A DNA stretch of 64,000 nucleotides, from positions 40,858,001 to 40,922,000 of the forward strand of contig CM060733.1 of NCBI GenBank assembly GCA_030704615.1. Reading direction: 5' to 3'. Source of the DNA: Takakia lepidozioides (Eukaryota > Plantae > Bryophyta). Of the stretch, positions 1 to 64,000 are shown in pieces (the first letter of the stretch is position 1; every line of letters begins with the position of its first letter). The notes below the pieces were generated by a model. The model did no database searches. It had not been told where the DNA came from and worked only from the letters and a program-made list of their open reading frames with translations. A program made the position numbers and the translations under genes.

Positions 1-263
1 TTGGAGAGAATCTTCAGTCTTCCCCAGATTTGATAGAGGACTTCGGAGATGTGCATAATGTTGCGAATATCCGAGCTGCTGGTCATTGCCTGGCCCGCAG
101 GGGAGGCTGGCCGGGATGAAAAGTGCGACTAGATTTCTCAGAAAAACCATGGCCACAGCATTCGGTGAAGGCGGAACTTTACAGATGAATGAACTCTGCA
201 TTTCTGCGTCCAGCTCAGGCTTTGGGGGTTGATCTGACACAATAGTTTATGTGATGTGAACAG

Positions 264-802
264 AGTCACGTCTGCCCAATTTCCTGTTCAAGACAGCTCA
301 GCAGGTATAGTCCCTGACTCCCGGTTGTGAGAATTGGCCACATGAATATCCACTCAGTATAGTTTGCGAATTATTAGACTACATATGTTCGCTGAGCTAG
401 ATATCTCATCTCAAGAATACGACTTTAAGACTTTAATAGATCATATGGAGCTGAGGGAGAAAGACGATGACGCTGGCCTGAGCTCAGGCAGTCTAAGCAA
501 AGCGAATTTGCACCCAAGATCACTCGGGTGCATTGATCTACGCTCCCCTCCTCAACGATTTGAAACAATGGCCAAAGACATCTGTGAGTAGACCTGCAGT
601 TTTTGACAATCACTTGTGATGTCGGTGGTCATGGCAGGGTGCAGCCACCCAAACGTATCTTGCAGTACACCCGAACGTGGAGGGTGTGTCTGGAAAGTAC
701 TTCATAGATTGCAATGAGACGCCATTGAGCGGGCACGCATTGGACGTGAAATTGGCCGATAGGCTTCGGAAGTGGAGCGAGGACTACATCAGCACTCATT
801 GA
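264..802 (+). CDS. Last two exons (264-304, 638-802) of a TIC32-like short-chain dehydrogenase/reductase; upstream tandem paralog whose 5' part is outside the window
   Basis: AG/GT-bounded exons translate to SRLPNFLFKTAQQ|GAATQTYLAVHPNVEGVSGKYFIDCNE...WSEDYISTH*, closely similar to the last two exons of the SDR at 4896-8945. Confidence 0.88.
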
Positions 803-2321
803 TCCAGCAACACTAATAATCACCCAGTTTTTTAAACCCAACTCTCCATCGATGGGATCTGTCAGACATTCGCTGAATATTATGGCTCATTAATCGAGTA
901 TTTTGGAGAAATGATCGTCATCTTGAAACATTACAATTGATATAAACAAGACCATGTAGACCATGATGGATTTATATGCTCTATAGAAGAGCATGTCACT
1001 TGTACATGTATATCATTAGCTTCACTTCGTTCAAACTTATTCTTGCATGGAATATCCTTCAATAAAATAATAAATATATGACGGCCCCCCTAAGGAAGCC
1101 TAAATTATGGTCACAGATCCAACAGTCCATCATGAACAAATGTGCTAGAACATGTCAATGCCTTCCATCTCCACCAATATTTCTCTTCCAAGTGTGCTGT
1201 CCTATGGACATTTGCGCCCGGATTACATGCAAGTTGTCATATTCAGAACTGCAAGCAAATTACAGGACGTGCGAGAAAGATAACTAAAACTGTGGTTCAT
1301 TATTTCATCACATAGCCTCCAGCCTAACTAAGTTACCCAGCCATTCTTTTATATGTTGGTAGTAACCATTTCACCAGTAGCCATTTGCATACGTGAAATG
1401 CCATTAATCCTAAGCTTGCTATCAGTCTCAGAATCCAACACCCAACTAGGTGGGGATCTCACAGCCCATACTAGTGAATCCTCATTGAGCCAAGACTATA
1501 GTGCTCCTTAGATGTAGTTGAACAGGAGCTGACAGAGTTCTCAGCTAACATAGTATGGGAGGTCCATTACTGAGCTTGCATTTTCTAGTGCTGACTGCTT
1601 CCCATACTTCGGCTCGGATTTCTACTTGGAAGAGCCTTATTAATGTGTACACAGTTCAAAGCCCTTAAAGCACTGTTGACATGCATTGGTACTTTCATCT
1701 TAGTTCTTAGATCCCCGAAAGGGAATTGAGGTTGTCAAAGAGCTCTCATTTTCCCTGAGTCTCTTCATCTCGTTTGGTGTTGAATGGGGTTGGAGAGCAA
1801 TGTAATCTTGACAAACACGTAGATCCAAACTACTCTATATATTTTGAAGTTAGTCTGATATGGGTACATCAATAATTGAGGAACATGTACCATTGATCAA
1901 CAACACACACTTTTGCTTTCAAAATAAAAGGCTTAACCCTGAAGTTCCCAAGCCCCTTTTTGCAATTTCGTCGTTGGTAGCCTGCTCCAGTGTAGACTGC
2001 TACCTATACTCTCAGATCCACAGATTCCAGCCATACACATTTGGTGATAGTGTACTCTTATATTCATAGAGATTTTTTAATTAGATGATGGTTCAGGTTC
2101 CAAATTTTTATTTTCTAAGGGGCCCCTGCTTGCAGAGCCCACCAAAGGGAGCTGGAAGAAACCAAATAAATTGTATACCCCTTATCCTCCTTATATAGTC
2201 TCTCCATGGCCTTCTAGAAGGGGGCCCACTGCCTCATCCCATAAGAAAAACCGTTGCATGCATGCAACCCTACTGCAAGCCCATTGGCCACTCCAACCAC
2301 GTTACAGTAAGATATTTAATT

Positions 2322-2620
2322 TTATTATCAGCCACTCAGGTGATCACCCTAGCTGCCCACTTGGATGGCCGGCTCAAGTGTGCACCTCAGCCGCCGATGT
2401 GAGCAAAAAACCGAAATTGTTCTTAAAACAAAAGTCAGTGAAATATAAACATGAATAGGTTTGAGATTGAGTAAGATATTTAAATTTTAGGATCGGCCAC
2501 TCAGGTGATCACCTGAGCTGCACCTCAGCTATCAATGCGAGCCATTCAATTTTGCACCTCAATAGGCTCAAGTGTTCACCTGGGTGGCTCAAGTTTTCAC
2601 CTCAGCTCCCAAGTTAGTCC
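2322..2620. repeat. Cluster of short degenerate direct repeats (agtaagatatttaa...ccactcaggtgatcacc; cacctcag; ggctcaagt) with an 18-bp palindrome
   Basis: Blocks at about 2326-2355 and 2470-2520 align; ctcaggtgatcacctgag at 2500-2517 is self-complementary. Confidence 0.6.
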
Positions 2621-3860
2621 ATTCATGTGTTTAGATGAGCTGCTCATTGCCATAATTGGCACTTTTACACTTACCTTAGCAGTAATAACATGGGTCCCAC
2701 ACTGAAATGTGTCTTAGTTCTGCAGGTGCATGTGTTGACTTAACGTGCTGCCCAATGGCCTGCTACCCACTAGCCCCATGCGTGGACTTGGTCCACTACC
2801 CAATGCCCTATTGCCCAGTGGCCACATGCATGGACTTGGCCCACATGTACTTATAGTACATGTACAGCTAGTTCCAATTTAGAAAAAATGAGAGTTTAAC
2901 TCATCAACATGTGCAAGTAAGCACATAGTACACTTATTGAAGTAGTTATAATTTCGTATGAACTCCAGTGACAAACCGTCACAACTTGTACTGTTATTGT
3001 ACCATGCACCAGTTCAAACTGACATCACTGAAATTGGTCTCAAAGTTTACAACTAAACTGTCCCAGTTATATACTTGAGGTAAATGATCAAAATAAAACA
3101 AATTATTTATGTTTTGTATGTTAATAATTTCAATAAGATAATTAATGTTTAGTATGAACAATGATACGTTTACTTGATCAATGATGGTTTAGATAAAATA
3201 TGTATCTCCAAATGAGCCTTGGTGGTATACGTATGGAGATGAGTTAGATGAAGAGAAAGTAGGACAGTATTTGCGTATATAGAGTTGTATATTATTTGAC
3301 AGTTACATCATTTTTAAAGATATACTATGTGTTATTACACTGTTACATTATTTTTTGAACATATAATCATCTTCATTTTTGGCAATGTGACACCTTAAGC
3401 CGTGCAAGCATAATTCAGTATATATTCCATGTTTTGTATTGTGGAAATGTGAACAGTATACCAGGGGCCATGATCTTTTGTTATAGAGTTCGGTGTGAAG
3501 TTCCTGAAAATATCACACCCAAAGCATAAAAGTGCATGGCTCCTTCCTTCATTGGTACTATTTTTTATGCTGAGGGAGCTTGGGAAAAGTTTTGATAGCT
3601 AGATAGGATGTCTTAACTACAGGTCGAGTCCATACCATTTGTCTTGTTTGTGGGACCTGGACAAGGACTAATCGGTGGCAGTATCTGTAGGTCACAGAGA
3701 ACAGTACTTGGATTACAGTGACGGTTTGCAATTACAGTAAATGGCTTATCTACCCCTCAAAACCAAAGTACGGCAACACTAGTATTTTTACTATGTATAC
3801 ATGTACACATGTAAAGTATGGATAAATGCCACTAGTTTCTGAATTGATGTATGTGTGCAG

Positions 3861-4035
3861 GGAATGAGACTGCAGAGACAATAACATACTTTGGAATTAT
3901 ATTGAACTTGGTATTTTACTTGGTACATAGCATCCGTATCAGCTTCCCATATTCATCTACCTTGGTCACAAACTTTGTGGGGACTACTACCGTCACACCC
4001 TTGCTCGGAGCTGTCTGGGCGACCCATATCCGGGA
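3861..4035 (+). pseudogene. NRT1/PTR (NPF) transporter exon fragment
   Basis: After acceptor gtgtgcag: GNETAETITYFGIILNLVFYL...VTNFVGTTTVTPLLGA, matching the NPF N-terminal TM1-2 region (ExxER.AY.GI..NLV.YL...VTNF.GT....PLLGA). It frameshifts near 4015 and no downstream exons are recognisable. Confidence 0.75.
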
Positions 4036-4895
4036 CAATGTATTAGAAAATAGATATCGTCTTAGGCTGCCTGCTGTTTGGCCAATTACAAACTCTTTTC
4101 TTCTCTGCTGTTTATTGTTGAAAGGTAGGCAAGCCGCATCCCTGAAAAGATATCGTTGCAGGAAAGGGGCTTTATCTTATTGGCATTCTCTGCCAGCTTA
4201 CCCGGCTGTAAGCCTTCAGCTTTTATGTCTACAGATATGAACCTGTTTATGGGCAAGTGTTTTCTTAGGCCAATCCCAGTCATATTACACAGTGCAAAGT
4301 TAGTTGATCATTTAGACCAATGAAAATCTTTGACATGGTGTAAACATAGTTCATCACATGTTACATAGAGTGTAAACCAATAACAGTCTTGACACGGTGT
4401 AAGATCAGTTGACCATATTTTCTCCATTGACTTCAACGTGATGCAAAGTCTGGCCCTCAAGGGACAGAGCCAACAAATAACCCTTAACATTTGTTAGTGT
4501 GCACTAGTAGGGGGAGCAAAATCTTCTTAACATTTATGCTAGTTTAACGTTTTATAGAGGTAACATTTATCGAGGGCAGACTGTAGGAAATGATAAGTGG
4601 ATTTTGTAGTCCGGTCAAACCGTCAGCCGGCGCGCGGTTTCAAATCAGAATACCGCCCGCCCACGTTTTGTTGCAGACAATTGTCAACGGGAATACAAAA
4701 TGAGTACTGGACTTTTGGTCAACTCAAACTCCACAGTGCAACCGCGTACGAGAAACACAGAGAGAGAAATTGAAGGAGACATTTCTGAACACCTGCAGAT
4801 TGCATACACTGAAGAGCAAGCAACCCATTGAATATTCAGGAGGCGGATACAGTGTCCCAGTTTAGAAAGATTGTAGCTCTAGAAGGAGAAGAGAG

Positions 4896-7800
4896 ATGGG
4901 GCAACTTGTCGCCTACCTCAAAGGTACACCTGGACCCAGCGGCTTTGGCTCTGCCGCCACGGCTATGGATGTCACCAAAGGCCTCTCATTGGAATCGTAC
5001 ACTGCCATCATCACAGGTGATATCGGCTTTCTTGTTCAGTAGTATTGGGTTGTGATCGTTGTGGTAATTGAGATGAAGTGAGCTCTGAAATGGGACATCT
5101 GCGTGTTAGTGCCCACAACTAGGCCACAGTAGCTACTAGAGGAAGTGTTCTCAGGCACAGCGTGGTCAAAGGTCCCAATGGGCGTTTGTTCGAATGAGGT
5201 CTTCATGAAAGTTACAGACAACGACCTCGCCCGAGATTCACCCACGCAAAGAGTTCGCTAAATTTTGACCTAGCTGTTTTGGGGGTGATGGTTTGGCAGG
5301 TGCCACCGCTGGCATTGGCAAAGAGACGGCAAGGGCACTAGCAAAGAGAGGGGCGAGAGTGGTCCTTGCTATTAGAAATTTGAGATTAGGAGAGGAATTG
5401 AAGGCAGAACTTTTGAAGGAAAATATGAAGGCCAGAATCGAGGTCATTCAGCTCGATTTGAGCGATTTGTCTTCGGTTCGAAAATTCGCTGCTGACTTCA
5501 AGGCTCGCAATTTACCTCTCAACATTCTCGTGTAAGTTGATCCGGTTGGTTTTTTTTGTTTTGGAGGTAACATAACCACCAAATTTGCTGACCATTCACT
5601 AGAGAACAAATGAGGGGGTGGCTCACCACCGACCACAGCCCTGTCGCGAGAACGGAGAGGACGATTCCCTTGTTTTTCGATCGATCGGTTCTCATTATTT
5701 TCCAGGGAAACCAGACAGAGAGCTTGAAGGAGAAGAGGGAGAGAGCTGTGGAAAGATAACGACAATTTCATAACGTCCACAACCCGAGGGCCAGGGGGTA
5801 GTAGCCTTTGTGGTCATTGTCGCATCCTTAAGCACCTCGTCCTTGATGGCAAAATCTCAGAAAATCCACCCGGTATATCCAATGTAGAAGCACCTGTATC
5901 AGTCGGCCATCCTCTTTCCACTCCTTGATGTAGAGGATGATGTCCAGTTCTGCCAGAATCTTGGAAGACTTCTGGACCCATCAAGATGATTGGCCTTCTT
6001 CTGGCTACACAGAATGTGCAGCGGTCCAGGCACAAACGCCGTGACTGTCAGGAAACTCATAACCCAGAAACCAAAGATGATTTCAGGTATCAAGGTCCTC
6101 CGACAATGGAGGTACAGCAAGTGCCACCGCAGCCCACCATATCTCCTTTTTGCGCTTTTTCCAGTTCCCATACAATGCCTTCAGCCTCTTACCATACACT
6201 TCTAGACTGATCTGAACTCCTGTGGAACCACTTCCTCCCGGGTTTGACAGGGAAACCTTTACTTAACCCGTGGACGTGATAAAGCTTAGGTCTACCCCGG
6301 GCCACTCCACACAAAGAACACATATCTTGGCCAAAGGCTAAGTCAAAGGGTACCTTGAGTGGAATCACACATCCAAAACTTCAAACCATTGCATCAGTGG
6401 GGATCAAGACTTAAACCCTCTCTCTCTTTTCCTCTTCAGGGCTAGGGTTTCTCATATCCTTCCCCCTTTCTGCACGAGGTCTGATGATCGATCGTCTCCG
6501 TGCTTTAAGAGTGGTTCATTCAGAGCTGTGGTTGAGGTTGGATAATCCTCATGTGACCAGGTGTGTCAGGTGTGTACAGGTGAGTGGTATTTGCATACAG
6601 GCCGGGAGCACGTCTCTTTTTGCGCTGTTTTTCCTCATTGGTGAGCCTCGATATTGGGGGCTCGGAATGCTTAGATAGAGTCCACAACTCAGGAAGAATT
6701 TGATACTAAGCTCTGTTGTATTGTTTTCTCTACACACAGAAACAATGGAGGAATTAGCTCCCTCGACGAGCCTAAGTCTACTCCACAGGGCCTGGAGTTG
6801 ATGTTTGCCACCAACTATTTAGGTTGGTGCACATGCCCTGAATGATCTCCAGAGCGCGAGAGAGTGAGAGTTTGTGTCTTTAGAGTGTTATGGGGACATT
6901 GCCTAGCCTTCCCGTCGGACTGATACTGACCAAAGCACCAAGGAGTATGGGCCCCTCTTCCAAAGATAAGCTGTGTTTGTCAGAGCTCATTGAAACTAGA
7001 ATTGACCAGGCTGCCAGTTGTTATTAGCACCCAAAAACAAACGTTACACGGGCTTTATTGTGCCCTTCAAAGGAGCACCCAACTTTGTGTCATTTTTCCT
7101 GGGATTTTAAAAACTCCGGTGAGCAGCTAAGTTGAACATTGCATCTGTCATGCAGGTCACTTTCTGTTTAAAGACTTGCTGCTGGACACCCGTGGACTGA
7201 TTAGTGGTATAGAATTCACTGATGAAGGGGGGGCATCGTATCTGTGATGCACGCAGGTCACTTTTTGTTGACAGACTTGCTGCTCGACACCATGAAGACC
7301 ACTGCCACACAGAGTGGCATTCAGGGCCGCATTGTTGTAGTATCAGGGGCAATCTATACATTCACTTATGAGGGCGGGATAGCATTTGACAAACTAATCA
7401 ACTCAAAAAAGTAAGGAAGTGCCCAATGATATGTATCCTGGTTGCTATTTCACTCTTCCTTTCCCATTCTCCTCGCACTCCGTCCAACCTGCCTTTCTCT
7501 ACAACTGCTTGGTTTGTGAATCTTGTAAGAGTGGCCTTCTAACAGCAGGGCTGTTTACTGGGATATGCTGAACAGAATTTATGGTTTTAAGGGATATGGT
7601 CAATCAAAGCTTGCCAACATCCTTCACTGTCAGGGGCTCTCACGACGTCTCCAGGTTTTTCTCTCTCTGTGTTTCTCGTTGCAGGGATGTTATACCCCCT
7701 TTTAAATCCAGCACTCTATGAACCCTGTGAAAGTTGCCCTCACATGTGTATCATCTCTAGAGAAATTTCCGATGAGCTTTATATACCTTTGTGTGTGAAA

Positions 7801-8945
7801 TTTCCACTTGGTGTGAATGACCCACTGGAACTGCACACTCAAGGGTATGTCACAGCGCATCTTCCTGTCACTGATCTCCCCAACAAGACTCTTTGTAGTC
7901 TTTGCTTGCTGTTCATTGATTGGAATACAGTCTTTGGCATAACTAGTCTGTTGCTTGTCTCGAATGGACAGGAAGAAGGCACCAAAAATATAACAGTCAA
8001 CTGTCTCCACCCGGGTGCTATCAGAACCAACCTCACACACATTCAGGGTGTATTAGGGCTTATTGGTAAGTCAAGCTCCTTTTGCCGGTGTCATGTTGAA
8101 AGCAAAGTGGGTGCTGATTAAGCTGATGATGTGGTAAAATGTACTCTGTCAGAATGGGGATCTTTTCCCCTTTCTTCAGGGAGCATGTCACTAAGCTGGA
8201 AAGCTTCAATGCCCCTGAGTCTAGGTTAGGGTGATGTATGACATTGGGCCATTATCCGAGCTGCTGGCCATGTCCTTGTGGGCATACACTGACCAGCTTG
8301 TTGGCCGGGATGAAGAGTGCAACATGACCACTATGCTTGCAAGTTCTACGGAACCACTGTGTATTGTGGTGAACAAAATCCTGCATCTCCTAGATTCCTC
8401 GGTAAACTCAATAGCCACAGGATTTGCTGAAGGTGGAACTTCACCCACTGACCAGCTATGCATTTCTGTGGAAGCATCGGGGTTTGATCTGACACAACAG
8501 TGGCTATGTGGCGTGAACAGAGTCCTGTTTGCCGAAATTCATATACAAGACAGTTGAGCAGGTATGCTCCAAAATCCCTGACTCGGGGTTGTGGGGATTG
8601 GCCACATGAATATCCACCGATTAGAGTTCTTTTAATTTGCAAATTCTACATCTGTTCGCTCTATCTCATCTTGGGAATCAGTCTAATATTCATCCTTCCC
8701 CTCCTCCTCTACGATTGGAATAAGTGAGTGGTGCGTCCATCTGCTCCTGCTGATAATGTTGTTGTTGGTGCTCATGGCAGGGGGCAGCCACCCAAACCTA
8801 TCTTGCCGCACACCCGGACGTGGAAGGTGTCTCTGGAAAGTACTTCATGGATTGCAATGAAAGTCCATTGACCGGACATGCATTGGACAGTAAACTGGCT
8901 GATAGACTTTGGAAGTGGAGCGAGGACTATGTTAGCACTCACTGA
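4896..8945 (+). CDS. TIC32-like short-chain dehydrogenase/reductase. Exons 4896-5016, 5300-5531, 6740-6822, 7257-7410, 7576-7654, 7972-8065, 8521-8561, 8781-8945
   Basis: Phase-consistent GT-AG splicing gives MGQLVAYLKGTPGPSGFGS...AIITGATAGIGKETA (TGxxxGIG), LNILVNNGG, FATNYLGHF, YGQSK (catalytic YxxxK), LHPGAIRTNL and GAATQTYLAAHP...SGKYF. Confidence 0.92.
5830..6215 (-). pseudogene. SPT16: FACT subunit SPT16 N-terminal fragment, antisense inside SDR intron 2
   Basis: Minus-strand pieces in shifting frames read QISLEVYGKRLKALYGNWKK / ALAVPPLSEDL / YLKSS / LGYEFPD / LHILCSQKKANHL, matching the SPT16 N-terminus. A telo-box (AAACCCTAG, minus strand) lies upstream near 6441-6449. Confidence 0.8.
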
Positions 8946-9789
8946 TTCATCGGTCACCCAGTTTTCTAAACCCAAGTCTCCATCTAGGATTTGTCAGTAG
9001 AAGCAAAATGTGTACAAGGGTGAAAGGGTTAGTTGTAAATATTTGCATGCTCTCTCGAACATGCTAAAATCAGTTTTCAGTCTGCTTCAGGAAGGAAGAC
9101 TCTAAAGAACAACGCGGAGAAATCCTTCTCTTGATAACTTAGGACAGGAAGTAAGCCATGATGCTAATAATGTCTGTCACATCTGAAACCACTCTATGTA
9201 ACACCAGTATCCTATGAACGCTCTTGGCTACCAGGAACTCCATTTGCTGGGCAGCTTGCCAATGCACATAACTCAAGTATGACAAGTTTTTGCTTGAAAG
9301 GTGCTCTGCTCTGGTCGAAAGCCTTGTTCGTTATTTTTCATTTGAGCCGTAGAATAACGAGTAAACATTTTAGTTGTAATGCATACAAGCATTCTAAGCA
9401 ATGGGTCATCCAATGTTCATCCTAAGGCTTGCTCACGATTCCAGCAGCAGGGCACTCACACAGCACAGTGCTTCCATGAGGGGCTGTACCCGCATCAGCC
9501 ACTAGTAACGAGGCAGAGCCAGTAAGTTTTGGCGGGAGCCAGTTCAGCTGGTGAAACCCACCCCTCAGATCACCTCATTTTGCTGTTGTTTGGTTGGAGG
9601 ACTTCCTTCATTCCTTGGAAGTCATGCATTCCAGCTTAATCTCCTAAGGCTATGGAGTAGACTGGCCAAAATATATATATGTACATGCATGTTTTCCCCT
9701 ACACAAAACCATGTAGCCTTCTCCACACTGCTCAAGTCAGTCAACCAATTTAGGCCCCTTCCCCTTTGAGATTACTTGAAAAATATCAC

Positions 9790-9948
9790 ATAAACGCCAT
9801 GATCGTGACAAAGGTGAAGGGTGTGTGGTGACCGCCACACTGCCACCAAGTTCATCTCAAGATTGTCGTCGTGCAGTTGTTGTTCTGGATGGCAACCGCT
9901 TTCACCACTTCCAAGATGGGGTTTGTTCTTGTGGGGGATTAATGGTGA
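9790..9948 (+). pseudogene. Orphan C-terminal DYW deaminase-domain fragment
   Basis: RVCGDRHTATKFISRL / RAVVVLDGNRFHHFQDGVCSCG, then gat taa tgg tga (D*W*). Frameshifted, with no PPR array upstream. Confidence 0.85.
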
Positions 9949-11067
9949 AACAAGAAATATGACATCTTGGAGTGAAGTAACTAACAAATTGCAAGGAAGA
10001 ACAGGCATGAAGGAACCCTGTAATGGTGGGCTGTGTAAATTCTGCACCAATCAGAAAGATAGTATTTGGAGGCTGAAATCCACTGATGGTACAGCCAACT
10101 CGGGGTATATATGTGAAGGAACTCAATTGTGCTGTCTGTTGAATCGCCGTAATGTCTACAGAACTGTCTGTTCAGTTTCTCTGTCAATGGAGTCAGATCT
10201 GAAGTTTTTGAGGTCATGAAAGTGGCCAGTGTGACACAAGAAATGTAGAAGCTGATCCGATAACATGCACAAAACAGATTGAATTACTCAGAGCTGACCA
10301 ACTCGCTTGAATTTGGTTTTCTTCCAAATCTCATCCGGATAAACAAATTTACGTTTACTGCAGAAGTGTGCCTCATTCTGAGGCGAGTTTGAAGCAGCTT
10401 CCGTTATGTTTATTATTAAGTATGACTGCAGAACTGGGTACTCAACCCTCACGGCCTAAACTCTGACGATTTACCCTCTAATCCCGTCCCTTTGAAAATG
10501 ACTGACTGCAGCCTGAGCGTGCTCTCATGGACCGTGTTTCCGCCGAGATTCTATGACATAGCATTTGAGAAATAAAATCAGCCACCCACTCTGCTTTTTT
10601 GACACGATGCAAGTGTAAAATCTCACAAAAAGCAATAATAGTTTGCGTACAAGTATGTAGTGATGTATCTCTAGTAGGTATATTATGTTGTTCCCATGCC
10701 TGAGCACTTGCAGTGGCAACAGAGTACAGAGAAATTGGAAGCAGTATGCTGACAAGGATACCTCATACCAATCTCTTAAAGTCCAATCTCTTTGGAGAAA
10801 ACCGACAAAGCCAAGAAACCAGGCCTTCACAGGACAAGACAAAAACAGAAAAAGCAAACAATTGAACAAGACTGCAGCCCTGTATGTTAGTCTATCCGAG
10901 TACAAAACAAGTCAACCCAGTTCTTGAATAGTCGACTCAAACTCACAGAAGAATATGGTTGTCTAGTAAATACTTCACGATCAGAATTTCATGAGTCCTT
11001 CCTACAGATGAAGTTACCAATTGTGACTGTTTCCATTAGAACCTTTCATCGTCATCCAGAATAATAC

Positions 11068-12187
11068 CTGCTGTATTCTTTGGCTTGGAGGTCCATAGTG
11101 AGCGCCACTCCAAGATTGTGCTCGACCTTGAATTCTAGCAGATAGCTGGGCTCTCACCCAAGGCAGGTTTGACCAACCCTCAATCCAAAGACCCCCCCCT
11201 GTCCGTTTATGTCTAAAGTTTGGTGATGGTGGGCTTGTCTGTGAAAACCACCCAAGGAAAGGTAAGTGGCATCCTTGCAAAGACTATGCTATCTTAGAGC
11301 ATCCTTCAAATAATGAAGAACATCTCATGTCCTGCTAACAAGGAAGGGCAAGCCACAGTAAGAACCCCTTTGGCGGCAATTCCATGACGAAGAAAAATAT
11401 TTGATGAATCCAAACACGTGGAGCTACAATTCAGTCCACAAAACATCATCATGCTGACCAAGTCAATATCGATACCTCTTTCACGTCCTCAATGACGAGA
11501 ATCTTACCTTATGAAACCTCTTGTTCCATCTCCTGTTCCAAAGTGTGAAGGATCTGAGAAGAACCCCTGCCAGAGCCATTCCCTGCTTACTTCTTGGTCT
11601 GCATTCAAACATCACTAAAATCTTGATCTTTCGCAGCTCCTAATTGGGCTAACTTAAGATTGCATAGACTTCCCATAAGATAGACACCCTTACACCCACC
11701 AAAATTTCGAAAGGAATGTGTGAAAGGCAGTGCAACCAAGCTACAGGTGTTACATTTTTCTGAGAATGGGAGTTGAACCAGTATTTCTGGCATCATGTCT
11801 ACACCAGCCCTAACATCGATGCTCAATTTCCAAGAATTGGAGTATGTGCGGGAGCTATGGTGTTCCACACCTCAATGGGTAGAAAAGTGGTTGTAATGTG
11901 TGTCGGAGCCTATCGATCCCACTGTTGAAAGTGTTTTGAAAGTGTTATATACCTTCCCTCAGTTTCCATGCAGGCTGGGGAGTTGTCACAGCCATCACTT
12001 GCAAGGCTACTCTTGGGCCCGGTAATCCTGAGTTGCATGCCCATTTCCATTCCACAGTCTGAGCAGTTAATTCGCCCCATGCTGTCAGAAGTCCCACCCG
12101 TTCACCGCAAGCAGACAACAGGGCCTTGAGCATGGTCACTGACTGCGCTCCACAAACGCTGCCATCCCCTAGGCTTGTTTCCACCAT
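11068..12187 (-). pseudogene. PDF-motif (OSB-like) locus copy 1: N-terminal exon 12187-11953, decayed PDF first-half exon near 11598-11508, PDF second-half exon about 11238-11068
   Basis: EWLWQGFFSDPSH../WNKRFHK|gt, then ag|TSPPSPNFRHKRTGGGLWIEGWSNLPWVRAQL, matching PDF consensus W..FF..P..WWDNR..K..P..PDFKHK.TG..LW......P.WV...L. Exon 1 is homologous to 29314-29104. Confidence 0.7.
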
Positions 12188-14998
12188 GCTAGAGCTTCTC
12201 TCTCTCCTGCCACTTCTCTTCCAAGGATGCTATATGTAAGCTGCCATGGGGAGTGAACAACTCGGATTCATAATTTGTTCTTTGTTTGCCAAACTGTCGT
12301 GCTTCAACCCATCTTGACGGTTGTCTCTCTGCCTCGATTCATAGAGAGATCTGTCCCTGTCCGAGATCATCCTCACACTCCACGCCTCTCCAATTACCAG
12401 GAAAGCTGAAAGTTGTATCAACTTTGCCAAAATATTCCACCTTTTTTCCTGATCTTCCCTCCTTTGGAATGAAGCTTGTTCTCTCATATCTCCATGAAGC
12501 AGCTCACACTCTAACATCACCCCGTCCTGATACCCTCTCTTGGCCATCCCCCGGGAATATGCACTTGTAGGTACTTGAATCAGCCTCCTCTTTGAAAGCT
12601 ACAGGATACAAAACCCTTGCTACAAAGGACTCTCAATACAAATGGGCCAACCAGCTTGTGTCCATGGAGCTAAACAATGAATGCCTTCCAAGCTCCTCTC
12701 AAGTCCAGATATGAACGAGCCACCCTCACACTGAGCAAAATGGAGTGTTCCCCTGCATGACCTTCCTCATTAGGTACTAACAGTAGACGCAATTTGAAAA
12801 ATTGGGCATTAAAAAGTTCGATTCTTTTCGTGCACCTGGATTCCCAAACGGTGAATTTGCGATTAATTTTCCTCTTGTCCCGCGGCTCGTCTTCTCACAG
12901 TCTTATTTCTCTGTCGTCGTTGGCTCACTGTGGCTTCTTGCATGTCCAGTGTGCGTGCAGGTTCAACAGTTTTTTTTTTCTGGAGAACAGGGGGATTGTA
13001 GCCCTGGAAATTTTATTAAAGTAAGGAAAAAATAACCTTACAAATAGCCATGAAGGCAGAGGAAAGAGGTACCACTCAGAGCCAATAGTTCAAAGGGAGG
13101 GGAGAGAAAAGCAGGAACCATTAAGCACAAGGATTGTGCCAAAGGGGCTGCACTAATGATCCTGCAGCTAAGATATAAGAAACTGCCTTAGAATTAGGCA
13201 GTTTTTAAAGGAAGTAGCATCAAAGCTGCAAGAAAGAACCTAAGAGATGCCACAGGAATCAGAACCAAGAGTCCAAGGCAAATGAGGCCTATGAATCAAG
13301 GATACTGCATGCAGCTACAACAAAAGCAGAGCTGGTTCTAGTCAACACCTGTCAACACACGAGCAGAAAGAAAACTACTCCGAGCAGATAAGAAAGCTGC
13401 AGCAATTCAGCCACTGAGGATTGTCAGCTTAACCACGAATGCCAAGAGTCTGAAGCACCAAGTAGAGAAGCAGGGGAGATGGACTACAGTAAAGAAGAAA
13501 ACAAAAGAACGCAGTCGCTGAAGAATTGCAGACTATGCGCTGCCCCTTTTCCTTTTGGGGGCTTCGAAGGACAGCTGCGTCTTCGACTTTCCTTTCCTTA
13601 GGCTGCGCTTGTGCCTCCAATTAACCTCACCGTCTTCCACGTCCAAAGGAGAAATCCTGGCGCTAACGGAGCTGCCAGCAGGAAGGGAGAGCTTCGATCC
13701 ATTCAATTTTGGAATCACAGAATCTGCAGCAGAAGACCCCACAATTTCCCCACGATTTGTCCAAGGATGCGAGGAGCTGGGCTTTCCTTCGTGTTCGAGG
13801 CAGCCATTCTTTTAGTGGCGAATAATCGCCAGATTTTGACCTTGCGCAGGTCTTGGCGACATGGGTAAAGGGAAATGAGGCTGAAAAATCATCAATTTTT
13901 GCCAAAAGCTGATCTGATGGGCCCACCATTTGCTAGAGGGGCTGCCACAGGGAGGCACATGGCGCCATGACAGTTTAGAGCAGAGGAGCCAGATCGCACC
14001 GACCACGTGCATGACATCGCCGCATTTGGAGTGCGCGGGAGGACGTGGAGCCAGCTATGTTGCCCATTTTTATACACACATATATATGGGTAAGTATAGT
14101 GTAGTCTGTCTAGATAGACTTTGTAGTGGCGTGTTTCCAGCATGTGCATGTGTAGCTTAGTTGTAGAGATCTCCCCTAAACAATTGACTTGCTGTACAAT
14201 TCCTAATACCTCAATGCTTTTTTGATAGCAACCTGGTTTGGATGATAAAGTTTCTAAATATGAAAAAGGTGGCCACGGAGGAGGGCAATCGCATGTCATG
14301 ATGACTGACCACATTTGAGTTCCACCTTGTTCAATTTTAGGAAGCCAATGGTTACTTTTTACACTCCACTGGACTAGTTTTATGCAGGCCGTGGTCACTT
14401 TTGGGACGGTGGTGGCCCCCATGCATACGGAGATGGACAGGTTCAATAGTTATTCGAGCTCAGTTTCTTAGGAATGAAAGGTTTAATTTACATAATTGCA
14501 TGAGCAGTTTGCTAGCATAACTTGATCCCATTTTAAGTACAGATTAGTTAGTAAAGGGATTAAAAGCCTGCACTTTAAGGACATTAAGCGCGTCACTGTT
14601 GGGTTGACCTTTGGTCCAAAATATTACCCTCTACTGGCCCACAATAGGTATTTTATGTATTTTCACTTTGGATATTTGCCATTACGGATTTTGTCATTTG
14701 TCATTTGTTTTTTTTGCAATAATTCTGATTAACATTTGCCAACGTTAGAAAAATATCAGTACCCAAGGTGCATCTCTCAATTCTGCTGTGTTTCTTAAAT
14801 GAGCCAGAATAGGTTCATCTTATGTTGATTTAGCCACGAATGAACAGTCAAAAGAGGTCGGAGTTCTTCTTTAGCCACGAATGTCATGAGAACAATACAA
14901 GCAGCTTACAGTTAGATTTGTAAAGAAGAAATAGCTGAAAACTAGAAATAGCTGAACCTAATGCTTACAAATCAAACATGCAGCGTAAGCTACTTCCA

Positions 14999-15400
14999 TA
15001 CCGATTTCACGAACAAAATGTCGTGAGATGTTTTGTCGTCCCAAACCAGCATCAACACTCAAACCCCCTGGCTTGCTTTCTTCTTCAACAGTTCTCCCAA
15101 TGTTAAATTCCGTACTTCCACCACTGGACGGTTCACATCCCGTAGCAGTAATTTTATCAAACACCGACCAGCCTGCTATGTACACCAAGATCTCAGCATC
15201 GTTGATCGCAGTACACATCTCTTCCCAACACCGTGCTTGTACAAAAGACTTTGGACCATCAAGAGGGATACTGGGGAGAGTGTTGTCATAAATATGAGCA
15301 TCCTGACAGAGCGTCAGCCGACATCCTTTCCTCAAGGGAAAATAAGTGCTGGGCACTACTACCTACACCCATTGGGTTCTGCTCAACAGGGATGAACCCT
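14999..15400 (-). pseudogene. Phospholipase D (C2-PLD, beta/gamma/delta-like) exon fragment
   Basis: PSTYFPLRKGCRLTLCQDAH...ARCWEEMCTAINDAEILVYIAGWSVFDKIT, then after a frameshift [28 protein letters not shown] and a gtatgg donor. Confidence 0.88.
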
Positions 15401-15534
15401 GCATTATGTTTTCTTTTTTGAACAATGGCCATCAGTCAGTGAGTTAGTAATCTTTTTCTTAAAACATATTTTGACCGCATGGATTGGAAGATTGTAAAGC
15501 TTGGGTGGTTTTGCTGGCAGTTATTTCCAAGTGC

Positions 15535-15808
15535 AGCCTCCCCCAGCGGCAACTCCATCAAATTGCCCTCCACATGTAATTTTTGATGACGTGCTTTGCT
15601 GCGGAGGGACCACCTCGCAGACACTGCCTTACCATTACGCCATAAATGCACGCCGGTGTGCTTTTTAGTCGCTCCAGCACGTACCAACCGGGCTGACGAG
15701 GGCCTTGGTATCCTACACCAAAGTACGGCCCGGGGGATGCGGATACCAGGGGCGGGGGCTCAAGTACCGTTGTCGTCGTGGCATTTTGGGACACCGGTGG
15801 GGATGCTC
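15535..15808. mobile_element. Possible PIF/Harbinger (Tourist-like) MITE
   Basis: Right end ccggtggggatgctc followed by taa resembles a Harbinger TIR plus TAA target. The left end gcctcccccagcgg is only a degenerate match. Confidence 0.4.
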
Positions 15809-17271
15809 TAAGTCATATTTGGGAACCCCTCCAAACAATTAAGGTGTTAAGGAATGGTGACTGCAGAGGAGGATGATAATCAAAAGGGTGACAAAAACAG
15901 AATGAGAATGTCATTTATTCATTGTTTTTGGGATGAAAGGACATGTCAGCAAATTTAGGACCTAAAAAAAAAACCTGAAACACACATCTTCCTTCTTTCA
16001 TTTTTTTCCTCCCATAAAACACAAAACTAAACATAGTGACGTATAATCTTCATTACTGTTTACAAGCTTTGTGAGCCAAGTTACTTGGTAATTTTATTTG
16101 TATTTCCAAGAGCCTTGCAAACATAGCCATACTTCTTATCTATGTGCCATGTAGCATTAGGCAGGGTCTTTTTGGGCAGGGTTCAAATATGCCACTTAGT
16201 GTAGATTGACTGAAATGCAATATAAGCCCAATTAAGGTTTTCTACTTATGAATGGTGGTTTAAATTTTTTTGGTGGTGTTTGGCATAATTTCTGCCTAGT
16301 CTCCAATGATGCCTAAACCCTCCAATTTGCTATGTCAATTCTGGGTTATTCGCCTCAACAAGTCTACTAGGTTTTAGGTTCATTCGCCCAATACCCATTC
16401 AAAATCTCATATTATCGCCAGCCATTTCCACTACGCATTTTGTACAAGCGCCAGACATGCTCCTCTAAGGTTCTAATGGATGCCACTTGTGCTCCAATGT
16501 AAATACCTTAAAAGAAACGCTGGTTCAAGGCCGCTGGAGGTTACCGTGCAGTGGTGTTTAGTGTACCCCCCCAGATGCTCTTAGTACTTCTCTCTAACTG
16601 TGCGGTACTAATTGAAATATGGACAGTCAGTAATTATTAATCTATTCACTAAGTGTTGTCATTATGATCATCTTTGAGTTAAAGATGTTTACTACAGTTA
16701 TCATTCTGGCCCAGCACATGATCTAATCTGGACCACTCGTAATGAAAGCGCCTTTCATAGTTCGCATATGTTTGGTTTAATGTATTTTTCTAGGGGTCCA
16801 TTTTAGAAATTGGTTTGAATTAGGTTCATCTACCTTAGAGCAAGAGTAAAGTCATTTGGGTGAAGGCTGCAGGCCCACACAAGGATTGGTAAGTAGAGGC
16901 TCCATGGCCGGCCAATGAAAGGGTTGCCATCCGATTGCCAGGGCTCTCTTTCCATGTCCATTCGTTGGACGTCACAGTAGAGCTTCGATCATTCCAACGA
17001 AGCTACAGACGAGAGACAGAGTAGAGTGCGAGAGGTTGGCAGTGGGGCAATGTGGGCAGCGCGACAGACGTAAAGTTGGATGGCAGCAGTAGTTAGAGAT
17101 GTGGGGGAGGGCGTTGTGGATGCGAGTCCACATGGGTGGTGGGGATCCCACGCAGGGGAGTATGGAGCGTGCATGCTCGCTGGTGGGTTGTTGCATGCCT
17201 CACAAATCTGAGGTGTCGTAACTGCTTCAGTTGCGGGGAAGAGGAAGAAGGAGAAAAGAGAGCAGAGGGCG

Positions 17272-18114
17272 ATGATCCCCTTTGCAAGCCTAGAGGAGGC
17301 AGAAAGGTCACTTGGGCGGCCGCTTGGTTTTCTGGAGACGCAATGGTGGAAGCATACAAGCAGCGTGAGCGACTACACTCTGTATTGCTATAACTTGATC
17401 TTCCTGTTCTTGGTTTTCAACCTGGCACCATTGCCGTTGGTGCTCTTGGATGTGTACAAGGTGAGGGCGGCTGAAAAGTACAAGCTCCAGCCTGGGATCC
17501 ACAATAGTAGAGTGCAGGCATGGAGGTGCTACAAGAGTGTCATGTTGTCGTTCTTCGCGATCGTAGGACCCTTGCAGCTCTCCTCATATCCTGCCATCAA
17601 GTTTATTGGCATCAGGATGGGATTGCCCCTGCCCTCGTTGTGGGAAGTAGTGCTTCATCTCGTGGTGTATTTCATTGTTGAGGATTATGGTAATTACTGG
17701 CTGCATCGATGGTTGCACTGGGGCTGGTTTTATGACAACATTCACCATGTTCACCATGAGTTCACGGCTCCCATGAGTTTCGCGGCTCCATATGCGCACT
17801 GGGCAGAGATCCTTGTGCTGGGAATCCCAACCTTCGCTGGTCCAGCTATGGTGCCTGGGCATATCATCACCTTCTGGATTTGGATCGCGCTTCGCCAGTT
17901 AGAGGCAATTGAGACGCACAGTGGGTATGATCTCCCATGGAGTCCAACGAAGCTCATTCCGTTCTATGGAGGTGCTGAGTACCATGACTACCATCATTTT
18001 GTAGGTGGGAAGAGCCAAAGCAACTTTGCCTCCGTCTTTACCTACTGTGACACGCTGTACGGCACGAATAAGGGCTATCGCTACAAGAAGGACGTCATGC
18101 GTAAGTCTGAATGA
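17272..18114 (+). CDS. SMO1: Methylsterol monooxygenase 1 (sterol 4-alpha-methyl oxidase), single exon
   Basis: 280-aa ORF with His boxes HRWLH, HHVHH, HDYHH; motifs YAHWAE, ETHSGY and QSNFASVFTYCD; SMO1-type N-terminus MIPFASLEEAERSLGR. Confidence 0.93.
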   Translation: MIPFASLEEAERSLGRPLGFLETQWWKHTSSVSDYTLYCYNLIFLFLVFNLAPLPLVLLDVYKVRAAEKYKLQPGIHNSRVQAWRCYKSVMLSFFAIVGPLQLSSYPAIKFIGIRMGLPLPSLWEVVLHLVVYFIVEDYGNYWLHRWLHWGWFYDNIHHVHHEFTAPMSFAAPYAHWAEILVLGIPTFAGPAMVPGHIITFWIWIALRQLEAIETHSGYDLPWSPTKLIPFYGGAEYHDYHHFVGGKSQSNFASVFTYCDTLYGTNKGYRYKKDVMRKSE

Positions 18115-20569
18115 ACGTCGAAGAGGATGCTTGATAGATGCCCGACGGGGATCCCGTTTTGCAAGAGGACCTGAAAATGTCCTTTCATGATCATCTCGAT
18201 GGATGGTAAGCTCACACATTCCCAGTCTTGCGGTTTCAGACGTGTGGAGCTTCAGTATCGGCGATTAACCCTGCAAGAGAGCCACCTGCTCTGTTGACAA
18301 GGCGCAGTGACAAGGCCTGCGCGTATTTGAACGTGCACATTTTTGTTCTGTACTGTTCTGTCTTTTCTGTCACTTCTCCAAATAGGGAGGGAGACAGAGA
18401 CAGAGAGGAGGCAGAGTTGTAGCCTTGCGTCAACCATAGATTGTGCGTCCGAAGGTGACTGAATAAAGTGGAGAAAAGGAGGGAAGGATAATCGACCAGT
18501 GGCCGCCATTAAACTCCAATTTGATTAGCTATGTCTTTTATTCTGTTTTGAGAAAGACCATCTAACCAACTTTCTCTGTATTCTTAATGAATTGTTCTAG
18601 GGAATTGATGCCTTGTAAAAGGTGCAGGACTGAACACAAGCGCCATTCTTTAATTCGCTTTCACTCAGCTAATGAGGAGGACCTAGTCTCCTGTCACTGG
18701 CCTCGACATGTGTGAAAAAGAGAGAGAGAGAGACACTCTGTGAAAGAGACTTTAGACACAAAGTTGGAAGTGCTTGTCTGCTGCTGCTATGGAGTTGCTT
18801 CTTGGCCACTACAAGAGCTCATGCAGGTGCACCCATCGAGATCCTGATGTTTCTATAAGGTGTTTGTCCTCAATCATCTGATGCTTGGCCTAGTGGAAAG
18901 GTCTTGTGACAAGCACTTAATAGATCATAGTCTTGCAATGTCTTTGAGAGATAGGAGCTCCACACTTTGCTGACTGAGATTGATCTCAATTGTGCATCTG
19001 AATGAAGGATCTTTCTATATTGGTAGGAGGTAGTTGTTAAAAGAATGCCCCTAGGTTCTGTACTGCCGTGTGTGGGACAACTTAAGATGCCATAGGGCTT
19101 AGATAGTCATGAGGCACTCAATGTTTGGTGGGGATTGAGTTTGACAAGGAATAATTCGATGGAGAGACACAAGGAGATAACAAGTGAGGGTGACTCCAGA
19201 CTAGCGACCGGATAAACGACTAAGCTCTCTTGATTGGTTGAATATCGGGTCTTGTCCACTACACCCTTTCAGCCATGGCTTTGTCCAGCGCCCCAACATG
19301 TCCTGTCATTGCTCTATATTTGCTACCTCAGTGGACAAAGCATAACAAATTTGGGGCCATGGTAGTAGCAGGCCCCAAATCTTCTCCGGTGGATAAAAAC
19401 CGATTGAAGCCTCTCGACGGCTCTCTCCGCCTCTTTATTATTGCCCCATCTCCTCCCACCTTGCTCTATAGCAGCCCTTCCTTTGTAGTGTGGAGCCATG
19501 AATCATGAAGACTTATCTTCAATAGGTGCATGACATATTTGCAAATCAATTTTCTTAAAGCTTGCATGACCTTCACATGAACAATAAAATCTGAAGGGCA
19601 AGTGTTGCAAGGAGAGCTCTTTCCAAAGGCTCCATGACTGTGTGCGGTACTCTCAACAAGAAATCCTAAACACAGAAAGGGAGAGGGATACACATGATTT
19701 GATTTTGTCCACCATTCTTGTCCGCTTTGGTTTGAAAAGGCTGCGAGGCTTGTCCAGTGGCCAGTGGTGGCATGGCATCTATGTAAGGGACCAAGAGGTG
19801 GTCAGAGCCTCATTTTAGTGTTCGGTCCACTAGTCTGGAACCGACCTGAGTCTTCACTAATTGTGGGTCTTCAGCCATCATATGAAGCCCAATAGTTGGA
19901 CCCTATGGAGGTTTTTAAGGTTAAACTTGGACCCGGTAAGGAATTTGGCGCTCAGGATGGAGCGGGAGGCCTCCTAGAATCCTTGTTGTGAGCTTTTTAC
20001 CTTGAAAATATATTTGGAAGTGTCCAGTTGGAGCCAACTCGAGTATTCAGGACTGGGAGTCCTTGCTCAAGTGGACAGTAGAAGACTGCTCTGACAGGTA
20101 GCATGCATTCACGCCTTCACCATAGATTACAGGATATGCGGATGCGGATTAGGACTGAACATGCCACTGGGGCCACAACCTGTATTGTGCATGGGGACTC
20201 CCCTGGCAGTTTACAAACACACCTAGCAGTATCGCAAACAGGTATGTACTCCAAGTGTTTAGGACTTAAGAACCATTGGTAATGCTAGAAAATGCTATAA
20301 ATGATCTCTGTCAACATTTCAGGTCCCTGGGTTTTAATTGAGATTTCGGAATGCGGTGAATAGCAGTTTGAATGTGAAGTGTCCCAAAAAACATTTGGCA
20401 GCGAAATGTGTGTAGTCTGTACCTTGTGTCGTGCAGATGTCTCTCTCTCTCTCCCCCACCCCCTTTGTCAATGGGTCTCTGGACCTCCAGTGGACAAACA
20501 ATTTTTTTCGTTCTTTCTTCTCTCTCCTTCTAAATAGAGACGCACCTGTTTGCTATACTGCTAGGCACA

Positions 20570-21800
20570 TATGCAGTTGACTTTGGGAGTTAGTGTGAGA
20601 GCAGACTAGAACTGTCCTTCTTGCCTGTGCCCGTTTTGTGCAGAATGCGGTCAGTCTGCAAGACATGGAAGGAGCTCATTGGCAGGCCAAGTTTTCACGA
20701 CCTCTGTGACCTAAACGGGAAAAACAATGTGTACTTGTTCATGTGGATGTGGGAGGGTCGCGGATTTCGGTCGATTGTTGAGCCTAGTTTCGTATCGATG
20801 ATGAGCTTTCTTGACCTGGATGCACGGCGATGGTATTCGATCGAGACTGTTAAGCTTCCTAGGGTTTGTGCTTGTGGCGATGAGGTTGAGACTCGGTTCA
20901 TGGCTATGGACGACGGCCTTGTTTGCGAACTGACTTCATCACGAGGCACGGACAACAATTTTGTTTTGACTCTCTCCGACCCAGTTGCGAAGACGAGGAG
21001 GATGCTGCCAGGCCCACCTGAATTTTACTCTACTCATGATGTTAACCCTCATTTAGTTACCGTTGTGGATGATACCACTCGTAGCTACAAGGTTGTCCTC
21101 TTAAACAACCTTTGTCAAACTCCTTTCACTAATGAATGGCGGGGACAGAGAAATCTGCCGAACGGGGTTGAGGGGCTGTGGGCATCGTCAGCCGTTGTCT
21201 TGCATCAGACGGTGTTTGTAAGCAACCATTCCCATCGGCGGAAGTTTGGCGAATGAGATTTACCAGGGATGTTGAAAATCAAGAACTTGTTGTGAGCAAC
21301 AATCGCTTGTATATGATTCTGCGGTTAGAGCATCCCAGTTGCAGACAAAATCCTCTTCCGTCCGAGCTCCATTGCCCCAACTCGGAGTCATTGTTCCAGA
21401 CCAACCAGGACTACCCAGAGACATTGTTTGAAGTGTATGAGGTTTTGATTTCTGAGCATGGTAGAAAACCAGTGCTCCAACTTACTCAAGCTCAGCTTCA
21501 ACAAATTTTTGGGAGCCGTGATCCTGACTTCTATGTTGCACGCGGATTTCCTTGTTTTGACTTTAATGGGGTGTGCAACTCCATCGTACTAGTGAGCATC
21601 TATACAGGCCAGATATGGAGGTATTACATATCGACCGGGTTAGTGGATGTCTTACCTCCACATCCTTTGGTGCAAACCTCAGACGATCCTCCCCCTCATG
21701 CTAATGATTTCCAAACGTATGATGCAAAGACCATGAAGCTGAGTTTGAGGAACTTGCTGGCACAGCGCCCGAATACTCTGGACTCGACGGGGTGGAGGTT
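20570..21800 (+). pseudogene. F-box protein, frameshifted
   Basis: SFLPVPVLCRMRSVCKTWKELI is an F-box motif. The downstream region is split between ORFs 20621-21256 and 21178-21996, and no intact start is visible. Confidence 0.7.
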
Positions 21801-23869
21801 ATGGGAGCCTGGAGGTGCCATTGAAGTCAAGGGGGCCAGCCCCAAATTAAGTTTCTCCCATTTCTCGCTTAGTATTATCTTTGGCAGACACCACAACTTT
21901 GAGACTGCAATACCGCAGAAATGTACCTCAAACTACACTTCCAGCCTTGCAGGTGTCCATCGCTGCTACATTGCTGGTTGTTTTGGTTCAATCTAGGATA
22001 CCCAAAAATGTTTGCAAACCTGGGGTCCCCAAGTACCTCCGCTCCAAGCCTGCTCGCCAGGCCGGGGCAAGGCCAACAAATTATACGCTTGAACAGTATC
22101 CTAAGCCGATCTAAGTTAATCATTCACTACCATGGTTGAGCAAGGGACAAGAATTAGGAATTAGGAATTTGTCTACCGATCACCTCAAGGGCACCTCAAC
22201 CCACGTACCACAAAATCTTCTGCACGGAGGCCTCCACTGTTCTGAACTTGAAGAAGAGGGTACAGACAAGGACGGGCGTGAGAGGGAGGAGGATCCAAGC
22301 CCTTGCATGCGATACTGCGAGCGCCATCGCCACACCCACATAGAGGAGTCTCGAGATCTCTCACCGTTTTGTCCTATGAATACCGCAACATGAATGCGGC
22401 TGCAACAGAGGCTACGATGCGTTCATTAGTTGATGAATGAAGTTCGCAAACACAAGACGAGGCCATTTACCTCAGGTCTGCAAGTGTAGGACAGCACAAA
22501 GGCTAACGTTTGCTCTTGCTGCTTATCAAGCGTGTTGATACAAGACAAGAGTTTGCGCCATCCACTACTCCTATCTACCTCCCTCCAACGATCAAGATCT
22601 GTCCCGGAAACTCTCTCTCGATTACTCTGTTAGGAGTGATGTGGTACTTAATGCTGTCACAAGGAAGAGAAAAATTAAAGGTGGATTTTGGGGCGAATCA
22701 TTTCACGTCAACTGCATGCACCTACCAATTCTTCTACTGACACTGTGGGAGATTCTCATTAGCATCCTTCCAGCCTCACTCCAACTGCAGTGTTTTTTAG
22801 GTTTGAATGAATGGTACCCTTGGCAGGCCAATGGCTACTGCAGCGTCACACGTTTTTTGGCTTTCCCTCCTCGGTCTGGTAACTGGTTACCAACTCCTCT
22901 CTTTGTTCCTTATGAGATTAATTTTCGGTACCCAAAACTACAAACACTAGTTTACTTTTGACAGTAAACCTCTGAGAACAACTTCCGTGTTTGGAACTGT
23001 ACTGGATCGCAGGCAAGACAAATCAATAGGAAACCCACTATAGATCTGTGTGGTAAAGGAGAGGAAGTGTCTCTTACTTATCCTACTTGTGTTCTTTTGC
23101 ATGGCATCTGATTGGTCAGGTCCAAAGTATGATCAAAGGCTTTCACCAAAAGCGTATTTGAAGTCCAGATAAAGTGCAGGTCTTCCTTTCCAGATGGGTG
23201 CCTAAATGGCTACCAAAAATTCCATTTGTTTTTAACACTGTTCCAGGGATTTGAAGCAAGGAGGACCATGCATCTTGTGTTTGCACATCTAGTCCAAGAT
23301 ACTCAAGGTAGGCAATTACATCAACAATGCGGGAATAACCGGGAATGCAAACACTCAATTCAGCTCTCAATCAACCGTTTACCCTGAGTTTCTTACTCTG
23401 GTAGATGAAAACCTATGACTGGATGAGCGGTCGATGGATTTGACATTCAGTTGCTCAAAGTATGCCCAGACATGTCATTTCAGCAGCTGAACCACACGTT
23501 CAATGAATTCAGCGACTCTCAAATCCTTCAGATCTGGATGATCACCGCATTATCCTTGACCTTCTGAAGCCAGGGGCCCTCTTTCCTGAAGTACTGTGAT
23601 CTTGGACTCTTCTGTGAAAACCACCAGTGGGCAGTTGAAAAACCAAAGACTCAACACAGCCTTATTTGACTGTTATATAGTAAACATTTGCAGGAAGTGC
23701 TAGGTAATTTTGCTGCATGTTGTCACAGCCCGCAACATCTGTAGAAAATGGCAATGGCTACATCTACTAATCTGACAGAGTCGTACTTTCCAAAGTTACT
23801 ATTGTTATGTAATTTTGCTGTTCCAAGTTCCCCCTGTTGTGCTGAACTTAGTGGTCACCAAATTCGAGC

Positions 23870-24575
23870 TTCCCAGATTTCAGAATTTTTCTATGCACCT
23901 CTTCTGAATTGAATGTTTCACAGATCTCTTGGTTTTTTTTGTAACTCATAAAACATTGTTGGCCATAGCCTTGTGGTCAAGGACCTTGTGCCAGTTTGGG
24001 GAGAGAAGAGAGAGACAGAATTAGTCGTGTTGTTCCCCGCAAACGTTGGCTTGCCATCGCCTCACAGCGGCAATTAAGAGAGAGAGAGAATGTACTCATG
24101 CCGTACCCTTGTGCCACAGAACCTTTTGTGAGCAGACTCACTCCAGTAGTGGCTTACCTTCACATAAGGAATTAGTTCGGGCTTTCCAGATTTTGGAATT
24201 TTTCTACGCGCCCTTTTGAAACGAACATTCACAGATCTCTTGGTTTGTTTTCTACTCATAAAACATTGTTTGCCACAGCCTTGTGGTCAAGGACCCGGTG
24301 CCAGTTTGGGCAGAAGAGATAGAGAGATAATATACTCCTGTCGTTCCCTTTAAACATTGGCTTGCCATATCCTTACCGTCATCAACCCCGCAAGAAACTA
24401 ACCCTCCTGGACTCTGGAGCCTTTTACGAGGTTCACACCCACCAGGGTTTACATTATCCCGTAGGTCAGTTGCAGGTATGAACTTATTTCCCACAGCTGC
24501 TATTAAGAGAGAAAGAGAGAATGTATTCATCAGACTTTGTTTGTCCTACCCTTGTTGCGACAGGGTCCTTTGTGG
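23870..24575. repeat. Diverged tandem duplication (unit about 310 bp), each unit carrying two copies of the short interspersed repeat
   Basis: ccagattt..gaatttttcta...cacagatctcttggttt...actcataaaacattgtt...ccagtttggg...ttggcttgccat...ttaagagag occurs at about 23870-24130 and 24182-24575. Confidence 0.8.
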
Positions 24576-24962
24576 TTTCTGTCCCTTTGATTATCCTGCC
24601 ACCATTGACATCTCCAACCAGTTTGTCCGGAGTTTCCCATGTCTCTTGCCCAGCACAGATATGAATACCAATTGCCCAAAGAACTTCTCCCACTTCGAGT
24701 TGTTTCCTTTGGTTAGTAAGCCCTGAGAAATTGACAGTGCCCATTCAGAGTACCAAATCCTTCAGTTACATGACACTCAGGCTCAGCACACTTAGGGTCA
24801 GTTTGTCAGTTTGTTAGAAACTTTCAAGTTGAAGTCCTTGCCTGGTATCCGCAGACTGACATCAGCGATACCCACTTGTCCAAATGACCACTTGGTTTCG
24901 TGGTCACACCCTCGGCCATGAGATCTAGGGGTTTGCATGATGTAGTTGATTTTTGTCTCGAT

Positions 24963-25146
24963 TTTTGCCAAGGTGGTGACTGGTGACAAGCCCCCTGTGG
25001 CTATTCAGTTAGTCCTTTCCCTCCCCATATAGGCCTCATATAGAATGTCTTGCATCATTTTTTGCCAAGGTGGAGACAACCCCCCGGTGGCTATTCAGTT
25101 AGTCCTTTCCCTTCCCATATAGGCCTCATATAGAATGCCTTGCATC
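24963..25146. repeat. Tandem duplication, about 90 bp x2
   Basis: ttttgccaaggtgg...gtggctattcagttagtcctttccc...ataggcctcatatagaatg.cttgcatc occurs twice. Confidence 0.9.
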
Positions 25147-25562
25147 GATTATTGTTTTGGCCTTTAGACTAAGTGCAAGCCAAGCCGAACGAAGATGCAA
25201 AACTCACAAATAGAATCCCTTGCATCTTCCCAAGTCAGTCCAAAGAAATTGACCCTCCACATAATCAGTTTTCCCTCATCTTTTGAAGTTTCAGCCTTGC
25301 TCAAGTCGTGTTTGGTGCAAACCTTTCAGCACCAATCACTTAAGGATTTTCTTCAAGTCTCTGTTCCTGCCATTTGGCCCTCTGGAGGAAGATGCTCCAC
25401 GACTTCACATATGTTTTCTGATAATGAACCATGAGCTGCTCAAAAAATATGCAATCCCCACTCTCTCCTTTGGTGAAACTACTAGTTTCTTATGCTCTTT
25501 GATTAAAAAGTGACAAATTATGACCATTTCGCTAACATCTTTGCATCTCTGTCATGGCTGCT

Positions 25563-26016
25563 TCAGCAATAACCCTGACAAGAACCAAGCATGCCTTGGA
25601 AGTGATCAAAGAGGTTGGCATCCCTTGCAACAAAAATCTTTGAGATGAACCTTCTCGCAGTGTTGCAATCACCATACACTTCATGATTTTAGTCGGTGTC
25701 CTCGGGGCGTACTGATGAGGCCAAATGCAATGGCCTACTTCTCATTGGGTGGCAAAGAGGAAGTCCTTCTTGTTTTCCTCCAATTCGTACCATAAATTAG
25801 GTATGTACTTGCCTTCTTCATCTGGCCTTATATTTTCAGCTCAGCACGAAACTTGCTGATGCTATTTGTCTTCTACAATGATCTCAATGCAGCTACGCCT
25901 GGGCTGGGTCTGACACCTCTGCCCTCCATCATTGTCCTACCTGCTGCCTTTCATTCCACCTGCCACAGCATAGATGTTCGATAGCACAACAAAGGCTGCG
26001 TATCCTGTGTATCCTA
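25563..26016 (-). pseudogene. Decayed E/E+/DYW tail of the PPR gene
   Basis: After the ORF stop: AAFVVLSNIYAVAG.., NEK*AIAFGLISTP, VYGDCNTARRFISKI, ARDANLFDHFQG..GSCQGYC*, with stops, frameshifts and deletions. Confidence 0.85.
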
Positions 26017-28014
26017 CTAAAGAAGGCATTTTGCCGCTCGTTCTGCTACCTCCACATCACTGTAGATTCGGCTGGCACCCAGCAGAGTCCCCCAAACTAA
26101 AGAATCTGGTTTGATTGGCATATTCTTGATAAAGTCCTCTGCCTCATTCAGTTGCCCTGCACGGCCAAGAAGGTCCACCATGCAGCCAAAATGTTCCACT
26201 GTAGGAATGAGGCCATGATCTCGACTCATGCAATCCAAGTAATGACGGCCTTCTTCCACTAGGCCCACATGGCTGCACGCACACATAACACATGCAAAGC
26301 TGATAATATCTGGCTTAAAACCTTCCTGCTGCATTTGTTCAAATAGTTGCAGGGCCTCTCTACCATACCCATGTTGAGCATATCCTCCAATCATTGCACT
26401 CCACGAGACCACGTTTCGTCGAGTCATACTGTCAAACACTTGGCGTGCATCCTTCATGCTCCCGCATTTGGCATACATATCAGCAAGAGCAGTCTCCAGA
26501 ATGACATCTGGAGCAATTCCAGCTCTGATGATGTCAGCATGGACCTCTCTGCCCTTTTCTAGGACTGCCAGGCTGGCACAAGCATTGAGAACCGAAGTGA
26601 ACGTGACCATGTCAGGCATCATGCCCTCCTGTATCATTTGCTCATACATCTCCAAAGCCTCCCCACCACAACCATACTGAATGTATCCTGCAATCATTGT
26701 GTTCCAAGAGACCACATTTCGCTGAGCCATATTGTTGAAGACTAGTTGTGCATCCTTCATGCTCCCGCATTTGGCATACATATCAGCAAGGGCAGTCTCC
26801 AGAATGATATCAGGAACGATTCTGGCTTTGCTGATGTCAGCATGGACCTCTTTGCCCTTTGCCAGGGCTCCCTGGCTAGCACATGCATTGAGAACACAAA
26901 TGAAAGCAACTCTATCAGGTGTCACACATTCCTGTAACATTCGCTCGTATGTCACCAAAGCCTCCCCAGCATGCCCCTGCTGAGCATATCCTGCGATCAT
27001 GGCACTCCATGATACCACATCACGTTTAGCCATATTGTCGAACACTTGACATGCGTCCGTCATGCTTCCACATTTGGCATACATGTTGACAAGAGCAGTG
27101 TCCAGAATGATATCTGGGGCAATTCTAGCTTGCATGACGTTAGCATGGACCTCTATGCCCTTTTCAAGGGCTGCCAGGCTGGTACAGACATTGAGAACAC
27201 AAATGAATGTGACCTTGTCGGGCGTCAACCCTTCCCATATCATTCGCTCATACATCTCAAATGCCTCCCTAGCACAACCCTGCTGAGCATATCCTGCAAT
27301 CATCGCATTCCATGAGACAACATCTTGTGCAGCCATATTGTTGAACAACCGACATGCATCATTTATTCTCCCACATTTTGCATACATGTCAGCAAGGGCA
27401 GTCTCCAGCATGATATCTGGCACAATTCCCGCCTTGATAATGTCAGCATGGACCTCTTTGCCCTTTTCCAGGGCTCCTAGGCTGGCACACGCATGAACAA
27501 CACTAGTGAAAGTGACCTTGTCAGGCATTACCCGTTCTCGCCTCAATTGCTCATAGATCTCAAAAGCCTCCCTACCACACCCATGTTTGGCATATCCTGC
27601 TATCATTATATTCCAAGTAAACATATCTCGTTTAGGCATTTTGTCAAATACTTGGCGTGCATCGACCACTCTTCCACACTTCGTATACATGTTGACAAGG
27701 GTGTTGAGTAGACAGTTGTTTGGATTGAATCCACTCTTTATAATGTGGGCATGCACTTTCCTTCCCGATTCTAGGTCCTTAATTTTGATGCACTCCTGCA
27801 AGAGACAGACATAAGTATGGGAGTCTGCTGAAATGCCTGCTTCGTTCAAAATGCCCAGCGCCTCTTGCAGCTGTCCTGCCTTAGATAGTGTCCTCACATC
27901 CACACACATAGCCGAAGAGGACTTGTGGACTCTCTCTCTTGGACAGCTTTCAAAACAGGTGTTCAAGGGGGAGGTGCCTGATTCAAACAATGGTGACTGA
28001 TGAAACCCTGCCAT
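26017..28014 (-). CDS. PLS-class pentatricopeptide repeat protein, 665 aa, truncated in the E domain
   Basis: Repeated P-L-S triplets (DVVSWNAMIAGYAQQG / PDKVTFTSVLNACAS / ETALADMYAKCG), then HFGCMVDLLGRAG and VWGTLLGA (S2/E1). Confidence 0.93.
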   Translation of the reverse strand: MAGFHQSPLFESGTSPLNTCFESCPRERVHKSSSAMCVDVRTLSKAGQLQEALGILNEAGISADSHTYVCLLQECIKIKDLESGRKVHAHIIKSGFNPNNCLLNTLVNMYTKCGRVVDARQVFDKMPKRDMFTWNIMIAGYAKHGCGREAFEIYEQLRRERVMPDKVTFTSVVHACASLGALEKGKEVHADIIKAGIVPDIMLETALADMYAKCGRINDACRLFNNMAAQDVVSWNAMIAGYAQQGCAREAFEMYERMIWEGLTPDKVTFICVLNVCTSLAALEKGIEVHANVMQARIAPDIILDTALVNMYAKCGSMTDACQVFDNMAKRDVVSWSAMIAGYAQQGHAGEALVTYERMLQECVTPDRVAFICVLNACASQGALAKGKEVHADISKARIVPDIILETALADMYAKCGSMKDAQLVFNNMAQRNVVSWNTMIAGYIQYGCGGEALEMYEQMIQEGMMPDMVTFTSVLNACASLAVLEKGREVHADIIRAGIAPDVILETALADMYAKCGSMKDARQVFDSMTRRNVVSWSAMIGGYAQHGYGREALQLFEQMQQEGFKPDIISFACVMCACSHVGLVEEGRHYLDCMSRDHGLIPTVEHFGCMVDLLGRAGQLNEAEDFIKNMPIKPDSLVWGTLLGASRIYSDVEVAERAAKCLL

Positions 28015-28229
28015 CCTGTAGAACTGAAACTCTCAGTTGCAAGCTTTTACAATCAAACTCACATAACATATCTCAAAACTCCTCCACACTACAAAGAGGA
28101 ATGTCTCCATGACGACAGGTTGTTGCTACATTTTAGCAGGGTTATGACTACTGCGGTTGTATACTCCTAGAATAAAAAGGTAACAATCTAATGGCTTGAG
28201 CGGAACGTTAGGTCAACATTGAACAATAC

Positions 28230-29314
28230 CTGCTGTACACTTGGCCGGGAGCTCCATGCTCTGTACAGTTGTCAAAATCCCCACAGAATTGTGTTTGACC
28301 GTGTATCATAGCTGCTATCTCTGTTTTCACCCAAGGAGGGTGCATCAAACCCAGTATCCAAAGGATGTCATATGTGTGCTTATGTCTGAAGTCTGGTGAT
28401 CTTGGCTGCTTCTGCAAAAACCACGAGTGAGCAGCTGAGTAACAGCCATAGCTTCACCCACGGCCTTGCGCAAAGCAGCCTACAACCACAAAGATCCAAG
28501 CATCTTTCAAATCAGGAAACAGCATTGAACAACCTGAGGATAGATAGGCCCTCTTTTCCTGTTTCTGCATGACAAAGCGAGACTTTGTTCGAAGAATTGG
28601 GGAATGGAGATACAAACAAAAGATCAACTAGCCAGTTTCTACAACAAACCCTCTTTGACAAACTTGTTCCCGGCCCAAATGCAGATAGACTTGCCTCATC
28701 AAACCCGTTGTTCCACCCCTTTGAAGGATATGAGAATAACTCATTGCTCGACCTATGTGCCAACTTCCGATTGCCTCAGCAGTTTGTGCAGCCCCTATGA
28801 CTTCGGTTTGATTGACGAATGCTAGTGTTGGCGTTCCGTATCTATACTCCTCTCTCCCTCTCTTTAAAGTTCTTCTGCTTCCCTCACTCTCACACACACA
28901 ATCAGGGCGACGTGTACGCTGTTCGCTGTAACTGGATTTTCTTTAGAGGTAAATATGTCGGCGATTCGGGTGTTTCAACAGAGCTGATGGAAGGAGGACT
29001 CGATCTCAATTCATGTCTTAGCTTCAAGGAAAATATGCGGGTTCCTCGGAGGCACAAAAAATTTCCAGACAGACAAAATTACGCAACGAGCAGATATGTA
29101 TACCTCTAGTCGGTACCCCGGGAGCTTGGGGAGGCATCATAGCAATCCCTCGCAAGGGTCTGGGACCCGGCAGTGGCAAGGGGTGTAGCCATTTCAGCTC
29201 CACAGCCTGCTCCCTACTTGTGCTGCATGATGCTAAGCTTCCAGTCCGTTCATGGCTAGGAGCAGCCAGGGCCTCTCCCTGTCGTGGCACGAAACTGCCC
29301 AAGGCTGCTGCCAT
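28230..29314 (-). pseudogene. 5' exons of PDF-PPR locus copy 2: exon 29314-29104, disrupted exon ending 28695 (GC donor), PDF exon 28411-28230
   Basis: ELFSYPSKGWNNGFDE|gcaagt...gcag|KQPRSPDFRHKHTYDILWILGLMHPPWVKTEI. The 182-nt exon ends in phase 2, and the acceptor at 28017-28016 leaves G+ATG, in frame with the PPR ORF. Confidence 0.75.
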
Positions 29315-31909
29315 TCCTGTCGTGGTGTGAAGAAGCGAGCATGCGGCGTAGAGCGAACACCAACGAGATGTTCAAACTCTTTGAAAAGCATTCCTCAAGA
29401 CACGCAAGAACAACTTGTGTTTGCTAAGTCTAGCGTCCTTCTTATCGCACTATTGAACAAGGTTTTGTTAGTAAAGGTGTCAAAGTTATGAGCCAGCAAG
29501 GCCCAAGCCTACACTGCTACTAGACCAATGTTGGGGTTGTTTGATTTCCTTCATAAACTCTGGTTCCGGGTTTTACCAGCGGCGAGAGCTTGAATATGAA
29601 ACCTGAAGTTTCCTGAACCATCTGCAAATGAATAGACCTATCATCAAATAACCGGCATGTCATTCTTTTGACAGATCTTTGGCGTTTTCAACCGATTCTT
29701 TCAAAACCGTGTAGCCACGTCTTTGCGGGTTCTTAGCTTGTTTTATTAGAACGGGGGTAATATATTCACATTGTAAACTTCTTGAGAACCTCCGGGGTCT
29801 GTAGCTGAATCCAACATTGCTCTGTTGCATAGCATTCACTCACTGCATGCACGAGGCTTCCACTGTCAAGGGAGTGAATGCATTCCACGCATCACCTGCC
29901 AACGCTCTTGACATGCACATTGCATCTCGCTGCCCTTGCATTCAATCCTGGATCATCTATCTACACACGTAAAGGATTTTGCCTGCCCTAATATGGCGTA
30001 TTTCCAAGCCCTAGCACATTATGCCAGTTGCACTAGCACATTATGAAACATTAGGACTGGCAGGCCAATAGGAGGGCGGCAGACTCAATGCTTTACGTAC
30101 TGGAATGGGCCGCAACATTCCATTATTATGGCGGTTTCGGCGGCAGCTCGCCCTCCTCGCCCTCCGGCTCGCCACCACCTTACCCGCCACAATGTCATGT
30201 GGCGGCCCATTCCATAGTACGCAACGTTCTCTTCTGCTGCATCTTCCTAGACTTGCCCACCACAAAACGATCCGTGTGAACATTTATACCATCATGGATC
30301 CCCGAAACTATGGAGCAGCAACCGGATGTGTCGGTAGACGCGATAACACTAGAGCACTATGTACTCACTGGCCACATGCCACAAGATTCAAATCGAGTCT
30401 GGGTTCTTCAGGTGCCAAAGCTGGTGAATAGCGTTATGCACCTTGATGTGACACCTGGTTCTGCTTACCAGGCGGGTAGGTATATCATATATCATCCCCA
30501 TTACTTACAAACTACAGTCAGCTGTGCGGAGACCCAGGCAGTCAAAGAGACCATCGAAGTGAAGATTGGGGGATGGATTAGTGTCTGTGTGAGAACAATC
30601 CTGTATATCCAGCTTCACAAGTGCTATAGCAGGCACCCACCACAAAAAAAAATGGTGTTTTCCGTACAGAAGAGTGCATCGAAGAAAAAGAAGTGAGGAA
30701 GCAATCCAATCCACATTACATGAACACATTTTCACCTGCTATTGCTTTGCATTTCACATATATACTCCCACTTTCTCTTATTCCCTTTTGTTGTGTCCAC
30801 CATGATCCTCTTCAGTGCTCAGTGTCATTCTGCCATTGTGTGATGGAACTAGTTTCATCCACAAAGCATCCCCACTCATGGGGTTTCATCTGCTTAGTGT
30901 CTTGAGATAGTATCTGGTGCCCTGTTGCACATGTAATCTCAGGACCCCACTGTTGGGATGCAAAGTGGATAGCACATCCATACACCAGAACTCATGTAAA
31001 AAGGTAAGCAGACTGAAGGCCATATGTAGAATGTGTCAGACATCCTTTCTTGGAAACAGACTCTGTTTGCTGAACCCTGTTGGGTGCTAAGCCCACAGAA
31101 GGCTCTGGGATGTGTAGTTTCCTGTGGGGTCAATGGCCGTAAGGCTATGGCAAGCCAGCATGCACAGGGAAGAGCACAAGTACATTCTATATGTTGAATC
31201 ACAAAGCACATCACAGTACAACACGCAGTTCACAAAATATAACTGTAAACTCCTCAAGCTGTCTCTGAACATGGGAGTGCAAGGATTGCAACATACACTG
31301 GGGGGCAGCTTGGAAAGCAGCAACTCCATGGCGACTCCAGATCAAACTTGTACTCAAAAAGGAGCTCTGCAAAAGATCACATTATTGAACTAAATGCTGA
31401 ATCGTTCAGTGAAGATCACAAAGATCTTTGAAACTAAGGGCACCCTCATGTGCATGGGCCCAACTTACCTTTATTAGTTTCAGTCAAAACTAGCAGTTGT
31501 TAGTATCTGTACACATAATCATCTATACATTACAAGTACATATATTCTACAACTACACTTCCCTAGACTTATCTACAGTCAGGACTCGGACCAATGTTGT
31601 GTAGTGTGTACTATCATCCATGATCATGAAAGCATGGATGTGTCAGTTTACCACTTCCTGTAAATGCTCAGTTAGGGGCTGTGTTGCTCTGTACTCTAAA
31701 AGCTTTCTGTCAATGGTCTAAATTCCTACAGACAAATTATATCTGTTTCAAGTATTCTAAGAGGTGTTGAGATGCTGCGCATCAACGGAGTACTCTATCA
31801 CTATTCCCCTGCAATGCTAGGGGAAGCTAATGGTCAGAAGGGATCGGTACATCTCTCTTAGTGGGAGATCTCTTTCTATGGAATCTCTTCAGTATGCTAC
31901 TCTCTCACT

Positions 31910-32045
31910 CTCTTCCGCCCATACTGGGCACGGGGTCTAATGCCACAAGGCTACAGCAGGCATCTTATGAGTACATTCTCTCTCCCTGTCTCTCTCTCAC
32001 GTCTTCAGGCTACGGCAAACAACGTCTTATGAGTACACTCTCTCA
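31910..32045 (+). repeat. Short interspersed repeat (about 85 bp) plus a partial second copy, CT-microsatellite tailed
   Basis: ttccgcccatactgggcacggggtctaatgccacaaggctac...cttatgagtacattctctctc; same family as 23944, 24253, 59995 and 63655. Confidence 0.85.
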
Positions 32046-32255
32046 CGTCTTCTCCAGGCACTTTGTCCACAGCCACAAGGCTACACTAATTAAGTATGTT
32101 GTCTTCTCTGGTGTCAAGTTAGTCGAGTGCACAGTCACCCTTCAGCATTGAGAGCACAACTGCTCCATTCAATTGCGCCCGTGAGTCCCACACGGCCCCC
32201 TCCAGTCCAGGACCAAATGGATGAGAAAGGAAAATGCCAGCAACCCGATCGAGAG

Positions 32256-32747
32256 TCACTCTGGCCTAATGTGCTGAAGGCTATGGCCACTTGTGTCTGG
32301 TGTTGGCTGTGGCTGCAGACTGACCCATTCAAACCGCCCAGGTAGTGGGATATCCTTCACTGGATCGAAATTGTATCTGTGCCACAACAAAGCACAAAGA
32401 AAAGAGAGTGAGACAGAGATAGATGGAGGGTCTAGTCAGAGTCAACTGCTCCAAAAGCTAATTGTCGAGCGCAGAGCTTAAGTGCAATGGCGTACTTTTC
32501 AGTGAAATGTCTTTGATCTGTTTTCTCAAGCTTGGAGAAGAACTCTTCCATTTCAGTTGGTGATGGAGAATTATATGGACGCCTTTGCACGGGTCTGGAG
32601 GCTTTCTTAAAAGTGGTAGCACCCTTCTTGGCAGGCAGTTTAGACAATGAAGGTGTTGTCTCCTCAACTTCCATTTTGAAATTTGGAGAGGGAGTACTTG
32701 GTCGACTTTGAAATGTGGGGGCACAAGGGAGTTCCTGAGATTGGTCA
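32256..32747 (-). CDS. KRP: KRP/ICK cyclin-dependent kinase inhibitor C-terminal exons (32747-32496, 32376-32256)
   Basis: Spliced SPTEMEEFFSKLEKTDQRHFTEK|YNFDPVKDIPLPGRFEWVSL is the canonical KRP cyclin/CDK-binding C-terminal domain, followed by a 19-aa extension. Confidence 0.88.
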
Positions 32748-33240
32748 CTGCATCCATCCCAAAGAAGTAAAATCAGAATGAATACAGAGATTAGAGCACT
32801 TTTTCCGGTTGATTAACCATTTGTTTGTGCCATTCTGTCATAAACCACCAAGGACCATGTGCCCTGCATAAACAAGGAAATATGTAGAAGAACTGAAAGA
32901 CCAAGAAGGTGTGGGGTGGGGCACAGGAAGTTCTACCAGAACTTGGGTAACTCGAACTGCTTTGTAGCATTCAAAGAGCTACTCCCAAGGGTAGGTTGTG
33001 GCTGATCATGTGGAGCCAAAACGACATACCAGCACACTTTCCTCAGCCCCTGCAGTCACATGACATAAGACTTCAGATGGATGAACCACTAGCCTTGGTC
33101 AAACTGATATATCCTTATTATCTTCCCAAGCCTCTTTTCAACTGTCATTGCAGACCCCTCTCATCTCTCGCTTGCTTGTGGCGCTAATGAACCAGTGGGC
33201 AGACAAAAAAATAAGAAAACAAAAAGATCAGCAACTGCAC

Positions 33241-35244
33241 CTTGCCAACCGAGACATTTTGGAGAGTATTAATAAGCTCATTCCGAGTGTCAAGGTCTGG
33301 GGTGTCATCTAAATAGAGGATGGCTTGCTGGACCATAGCCCTCACTGCCTGCAGCCCATCCCAAACACTTACATAGACTATTAGCATCCAGTGCCTTCCC
33401 CATCATTCATACATACATATGTTTGTTCTTTCACCTTGCTATGATTCTGTTCACTGAAACAACCAGTTACATACCACGGATGACACCACAGTTATGATAA
33501 CATGTATCCCCCCAAGTATTGATCTCCAAATAGAACCTTTCAATTCCACAAACTCAAAAGTTGGTTGCAGAAACCAGAGAGAAACAAGGAATTCCAACAC
33601 ACTACCTGTTTCAGTTGGGTTTGGCGTCGGGAGAGGAGAAGGATCTGATCATTGAGGGTTTTCCAAGCCCGAGCCTCATAACATAACTGGATGATGGCCA
33701 CCACCACCTTTCTGGTTCTTGTGATATCAGCAGCACATCGCATTTGCTTCTCTAGTTTCAACAACTCCTCAATTGCTGCATCCAATCTCTGCTCCTGAGG
33801 AAAATGCAAGCAACCCTTATTGTTAGATTTGAAAGTTCCTATGGTGCCATGTAGGGAAGCCTGACAAGGTGTTGCGGACAGAGCTCCTGTTTAGCTTTTG
33901 ACTATATGTAAAGAGGACAGGCTACGATGACAGAATCCCCACGCTGCAAAAAAAACTTTAGCCAAGAAAAGAGTGGTAAGAGATCTAAAACAGGAAACCA
34001 ATTTACTGAGGTGTTTGGAAGGAAGATAAAAACCCCTGAGAGAGACCAAGTTCTTTTAAGACTTAAGTTTCTTAGAACTTATTGGAAAGGCTGTTACTAT
34101 GGCTGTAAAATCATGGGATAAAGAGTCCCAACGACAAGTGGCGACACAATTTATGTGGAAACAGATGCCACAGGTTCAACTCTAAATTTTCTGCAGCATT
34201 CGTCAAGAAGGTCCACTTCTGCAGAGCCTCATCACAACATCTGCAACTAAAGAGACTAGAACTCAAGCGAGAGTATCATGTCTCCGCTTCGGGCCAAATG
34301 GATACAAGAACTCCTTCCATACTCTTCCCAAGTATTCCACTCGATTTCACTTTTGTCAGCAGTTACTCAGTAAATGTGCTTCAATCACATTATAGTACTG
34401 CTACATGCGCAGGCTGATGCTCCACAGGAGCTCCAGTTGGGACTGCCGTTACAGTAAGCCACTGAAGATGCTCCAATGAGCTCATAATAATTATTTCAAA
34501 CAATCTTAGCTTAGTGAGACTCATTCGTTAATTGACCGAGTAATTATGTGCTCCTCTTTAACGGAAGGGCATCAAATTGCTATTGACCTGATGCTTGCAT
34601 GGAGTTCTTGGGATTAAGTAAAAAGCTTCCATGCTTCAGTCTTAGATTCATAAACCATCACAACTGCTATACGATTAGAAGCAGTAATATGGGACGATTG
34701 CGACACCATAGGCTAGCAGACGTCAAATCCCGAAGATAGAAAGCCCCTCAAGCTCAAACACGCTGACCAGATAAAGCTCTACTAGATGTTGGCACTGTTC
34801 TCATACAGGTTGGGTCCAATGACCCTGCTTCTCAAGCGCTATAGCACACTTCGGTGCCAAAGCAGCGTTAGATAGTTTAGCTGTTAAATTACAGTGCGGA
34901 ATAATGATTTCCACCGTGCAAAAAATGATAATACTTTGATAAATCTATTGGTTCAAGAAGATTGACTCCATTAACTTCATGAATCATTTGCACTGCCGAG
35001 AGAGCAGATTACGATGATCCATAGGACACGACTTAAGGAGGGCCATTTCTCATATTTTACTCATTTTGTGAAACAGAAAACACATGAATAAGTTTGCATG
35101 TCAACATAGCACGTATAAAATAGATTAGACAGTAACCTCAAGGGCGACCACACGTTGAGCTTGAATGTCTCTCTCCAAGGCACCATAGTCCACACCACAG
35201 CAATCCTCAACTTCATTCTCGGCCATCTCTATGTCATCTTCCAT
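33241..35244 (-). CDS. RPN5: 26S proteasome lid subunit RPN5 (PSMD12) N-terminal three exons only (35244-35137, 33794-33606, 33348-33241); possibly the 5' half of a chimeric gene with KRP
   Basis: MEDD...[19 protein letters not shown]|[23 protein letters not shown]...[21 protein letters not shown]|AVRAMVQQA...[13 protein letters not shown]. All introns are phase-0 GT-AG; the expected next exon (IYVEIERARL) is absent. Confidence 0.8.
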
Positions 35245-38200
35245 ATCTATAACCATGACGCCTTCTGCTATGTAGATTTTACAGCATCCACAAAGCCCTA
35301 TGGCTTTCCCTGTCCCGCGACCGTCAATGCGACATAAAGAGAAAGAGAGCGAAACAGAAAGACAGCGGGAGAGGGAGATTAGAGAGGAATAGATAAGATA
35401 AGACAATGTAGCTCCCAGAAGTCCCGTGGACCGACAACAATACTTTAAGGAACTATCAGAGTCAGCGCTTCGTTATAAACACCTTAGAAACCCCGGGGAG
35501 AGAGCCAAAGAGAGAGACACACACACAAACGGAAAGAGTGAGAATTAGACACTTGATAGAATAGAGCTGAATCTCAATTCTTGTAAGAAACGAACAGCCG
35601 GTGAGGACGAAAACAGCAAATACTGAACAGGCCGAAATAAGAGAGACAGGAAGAACGAGGGAGAACCCGAGGAAAGAGGAGGAGACATAAGGCGATGCTA
35701 CCGGTGCGTAGAACAGAAGAAGCTACAAGTACTAACCGGATATGAGTACAGAGTTGTGTATCTCAGCGAGAAGGTAAGACACGCACAATTATCGGAATGA
35801 GAGATAGAGGAGAGAAGGTCACGGTACAAGCCGACTAGGAGAGGACACAGAAACAGAGAGAAAACAATTCAACCAAGGGAGAGACCTTCGAATGCCTACA
35901 TTAGATGCCTACATTGGCATGTCATCACAACATCGAAAGGGGACGAGTTACTTCGTCCGGAGAGAGAGAGAGAGAGAAGAGGAGCAGAGTATATACAAAC
36001 AGGGATACACACAGACACGGGGAACTAAATTACGATCGAACAATTGAGAAAGCAAAACGGCATTCCCTACATAATTATGGCCGCGCAAGATCGACAGTGG
36101 CAGATACTTCGTTATATGAGCAAGCCAGAGAGGAAACGGAAGAGAGCGAGGCAGCGAGGGAGATGGAGAGAGCGCGCCTGACACCTGTGAGCCGCCGTAC
36201 CCGTGCGTTCACGCTCGCCGGTTCCCTCTCCACGGCCCGTGCTCCACAAACCCGGGGACTCGGGATGTGGATGTTGTCATCCGTTCGCGGCCGATGGTTG
36301 ACCAATGTGCCCATGCTGGCGGGCACTTTTTCATCCGAGAGACCGGGTGCCGGGCGCCCGGGCGCGGGGATAGGGGACGCATGATTGTTCAGACAAAGAA
36401 ATGCCCCCGGTGCGGGGCCGGGAAACGTGGGGGTGAAAGCGGTGAGGGCAGCGCGGGCAGTGGCGGGCCACTGGGGCTATTAATGTATGCCGCAGCGCTT
36501 CCCTCCCTGCCTGCTTTCAAACAACGTTAAATACATAACGCTCCACGCTTCTATCTGCAAACGATATGGGATAATTGGGCCCCAGTCAAAGTCATCACGC
36601 ACAGCTCTGCAAGGCTGGGTAAGTATATACGTTATTTCAATCGTTCCTCGTAGACAGACGATGCCAGGTACGCCAGGCATATTCTACACCAGACCTAATA
36701 AATGGCTGAGCTTCCTCGACACGCCTTGCGAGTCGAAGAACAATAATAAAGAGCAAGGATGACAGGGAATGACACACGGGCCCGTGAAACATGCCGCAAG
36801 GCAGCATGTGCAGCCCAACGTAACCCGCACAATCTGTTTGTTTCCGGGCAGGAGGCAGAAAAGCCTCGTGCACTCGCCCGTTTTACCATCCTGCACGTGG
36901 CCCACCCTGCCACCCACCGCCACCAGCCCAGCAGTTGGATGGATGATTTTCATGCGGCGATTGGATGAAGGATATGGCTCTTAGATGCAGACAGCGACAC
37001 TGGCAGTAGACGGTTGGCGGATGACGTTAGGGCCGGACGACCGGAAACAGGCAGTGATCGTGACGGCTCGCGCACGCTGTGACCGGACACCGACCGGCGG
37101 TCCGTGTCTTGGTCCAGAGTAGTGCTGGGGTATTAGGTACATTTTCTAATACCAGCCGGGTCCTGGTATTGAAATATTTTTACTTTCCAATACCAGGTTC
37201 CGTAGTATTAGAATACTCACAAAATTTTAATATCCGTCGATTCTCAGTAGATGCAGGATTTTGGATTTGCCAAAGATAAGCAACCAATGGTATTCCAGTT
37301 GTGTATTCACATTGTAATACCAGCTGGTTACCAATCGGGGTATAAGGAGCTGGCAAAGTTGTGTTATGTAGGTTACTCGTGGATTATTTTCTCAATATTG
37401 CAAGCATTGTTGAATATATCAGTCATATATCTTGAATATATAACTGGATTAACAATGAAAATATATCTATTAAACTGTATCTGGATAATTCATACCTCAA
37501 GGTACCTATATGTACCCTTACCCGTAGGGGAAGTATAAGTTTTTGAAAGTATAGTTTACCTGGACACGGACGGTAAGACAAAATAAAGTCTCTTCTTACC
37601 CGGACCCGGAGCCTGGAGGGTATGTTTAAAGCAGTATCATCCAGAGCCTCCTTTTTGCTATCTGGCTTGGCAGCGCTGAGATGATAACTCTTTCCATTCT
37701 TCATCCGTCGGTTCGTCAACAAATGAGAATGGATGTAGATGGGATGTAGATGGATGATAAAGTTCCCATCCTGTTGGCCCGGTGCAAGTAATGTGGCGTC
37801 TAATAAAAGGCCAAACGCTACGGACCGTTTTTGGCTAAAAATGAGTATAGAAGAAATGATGGAGGAATCCGTTGATATGATTCATGCATTCATTGGGCGC
37901 TGTCTTCTGGGCTCTTTGTGTGAACCCGTCCTATTTATATGTTCAATGAGTGCCTACTCACTTTTTCTCTTTTTAAGTATGCAATATCATTACTGTGAAA
38001 ATAAACAAATGGTGAAATAAGGGAGAGGGTTACACCAGAAAACCAAAAACCAAGTGGGGACAAGGGGTATTATGAGCTGGGGCTTTGCTTCCTCATTAAT
38101 TGTGGAAACTGTACACAAATAATACATATCGGGGCAGGCGTGCATCCATTTATGTCGGCGGCCATTCATTGTGGGGACGCCGAAATCTTCATCCTCCATT

Positions 38201-40024
38201 CATCGCCCTCTGTAGACGCGCCGTCTCTGGGAGCTCCTCAAATAATGGAACCAAGTTTGTGTGGCGCAGGGCGTAAGGAAGACCCAGGAACCCAAACGCA
38301 TAAATGCATCCTCGTTTAATGCAGTTTATGTGCCACTGATGGCGTCCAAAATTGGGGTTAAGTGGTCGCTATTTAATGTGTTCCACGGGGGGACACGCTC
38401 TGCCGCACTATTAATATTTCTCTACAATTGTGGCCAATTTATGCGTAGGTACGAGTGCCCAAATGATCCCCAGTTGGGGAGGCCGGGCAAGCGATAGGAA
38501 GGGATAGCGAGGATGGATGATTGTGGCGTTGCGCATTAAGTAGCTCATCATTGAGGCCACCAGCCCAGCGCGGGTGGGGACCAGCGGGGAGGAGAATGAG
38601 CGCAGTAAAAACGGGGCCATGCGGGCAGCATCCACCAAATGTTACTGACATCGGGTGGCGATCATTATCTCGCACGCAAACGGATGACAGATTCTGGTGG
38701 ACGGATGAGAAGCAGCGACGGGGGATGAGAAGGTGCAGGGCCGGCAGCACGGCACATGATGATTGCAGACCTGCGCCTTCCCGCGCGCTCTGCGGGGGCG
38801 TGTATTATTGGCGCAGCGGGGCCGGGCTCGCCGGGCCTGCCAAGATGCTCGCCGCGCGGAATTATTGGGGCCCCGCATCATTTCCCTTACTCCCCTCTCT
38901 TTCGCCACCGTACCGCCGATGCTGGCGAAACTTCGCGACGCCGGCTCTCACCGGCGATGGCCGGTGACATCATCATATTCCTGCCCGCCTGCTGACCTTC
39001 ACTGAGCGGTGGGCCAGTGAGTGCCAGGGCGAATATCCACCTGTAGCGGGCGCGGGTCGCCGGTCACCCGGCCCGAGCCCCGTTCCATTGACTTGTCTCC
39101 CTCCCCGTTTGGATGCGGGGTCAACCCTGGGTAGGTACATGTTAGCTCTTGGAGATTCTCTAAGAAACATGCAAGTTTTGGTTTGGAGGGATAGAAGGCT
39201 AATGGGCATAACGAGCAGCAGTCTTCCTATGGTGGTTGCACTGTTGTCAGCAATGTCCAACAAGTGACTTTGGTGTTCTCTCATACAGACTTGTGCCCCA
39301 CAACACATACTTGCTACTATATCTATACCTGCGATAGGAGTCCAAAAATAATAATTGGCACAAGTGAATAGAATTTGGAGTGAAGCTCCAAGTCTCTTGG
39401 TGCATTTCATGCAACCAAGGTGAAGTGTCCATGATCACCATGTTACTGATCATTGTGGAACCTTAGGCGTAAACCAATTCACATTTGTTATCAGTGTCAT
39501 ACTAGCAAAGACACTGAAGAGATGTAAGGGAAGTCCTTTTAGCCATTTCAGCCAACAAATAGCTACATAATTCAATAGTAGCACCTATAATTCAATTTAA
39601 TTTAATTTAAAGTGGTCACCTAAGTATGGGGAAAATTTATCACTGAGTATAACCCGGTTTCTCAAAGAAAATAAACTTTTTACAAAAGCCCTTTGCATTA
39701 CACATGCATATTTTGTCAAATCAAATGGTGATTACAAAATTCTGTACTTTGATCCGTGAGAATTTCGAGAAGGCAGCCATGTCGGAGAATTACCTCATCA
39801 AAGAAAATTTATATTATTTCATCACTGTCCTTAGCAACCACAGGTCAAATGTCAACCCATTTTCTGTCGCTACGGCAAGATAGGCATGGCCCTTGGACAT
39901 GGGTTTCAAAGTCTGACAAGATCAAGGCCCACCCGTGCGAAATAGAGATGGATTGTAATGGAGGAGGAGTGTCGATTCTAGACAATATGGTCTTAGCATG
40001 ATATGGTACACATTTTCGTAATGA

Positions 40025-40190
40025 AAGTATAAACATCCTTCACTAAACCCTTCGAGTGGTTTAGCTCATGTAACCGCTTAACTGTCTTGGTGTCGTATGA
40101 AAATGTGAAAGTATAAACATCATTCCTACACCCTTCCAGTGGTTCTGCTCTTATAACCCTTAAATGTCTTGGTGCAATGTGAAAATGTGA
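40025..40190. repeat. Diverged tandem duplication, about 83 bp x2
   Basis: aaagtataaacatc...acccttc.agtggtt..gctc...taacc...tgtcttggtg...gaaaatgtga occurs twice. Confidence 0.8.
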
Positions 40191-40778
40191 GGTGAAATTT
40201 TCATTGAAACTTTATAATGGTGGAAAAATTATGGGATGAAGTTTTGGGTACAGTAGGCAAGTTGTATGCTTGCATTCATCCATGTTAGCCCTAATCCACT
40301 GAGTGCGAGCTCGGGCGGCGGATTGGAGAAGCGAGCTCCTGTGAGCTTGGAGTTTGAAAAATTCAAAAGCCAACGGTAACTAAAAAGAAACTTATACAAA
40401 AACTAAAGCATCGGACGATGCACAAGGGATGAGAAAACCACATAGGGAAACCTTGCTCTGCAACTTGAGCGAAGGACAAAACCCTGTGGTGGAAAAATCA
40501 GGTGCTTACATGGTGATGCTAACACCTAGTACGAGAAAAAAAATACCAATCTAAGTCTATGGTTTAGAAGAGGAGGGTGCAAATTGCTGAGAGCAAGCAG
40601 CACGCGTAGGAGTAAGAATCACATGTCTATTCTCAACATTCAAACATATTAGATTGAAAGTAAGAGTGCAGGGAACAAAGCAAATAGACATGAACCATGT
40701 CTGAAAGAGCAAGAATATAATCATGTTGAGGGAGCCAATATTGACGACCAACAAGGATATCTGAAATCAAATAAGGGT

Positions 40779-41127
40779 TGTCAAGTTAAATAAACACAGT
40801 GTGAAACTAACTAGAATAAATCTAGTTATTTGTATTTAACACTTGGATTTAGTTCAAGTGTTAAGTCAGGTGTCAAGTTTAGCTTGACACCTGAACCATC
40901 TTATCTTCACGAGAGCGTCAGTCGTGCGGCTCATCTCTCTCGAGTTGAGCCTGCACGACCGAGCTCCTTCACTGCTTAGAATCTGAGTGTGCTTATGAAG
41001 GGAGAATAGGATGTTGTGGGGTGGAGTCCCCATAGCTTGGAGTGCCCCTAGCTCGACTCTTAGTTTAACGAGTGATGTTGTTGTATTTCATGTCTTTGTG
41101 TCAACAGTGTGAGTTTAGTTTCTATCA
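40779..41127 (+). repeat. Terminal repeat B1 (349 bp)
   Basis: Colinear with 44744-45092, about 12 substitutions counted by eye. Confidence 0.95.
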
Positions 41128-41334
41128 CTCGACAAAGATGCTCTATCTAGTTTTCTAGTGCTAAGCTAGATATGATGTTTTTGTTTTTAAGCACTATTAT
41201 AATATAGCTTGGTCACGGGGAGCCTGCAGTTAGACTGGCTATCTGTGCTGAGTGGAGCAAAACAGGAAGCTTGAGATGTTGCTGCGATTTTTGTCAACCT
41301 GTGGTTATATCTGAGACGACGTATACGACGGTTC

Positions 41335-44300
41335 TTGAGGGCTTACAGGAACTGCTTTGCCTTCAGTTTGAAGGACTTAGGAGCACTGAAGGGTCAAGAG
41401 ATTCGCATTGAATTGGCTACTGACACGCCAATCTTTCGGAGACCCTATAGATACAGTGACATGGAGAGGTCCTTGATTCAGATGAGAACTCAGGACCTTT
41501 GGGAGGCTGGTTTGGTGGAGCTATCTGGGGGAGAGTATGTTTCAGCCACAGTGATGCCAGCCAAGAATGATGTCTATGGCAATTGGACGGAGAGACGTAT
41601 GTGCGGTGATTACCGGCCTGTAAATCATCAGACCAAGTCTGATAGATATATCATGCCAACACCAGAGGAAATCTTTGATGCCATTGGGCATGCCAAGGTC
41701 TTTAGTACTTTGGATTTACGATCCGGATATCACCAATTGCCGATCAAGGAGGCAGATAAACATGAGACGACATTTTGGGGGATCAATGAGCACGGGAAGG
41801 ATTGCTTATACCAGTGGCGGTTCTTATCATTTGGGCTTAAGAACGCTCCTGCAGAGTTTCAGATAGTCATGGACAGGATTCTAGCAGGGGTGGAGTTTGT
41901 TTGGTGCTACATAGATGACATCATCAACTTTAGTGCTATGGTGGAGGAGCATGAGAGACACCTTCACGTGGTATTTGAGCGCTTGAGGGCGCACGGATTG
42001 AAGTTACATCGGGGATGTGCAAGTTTTTCCACAACCAGATTGAGTATCTGGGTCACATGATATATCCTGGAGGATTGGAGGTACAGCAGACTAAGGTAGA
42101 GGCCATTGCACAGATTCCACGCCCCACGGATGTGAGCCGAGTTCGAGCTTTCATGGGGTTCGCAAACTATTATAGACGGTTTGTCAAGGGATTTAATCCC
42201 ATTGCAAAGGCTCTAACCAAGCTGACCAAGGTGAACCAGGAGTGGCAGTGGGAAGATGAGCAAGAACGAGCTTTCTAAGAGCTCAAGGCGAGGTTGACCT
42301 CGGCGCCCATCTTGAGACGACCTATCAGGGGGCGTCCTTTTCAGCTGCATACAGATTGGAGCATGTTGGGGCTTGGGGCGGTGCTCACACAGCTGGATGA
42401 TGAGGGAAGAGAGTTTGTAGTGGCTTATGTCAGTCGCTTGAACAACGCTGCAGAGGCTAAGTATAGCTCATATGAGGGAGAGTGCTTAGCTGCAGTGTGG
42501 GCCGTGGCACACTTCAGGTGCTATCTATATGACAATCTCTTCACCCTTGTCACGGATCACCAGCCACTCAAGTGGTTGATGGAGTCAGACAAGCTTACGG
42601 GGAAGCTTGCACGGTGGGCACTCATACTTCAAGAGTATGACTTTCAGGTTGTGCATCGATCGGGTTTGGTCAATCGGGATGCGGATGGGTTGAGTCGCAA
42701 TCCATGCACGAACCAGCAGGATGACACTGGAGCTCGGTGGCATGGTCAGACGGACGAGGAGATGGTGCCCGGATGGCATGCATCTGCATTTCTGTGTATC
42801 TTGGCAGCAGAAGGCCAGGTTGGACCTACAACAGGGATGACTGTAGACCGAGTGTCTGAGGACCCTGAGGCCAACAATGAGCAAGGTGGCGCCAAAGATA
42901 TACATGAGGATTCAGCTGTGTTGGACTATCTCCGCACTGAGGGCACGACAGCCACTGTAACTGCCAAGGAGAGAGATCGGATCCTACAACGAGCCAAGAG
43001 GTTCAAGTGGGAGGGGACCCACCTGCTCCGAGTGTGGGAAGATGGTCGAGTGAGGATTGTGCCTCACCCAACCCAGCGGGCACGGTTAGTGCGGCATGCC
43101 CATAAGGAGTTGGGGCATTTTGGGGTGCGACGCACTCATAGTCTACTACAGGGGCAGTATTGGTGGCGTGGTATACACACAGAGGTGCAACAATTTGTGG
43201 CTAGGTGCATGGTGTGTGATAGGGTGCGTGCTTCATTCAACGCCCCTATACCACAATTGCACCCTCTTCCGATCATGGAATTGGGCTACAGGTAGAGTCT
43301 TGAATTCGCAGGGCCATTGCCATTGACCATGCGCCACAACAAGTATGTGTTGGTGATGGTGGAGCACTTTTCCAAGTGGATCGAGTTGGTTCCATTGCCT
43401 GATAAGGCTAGTGAGGGAGCTGCGTATGCATTCTTGGATTGTGTACTTAGCTGATTCGGTGCTCCAGCTGAGGTACTCACGGACCAAGGGAGAGAGTTCT
43501 TGGGGGAGTTTCAGGCGTTGTGTGACAAGGCCTTGGTCGACCACCGCACCACTTCTCGGGATCATCCTGAGGCCGATGGCTTGGCAGAGAGGGTTGTTCA
43601 GACAATGAAGAGGGGTTTGCGCAAGTATGGCTTGCAAAAGGGACACCTAGGAGATTGGGACCTTCAGTTACCTTGGTTAGCCATGGGCTACAGGTTTAGC
43701 AAGCAAAGCATCACTTGCCTTCTTCGTACCATACTTTCTTCTCTTTGGCCGAGAGCCGGATTTGCCTGCATCCATTCGTAGAGAAGCTGCTATAGTTCTC
43801 AATCTTGACGATCCGGACATGTGGGCACGTGCATGTGATCAGCGTGCAGAGTTGTTCAAGAAAGTCATGCCCATGGCTTTCGAGAACCTTGCCATTGCAC
43901 AACATCGTGATACGTTGAGGTATGCTACCATACGTGGTGGGGGCTATCGTCCTAGGGTTCGGAGATTTAACCCTGGTGACTATGTTTATCTGCAGCAGAC
44001 TGCTCCTACGACCTTGGATGTGACTGCAGGACGTACTATTTTGAGGGTTCGAGAGGTGTTGCCCTCAGGAGTCCTGATCTTGGAGGATCGGGATGACATG
44101 ATTTGGAAGGACCATGTGCGTAATTGCGCGCCATGTCACCTTCCAAATGTTGATAGAAGGGTTGACCCAAACCTGGCAGTGGTACATGCAAGTTTGAGGT
44201 GTATGTTGTGTGGGTCTGCTAGAGGGGTAGCCACCATGCTGGTGTGTGATCGATGCTCTAGAGGTTAGCATATGGGATGCTTGACTCCACCTCTTGAGAT

Positions 44301-44343
44301 GGTTCCTGATGGGGATTGGTTATGTCCGCATTGCATTGGATAG
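41335..44343 (+). pseudogene. Degraded pol polyprotein: reverse transcriptase, RNase H, integrase, C-terminal PHD finger
   Basis: RMCGDYR, LDLRSGYHQ, FGLKNAPAEFQ and YIDD (RT); LHTDWS...YEGECLA...TDHQPL...ADGLSR (RNase H); H..LGH...C..C, LTDQG and DGLAER (INT); C4HC3 at 44200-44334. Frameshifts and stops at about 42015, 42276, 43293 and 44266. Confidence 0.95.
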
Positions 44344-44656
44344 TGGGAGTGGATACAACCATGGGAGGCTAACAAAAAATGCAAGGCCAAGCTACTATGA
44401 GACCTTGAACACACGAGATCCTGGCTCAAGTTCACAGATTGCAGGACGGCGACTAACGATGGGGCCACTCTTGTACCCGGCCTCTTGGTCTATAGAGTTT
44501 GAGTGCAATAGGGACAGTGATAGAGGACTTAGTACGGCTGTGGCTATAACATCTTGTAGCTATCTGGAGTTAGAGGGACCTATCCACCTGTTGTTGTGGG
44601 GGGGGGGGAGAGCGCGGGAAGAGACTCAATTGATGCGCAGCCAGCTAGGGGGCGAT

Positions 44657-45178
44657 TGTGGCAGACTACTTTATTGTCCATATACATGTGGTGTAGTTTG
44701 GATAGCGATGTAGTTGTGTAGCGATACGTATGCGCACGACAGCTGTCAAGTTAAATAAACACAGTGTGAAACTAACTGGAATAAATCTAGTTATTTGTAT
44801 TTAACACTTGGATTTCGTTCAAGTGTTAAGTCAGGTGTCAAGTTTAGCTTGACACCTGAACCATCTTATCTTCACGAGAGTGTCAGTCGTGCGGCTCATC
44901 TCTCTCGAGTTGAGCCTGCATGACCGAGCTCCTTCAATACTTAGAATCTGAGTGTGCTTATGAAGGGAGAATAAGATGTTGTGGGGTGGAGTCCCCATAG
45001 CTTGGGGTGCCCCTGGCTCGACTCTTAGTTTAACGAGTGATGGTGTTGTATTTCATGTCATTGTGTCAATAGTGTGAGTTTAGTTTCTATCATTGTGGCA
45101 GACTACTTTATTGTTCATATATGTGTGGTGTAGTTTGGACAGCAATGTAGTTGTGTAGCGATACGTATGCGCACGACA
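44657..45178 (+). repeat. Right-end repeat block A1-gc-B2-t-A2
   Basis: A1 44657-44741 and A2 45094-45178 (85 bp, about 5 mismatches) flank B2 44744-45092. Confidence 0.95.
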
Positions 45179-45640
45179 GGGCCATCAATGCGTCTTTTGG
45201 CTTTGGAGACTTGCTTATAACTAGGCTGCAATCGAACACAAATAGATCGACCCACCTTGAAAAAATCTGAGTAGACAACCCGACGGTTATAATTCTTTGC
45301 CTGAGCAGCATGAGCCAGAACAATGTCAAACTTAGCAGTTTCCCTTAGGCGACGTCGCTTGAAATCTAAGTTCAACAAAAACGGACCCCAGTCCTCGGGG
45401 TTAGTGGGAGAGACATGCAAGGAGGTGATATGCAAAGGGGTACAGTTCTTCCTGCCATACATTAATAATTCAAATGGAGAAGACTTGGTACTAGCGTAAA
45501 CAGAGGTTTGATAGGCAAACAACAAGATTAGTATGGCAATATCTCATTCATCGATTCAAGTGCCATTTTTTCTAGCATTTGGCACATAGTTTTGTTGAAA
45601 CGTTCGGTTAAGCCATTCCACTACAGATTATAAGGAACAG
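45179..45640 (-). mobile_element. Older Ty3/gypsy integrase remnant, the insertion target; it continues left of 40778
   Basis: NGLTERFNKT, LFAYQTSVYASTKSSPFELL, ...KAKRRIDG|P. Removing the insert and one TSD copy restores DGPYLISDILVGRQYWL (GPY motif). Confidence 0.85.
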
Positions 45641-47052
45641 TGATTGCATGCTTATTGTTCAAATTGAAGCATACAACCTCCATAAACATTGTCCAACGTG
45701 GCTAAATCTACAATGCATAAATTCTTCAACTCATCCATCATATTTGTGTTTAAAAAAAAAAAAAATTTTGATCAAGGAGAGACAAGGTCTTCAAGATATG
45801 GCATGTTGGGTAAAAAATAGTAAAGCATGTAGTAGGTGGTTGGCTGGATTTGTACGTGCCCAACATTGATTGATACTTATATATACCATGTGCATCGTCT
45901 TTTTTTTCACCCTTGATACATGTATAGCCCGGATATTGCCTTTGTCATTACCAGCCTAAGTAGGGTACTGACCTAAGTATTGCAAATGCCAATACCAAGG
46001 TTCCGGTTCTTAACCCTAGTAATACAAAAATAGATATCAGCCAAGTCGAGGTTCTTTAATACCCTAGTTGATACCCGACCTGACCCTATATATCAGTCCA
46101 ACACTGCAATATTCCTCATGTTATCGTTTCTCAAATACGACATGATATCATGAGCATACATTGAAACTGCAAAACATTCTGAGGACATCCATTGACACTC
46201 CCACAAATGTGCAGAACACTCACAAAGTCCTCCAACGAACTACATTACTTCCTCATTCAGATCTCAACTCAAGTTCACAACATATGTATCAGATGTTCAT
46301 TACAAACAAATCATCTGAGACTACACTACCAAAAGACTAAGCCCACATGAATATCGACTCTGAATATGATGCAGGTCTGCTACAAGATGTCCAGAAATGA
46401 CAGCAGCTCCAGTAATTTAAAAAGCCTACAAAATTGATTTTTATATAATCTACACGCCAACAAGTTAGAGGTTTCCCAGAGTTTCTGTAGCCATTTCACC
46501 TGGGATTTGCTGTCATCCTGGATGATTGAAACATGGAATATACAACTCCATAGCCACCAAGGAATGAGACTCACAGCAACCGAACTGTACAGAAACATCG
46601 GCAAGATAACCATCAACCAAACAATAAAGTGAGGATGATGCTCCAGCAGCAACTATCAAACCCTATGAAACCAAAAGCAAATTAACTACAACAGCAACAG
46701 AAACACAACATATGCTCTAGACTCTAGCGAGACTTATGTTTACATCATACACTACTAAATGTTGTAGATATATGCTTATTTATGCTTAAGTTTCACAGTG
46801 GCAACTAAGCTTTTGGGTTTCTTTATGGCTATATTCAATAAAGACATAATTCAATCCGTGACCTATGCTGAAGAACACATTGTTGTGTGGTCGCAGATGA
46901 ACAAGTCAAAATGAGCTAGAAGCCTACGTTAAAACACCTGAATCCCAGAGCACTAGGCTCCAAATCAAAATGAGCTAGAAGCCTACGTTAGAACACACAT
47001 GTAATTGTCACTGTGGAGTCAATTGGCTGATATGTTAAGGTCACTGTCGAGT

Positions 47053-48700
47053 CTATTGACCGTCATATGAGACCTTCTTAGTAGTTAATCCCTTCTTCAG
47101 AGACCTCAAAAAAGCACATAACTCCTTGTCAAACAAAGTCTCCATCTCCTCTTGTCCAATATAACCAACTAGACGATTATACTTGCAGAATGGTACCATC
47201 TGATCTACTTTCTTTGCAGGATAGACAACTACCAAGCTGATGCAACCATTTTTACATGCATCAAGCAAACTACTTTTGGATTCAACATCTCTTGAATTTT
47301 TGTACATGTTTTTTTGGATTTGTAGTCGCCTCTGCACTCTTCGACACACTAGTAAGTACTTGGGATCGATACTTGAGTTGGCAGAAACAAAAAATCAGCA
47401 AATCCTCAGAAAATCTCACCAAAAAAAAGGTCTAGACGTATCCAGAAACATGAAGCACGGCTGATGACATTCCTCATCAGAACTGAGGAAGGCAGTTGAA
47501 GTATGCTCCTTAGACTCCCTCCATGCTCCCACCCCTGAACCTGTAATTCTTGATTTGCCGGTTTTCAAATTTGGTGGTAAGATTGCATCCTTGAAGCATA
47601 TCATATCAAACAAAAATATTTTGTACCATCAAACAACTTCTAAACCTGGATAGTGAAAAGCTTCTCCCACTGCCGACCCAAAAAATTTCCATCATCTTTT
47701 GAAACTTGCCATTAACTCTCTAAGGGATTTTTCAAGTAACCCTCTACGTTTCAGATAGTTGAGTAAAGCAGCATGGACCATTGGTTCGGCAATAGCGTAC
47801 TCATAGCTATCCACATCGTTTACAGACACGGGATGCCCAAGGCCACACTCAAGCAAAGTCCAATCATTCTTCGAAAATTCTGGTGTCCCAAAGAAAGCAA
47901 TGAATGTACCCATCCTACACAACAAGCCACCAACATCAAAGACTAGTCCATCCATCTCAAATCGGCATTTTGACGTAGTAAACACGTCGTGGACTTGGTC
48001 ATAAGTGAGGACGAGTGGAACACCTTTGTAAAATTTGTGAGCCTATGGTAAAACTCATCTACTTCCTTCTTTGACCATTTTCCTTCGGCTTCTTTCATGA
48101 GGTGCTCCACACAACTCACCAAACACCTTCTTCGGCATTTGTGCATTGTCCTCCGCTTGCCCAGGCTCGAGCTCCAAATAAACTTCACATAATTCCTGAA
48201 CTTCATGCACATTTGCCCAGGAAGAAAACCGAGCTAAGGTAAATGCAACCGATGCCTCATCTCTACTCGTTGCGACGGGCTTTGCGATCACTGATTTTAA
48301 GGCAGGCGTCAATTCTAAAAACCTCAAACCCATGTCAGAAACAAATACTTGATGTCTATCACAGTTTGTAGCTGGTTTCATTAGGGCTGCAACGAACAGA
48401 GAAAAAACGGTCTTCCTCTCTTTTGAGTATGGAGATTCAAAGTAATCCGGAAGAGATTTGCCCAATACCTGTGCCTCATCCAAAACTTTAGTGACAATGC
48501 CCTTCAGATGCTCTTCAATCAAAAGCCACTGTCGATGTAGCTCATTCTCTAGTTCCTTGGGATTTGGACATCCATCCACAAGGGAATGGGTAAGACTCCA
48601 ATATGGATCTAGGTATACTCTTCTCCGATGAACGGAAAACACCAAATTAAATGACACAATTCATATATTTCCTTGCCAGCCAATGATTACCTACTAGGTT
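47053..48700 (-). pseudogene. Crinkler(CRN)-like NTPase/restriction-endonuclease-fold gene remnant
   Basis: Successive minus-strand ORFs with VLDEAQ (Walker-B-like)..F.S....R, VFVSDMGL (cf. SGTGL), IAEPMV, CQLKY (QxK) and ISLVVVYP. Intronless and frameshifted; family assignment is from recalled motifs only. Confidence 0.55.
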
Positions 48701-48873
48701 ATTCTATCTCATTTCCGATCAGCTCCATCAACTGCTGAATATCTTGTGACCCACCATTTCCTTTGGTTGCCACTGTCAAATAGAAATTGTCCTTCACTTG
48801 TTTCCAAAGATCTTTCGAGTCTTTAGTCCTACGGTCATTTAGTTTATCGAGTAAGATGGCTGGAGAACCAACG

Positions 48874-49556
48874 TGGACCCTATTACCGAACCAAATTCCC
48901 TCTTTTGCGCAATAGCATCTTGGTTAACTTTCTGCCACACACTTTGGATATACTCATCCACGTCCTTGGTTGCAATTAGTAGCAATTATTAGCTGATTGT
49001 TGTTTAACCATACATTGTGTAACAGATCAAGCCGTTTGCGATATGTTATAAACCACATTGTACAACATTGTTGCAATAGTGACGAAATGAGAGGGTTGGG
49101 AGAAAAAGTGTGTGCAATTGACGCACAAAACCCCACAGCCCCTCCGGAAAAAAAAAAAAAAAGAAATTGGGGGCTGGAAAAATGTTGTACCTCAACGCAC
49201 GCATTTTTTCCAGCAACCCAAACGCTTTATATGTTTTTTTTTTTTTTTTTTTTTTCTCATTCTTGTTTTTGGGTTGGAGTAAGGGTGTATGCGTCAACGC
49301 ACACATTTTTTCCCCCAACCCTCTCATATTGTCTCTGTTGCCTATTGTATTGTCAAGCTCATTGCCATGTTGCAGCAGAGATATTCGAGCAAAATATTCT
49401 CCGAATGCCATTGTGTTTGTGGCTTATCACCCTCCAATTGCCACAACAATGGGGGTTCTTCTAGTGTTCAATGACGGTTGTATTCCTGTTGTTCTCCACA
49501 CCATTTAAGGGCTAGTTCCCACGGTAATAGGTGTTCTTCCCGCGGTAATAGGTCCA
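48874..49556. mobile_element. Foldback/MITE-like element with terminal and internal inverted repeats
   Basis: Ends tggaccctattaccg / cggtaataggtcca; internal arms about 49087-49126 and 49288-49327; poly-A facing poly-T. Confidence 0.6.
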
Positions 49557-49849
49557 TAGGTCTCGGATATGGCAGGCTCACTGGCTCACAATCTCACGTT
49601 GCTAGGCTCGCGATCTAGCACGCACCGTTCATGTTTGGGGGCTTATCATTACTTTCTACTCTGGGCCTCTCTCCCCTTGTGCAATTCTGAACTCCTTTTG
49701 CTTAACGTTGTTATTGGCAAGATTTGGTCTTCCTGTCCTGTATGGAGCTTATATCTTAGAGCTCACACCCTATGACACTTATGGAAATATCATTGCATGT
49801 TTATCTTTGAGGGATATTCCAGCCCCAGCATGAAAAGCCTCATGTTTCA

Positions 49850-50620
49850 CCTATATGTGGATTTGATGCAGACTCGGGGGGGGCAAGGCGGGGGCTGTAC
49901 TCTTGGTTTCAGCTTTGTGCAGGTGCTCTGAAAGAAGGAGGACGCAACTTCTCTCGGCTTTTGATGACACCTGGCCGGGCAATGACAACTTCCTCTGCTC
50001 CAGGGTGTTAGATGCGCAAATCACTAACATGACCTCCTCCCCACGCATAGGAGTCCACAGCCTGAAGCTGAGGAAGGGGAGGTCAATTGGCGTCATCAGC
50101 GAGTCGCCCTTGCAAGACCAAGGCTCACCTTGACTTTGCGGGAGTCTGATGCTCTGCTTCGGCTTAGTTCTCGCTTCGGCTTTTCTTACTTCCTTAGATC
50201 ATTTCTCTGTCGGCTCTCACCTCGGCCCTCTCAAGGGCTCTTGCCTCTCCCTTCTGGCTCTCTCCCTCGGTACTGTCATAGGATGGTATCCCCTTAGTTT
50301 GCCTTTATGGCCCTTGCATGGTTATTTTCCCCCGACTCCTTCTAGATGTCCTTCTGCCTGTGTGTCGCTGCTGTTTTCTGTCCTTCATGCATGTAGCTGT
50401 TGGTTCAAGGCTCAGTTGCGTGTAGTTGTTTCTAGGCTCCGCGGTGTTAAGCTGTTATTCTCAGACACTGCGCTGTTTTCAAGCTCAGTCAGCTCCTAAC
50501 GCTGGCTCAGCTGGATGAGCCTTTGTATAATGGCCTTGGCCGTGCCCTTTTTTTTCTTAATACGATGTTCAAGGGCCTATGTCCCCTAAGTTTCCTTTAA
50601 GAGAGAAAAAATAAAAAAAG
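49850..50620 (+). mobile_element. Possible LINE 3' remnant
   Basis: Pyrimidine-rich stretch ending tttgtataa...ttaata...cctttaagagagaaaaaataaaaaaa, resembling an L1 3' tail. No RT motif recognised. Confidence 0.3.
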
Positions 50621-51298
50621 AGTTTAGCCAGAATGATTGCAAAACGCTTTGTGCTGAGGTGAGCATAATTCTGGAATAACGTTGGAGTCATGCTAGATTC
50701 CAAGAATATACCAAAATCTTCGCATGCTAGTGTTCAGTTTGGTGGTTTTTCTTACGTTTTCACGCTCGATTTTCTCCACCGGGAATGCCCCGTCATCACC
50801 CACACCGTCGACGAGTGCCTCCTCTGCAGTTATGGAATCTGAAGACCAAATTGCACAAGCCTCCCATAACGACGACCGTGTTTCTGAATTCAATTCTCTC
50901 TCTAACGATATCAAATGTCAGGTATCCCTCAAGCATAGTATGGGGATGCTAAGCTTCAGCCTCACCTTTGCGCACATCATTCACTCGAGGCCCGTCTGCG
51001 CACCATGCAACGTCTGTAAGGACAGTTTGTCCGATGACATGTCATCTCTGAAGGGGACGAAGTGGTGGACAACCACTTGTTCAAGGCTTTTTGTCCGGTC
51101 GCTAGTCTGAAACGGGCCTAAAATATAAGTCTAGACACGGCTCTGTATGAAGGGGTGTCAATATCAAGGGACACCACGGGTGCTGCTTGTGTCAACTGCC
51201 ATTGCATCGCAATTTGCCAGAAATGCGAGCAGCCACGACAATTTTGATGGGTTCTGAGGTGGGAATGACGGGGATTTGAATATTCATATCCAGGGAGG

Positions 51299-53796
51299 AT
51301 GAATGAGGCCGACGTATCCAAGCAGGTGCAGCAGATGGTGCACTTTATCAGGCAGGAAGCTGAAGAAAAAGCCAATGAAATCTCTATCTCTGCTGAGGAG
51401 GTCGGCCCCAATCCCATTTTGTTACACAATGCACGTATTATTTGTCTTGGATATGCTGTCGGACGCTGTCTGCCTCAAGAAGCGCCTAGATTTCAATGGG
51501 TATGTAGAATTACACTGCAATTATTGTCAAATGGGCTCCAATAGGTGTATGCTAGCAGCTAACAGTTGATTTGGAAGGGGCTCCATGTAATGATCGGTTC
51601 TTTGCGTGTTTGGGTTTAGGGCTGCGGAAGGGGCAGGGAGGGATGGATGGCTGCACAGATGCAGACATAGTCACACAGACATAACTGACAGACCAAGAGA
51701 GAATTGACTGAGGGGCTAAGGGGTCAAATCATGGCTGTGAGGGAAGGAACTCAACGTAGAGAAGCTGCAAATGGTGGAAGCTGCGAAGAAAAAGATTCGA
51801 GAAGAGTATGACAGGAAAGAGAAGCAAGTGGAGGTTCGCAAGAAAGTGTAAACTTTCTTTTCTTTCCCAACCTGATTTTTTTTCTCTCTCACAAACCATT
51901 CGACTGTGATGGTCATTTGGCTTCGTTTGCTCTTCAAAATCACGGGCTATGATGATGTGTGAAAACACATTTAGAGTCTGGTCAAACAAAGATATGAATC
52001 TTCCTACTTTTTGAGGTACTTACTGTGGCATTCGTCACCTCCATCCACAAGAGGGCTAAAGTATCAAAGGAAAGCGGGCAGGGCATCTTTGTTGTGGCGC
52101 CTGTTTGTGTTAGGATCTAATGGACTGAGGGGAGTTGCTTGAAGCTTGCAGAGAGTATTCTACACAGTTGAATGCCTCTCGTTTGAAGTTGTTGCAAGCA
52201 CAGGATGACCTGGTTCACAGGATGAAGGCGGCTGCTGAGAAACAGCTTTTCAACATCAGCTCACAACAAGGGCCCTACTCTCATCTCCTTGAAGATCTCA
52301 TTATTCAGGTATTTTTTCATCTTTGGTACAGGTACTCCAACAATCAATCCTTCCAGCGTGATTGTTCTACACATTGCTTGTGTTGATCCTACCTGTGGAG
52401 AATTTGCCAGAATGCATTTGCCTGCTTCTCTATAGTTTGGAAGTTGGTGCAAAAGTGTAGTGTATGACTAATGTGGCGATAGGACATCGAGAGCTCAATC
52501 AATACTTACAGGAGATGGTCTCTTATTGAAAACTGTAAGTATCTGTGGTATGTTGTCTTCATGTATCTGGTGTTTTGGGAGGCAGGGTTTGCTGAGGTTG
52601 AGGGAGCCAGATGTACAGCTACGCTGCCGTAGGGAAGATTTTCAAATGGTCCAATCCGTAATCCAGTCCGCCAAGGAGGGATATGCTACCAAAGCCAAAG
52701 TGCCTCCGCCAGAGATTTTTGTGGATGATAAAATTTTCCTACCTGGTCCCCCACAACCTGGCTATCTCGGCTCTTCTTGGTACTGTGCTCTCTCTCTCTA
52801 TCTTATTTAAAGACCACTCTGTCCTTGGAGCACTCCATGTATACACAAGGCTGTGTCTTGGGGTCCAATTCTGAACTGGCATAAAAGCATCTCCTCCATC
52901 TCAACTGTGCCACCATCCTGTGGCCATCTGCTATAATTAACTTGGTACAACAATTTTGTTCAGAATAAACAATGATCTCCTTCCACTGAGGGTTAACTTA
53001 TTACAAACTTGGCCATCCTGCGGGTGTTATTCAGATCCTGCCAACCTTGTAGCCTTCAGTACAACGAAATCCATAGATCCACTTCTCTCTGGGGCTGAAT
53101 TGGATTGTGTGACTGCTTAGTACACTCTTTGGCTTTCTGTTGGACTACAGTTACTAAATTGCATGGATTGACTTGAACCTCTCCAAGGACTGCTTCCAAA
53201 CCTTGCCAGCATCTGGGTTATGCATGGAACCTGATGCCTACTCGATGTAAATTGCTGATGCCTAGAGCCGGTCTCGCCGATTGTGTATAGCAGTGATCAT
53301 GGAGGGCAGCGACACCCATAGAGCGATTGTTGTGTATATCTCATGGCTAACCTGGCAGTAATAGTACTTTGTGTATTGGTTACACAGTTCAGGAGGAGTG
53401 GTACTGGCGACAAAGGATGGGCGCATTGTGTTGGAGAACACTTTGGATGCCCGCTTGGAGCTCGTTTTCAAGCAGCAGCTACCAGAGGCAGGGCCTTCCT
53501 TCCCTTTGTCATGATTTCGCAAGTTTTGGCACCAGTTGTCCTTATTCTGTTCTGTGAGTGGGAAGTGAGGGGCAGAGAACATGAGATAGAAGGGATCTCT
53601 TCAAAGAGCATGAGCTGCAGAAAATCAGAAAGGAACCTGATATTTGGGCTTAAGCATATGAAGTACAGTAAATAACCTTCGATGAATAGAGTCCATTTGA
53701 ATTATTCTCTTTGAGTACATTTGTAAAAGCATTCATTGTGTGCATGTCCAGATCCGGAGGCGGCTGTATTCTAGCACTGGACAAGGAGGCAGTTGA
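51299..53796 (+). CDS. VHA-E: V-type proton ATPase subunit E. Exons 51299-51400, 51747-51847, 52152-52308, 52586-52779, 53388-53487, 53752-53796
   Basis: MNEADVSKQVQQMVHFIRQEAEEKANEISISAEE|ELNVEKLQ...|EYSTQLNASRLKLLQAQDD...|GLLRLREP...|SGGVVLATKDGRIVLENTLDARLE...LPE|IRRRLY; the last intron needs a GC donor. Confidence 0.93.
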
Positions 53797-54713
53797 TAAT
53801 TTAGCCCTTCCTTTTGAATATTCTGTCTACTTAGATTTGGGTGATTACCGGTCTGACAACATTTGTGTGCATTTATTATCACTCTATGACATTTGGCTGC
53901 TACATTTGGTCCTTCTCGAAGAAGCATTTGAATACAACGTGCTCTTGGCTACATCACACAGCCCGAGTGTAGTGCAACTTATAATCAACTTCATTGTGGT
54001 GTGGAGCAACAATTTTGTCTATTGGCCCCTGGGCCTCATGCAGACTTCTACAATGGGGAACCAAGGTTCAGAGATGCTACGAGCAGTGTAGTTCAAGTTT
54101 ATGAAAACTTCATGAACGTGAATTACTTTGCTTCCCTTAATATATGCTTGGCATCACATCCACTTCTAGCAGGAAATAGGCCAGTTTGTAACCAATTCGC
54201 ACTTGAGCTCTATTGAAACCCTATGCCATGAACAACACCCCCTGCCTACTCTGAGTCTGCTGAATTCATGTGCCTACGATGGATTCTAGTTCTCTATGTT
54301 CCACCTTGGCCATGGCTTTGACCAGGAAGCCATGACTAGTGAGATCTTTCTGGAGTGACCGGGAAAATGCATTTGTTCCAACTAGATTGAACTTCGTTTA
54401 TCCCATGCTGGTAAAGATATATTGCCATAACAACATGAATTCCCAAGCCTCCCCATCCCTCAATTTTGCCCAAAAGCTTCTCCTTCAATTTTGGCTGTGT
54501 CTGCATTGCCTCTTTGAATTGCAGCATAATACAGCAGATTTGTGGTCTCCAAACCCTTTGTTCCGGAGCATGACTACATGAACAGAACATTCTCCCAAAA
54601 CTTCCAGTTGTACTCCAGCCATAACACTGACTGACTTGGGTGTTTTGCACCATCTGCATTGTCACTTACATATTGGCAAAGAAAAAAAATATGGGAGAGA
54701 GAGAGAGAGGTGC

Positions 54714-56081
54714 TTAAAAGACAGCTTGATCTCCGAGCTCCTGACCAGCCATTCCTTCGCGTGCAACCCGCTCAAAGAAGGCCTCCAAGGTGTCCGAGCC
54801 ATAGCTTGGAGTTGCATCAGCATCGTAGCGTCCTGTCTCAGAGTTGAGAACCAGCATACTCTCTGCAGCATAATATCGTCCAATCTTGCCAAACTCTGCG
54901 GCATCTTCAAGATTGGGAAACACCTTCGCCAAATTATCCAACACCCCGATAACAAAATTCATGATTCCGATAGGCACCTTCAGAAATTTGGGCTCTTTTC
55001 CTACAATTCTGAAGAGCATTTCCCCCTGTTCGAGGGGCGTAAGTGCCTTTCCAGGACCCCCAATTGGCAAGCGCTTGTTGATTTTATCCTCGTCTGGAAC
55101 ACAGTCAGCTATGAAAGATGCGAGGTCCGCTTCGCTGATCGGCTTGCATGCACACAGGGCTCCATCTCCAAACATTACGTAGGGACCTCCTCCTTTCACA
55201 CTCTGGACTTGGCCTCCCAAACTCTTGAAGAAGGCTGTTGGACGGACAATACTGTATGTCAGCCCATTTCCATATGCCTCGAGGTCTGCCTCCAATTTGA
55301 GCTTAGCTTTTTGAAATTCTAAGAGAGGTTTCTGCACGCAAATGGCAGATAGCAAAACGAAATGGGAGGCGCCCGCCGCTACCCCTGCTTCCAGGCTATT
55401 CTTGGTGGCCTGGTAGTCTATTTTCCACGAATCCTTCTTGCCCCCATTCCGGCTGGCAAGACATGAGATGACAACATCGACCGTTGTTCCTCGAGCTACT
55501 AATGCCGCCTTCAACGAGGTAATGCTAGTTACATCTGCCAAGCAAATTGTCGCCCCGGGAAACTCTGAAATCGTCTCTTCCACGCTCATCTTACCCCCAA
55601 TTCCACTCTTCTCTCGTGCAACAGCGATGACATTGTAGCCCCTCTTCACCATCTCTCTCACCACGTACTTGCCAATGTAGCCCGTGGCACCCACAATCAG
55701 CACGTTCGTATCTCTCGGACTCTTTGTCCGCCAGGCTTGTGTGCTTTCTGTCGCTTTTGCCCGCCATTTCGTTCTGCGAGAATTCAACGGCACTGTGCCT
55801 GCATGCTTCAGCGCTGTTCCTGAGAGCGTTTCCACCTCCTCAGAATTTCCCAAGTGGAAAGCCTTCTTCAGAGTGAGGGGCAAGGGCAACGGTACAGCCA
55901 GCTGGGAGTAAGCTGGCAGTGAAGCACAGGGGTGGCTCACACCACAGCTGGCCTTCGAAAAAAAGGAAACTGAGGAGAAAGAGACAGTCTTGCACGAGAT
56001 GAGAGACACAATTGGCACAGACGAGGTCGGGAGAGACGAGGGAGGTGCGTGAGCGAGCAGTGCCATGGTGGGCAACACCAT
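54714..56081 (-). CDS. DVR: Divinyl chlorophyllide a 8-vinyl reductase, chloroplastic, single exon (start 56081 or 56066)
   Basis: Ser-rich transit peptide, [63 protein letters not shown] and [10 protein letters not shown]. Confidence 0.95.
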
Positions 56082-56656
56082 AGCCTGAGTGCAGCAAAGG
56101 AGGCTGCCTGCCTCATCCGCAGCGCAGGCCGATGGATGAAACTGACCCACATGCGGCCTCCCTCGCTCTTGCTTGTTTGGGTCTGTCTCTTTGCTTCTGT
56201 TTCTAGACTACCGAGTTGCAAGCTTCGGTGTTGGGAGGAAGCGCTCCTCCCATCGTTCCGTCTTCACTTTGTTTGCAGTGAGTGCCAAGTGTTAGAAGCG
56301 AGAATAAAAGTGGGAGTTTATGGAAAGGTGGACTAGGAAGGATACAGTTCCTGGGCAGCTGGTGACAATCTCGTAATGAGTTAGTGTCTGTGGGGGATTT
56401 TGCAGCGCATCTGATTCCTGGTTTGGAGAAGGCACAAGAAGACTACTTTGATTTCGAGGCGGAGTGGTGCTGTTGTGGTTGGCACATGTATTTCATGGAA
56501 GAGATACGTCGCATTTGCAGAGAGAATGAATAGGGTGTGAGGGGGAGGGGTAGCAGTGACTGAGCTTGTGGGTTGTTATCCAATTGATCGAGATTTAGAG
56601 CAACTGGGAGTTTGAGTTTGAACAGGGAATAGTGAGTGTGAGGGGGTTTTGTGGCG

Positions 56657-59600
56657 ATGGCGCCCGCTGCTGAGAGCACCACCACTACCTCGCTGGACTC
56701 GTCTCCGCTGCCTGCTGACAGCCCTGTGCAGGATGATGGAGATGGTGATGATGAGCTCGAGGATGACGACGAAGGCGGGTCACGGGACGAGGATGATGAT
56801 GATGAGGATGAATCTGAGGACGAGGAGCCGCGGCTCAAGTACCAGAGGCTTGGAGGCAGTGTTCCTTCTCTCCTCTCGTCTGACGCGGCTTCCTGCCTCA
56901 CTGTGGCTGAGCGCATTATCGCCCTTGGCACTCACGATGGCACTGTGCATTTGCTCGATTATCAGGGCAACCAGGTCTGGGCAATGTCACCCTCCTCTTC
57001 CGTGCCATCATCAATCCCTATTTGTTCAAAATGTGTCGCGCATTTCATTTCCAGCTCACGTCTGCAGTTGGCAGGAAGTTCAAGGCTTTCCTTTCACAGT
57101 GCAGTCTCCACTTTACTATCAACATGTATTCACTCTCTAGAACTGAAATTTTTGGGTGTTAGAGATTCTGCCTTGGCAATCCTGGGACATGGAAATATCC
57201 CCTTCACTTTCACTGTTGGGTTTTGTTTGGCAGGTCAGAGAATTCCGCGCACACAGCGCCACGGTCAATGAGGTGAGCTTTGATGCAGAGGGGGAGTATG
57301 TTGGAAGCTGCTCTGACGATGGGACTGTCGTGATCAACAGTTTGTACACTGATGAGAAGGAAAAGTTTGAGTATCACCGGCCCATGAAAGCAGTGGCCCT
57401 GGACCCAGAGTACTCACGGAGGGCATCCAAGCAATTTGCTACTGGAGGGCTTGCAGGGCAGCTGCTCTTCAACAGCAAGGGATGGCTAGGGTATCGGGAC
57501 CAGGTAGTTATCTGACTCTACTCCTGAACGGTATCTCCATGTGATCTGTACATAGTTGGTATGTGGATCTCTTCTTGGAGATTATGTATCCTTCTATGTA
57601 TGGTAAATAGTCCCCTGGGTGTTATTGTAGCGCTGTGCTCTCTGCAAGCGTGCTTGATCTTGACCTGCTGTTGGACCTGCCATTGTGGTGGATAAGCGGG
57701 CGGCGAGTCCGGAAATACTTGGACAGAAAAAGGTACAGAGGTAAGGTAAATAGGCAGGGAAATACCCATACACAAATTGAACTGTAATATATAGGAGAAG
57801 AGTGGCCAGCTCATACAGGCCAGTAGGTCCCAAAATAGCATAATGTATGTTGTGGAGGAAAAAGTGAGTAGACATGTCTCTATGGAAGAACATGACACTA
57901 TGGTCCAATGTCCCAAAGGAAGGCGAGGGACAAGATCTGCGTCCTGTTCATCTTCCAAACTCAACAGTTCAACGAATTCCACTGTTTGACAGTGTATGCC
58001 CTGCAATTTTCACTGTACTCGGGAGGGAAGTGCTCTGTGTTGGCCATCGTCAAGTAGGGTCCCTTTGGTGGAGGAGACATGCGAATCATGCAGCTAGATT
58101 TTCCTAGTAGCTAGATTCAGGAATTCTTCTCAGGGATCAACTTACCTAGAAAGTGTTGGTTTTACCCCAATATGCTGAGAAGGGGGTCAGTCTTGAGAGC
58201 CACATTTGTGGCTCATTTATCAATTGGGGTAAGTCTAGTGAACTTTTGAAGCCTCCAGGAGGTTGCATGGTAAGTACTAGCAGGAACTGCCTAGTTGTGT
58301 TGCAGATGTGATCCAGGTTTGGCACGATTGTTGTATGCCTACTTGTACTAGAAGACATGATAGGGATGAGCAAACAAGCTGACGGGGAGGTGGGTATGGG
58401 TTAGGTGCTGCACTCGGGAGAGGGAACTGTGCATGCCGTGAAGTGGCGGACTAGTCTTATTGCTTGGGCCAATGATGCTGGAGTGAAAGTTTATGACACA
58501 GTCTCCCATCAACGCATCACCTTCATAGAGCGAGGACCTCGCGCCGAGCGGCTACGCCCACAGTTGGTGTGGCAGGTCCACCTCTTGCATTCCCTCTGTC
58601 AATTCTTCAGCTTGATTTCTTTCACACTCTTTTCTTCTCTTTTGGAATGATGTTTTAGACTGTTCCAATTGTATGTTTGTCTATGGCCACAATGCCAAGG
58701 TGGATGAGAGTACACTCCCTAGGATGTCACTGGGGCAGACAGAGCTTTGGTAGCTAGTAAGATGGGAGCAAACCAGTAGGTTTGGATTAGGTGATGGCTA
58801 TATCTTTTAAGTGGAAATCCTGCAACTGAAACTTGTTTGCTCTTAGTAAATCTCATAGCAATGGCAATTACTACTAGGTCAACTTGTACCTGTATAAAAG
58901 CACTATCAGATCTGCTTTAGGCTCTCTGATGAACTGGCAATTGTATATTGTGGGACTGTAGGGTTAAGCACCTTGATTTTTGTTGATGAAGGGTTTGTTT
59001 CCATGGCAGGATGACACAGTTCTGCTCATTGGGTGGGCAGACTGTGTAAAGATTGCAGCAGTACGTATACGAGGTCAGGATGGAAGGAAAGGAACGTTGA
59101 GGGCTGGGACGAAGTACGTGGAGATAGTTGCAGTGTTTCATACTGATTACTACATATCAGGCCTTGCGCCCTATGGCGAAGCCCTTGTCATATTGGCTTA
59201 CCTTCCTGACAGAGATGATGGCCAATCTGAGGTGTCCTCCGCATTTCTCCGACAGGTGGGATCATTGAATGCTTGCCTGTCATTAAGAGAGCTACAGGCA
59301 TTGTTGCATGCTGATTTTACCAACCAGCTCCTTGTCATGTACCAGAAGAAGCTGACTGGGGGATATTCACAGGGACAAGCGCAGCGGCCTGAAGTGCGCA
59401 TAGTGACATGGAAAAATGAGGAGCTTGCTACTGATGCGCTCTCCATCCATGGCTACGAGCACTACAAGGCCAAGGATTATGTGCTTGCCCATGCCCCCTT
59501 TGCAGGTGGGTGTCTTGTTTACTGGTCATAGGCACTAAGGGTTCCAATTGAAGTGGTGAAGGGTAGTGGCGCAAGCACTTTGGGTAAGAGTGCTGGAAGT

Positions 59601-60847
59601 GGTTAGATGGAAGTAATGAAGATCATTGCCGGTGGCATGGGTTGCTGTCATGTCAGGAAGCAGCAGTGCAGGAGGCCAATGGGCGGCTGGAGATGAGCCC
59701 CTCTACTATGTTGTCTCACCCACAGATGTCGTACTTGCTAAACCCAGGTTTGTTCTCTGACAGAGGCTTGGTGGTTACAGTAGCCTTTAAGGCTCTTTTT
59801 TATGTTCCTGCCTGTTTCTGGAGATTTGGGCTGAACAAATTAGTGCAAGCGGCATGGTAGATGGTGGCAGCTGGCTATAATGACTCAAAATTCTTTTTCT
59901 GCATGCTCATCCCCTTCACTGTCATGCAAGAGATGGGTAGTTTGTTATATCCATTGAGGCAAATGAGCACGTTGTGGGTCCATTGCATAATGTGTGTGTG
60001 AGAGAATGTACTCATAAGACGTTGTTTGCCGTAGCCTTGTGGCCATAGACCCCGTGTCCAGTTTGGGCGGAACAAAAGGGAACAGATATCCTCTAGAAAG
60101 CCCTTCACACAAGCATCAATCTGCTGTGTGTGAGCTGCCCAGCAATTATATCCCAACAGGGCCAGGGCTTTAGACTCAACCTCCAGATTTTCAAAGTTGG
60201 TGAATGATGTTCAAGGTTCTTGATGTTCCTGAAGAGGGTCATTCTCTGGTGAGAATACCCCTCTGTGTGTGAGGGAGAGAGAGAGAGTGTGTGTATGTGT
60301 GTGTGTTCATAGTGGGGGGCCGATGCCATATTCAGGGATGCGGATGACCATGTTGCATGGCTGCTTCAGCATGGTTGGCATGAGAAGGCTTTGGCCGCTG
60401 TGGAGGCTGGGAAAGCCAGGACAGAACTGCTGGAAGAGGTACAAGCAACCCTTGTTGTTACTTGTCTACACAAGGTTATGGCACTTGTCAGGGGTGCTGG
60501 CATTCCCAGGATTTGTTCTTTGACGATGCAAAGATTAACCAGGGCTTTCTGAAGAGAAGATATCCAGTAGCAGTATATCTAGTTTGGATCTAGAAATCAT
60601 ATTACAGTTGCAACTACAGGATAATGGGAGGCCACGCTGGGTTGGAGATGATATCCCTATATGAGGATATTGGGCTTGACATATTTATAAGAGAAGGGAG
60701 GGATTGGGAGGTTTGCCACTGAGGGATGGGGGGGATGGTGTAGGTGGGTTCACGATATTTGGACCATTTGTTACTGGAGCGTCAGTATGCCCAAGCTGCT
60801 GCCCTGTGTCCTAAGCTCCTACGGGGCTCTGCACCAGCCTGGGAGAG
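56657..60847 (+). CDS. VPS41: Vacuolar protein sorting 41 (HOPS), 5' part. Exons 56657-56974, 57234-57503, 58405-58575, 59010-59255, 59373-59505, 59657-59747, 60336-60438, 60744-60847; remainder not seen in window
   Basis: Acidic N-terminus, EEPRLKYQRLGGS, IALGTHDG, GSCSDDG, WANDAGVKVYD, RPEVRIVTW...TDAL, YYVVSP.DVV.AKPRDADDHVAWLL and CPKLLRGSAPAWER; phase-consistent GT-AG. Confidence 0.93.
59995..60078 (-). repeat. Short interspersed repeat copy in a VPS41 intron
   Basis: gagagaatgtactcataagacgttgtttgccgtagccttgtggccatagaccccgtgtccagtttgggcggaac abutting (tg)n(ag)n. Confidence 0.88.
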
Positions 60848-60854
60848 GTAAGCC

Positions 60855-62815
60855 TCCAATGCCGCCACATTTGGCATACATGTCCACAAGGGTAGTATTC
60901 AGAATGACATCTGGTACAATTTCAGCTTTGATGATGTCGTATCATGGACCTCTTTGACCTTTCCCAGGGGCTCGCACAAGCATTGCAATGCAAATGAGTG
61001 TGGCCTATCCAGCTTCACCCCTTCCCGCCTAATTTGCTGATAGGTCTTGAAAGCCTCCATCCCACACCCATGCTGGGCATATTCTACAATCATCGCATTC
61101 CAGGACACCACATCCCGTTCAGCCAGATTGTTAAACGCTCCCTTTGCATGTTCAGGGCTGCCGCATTTGTCATACATGTCCACGAGGGTATTGTTCAGAA
61201 ACACAGTTGGTACAGTTCCAGCTTTGATGATGTCACCATGGACCTCTTTATCCTTTTCTAGGCTCCCAGACTCACACATGCATTGCAGACGCAAAACAAA
61301 CGTGACCCCGTTGGGCTTCACCCCTTCCCACACCATTTGCTCCTAGGTCCTGAAGCTCCATCCCAGACCCATGTTGGGCTTATCTTGCAATCATAGTACA
61401 CCAGGACACTACGTTTATTCAGCCATTTTGTCAAACACTCTCTTCGCTGCATTTGGCGTACACGTCCACAAGGGCATGTTCAGAATGACATTTGGTGCAA
61501 TTTCAGCTTTCACCATGGACCTCATTGCCCTTTTTCAGGGCTGCCAGGTTCACACATGCATTGCAAATGCAAACAAATAAGATCCTGTTGGACTTCACCG
61601 CTTCCTGCATCATTTGCTCATATGTCTTATGTTCCACTTGATCAACCTCGTTTGGGAATGTTGCTGAAACCTTGGTGTGCATCCACAATGCTCCTGCACT
61701 TACCATACATAACAAGAATGTTGTGGAGCCACTTTGGATAATGTGAGAGTGCACCTGCTTTCCCACTTCCAGGGCTTTCATCCTGATGCGCGTTTGCAAG
61801 AGACAGAGATAAGCATCTGAATCTGCTGATATGCCTCCTTGGTTCCAAATTTATAGAGCTTCTTTCAGTTGCCCTACTTCACCTAGTGTGCTCACATACC
61901 CAGATTTACCAGAAGATATCTTGTGGACTCCCTCTCTTGGTCCTCTTTTGGTGGTGGAAGTTCCTGCTTTTGTCAGCTGTGCGGCTGCTCCTACTTCCAG
62001 TTGACCATCTACTCATGCAGGATTCTCGTAGCTATCAATCCTCATGGGATCACATGTACTCTTGTGCTTGAAATTCTGCCCTCTTGGGCGAATTTGGACA
62101 TCCTTCCTCCTTCAGCTATCCCTGCCTCGGCACCAATAATGCATAGATCCTTTCCTTGCTGCTAGCAGCTGACAATGGCAGCCGTATATTCTCGGAAAAA
62201 TGCCAATCCTACTTACCACACACTAGTTCCTGTGCTGAATTGCTCCCAAGACTTCGAAAATGTGTTGGGAGACAGGGTGATGTCATGCGATCTTGTTGTC
62301 TGCTCTCTGTAACATAACAGGCATTGACCTTTTTACCTCAATTGCCCCACCATTGACTGCGGTTCGAATATTCCTTCCAAAGCTTCTCCTCACCATTTTT
62401 GAATATTTGCCTGTTGCCACATTGGCAGTAACATGTGAAAACATTCAGGACCACCATAGATCCAGCCACTGAGCCAACTTACAAAACTCGACAAGGAAAG
62501 TCGGGGTTGAATCTGATAGGAGGACAAAACAAGCTTAAAGGTGTTGAAGGAAAAGGCCGTCACCGGATTGTCCTTGACCTTGTGTTATGAGAGCAGCGGG
62601 CTTTCCTTTCACGCAAGGAGGTTGAACCCGCCCTCAATCCAAATGACGTGTGTGTGCTGCTTATGTCCGTAGTCTGTGGGTTGGTCGTGAAAACCAACAC
62701 AGTGCAGCTGAGCAGCCATAGGAAGCCCGTACCTTGCCATCGTGGTTGTCCCACCATTGTGAAGGATCCTTACAGCACTCCTGCCAGCACTGTTCCATAC
62801 TCCGTTCATGCCAGA
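60855..62815 (-). pseudogene. PDF-PPR locus copy 3, antisense directly after VPS41 exon 8
   Basis: MEQCWQECCKDPSQWWDNHDGK|gt (ends 62733), PTDYGHKQHTHVIWIEGGFN, then PREGVHKISS / VSTLGEVGQLKEAL / GISADSDAYLCLLQ..IRMKALEVGKQVHSHIIQSG and broken PLS repeats, paralleling the 28014 ORF N-terminus. Confidence 0.85.
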
Positions 62816-63654
62816 AACTCAAAGAGCAGCACAGTTTGGCAAGTTTCTTTATTGAGGGCAAGTGTAAGCTTTCAACAACATGCATGCAAGCCACTCTGGG
62901 CTCTATTGCATTCAATACAATGAGGGACATACAAACATGTCCAAAGTTACAGATGCCAAACAAGCTTTTGCATGACAAGGGCTGCCCCTCTGATCAGCCT
63001 CACCATTAACAGTGACGATTGAATCCAAGTCTCTTAAGCGAGGCATAATTCAGGCCACAGCTTTATACAAAGCGAAATCATCTGATGTAATGCTTCTCTC
63101 TGCCATACTACCTGAGCATGTGCATGAGTTTTTCTGTGACGAAGAGTATTGCACCCTTGCCTTCATTCAGGGAGAGCAGTTTTCTTCTGAAGACCAACAG
63201 GTATTTGATGCCATTGTTTTTGCAAAGAACCATGGATCTGTGTACAAAGAACTCAAGGCAGGAAACAAATCGTGGTATGCCCTGAATTTGGATAGCCTGA
63301 CTACAGCGATAGTTACGAGTGCTTGTGGCATATCCGAAATCTTGAATAAGCTTTGTTGTAATTTTGTGCGTGTCTCAGCTAAGAACCTCCTGGTATTCCT
63401 CTAGTGGAAGCAAATTGGAGAGGGATATCAACCATCTGTTCATCACTCGTAGTTTTCACTAGAATACAAGCATTTATGAGTCATGCATCATCTTTTTCTC
63501 TACAAGAGCAACTACTTTTGCAGCCAACCAAATTTAACAAGCTAACCTGGCTCAATATCACAACTGTGAGTCATGCTCACTTTCATCTTTTATGGGCTGA
63601 GGGCTTGGTATGCATGGCAGGTTTCCTTTTTTTCTCTCTCTCTCTCTCTCTTAC

Positions 63655-63750
63655 TCTCCCTGTTGTTCCGCTCAAACTGGGCGAGGGGTCTATGGCCACA
63701 AGGCCATGGCAAACAACGTCTTATGAGTACATTCTCTCTCTTACTCTCTT
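63655..63750 (+). repeat. Short interspersed repeat copy between CT-rich tracts
   Basis: gttccgctcaaactgggcgaggggtctatggccacaaggccatggcaaacaacgtcttatgagtacattctctctc. Confidence 0.88.
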
Positions 63751-64000
63751 CATGGACGTTGTAAAGCTTCTTCCTTTCTCTCCGCTTCGTCACTTATGGT
63801 ATTCAAATAGTAAAATTGGTTAAAGAGGAACGGTGCAAGACCCCAAATCAAACCTCATGAGAAACCTCCTTCATGAGCACCTTAGCAAAGCCAGAACCTT
63901 CAGCTTTGAGGACCAGAAGTGCTTGTCAGCTTAAATGCACGAAGCACTTCATCTTTGGGCGACATTTGGAGTTTGTAGATGTAGTGTTATTGTTATTCTA

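Follow-up and report, generated by a model that had tools for sequence, protein, structure and literature searches.

The usual view of LTR retrotransposons and retroviruses is that integrase inserts the ends of a linear cDNA and that circular forms are by-products; it has long been asked, mainly in work with HIV and foamy-virus integrases in vitro, whether integration can also proceed productively from circles. The window analysed here (64,000 nucleotides of Takakia lepidozioides, contig CM060733.1, positions 40,858,001 to 40,922,000 of the forward strand) contains a Ty3/gypsy element in which the terminal repeats are permuted and both ends correspond to the halves of a palindrome found inside the element. 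We hence ask how such an element was replicated and inserted, and whether its arrangement is an accident of this locus or a habit of its family.

Layout and insertion site of the window copy

The window copy reads B1, internal region, polypurine tract (PPT), A1, GC, B2 and A2, beginning with TGTC and ending with GACA. This order, these ends and the palindrome at the A/B border, all of which had been described in the first-pass annotation, were found again in the window sequence, and the features are as follows (positions in the window).

40775–40778, no strand: left copy of the target-site duplication (TSD), GGGT; the 4-bp length is confirmed in eight of nine complete relatives
40779–41127, plus: B1, left terminal repeat, the 3′ part of the putative 5′ LTR, beginning with the half-palindrome TGTC
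40932–40944, plus: B1 site whose complement directly follows B1, putative transcript 5′ end and self-primer (11 of 13 pairs; 0 of 500 shuffles)
41128–41140, plus: primer-binding-site position, pairing with 40932–40944, with no tRNA-type TGG; same arrangement in L022, L060, L057, L081 and L003
41141–41340, plus: short 5′ internal stretch; the approximately 5 kb of gag-protease-DNMT of full-length relatives is absent (tblastn with the intact ORFs of L003)
41341–44334, plus: decayed pol with RT, RNase H, H2C2 zinc finger, DDE integrase core and C-terminal PHD finger
44647–44652, plus: PPT, AGGGGG, directly before A1; same position in all relatives read
44655–44741, plus: A1, the 5′ part of the putative 3′ LTR, ending GACA
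44738–44747, no strand: palindrome GACA-GC-TGTC, uncut copy of the putative integrase attachment site
44744–45092, plus: B2, the 3′ part of the putative 3′ LTR
45092–45178, plus: A2, the permuted 5′ part of the putative 5′ LTR, overlapping B2 by 1 nt and ending GACA
45179–45182, no strand: right TSD copy, GGGC
45179–45800, minus: decayed canonical Ty3/gypsy integrase split by the insertion, its frame resuming below 40778

The two copies of B (40779–41127 and 44744–45092) are 349 bp each with 12 mismatches, and those of A (44657–44741 and 45094–45178) are 85 bp each with five; the divergence of the two pairs shows no difference (Fisher p=0.35), and 13 of the 17 repeat differences in the A and B pairs are transitions. 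The A repeat reaches two bases further 5′, to 44655 and 45092, and the t between B2 and A2 that had been read as a spacer hence belongs to the overlap of A and B. Strong hairpins lie inside B1 at about 40808–40894.

The flanks GGGT and GGGC are identical at three of four bases, as a 4-bp target duplication. In minus-strand translation, one flank ends with ...KRRIDG and the other begins with PYLISD; the right flank resembles the C-termini of canonical gypsy integrases (blastx, E 1e-5 to 4e-5), and blastx of the left flank gave no match. The earlier proposal that the empty site restores a host integrase frame is thus borne out by the flank translations together with the right-flank match. Also, contigs with zero differences span both ends of the element (40454–40804 and 45152–45700), reaching 26–27 nt inside where the bridging threshold is 31 nt; these contigs come from sequencing runs that are possibly of the window's own sample.

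Coding content

The pol region of the window copy has Pfam matches to RVT_1, RT_RNaseH, Integrase_H2C2 and, weakly, rve; it is 62–66% identical to residues 46–1034 of the intact L003 pol, in which residues 990–1034 form the PHD finger, and is interrupted by several stops and frameshifts. Full-length relatives of 7.7–9.9 kb encode Gag-protease-DNMT and RT-RH-INT-PHD, and gag and protease are missing from the window copy; other copies diverge from the window sequence before 41313 (loose contig ends). Judged from its sequence, the window copy is a decayed and internally deleted member of a green-plant Ty3/gypsy lineage. Indeed, the family has the pol order (PR)-RT-RH-INT with a gypsy-type RT, a DDE integrase with an H2C2 finger, and TG...CA ends with target duplications in the range of 4–6 bp, all of which are characters of Ty3/gypsy; the best PDB match is Ty3 Gag-Pol (E 4e-98), and the nearest solved structures are Ty3 RT and foamy-virus integrase. 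The spacing from the second D to the E of the catalytic core is 34 in 80 of the 82 parsed proteins and 35 in both canonical outgroups.

The family has the split direct repeats of the order DIRS and lacks the other character of that order, namely a tyrosine recombinase with no DDE integrase. No tyrosine recombinase was found by PF00589 on any of 120 homologues or in the two large ORFs of the intact L003, and the window copy itself has no room for one, with about 210 nt before pol and about 320 nt after it. Split direct repeats alone thus do not imply a tyrosine recombinase.

Termini and target duplications among relatives

The relatives are short-read metagenome contigs at 80 loci, 55 of which matched a family repeat unit. 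The 25 loci with no such match were excluded from the end counts (the palindrome is present in four of the 16 of these inspected), as were three in which A is cut short (L015, L047 and L065), those with aberrant ends (L068, L042, L059 and L072/L079), and L009 and L062; L003 and L081 resemble collapsed repeat contigs, and no ends were taken from either. The summed contig depth is about 1e5–1e6 within the element and 50–72 for the end contigs, which points to a highly repeated family and is not to be read as a copy number.

Among the 55 matching loci, the right end reads A-nn-B-A at 12 sites, all distinct; at 18 (19 with L080) it is A by itself, giving a B...A form. L082 supplies a further A-B-A, in which A1 equals A2 over 106 of 106 nt, and L019 (A-B-A) and L021 (A) have different right ends while being 99.4% alike over 2.7 kb; at L042, L059 and L072/L079, A-B is followed by no A2. 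Two whole LTRs as direct repeats at the ends of the insert were not seen, the copies being B...ABA or B...A, and none of 11 left ends in the metagenome relatives starts with A. A perfect 4-bp target duplication is present in eight of nine complete relatives and a perfect 5- or 6-bp one in none of the nine; in L035 the duplication is absent. The spacer of the internal palindrome is 2 nt in all 15 relatives (GC in six, AC in three, GT in three, AT in two and TC in one), all but TC being GC or its deamination products, and the palindrome is also found in L002, L003, L008, L013, L081, L082 and L083. Several families with no further repeat sequence in common share the layout, the palindrome with its 2-nt spacer and the 4-bp duplications.

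The first-pass annotation had left a choice between a single circle opened at a pseudo-att site and a routine of the family, and had proposed that the termini and TSDs of other copies would decide. Tabulated on the metagenome relatives, these gave the recurrent B...ABA expected of a routine and not the predominance of AB...AB with 5-bp TSDs expected of a one-off event; routine use was thereby upheld, the closed circle itself staying a putative intermediate. It is true that circles are established as normal by-products of LTR elements and that the window locus is known without long reads. Nonetheless, it is highly improbable that a dead-end two-LTR circle integrated just once by way of a chance pseudo-att site, or that an ordinary element was locally rearranged or misassembled, given that the layout, palindrome, spacer and 4-bp duplication occur at dozens of sites and in unrelated repeat families, that canonical AB...AB or BA...BA is found at none of the 11 left ends, and that PPT-A and B-internal are likewise found in further copies from the window's runs. 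We accordingly reject the one-off circle on the recurrence of these features across families with no common repeats, and the same recurrence suggests that the supposed pseudo-att site is a regular attachment site.

Priming and the extent of the LTR

The PPT directly precedes A in every right end read, and a long G run near 44598–44608 in the window sits in a 59-nt stretch that is absent from other copies (joints 44588>44647/8). At the other end, the sequence following B1 has a complement in the middle of B, which was matched in 0 of 500 shuffles for the window, L022 and L060 and in 10 of 500 for L057; in L081 and L003 the complementarity is 12 of 12, a figure given without a shuffle control. 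By this 13-nt, mismatch-tolerant test, complementarity is significant in four of 12 B1 copies and not in seven, and the best match of L070 lies elsewhere. The test replaced an earlier and weak one based on perfect runs, by which five of 11 copies scored 3/300 or better and the window 214/300. In L059, B and the post-B1 sequence are followed by an inverted B ending with GACA at the flank, a fold-back exactly at the priming-like site.

Since the PPT lies before A and a self-priming-like site after B, the LTR produced by reverse transcription is likely A-GC-B, and this, with the variable joint described below, supports the previous suggestion that A-GC-B is the true LTR and B/A an LTR–LTR joint. 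The opposite assignment, an LTR of B+A with A1 as a local duplication, had been named as what would overturn that suggestion; it is rejected, because every right end read has PPT-A and in none of 12 cases was B1 found to be followed by A.

The joint between B and A

In seven copies of one family, the B/A joint takes five different forms of 2–5 nt between fixed anchors, and the same boundaries are fixed where they stand in template context (B1 ends at the same length in four of four; G|ATACATG in 18 of 18). A second family has joints of 3, 3, 4 and 22 nt, the 22-nt filler being built of neighbouring pieces. Such copy-to-copy variation resembles the product of end-joining, and in one family the variable joint lies in a low-complexity TTCAA stretch, where slippage could account for some of the length change. 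Differences tied to the A1 or the A2 position are absent (0 of 113 columns, and 0 of 187), and the A1/A2 pairs of one copy are closer than cross pairs (0.077/0.079 versus 0.103/0.100), as expected if a single template is copied in each cycle.

These observations bear on whether the elements replicate like Ngaro, PAT, VIPER and TATE, which are described in the relevant part of PMC6681497 as tyrosine-recombinase retroelements with split direct repeats, one repeat lying 5′ and three interleaved 3′ (A1...B1-A2-B2), with an internal copy of the joined ends. Our elements resemble them in this arrangement and differ in having a DDE integrase, TG...CA ends, a 2-nt spacer, 4-bp duplications and an RT closest to Ty3. 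In replication of that type, the RNA would carry B2-A2 and the internal A-GC-B would template the circle junction, with the DDE integrase in place of the tyrosine recombinase. The formal layout, as in Ngaro, PAT and VIPER (PMC6681497, same part), and the label used by de Mendoza et al. speak for it; end-joining would be unnecessary, and the joint of L012 and L023 is indeed identical. We consider this reading quite unlikely, however, because sister copies vary at the B/A joint while template boundaries do not, because A2 has no lineage-specific differences from A1, and because the PPT and priming site are placed as an ordinary A-GC-B LTR needs.

A proposed route of integration

The reading we favour, which the sequences make probable, is that the cDNA ends are joined and that the DDE integrase opens the internal GACA-GC-TGTC by a predicted cleavage, yielding circularly permuted insertions. 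Ordinary LTR-type reverse transcription, probably self-primed, would produce [A-GC-B]-internal-[A-GC-B], as the positions of the PPT and priming site suggest, and its outer ends would be united by end-joining before integration, most likely as a two-LTR circle, in line with the variable B/A joint. Cut in staggered fashion behind the CA of each strand, the palindrome would then yield CA-3′OH ends carrying 5′ overhangs of 2 nt, just as integrases produce by 3′ processing, and strand transfer 4 bp apart would generate the 4-bp target duplication. One-LTR circles opened likewise would give B...A copies with no second B, which would be dead on arrival. Both the closed circle and integrase as the cutter are what we infer. 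Several points count against the proposal, among them the B1 copies with no significant self-priming match, the absent duplication of L035 and the possible slippage at the joint. Moreover, if both sites of a closed circle were equal, B-A-B...A copies would be expected too, and none of the 11 left ends is of this kind (p about 0.004 if equally common); and B...A copies could stem from later recombination between A1 and A2, or from assembly, L019 and L021 being nearly alike and yet ending differently. The palindrome of the 5′ LTR may be preferred, perhaps by becoming double-stranded first.

Alternatively, no circle would be closed: integrase would cut the 5′ LTR palindrome of a linear cDNA and insert both cut ends, and the host would join the free B and A ends and thereby heal the chromosome break. 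This accounts equally well for the variable joint, is consistent with a bias towards the 5′ site, should integrase load there before elsewhere, and would leave, on failed repair, A-B ends with no A2 such as those of L042, L059 and L072/L079; genomic sequence cannot separate it from the circle model. We regard it as unlikely, since each insertion would break a chromosome and the B...A copies would still require a one-LTR circle or later recombination.

A natural and abundant lineage in which every insertion maps to a palindrome within the element would allow the productivity of circles to be tested directly. Somewhat less firmly, we lean towards the view that in an old lineage spanning green algae and bryophytes the attachment site of the integrase was shifted away from the cDNA ends to a conserved palindrome in the LTR, with one- and two-LTR circles, which for retroviruses lead nowhere, as normal substrates and a clade-specific D(34)E core.

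Relation to known systems

In IS3/IS911 and IS30, a DDE enzyme acts on abutted ends with a 2–3 bp spacer in a circle; these are bacterial DNA transposons in which the transposase makes the junction and no internal repeat carries it. HIV-1 integrase cleaves a palindromic 2-LTR junction in vitro (PMC1905944), and there as here a DDE integrase meets an internal palindrome ending with CA on both strands, the cutting in our case being putative. In the retroviral case, the palindrome is the joint of the cDNA ends and serves a side route, whereas the palindrome of our elements is copied from the template as part of the LTR and apparently serves the sole route. Tcn1 and Tf1-Sushi chromoviruses of mosses and fungi, in the part of PMC6317226 that treats them, are also Ty3/gypsy elements found in seedless plants, and for them self-priming instead of a tRNA primer is predicted, as it may apply to ours; they have a chromodomain and two whole LTRs, whereas our elements have permuted repeats and, in place of a C-terminal chromodomain of the Tcn1/Tf1-Sushi type, a PHD finger. 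The REXdb survey required two LTRs and may miss such elements on that account; more generally, in the genomes of algae and bryophytes they would be overlooked or given wrong ages by tools relying on two whole LTRs.

No account of the mechanism was found in the searched literature (most subscription journals, theses and Repbase reports being outside its coverage), and split-repeat gypsy elements are not described in the accessible passages of Chlamydomonas papers or in those from the main text of a 2026 preprint on methyltransferase-bearing retrotransposons. KnitGypsy-Dnmt3 of Klebsormidium nitens joins Gypsy domains to DIRS-type repeats, a layout that de Mendoza et al. (2018, PMC5890265) point out a single time, in a figure legend. 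Like our full-length relatives, which also join DIRS-type repeats to a DNMT in the polyprotein, it has a cytosine methyltransferase in its polyprotein; in the window copy the DNMT is deleted. The accessible text of that paper devotes one sentence to the repeats and says nothing about termini, a palindrome, a target duplication, priming, a B...A form, a mechanism or a PHD finger. The first-pass annotation had overlooked this one mention in print, as well as the B...A form and the deletion of gag, protease and DNMT in the window copy.

In an RNase H tree (150 columns, midpoint root; L023 and L057 excluded for a short match and L025 for none), Klebsormidium proteins, which may or may not include KnitGypsy-Dnmt3 itself, fall into a 45-row group with the window RNase H at a support of 94/87, a group that is not starred. 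Within the metagenome relatives, L013 groups with Klebsormidium proteins (100/98) and carries the same palindrome.

Repeats, Ends, and Coding Content of the Window Element

The arrangement that the first-pass annotation had described, namely a 349-bp repeat (B) at the left end and a second copy of B between two copies of an 85-bp repeat (A) at the right end, was borne out in the window sequence, which reads B1...A1-GC-B2-A2, starts with TGTC, and ends with GACA.

40779-41127: B1, left terminal repeat
44744-45092: B2, right-end copy of B

The internal A1|B2 junction is GACA-GC-TGTC. B1 and B2 differ at 12/349 bases and A1 and A2 at 5/85; given that these divergences agree (Fisher p=0.35), all four repeats have aged together. 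The element, flanked by GGGT (left) and GGGC (right), splits a canonical gypsy integrase, decayed and encoded on the minus strand, whose frame reads ...RIDG on one side and PYL on the other. Contigs with zero differences span both ends, reaching only 26-27 nt inside and possibly deriving from the window's own sample. Also, three consecutive strong hairpins lie close to the start of B (40808-40894 and 44773-44859).

Reverse transcriptase (RT), RNase H (RH), integrase (INT), and a PHD finger are all found in the window copy, broken by stops and frameshifts. The gap between B1 and the pol match is ~210 nt, as opposed to the ~5 kb in full-length relatives that holds Gag, a zinc knuckle (by eye), protease, and a C5 cytosine methyltransferase (DNMT); with ~210 nt in place of ~5 kb and a broken pol, we therefore read this copy as internally deleted and dead. 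The family is, furthermore, highly repeated in the host on contig evidence. PPT-A (PPT, the polypurine G tract) is also read by other copies (8-16 contigs per run at 44588), as is B-internal, for which 12 contigs carry a variant at 41133. A 59-nt stretch with an 11-G run (44589-44647) is absent from many other family copies.

Lineage and Integrase

Among the 120 listed of the 246 longer homologues passing E 1e-30, most are RT-RH-INT proteins with PHD and some have DNMT, the named sources being Calypogeia, Marchantia, Klebsormidium, Closterium, and chlorophytes. In a tree built from 150 columns of RNase H, the window element groups with Calypogeia, Marchantia, and metagenome loci L005/L060 (99/96), and the enclosing 45-row group (94/87, not starred) is separate from canonical gypsy rows. 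A bryophyte is the probable host. In the integrase, the spacing from the second D to E is 34 residues in 80/82 parsed proteins (P0001-P0120; L003:5086-8226) and 35 in the other two, both canonical outgroups; this core, one residue shorter, may be relevant to how junctions are cut or to the 4-bp length of the duplication. In the intact-looking L003:976-8229, a 1369-aa Gag-protease-DNMT frame is followed by one stop codon and a 1047-aa RT-RH-INT-PHD frame. Because the two share phase and are parted by that single stop, read-through of the stop is suggested. Relatives of the plant retrotransposon also occur on seven contigs of prokaryotic genome bins (L081-L087), likely as eukaryotic contamination.

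Family-Wide Layout of the Ends

We examined 80 metagenome loci, 55 of which matched a repeat unit from one of four families, and counted ends after merging loci with shared flanks (L061/L076 by eye). Distinct right ends comprised 12 A-nn-B-A and 18 A-only forms (19 including L080), and A stood in front of B at 0/11 left ends of the merged loci. The nine complete elements (7.7-9.9 kb) were four B...ABA and five B...A; a perfect 4-bp target duplication was present in 8/9, and one of 5 or 6 bp in 0/9. The complete B...A copy L035:4149-13213 has no 4-bp duplication. GC closes its left flank, which also has TCTAGC in common with the right flank of the same site in L038. The palindrome spacer was 2 nt in 15/15 junctions. 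Families whose repeats are unrelated carry the same 10-mer 90-181 nt past the G tract, among them that of L013, which groups with Klebsormidium proteins; in L083 the 10-mer lies farther away. L082 has an A-B-A end that is young, its two A copies being identical. Where two or more assemblies contained a site, its form was unchanged (5 A-only, 4 ABA), with the assemblies not necessarily independent and L019/L021 calling for caution on this constancy. The arrangement is real and family-wide.

Position of the LTR

In every case read, the G tract is immediately 5' of A. No tRNA-type TGG follows B1 in the copies read; in its place, in some copies, are 11-16 nt complementary to the middle of B. This pairing was 11/13 in the window, 13/13 in L022, and 12/13 in L060 (0/500 shuffles each), 11/13 in L057 (10/500), and, without shuffle control, 12/12 in L081 and L003; in eight other copies it was not significant by the shuffle test or the best match was elsewhere. 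Tcn1 and Tf1/Sushi elements, for which self-priming has been predicted, offer a similar picture (PMC6317226). Also, L059:3361-3878 folds back at precisely the proposed priming site: B is followed by a primer-site copy and then by B(180-1) in inverted orientation, which meets the flank with GACA, and this fold-back product appears to have been integrated. Since the plus- and minus-strand priming positions bracket A-GC-B, we take this unit to be the LTR as far as replication is concerned.

The B|A joint varies: five strings with 2-5 nt between anchors among seven sister copies of one family, and 3, 3, 4, and 22 nt in four copies of a second, while the same B and A boundaries are invariant beside the primer site and PPT. 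A1 and A2 show no position-specific differences and are most similar within their own copy. Variable joints and this within-copy similarity are consistent with end-joining that creates the joint afresh, and with A2 as the front part of the 5' LTR, displaced from its original place.

Proposed Mechanism

In the model that we consider probable and the best available, joined-end cDNA is opened by the DDE integrase at the LTR-internal palindrome; what has been observed of it is the repeat layout, the termini, the 2-nt spacer, the target duplication, and the type of enzyme. LTR-type reverse transcription would yield AB-internal-AB cDNA, the outer ends of which would then be joined. Integrase would cut after CA on each palindrome strand, a geometry that leaves recessed CA-3'OH ends with 2-nt overhangs, as used by integrases; HIV-1 integrase can cut a palindromic junction in vitro (PMC1905944). 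Insertion of the opened molecule would give B-internal-AB|A, and a one-LTR circle opened likewise would give B-internal-A. Alternatively, linear cDNA might be cut at the palindrome and the chromosome break healed by the host, which predicts the same genomic sequence and which we regard as rather improbable. Joined-end opening faces a difficulty in the lack of B-A-B...A copies (0/11 left ends; p ~0.004 if as common as B...ABA). This bias would likely reflect the 5' LTR becoming double-stranded first; blocking of the other site through methylation by the element's DNMT is a speculative cause.

Classification

By its enzymes the element is Ty3/gypsy. It lacks the two whole LTRs of Ty3/gypsy elements and is not a member of the DIRS order. 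DIRS-order elements use a joined-end intermediate, and the present element may work alike in this respect. The same combination of DIRS-type repeat layout and Gypsy domains is recorded for KnitGypsy-Dnmt3 of Klebsormidium nitens in a figure legend (de Mendoza et al. 2018, PMC5890265, Fig. 4c), the matching parts of the section and supplement holding nothing further on these repeats. No account of such termini or mechanism was found in the literature searched; the layout has been briefly noted once in print, and the mechanism is apparently undescribed.

Other Features of the Window

A short dispersed, MITE-like repeat occurs in inverted and direct copies (59998-60081, 63646-63740, and 31900-32046). 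Two repeat-protein genes, at 26017-28032 (-) and about 60860-61950, are presumably PPR genes.
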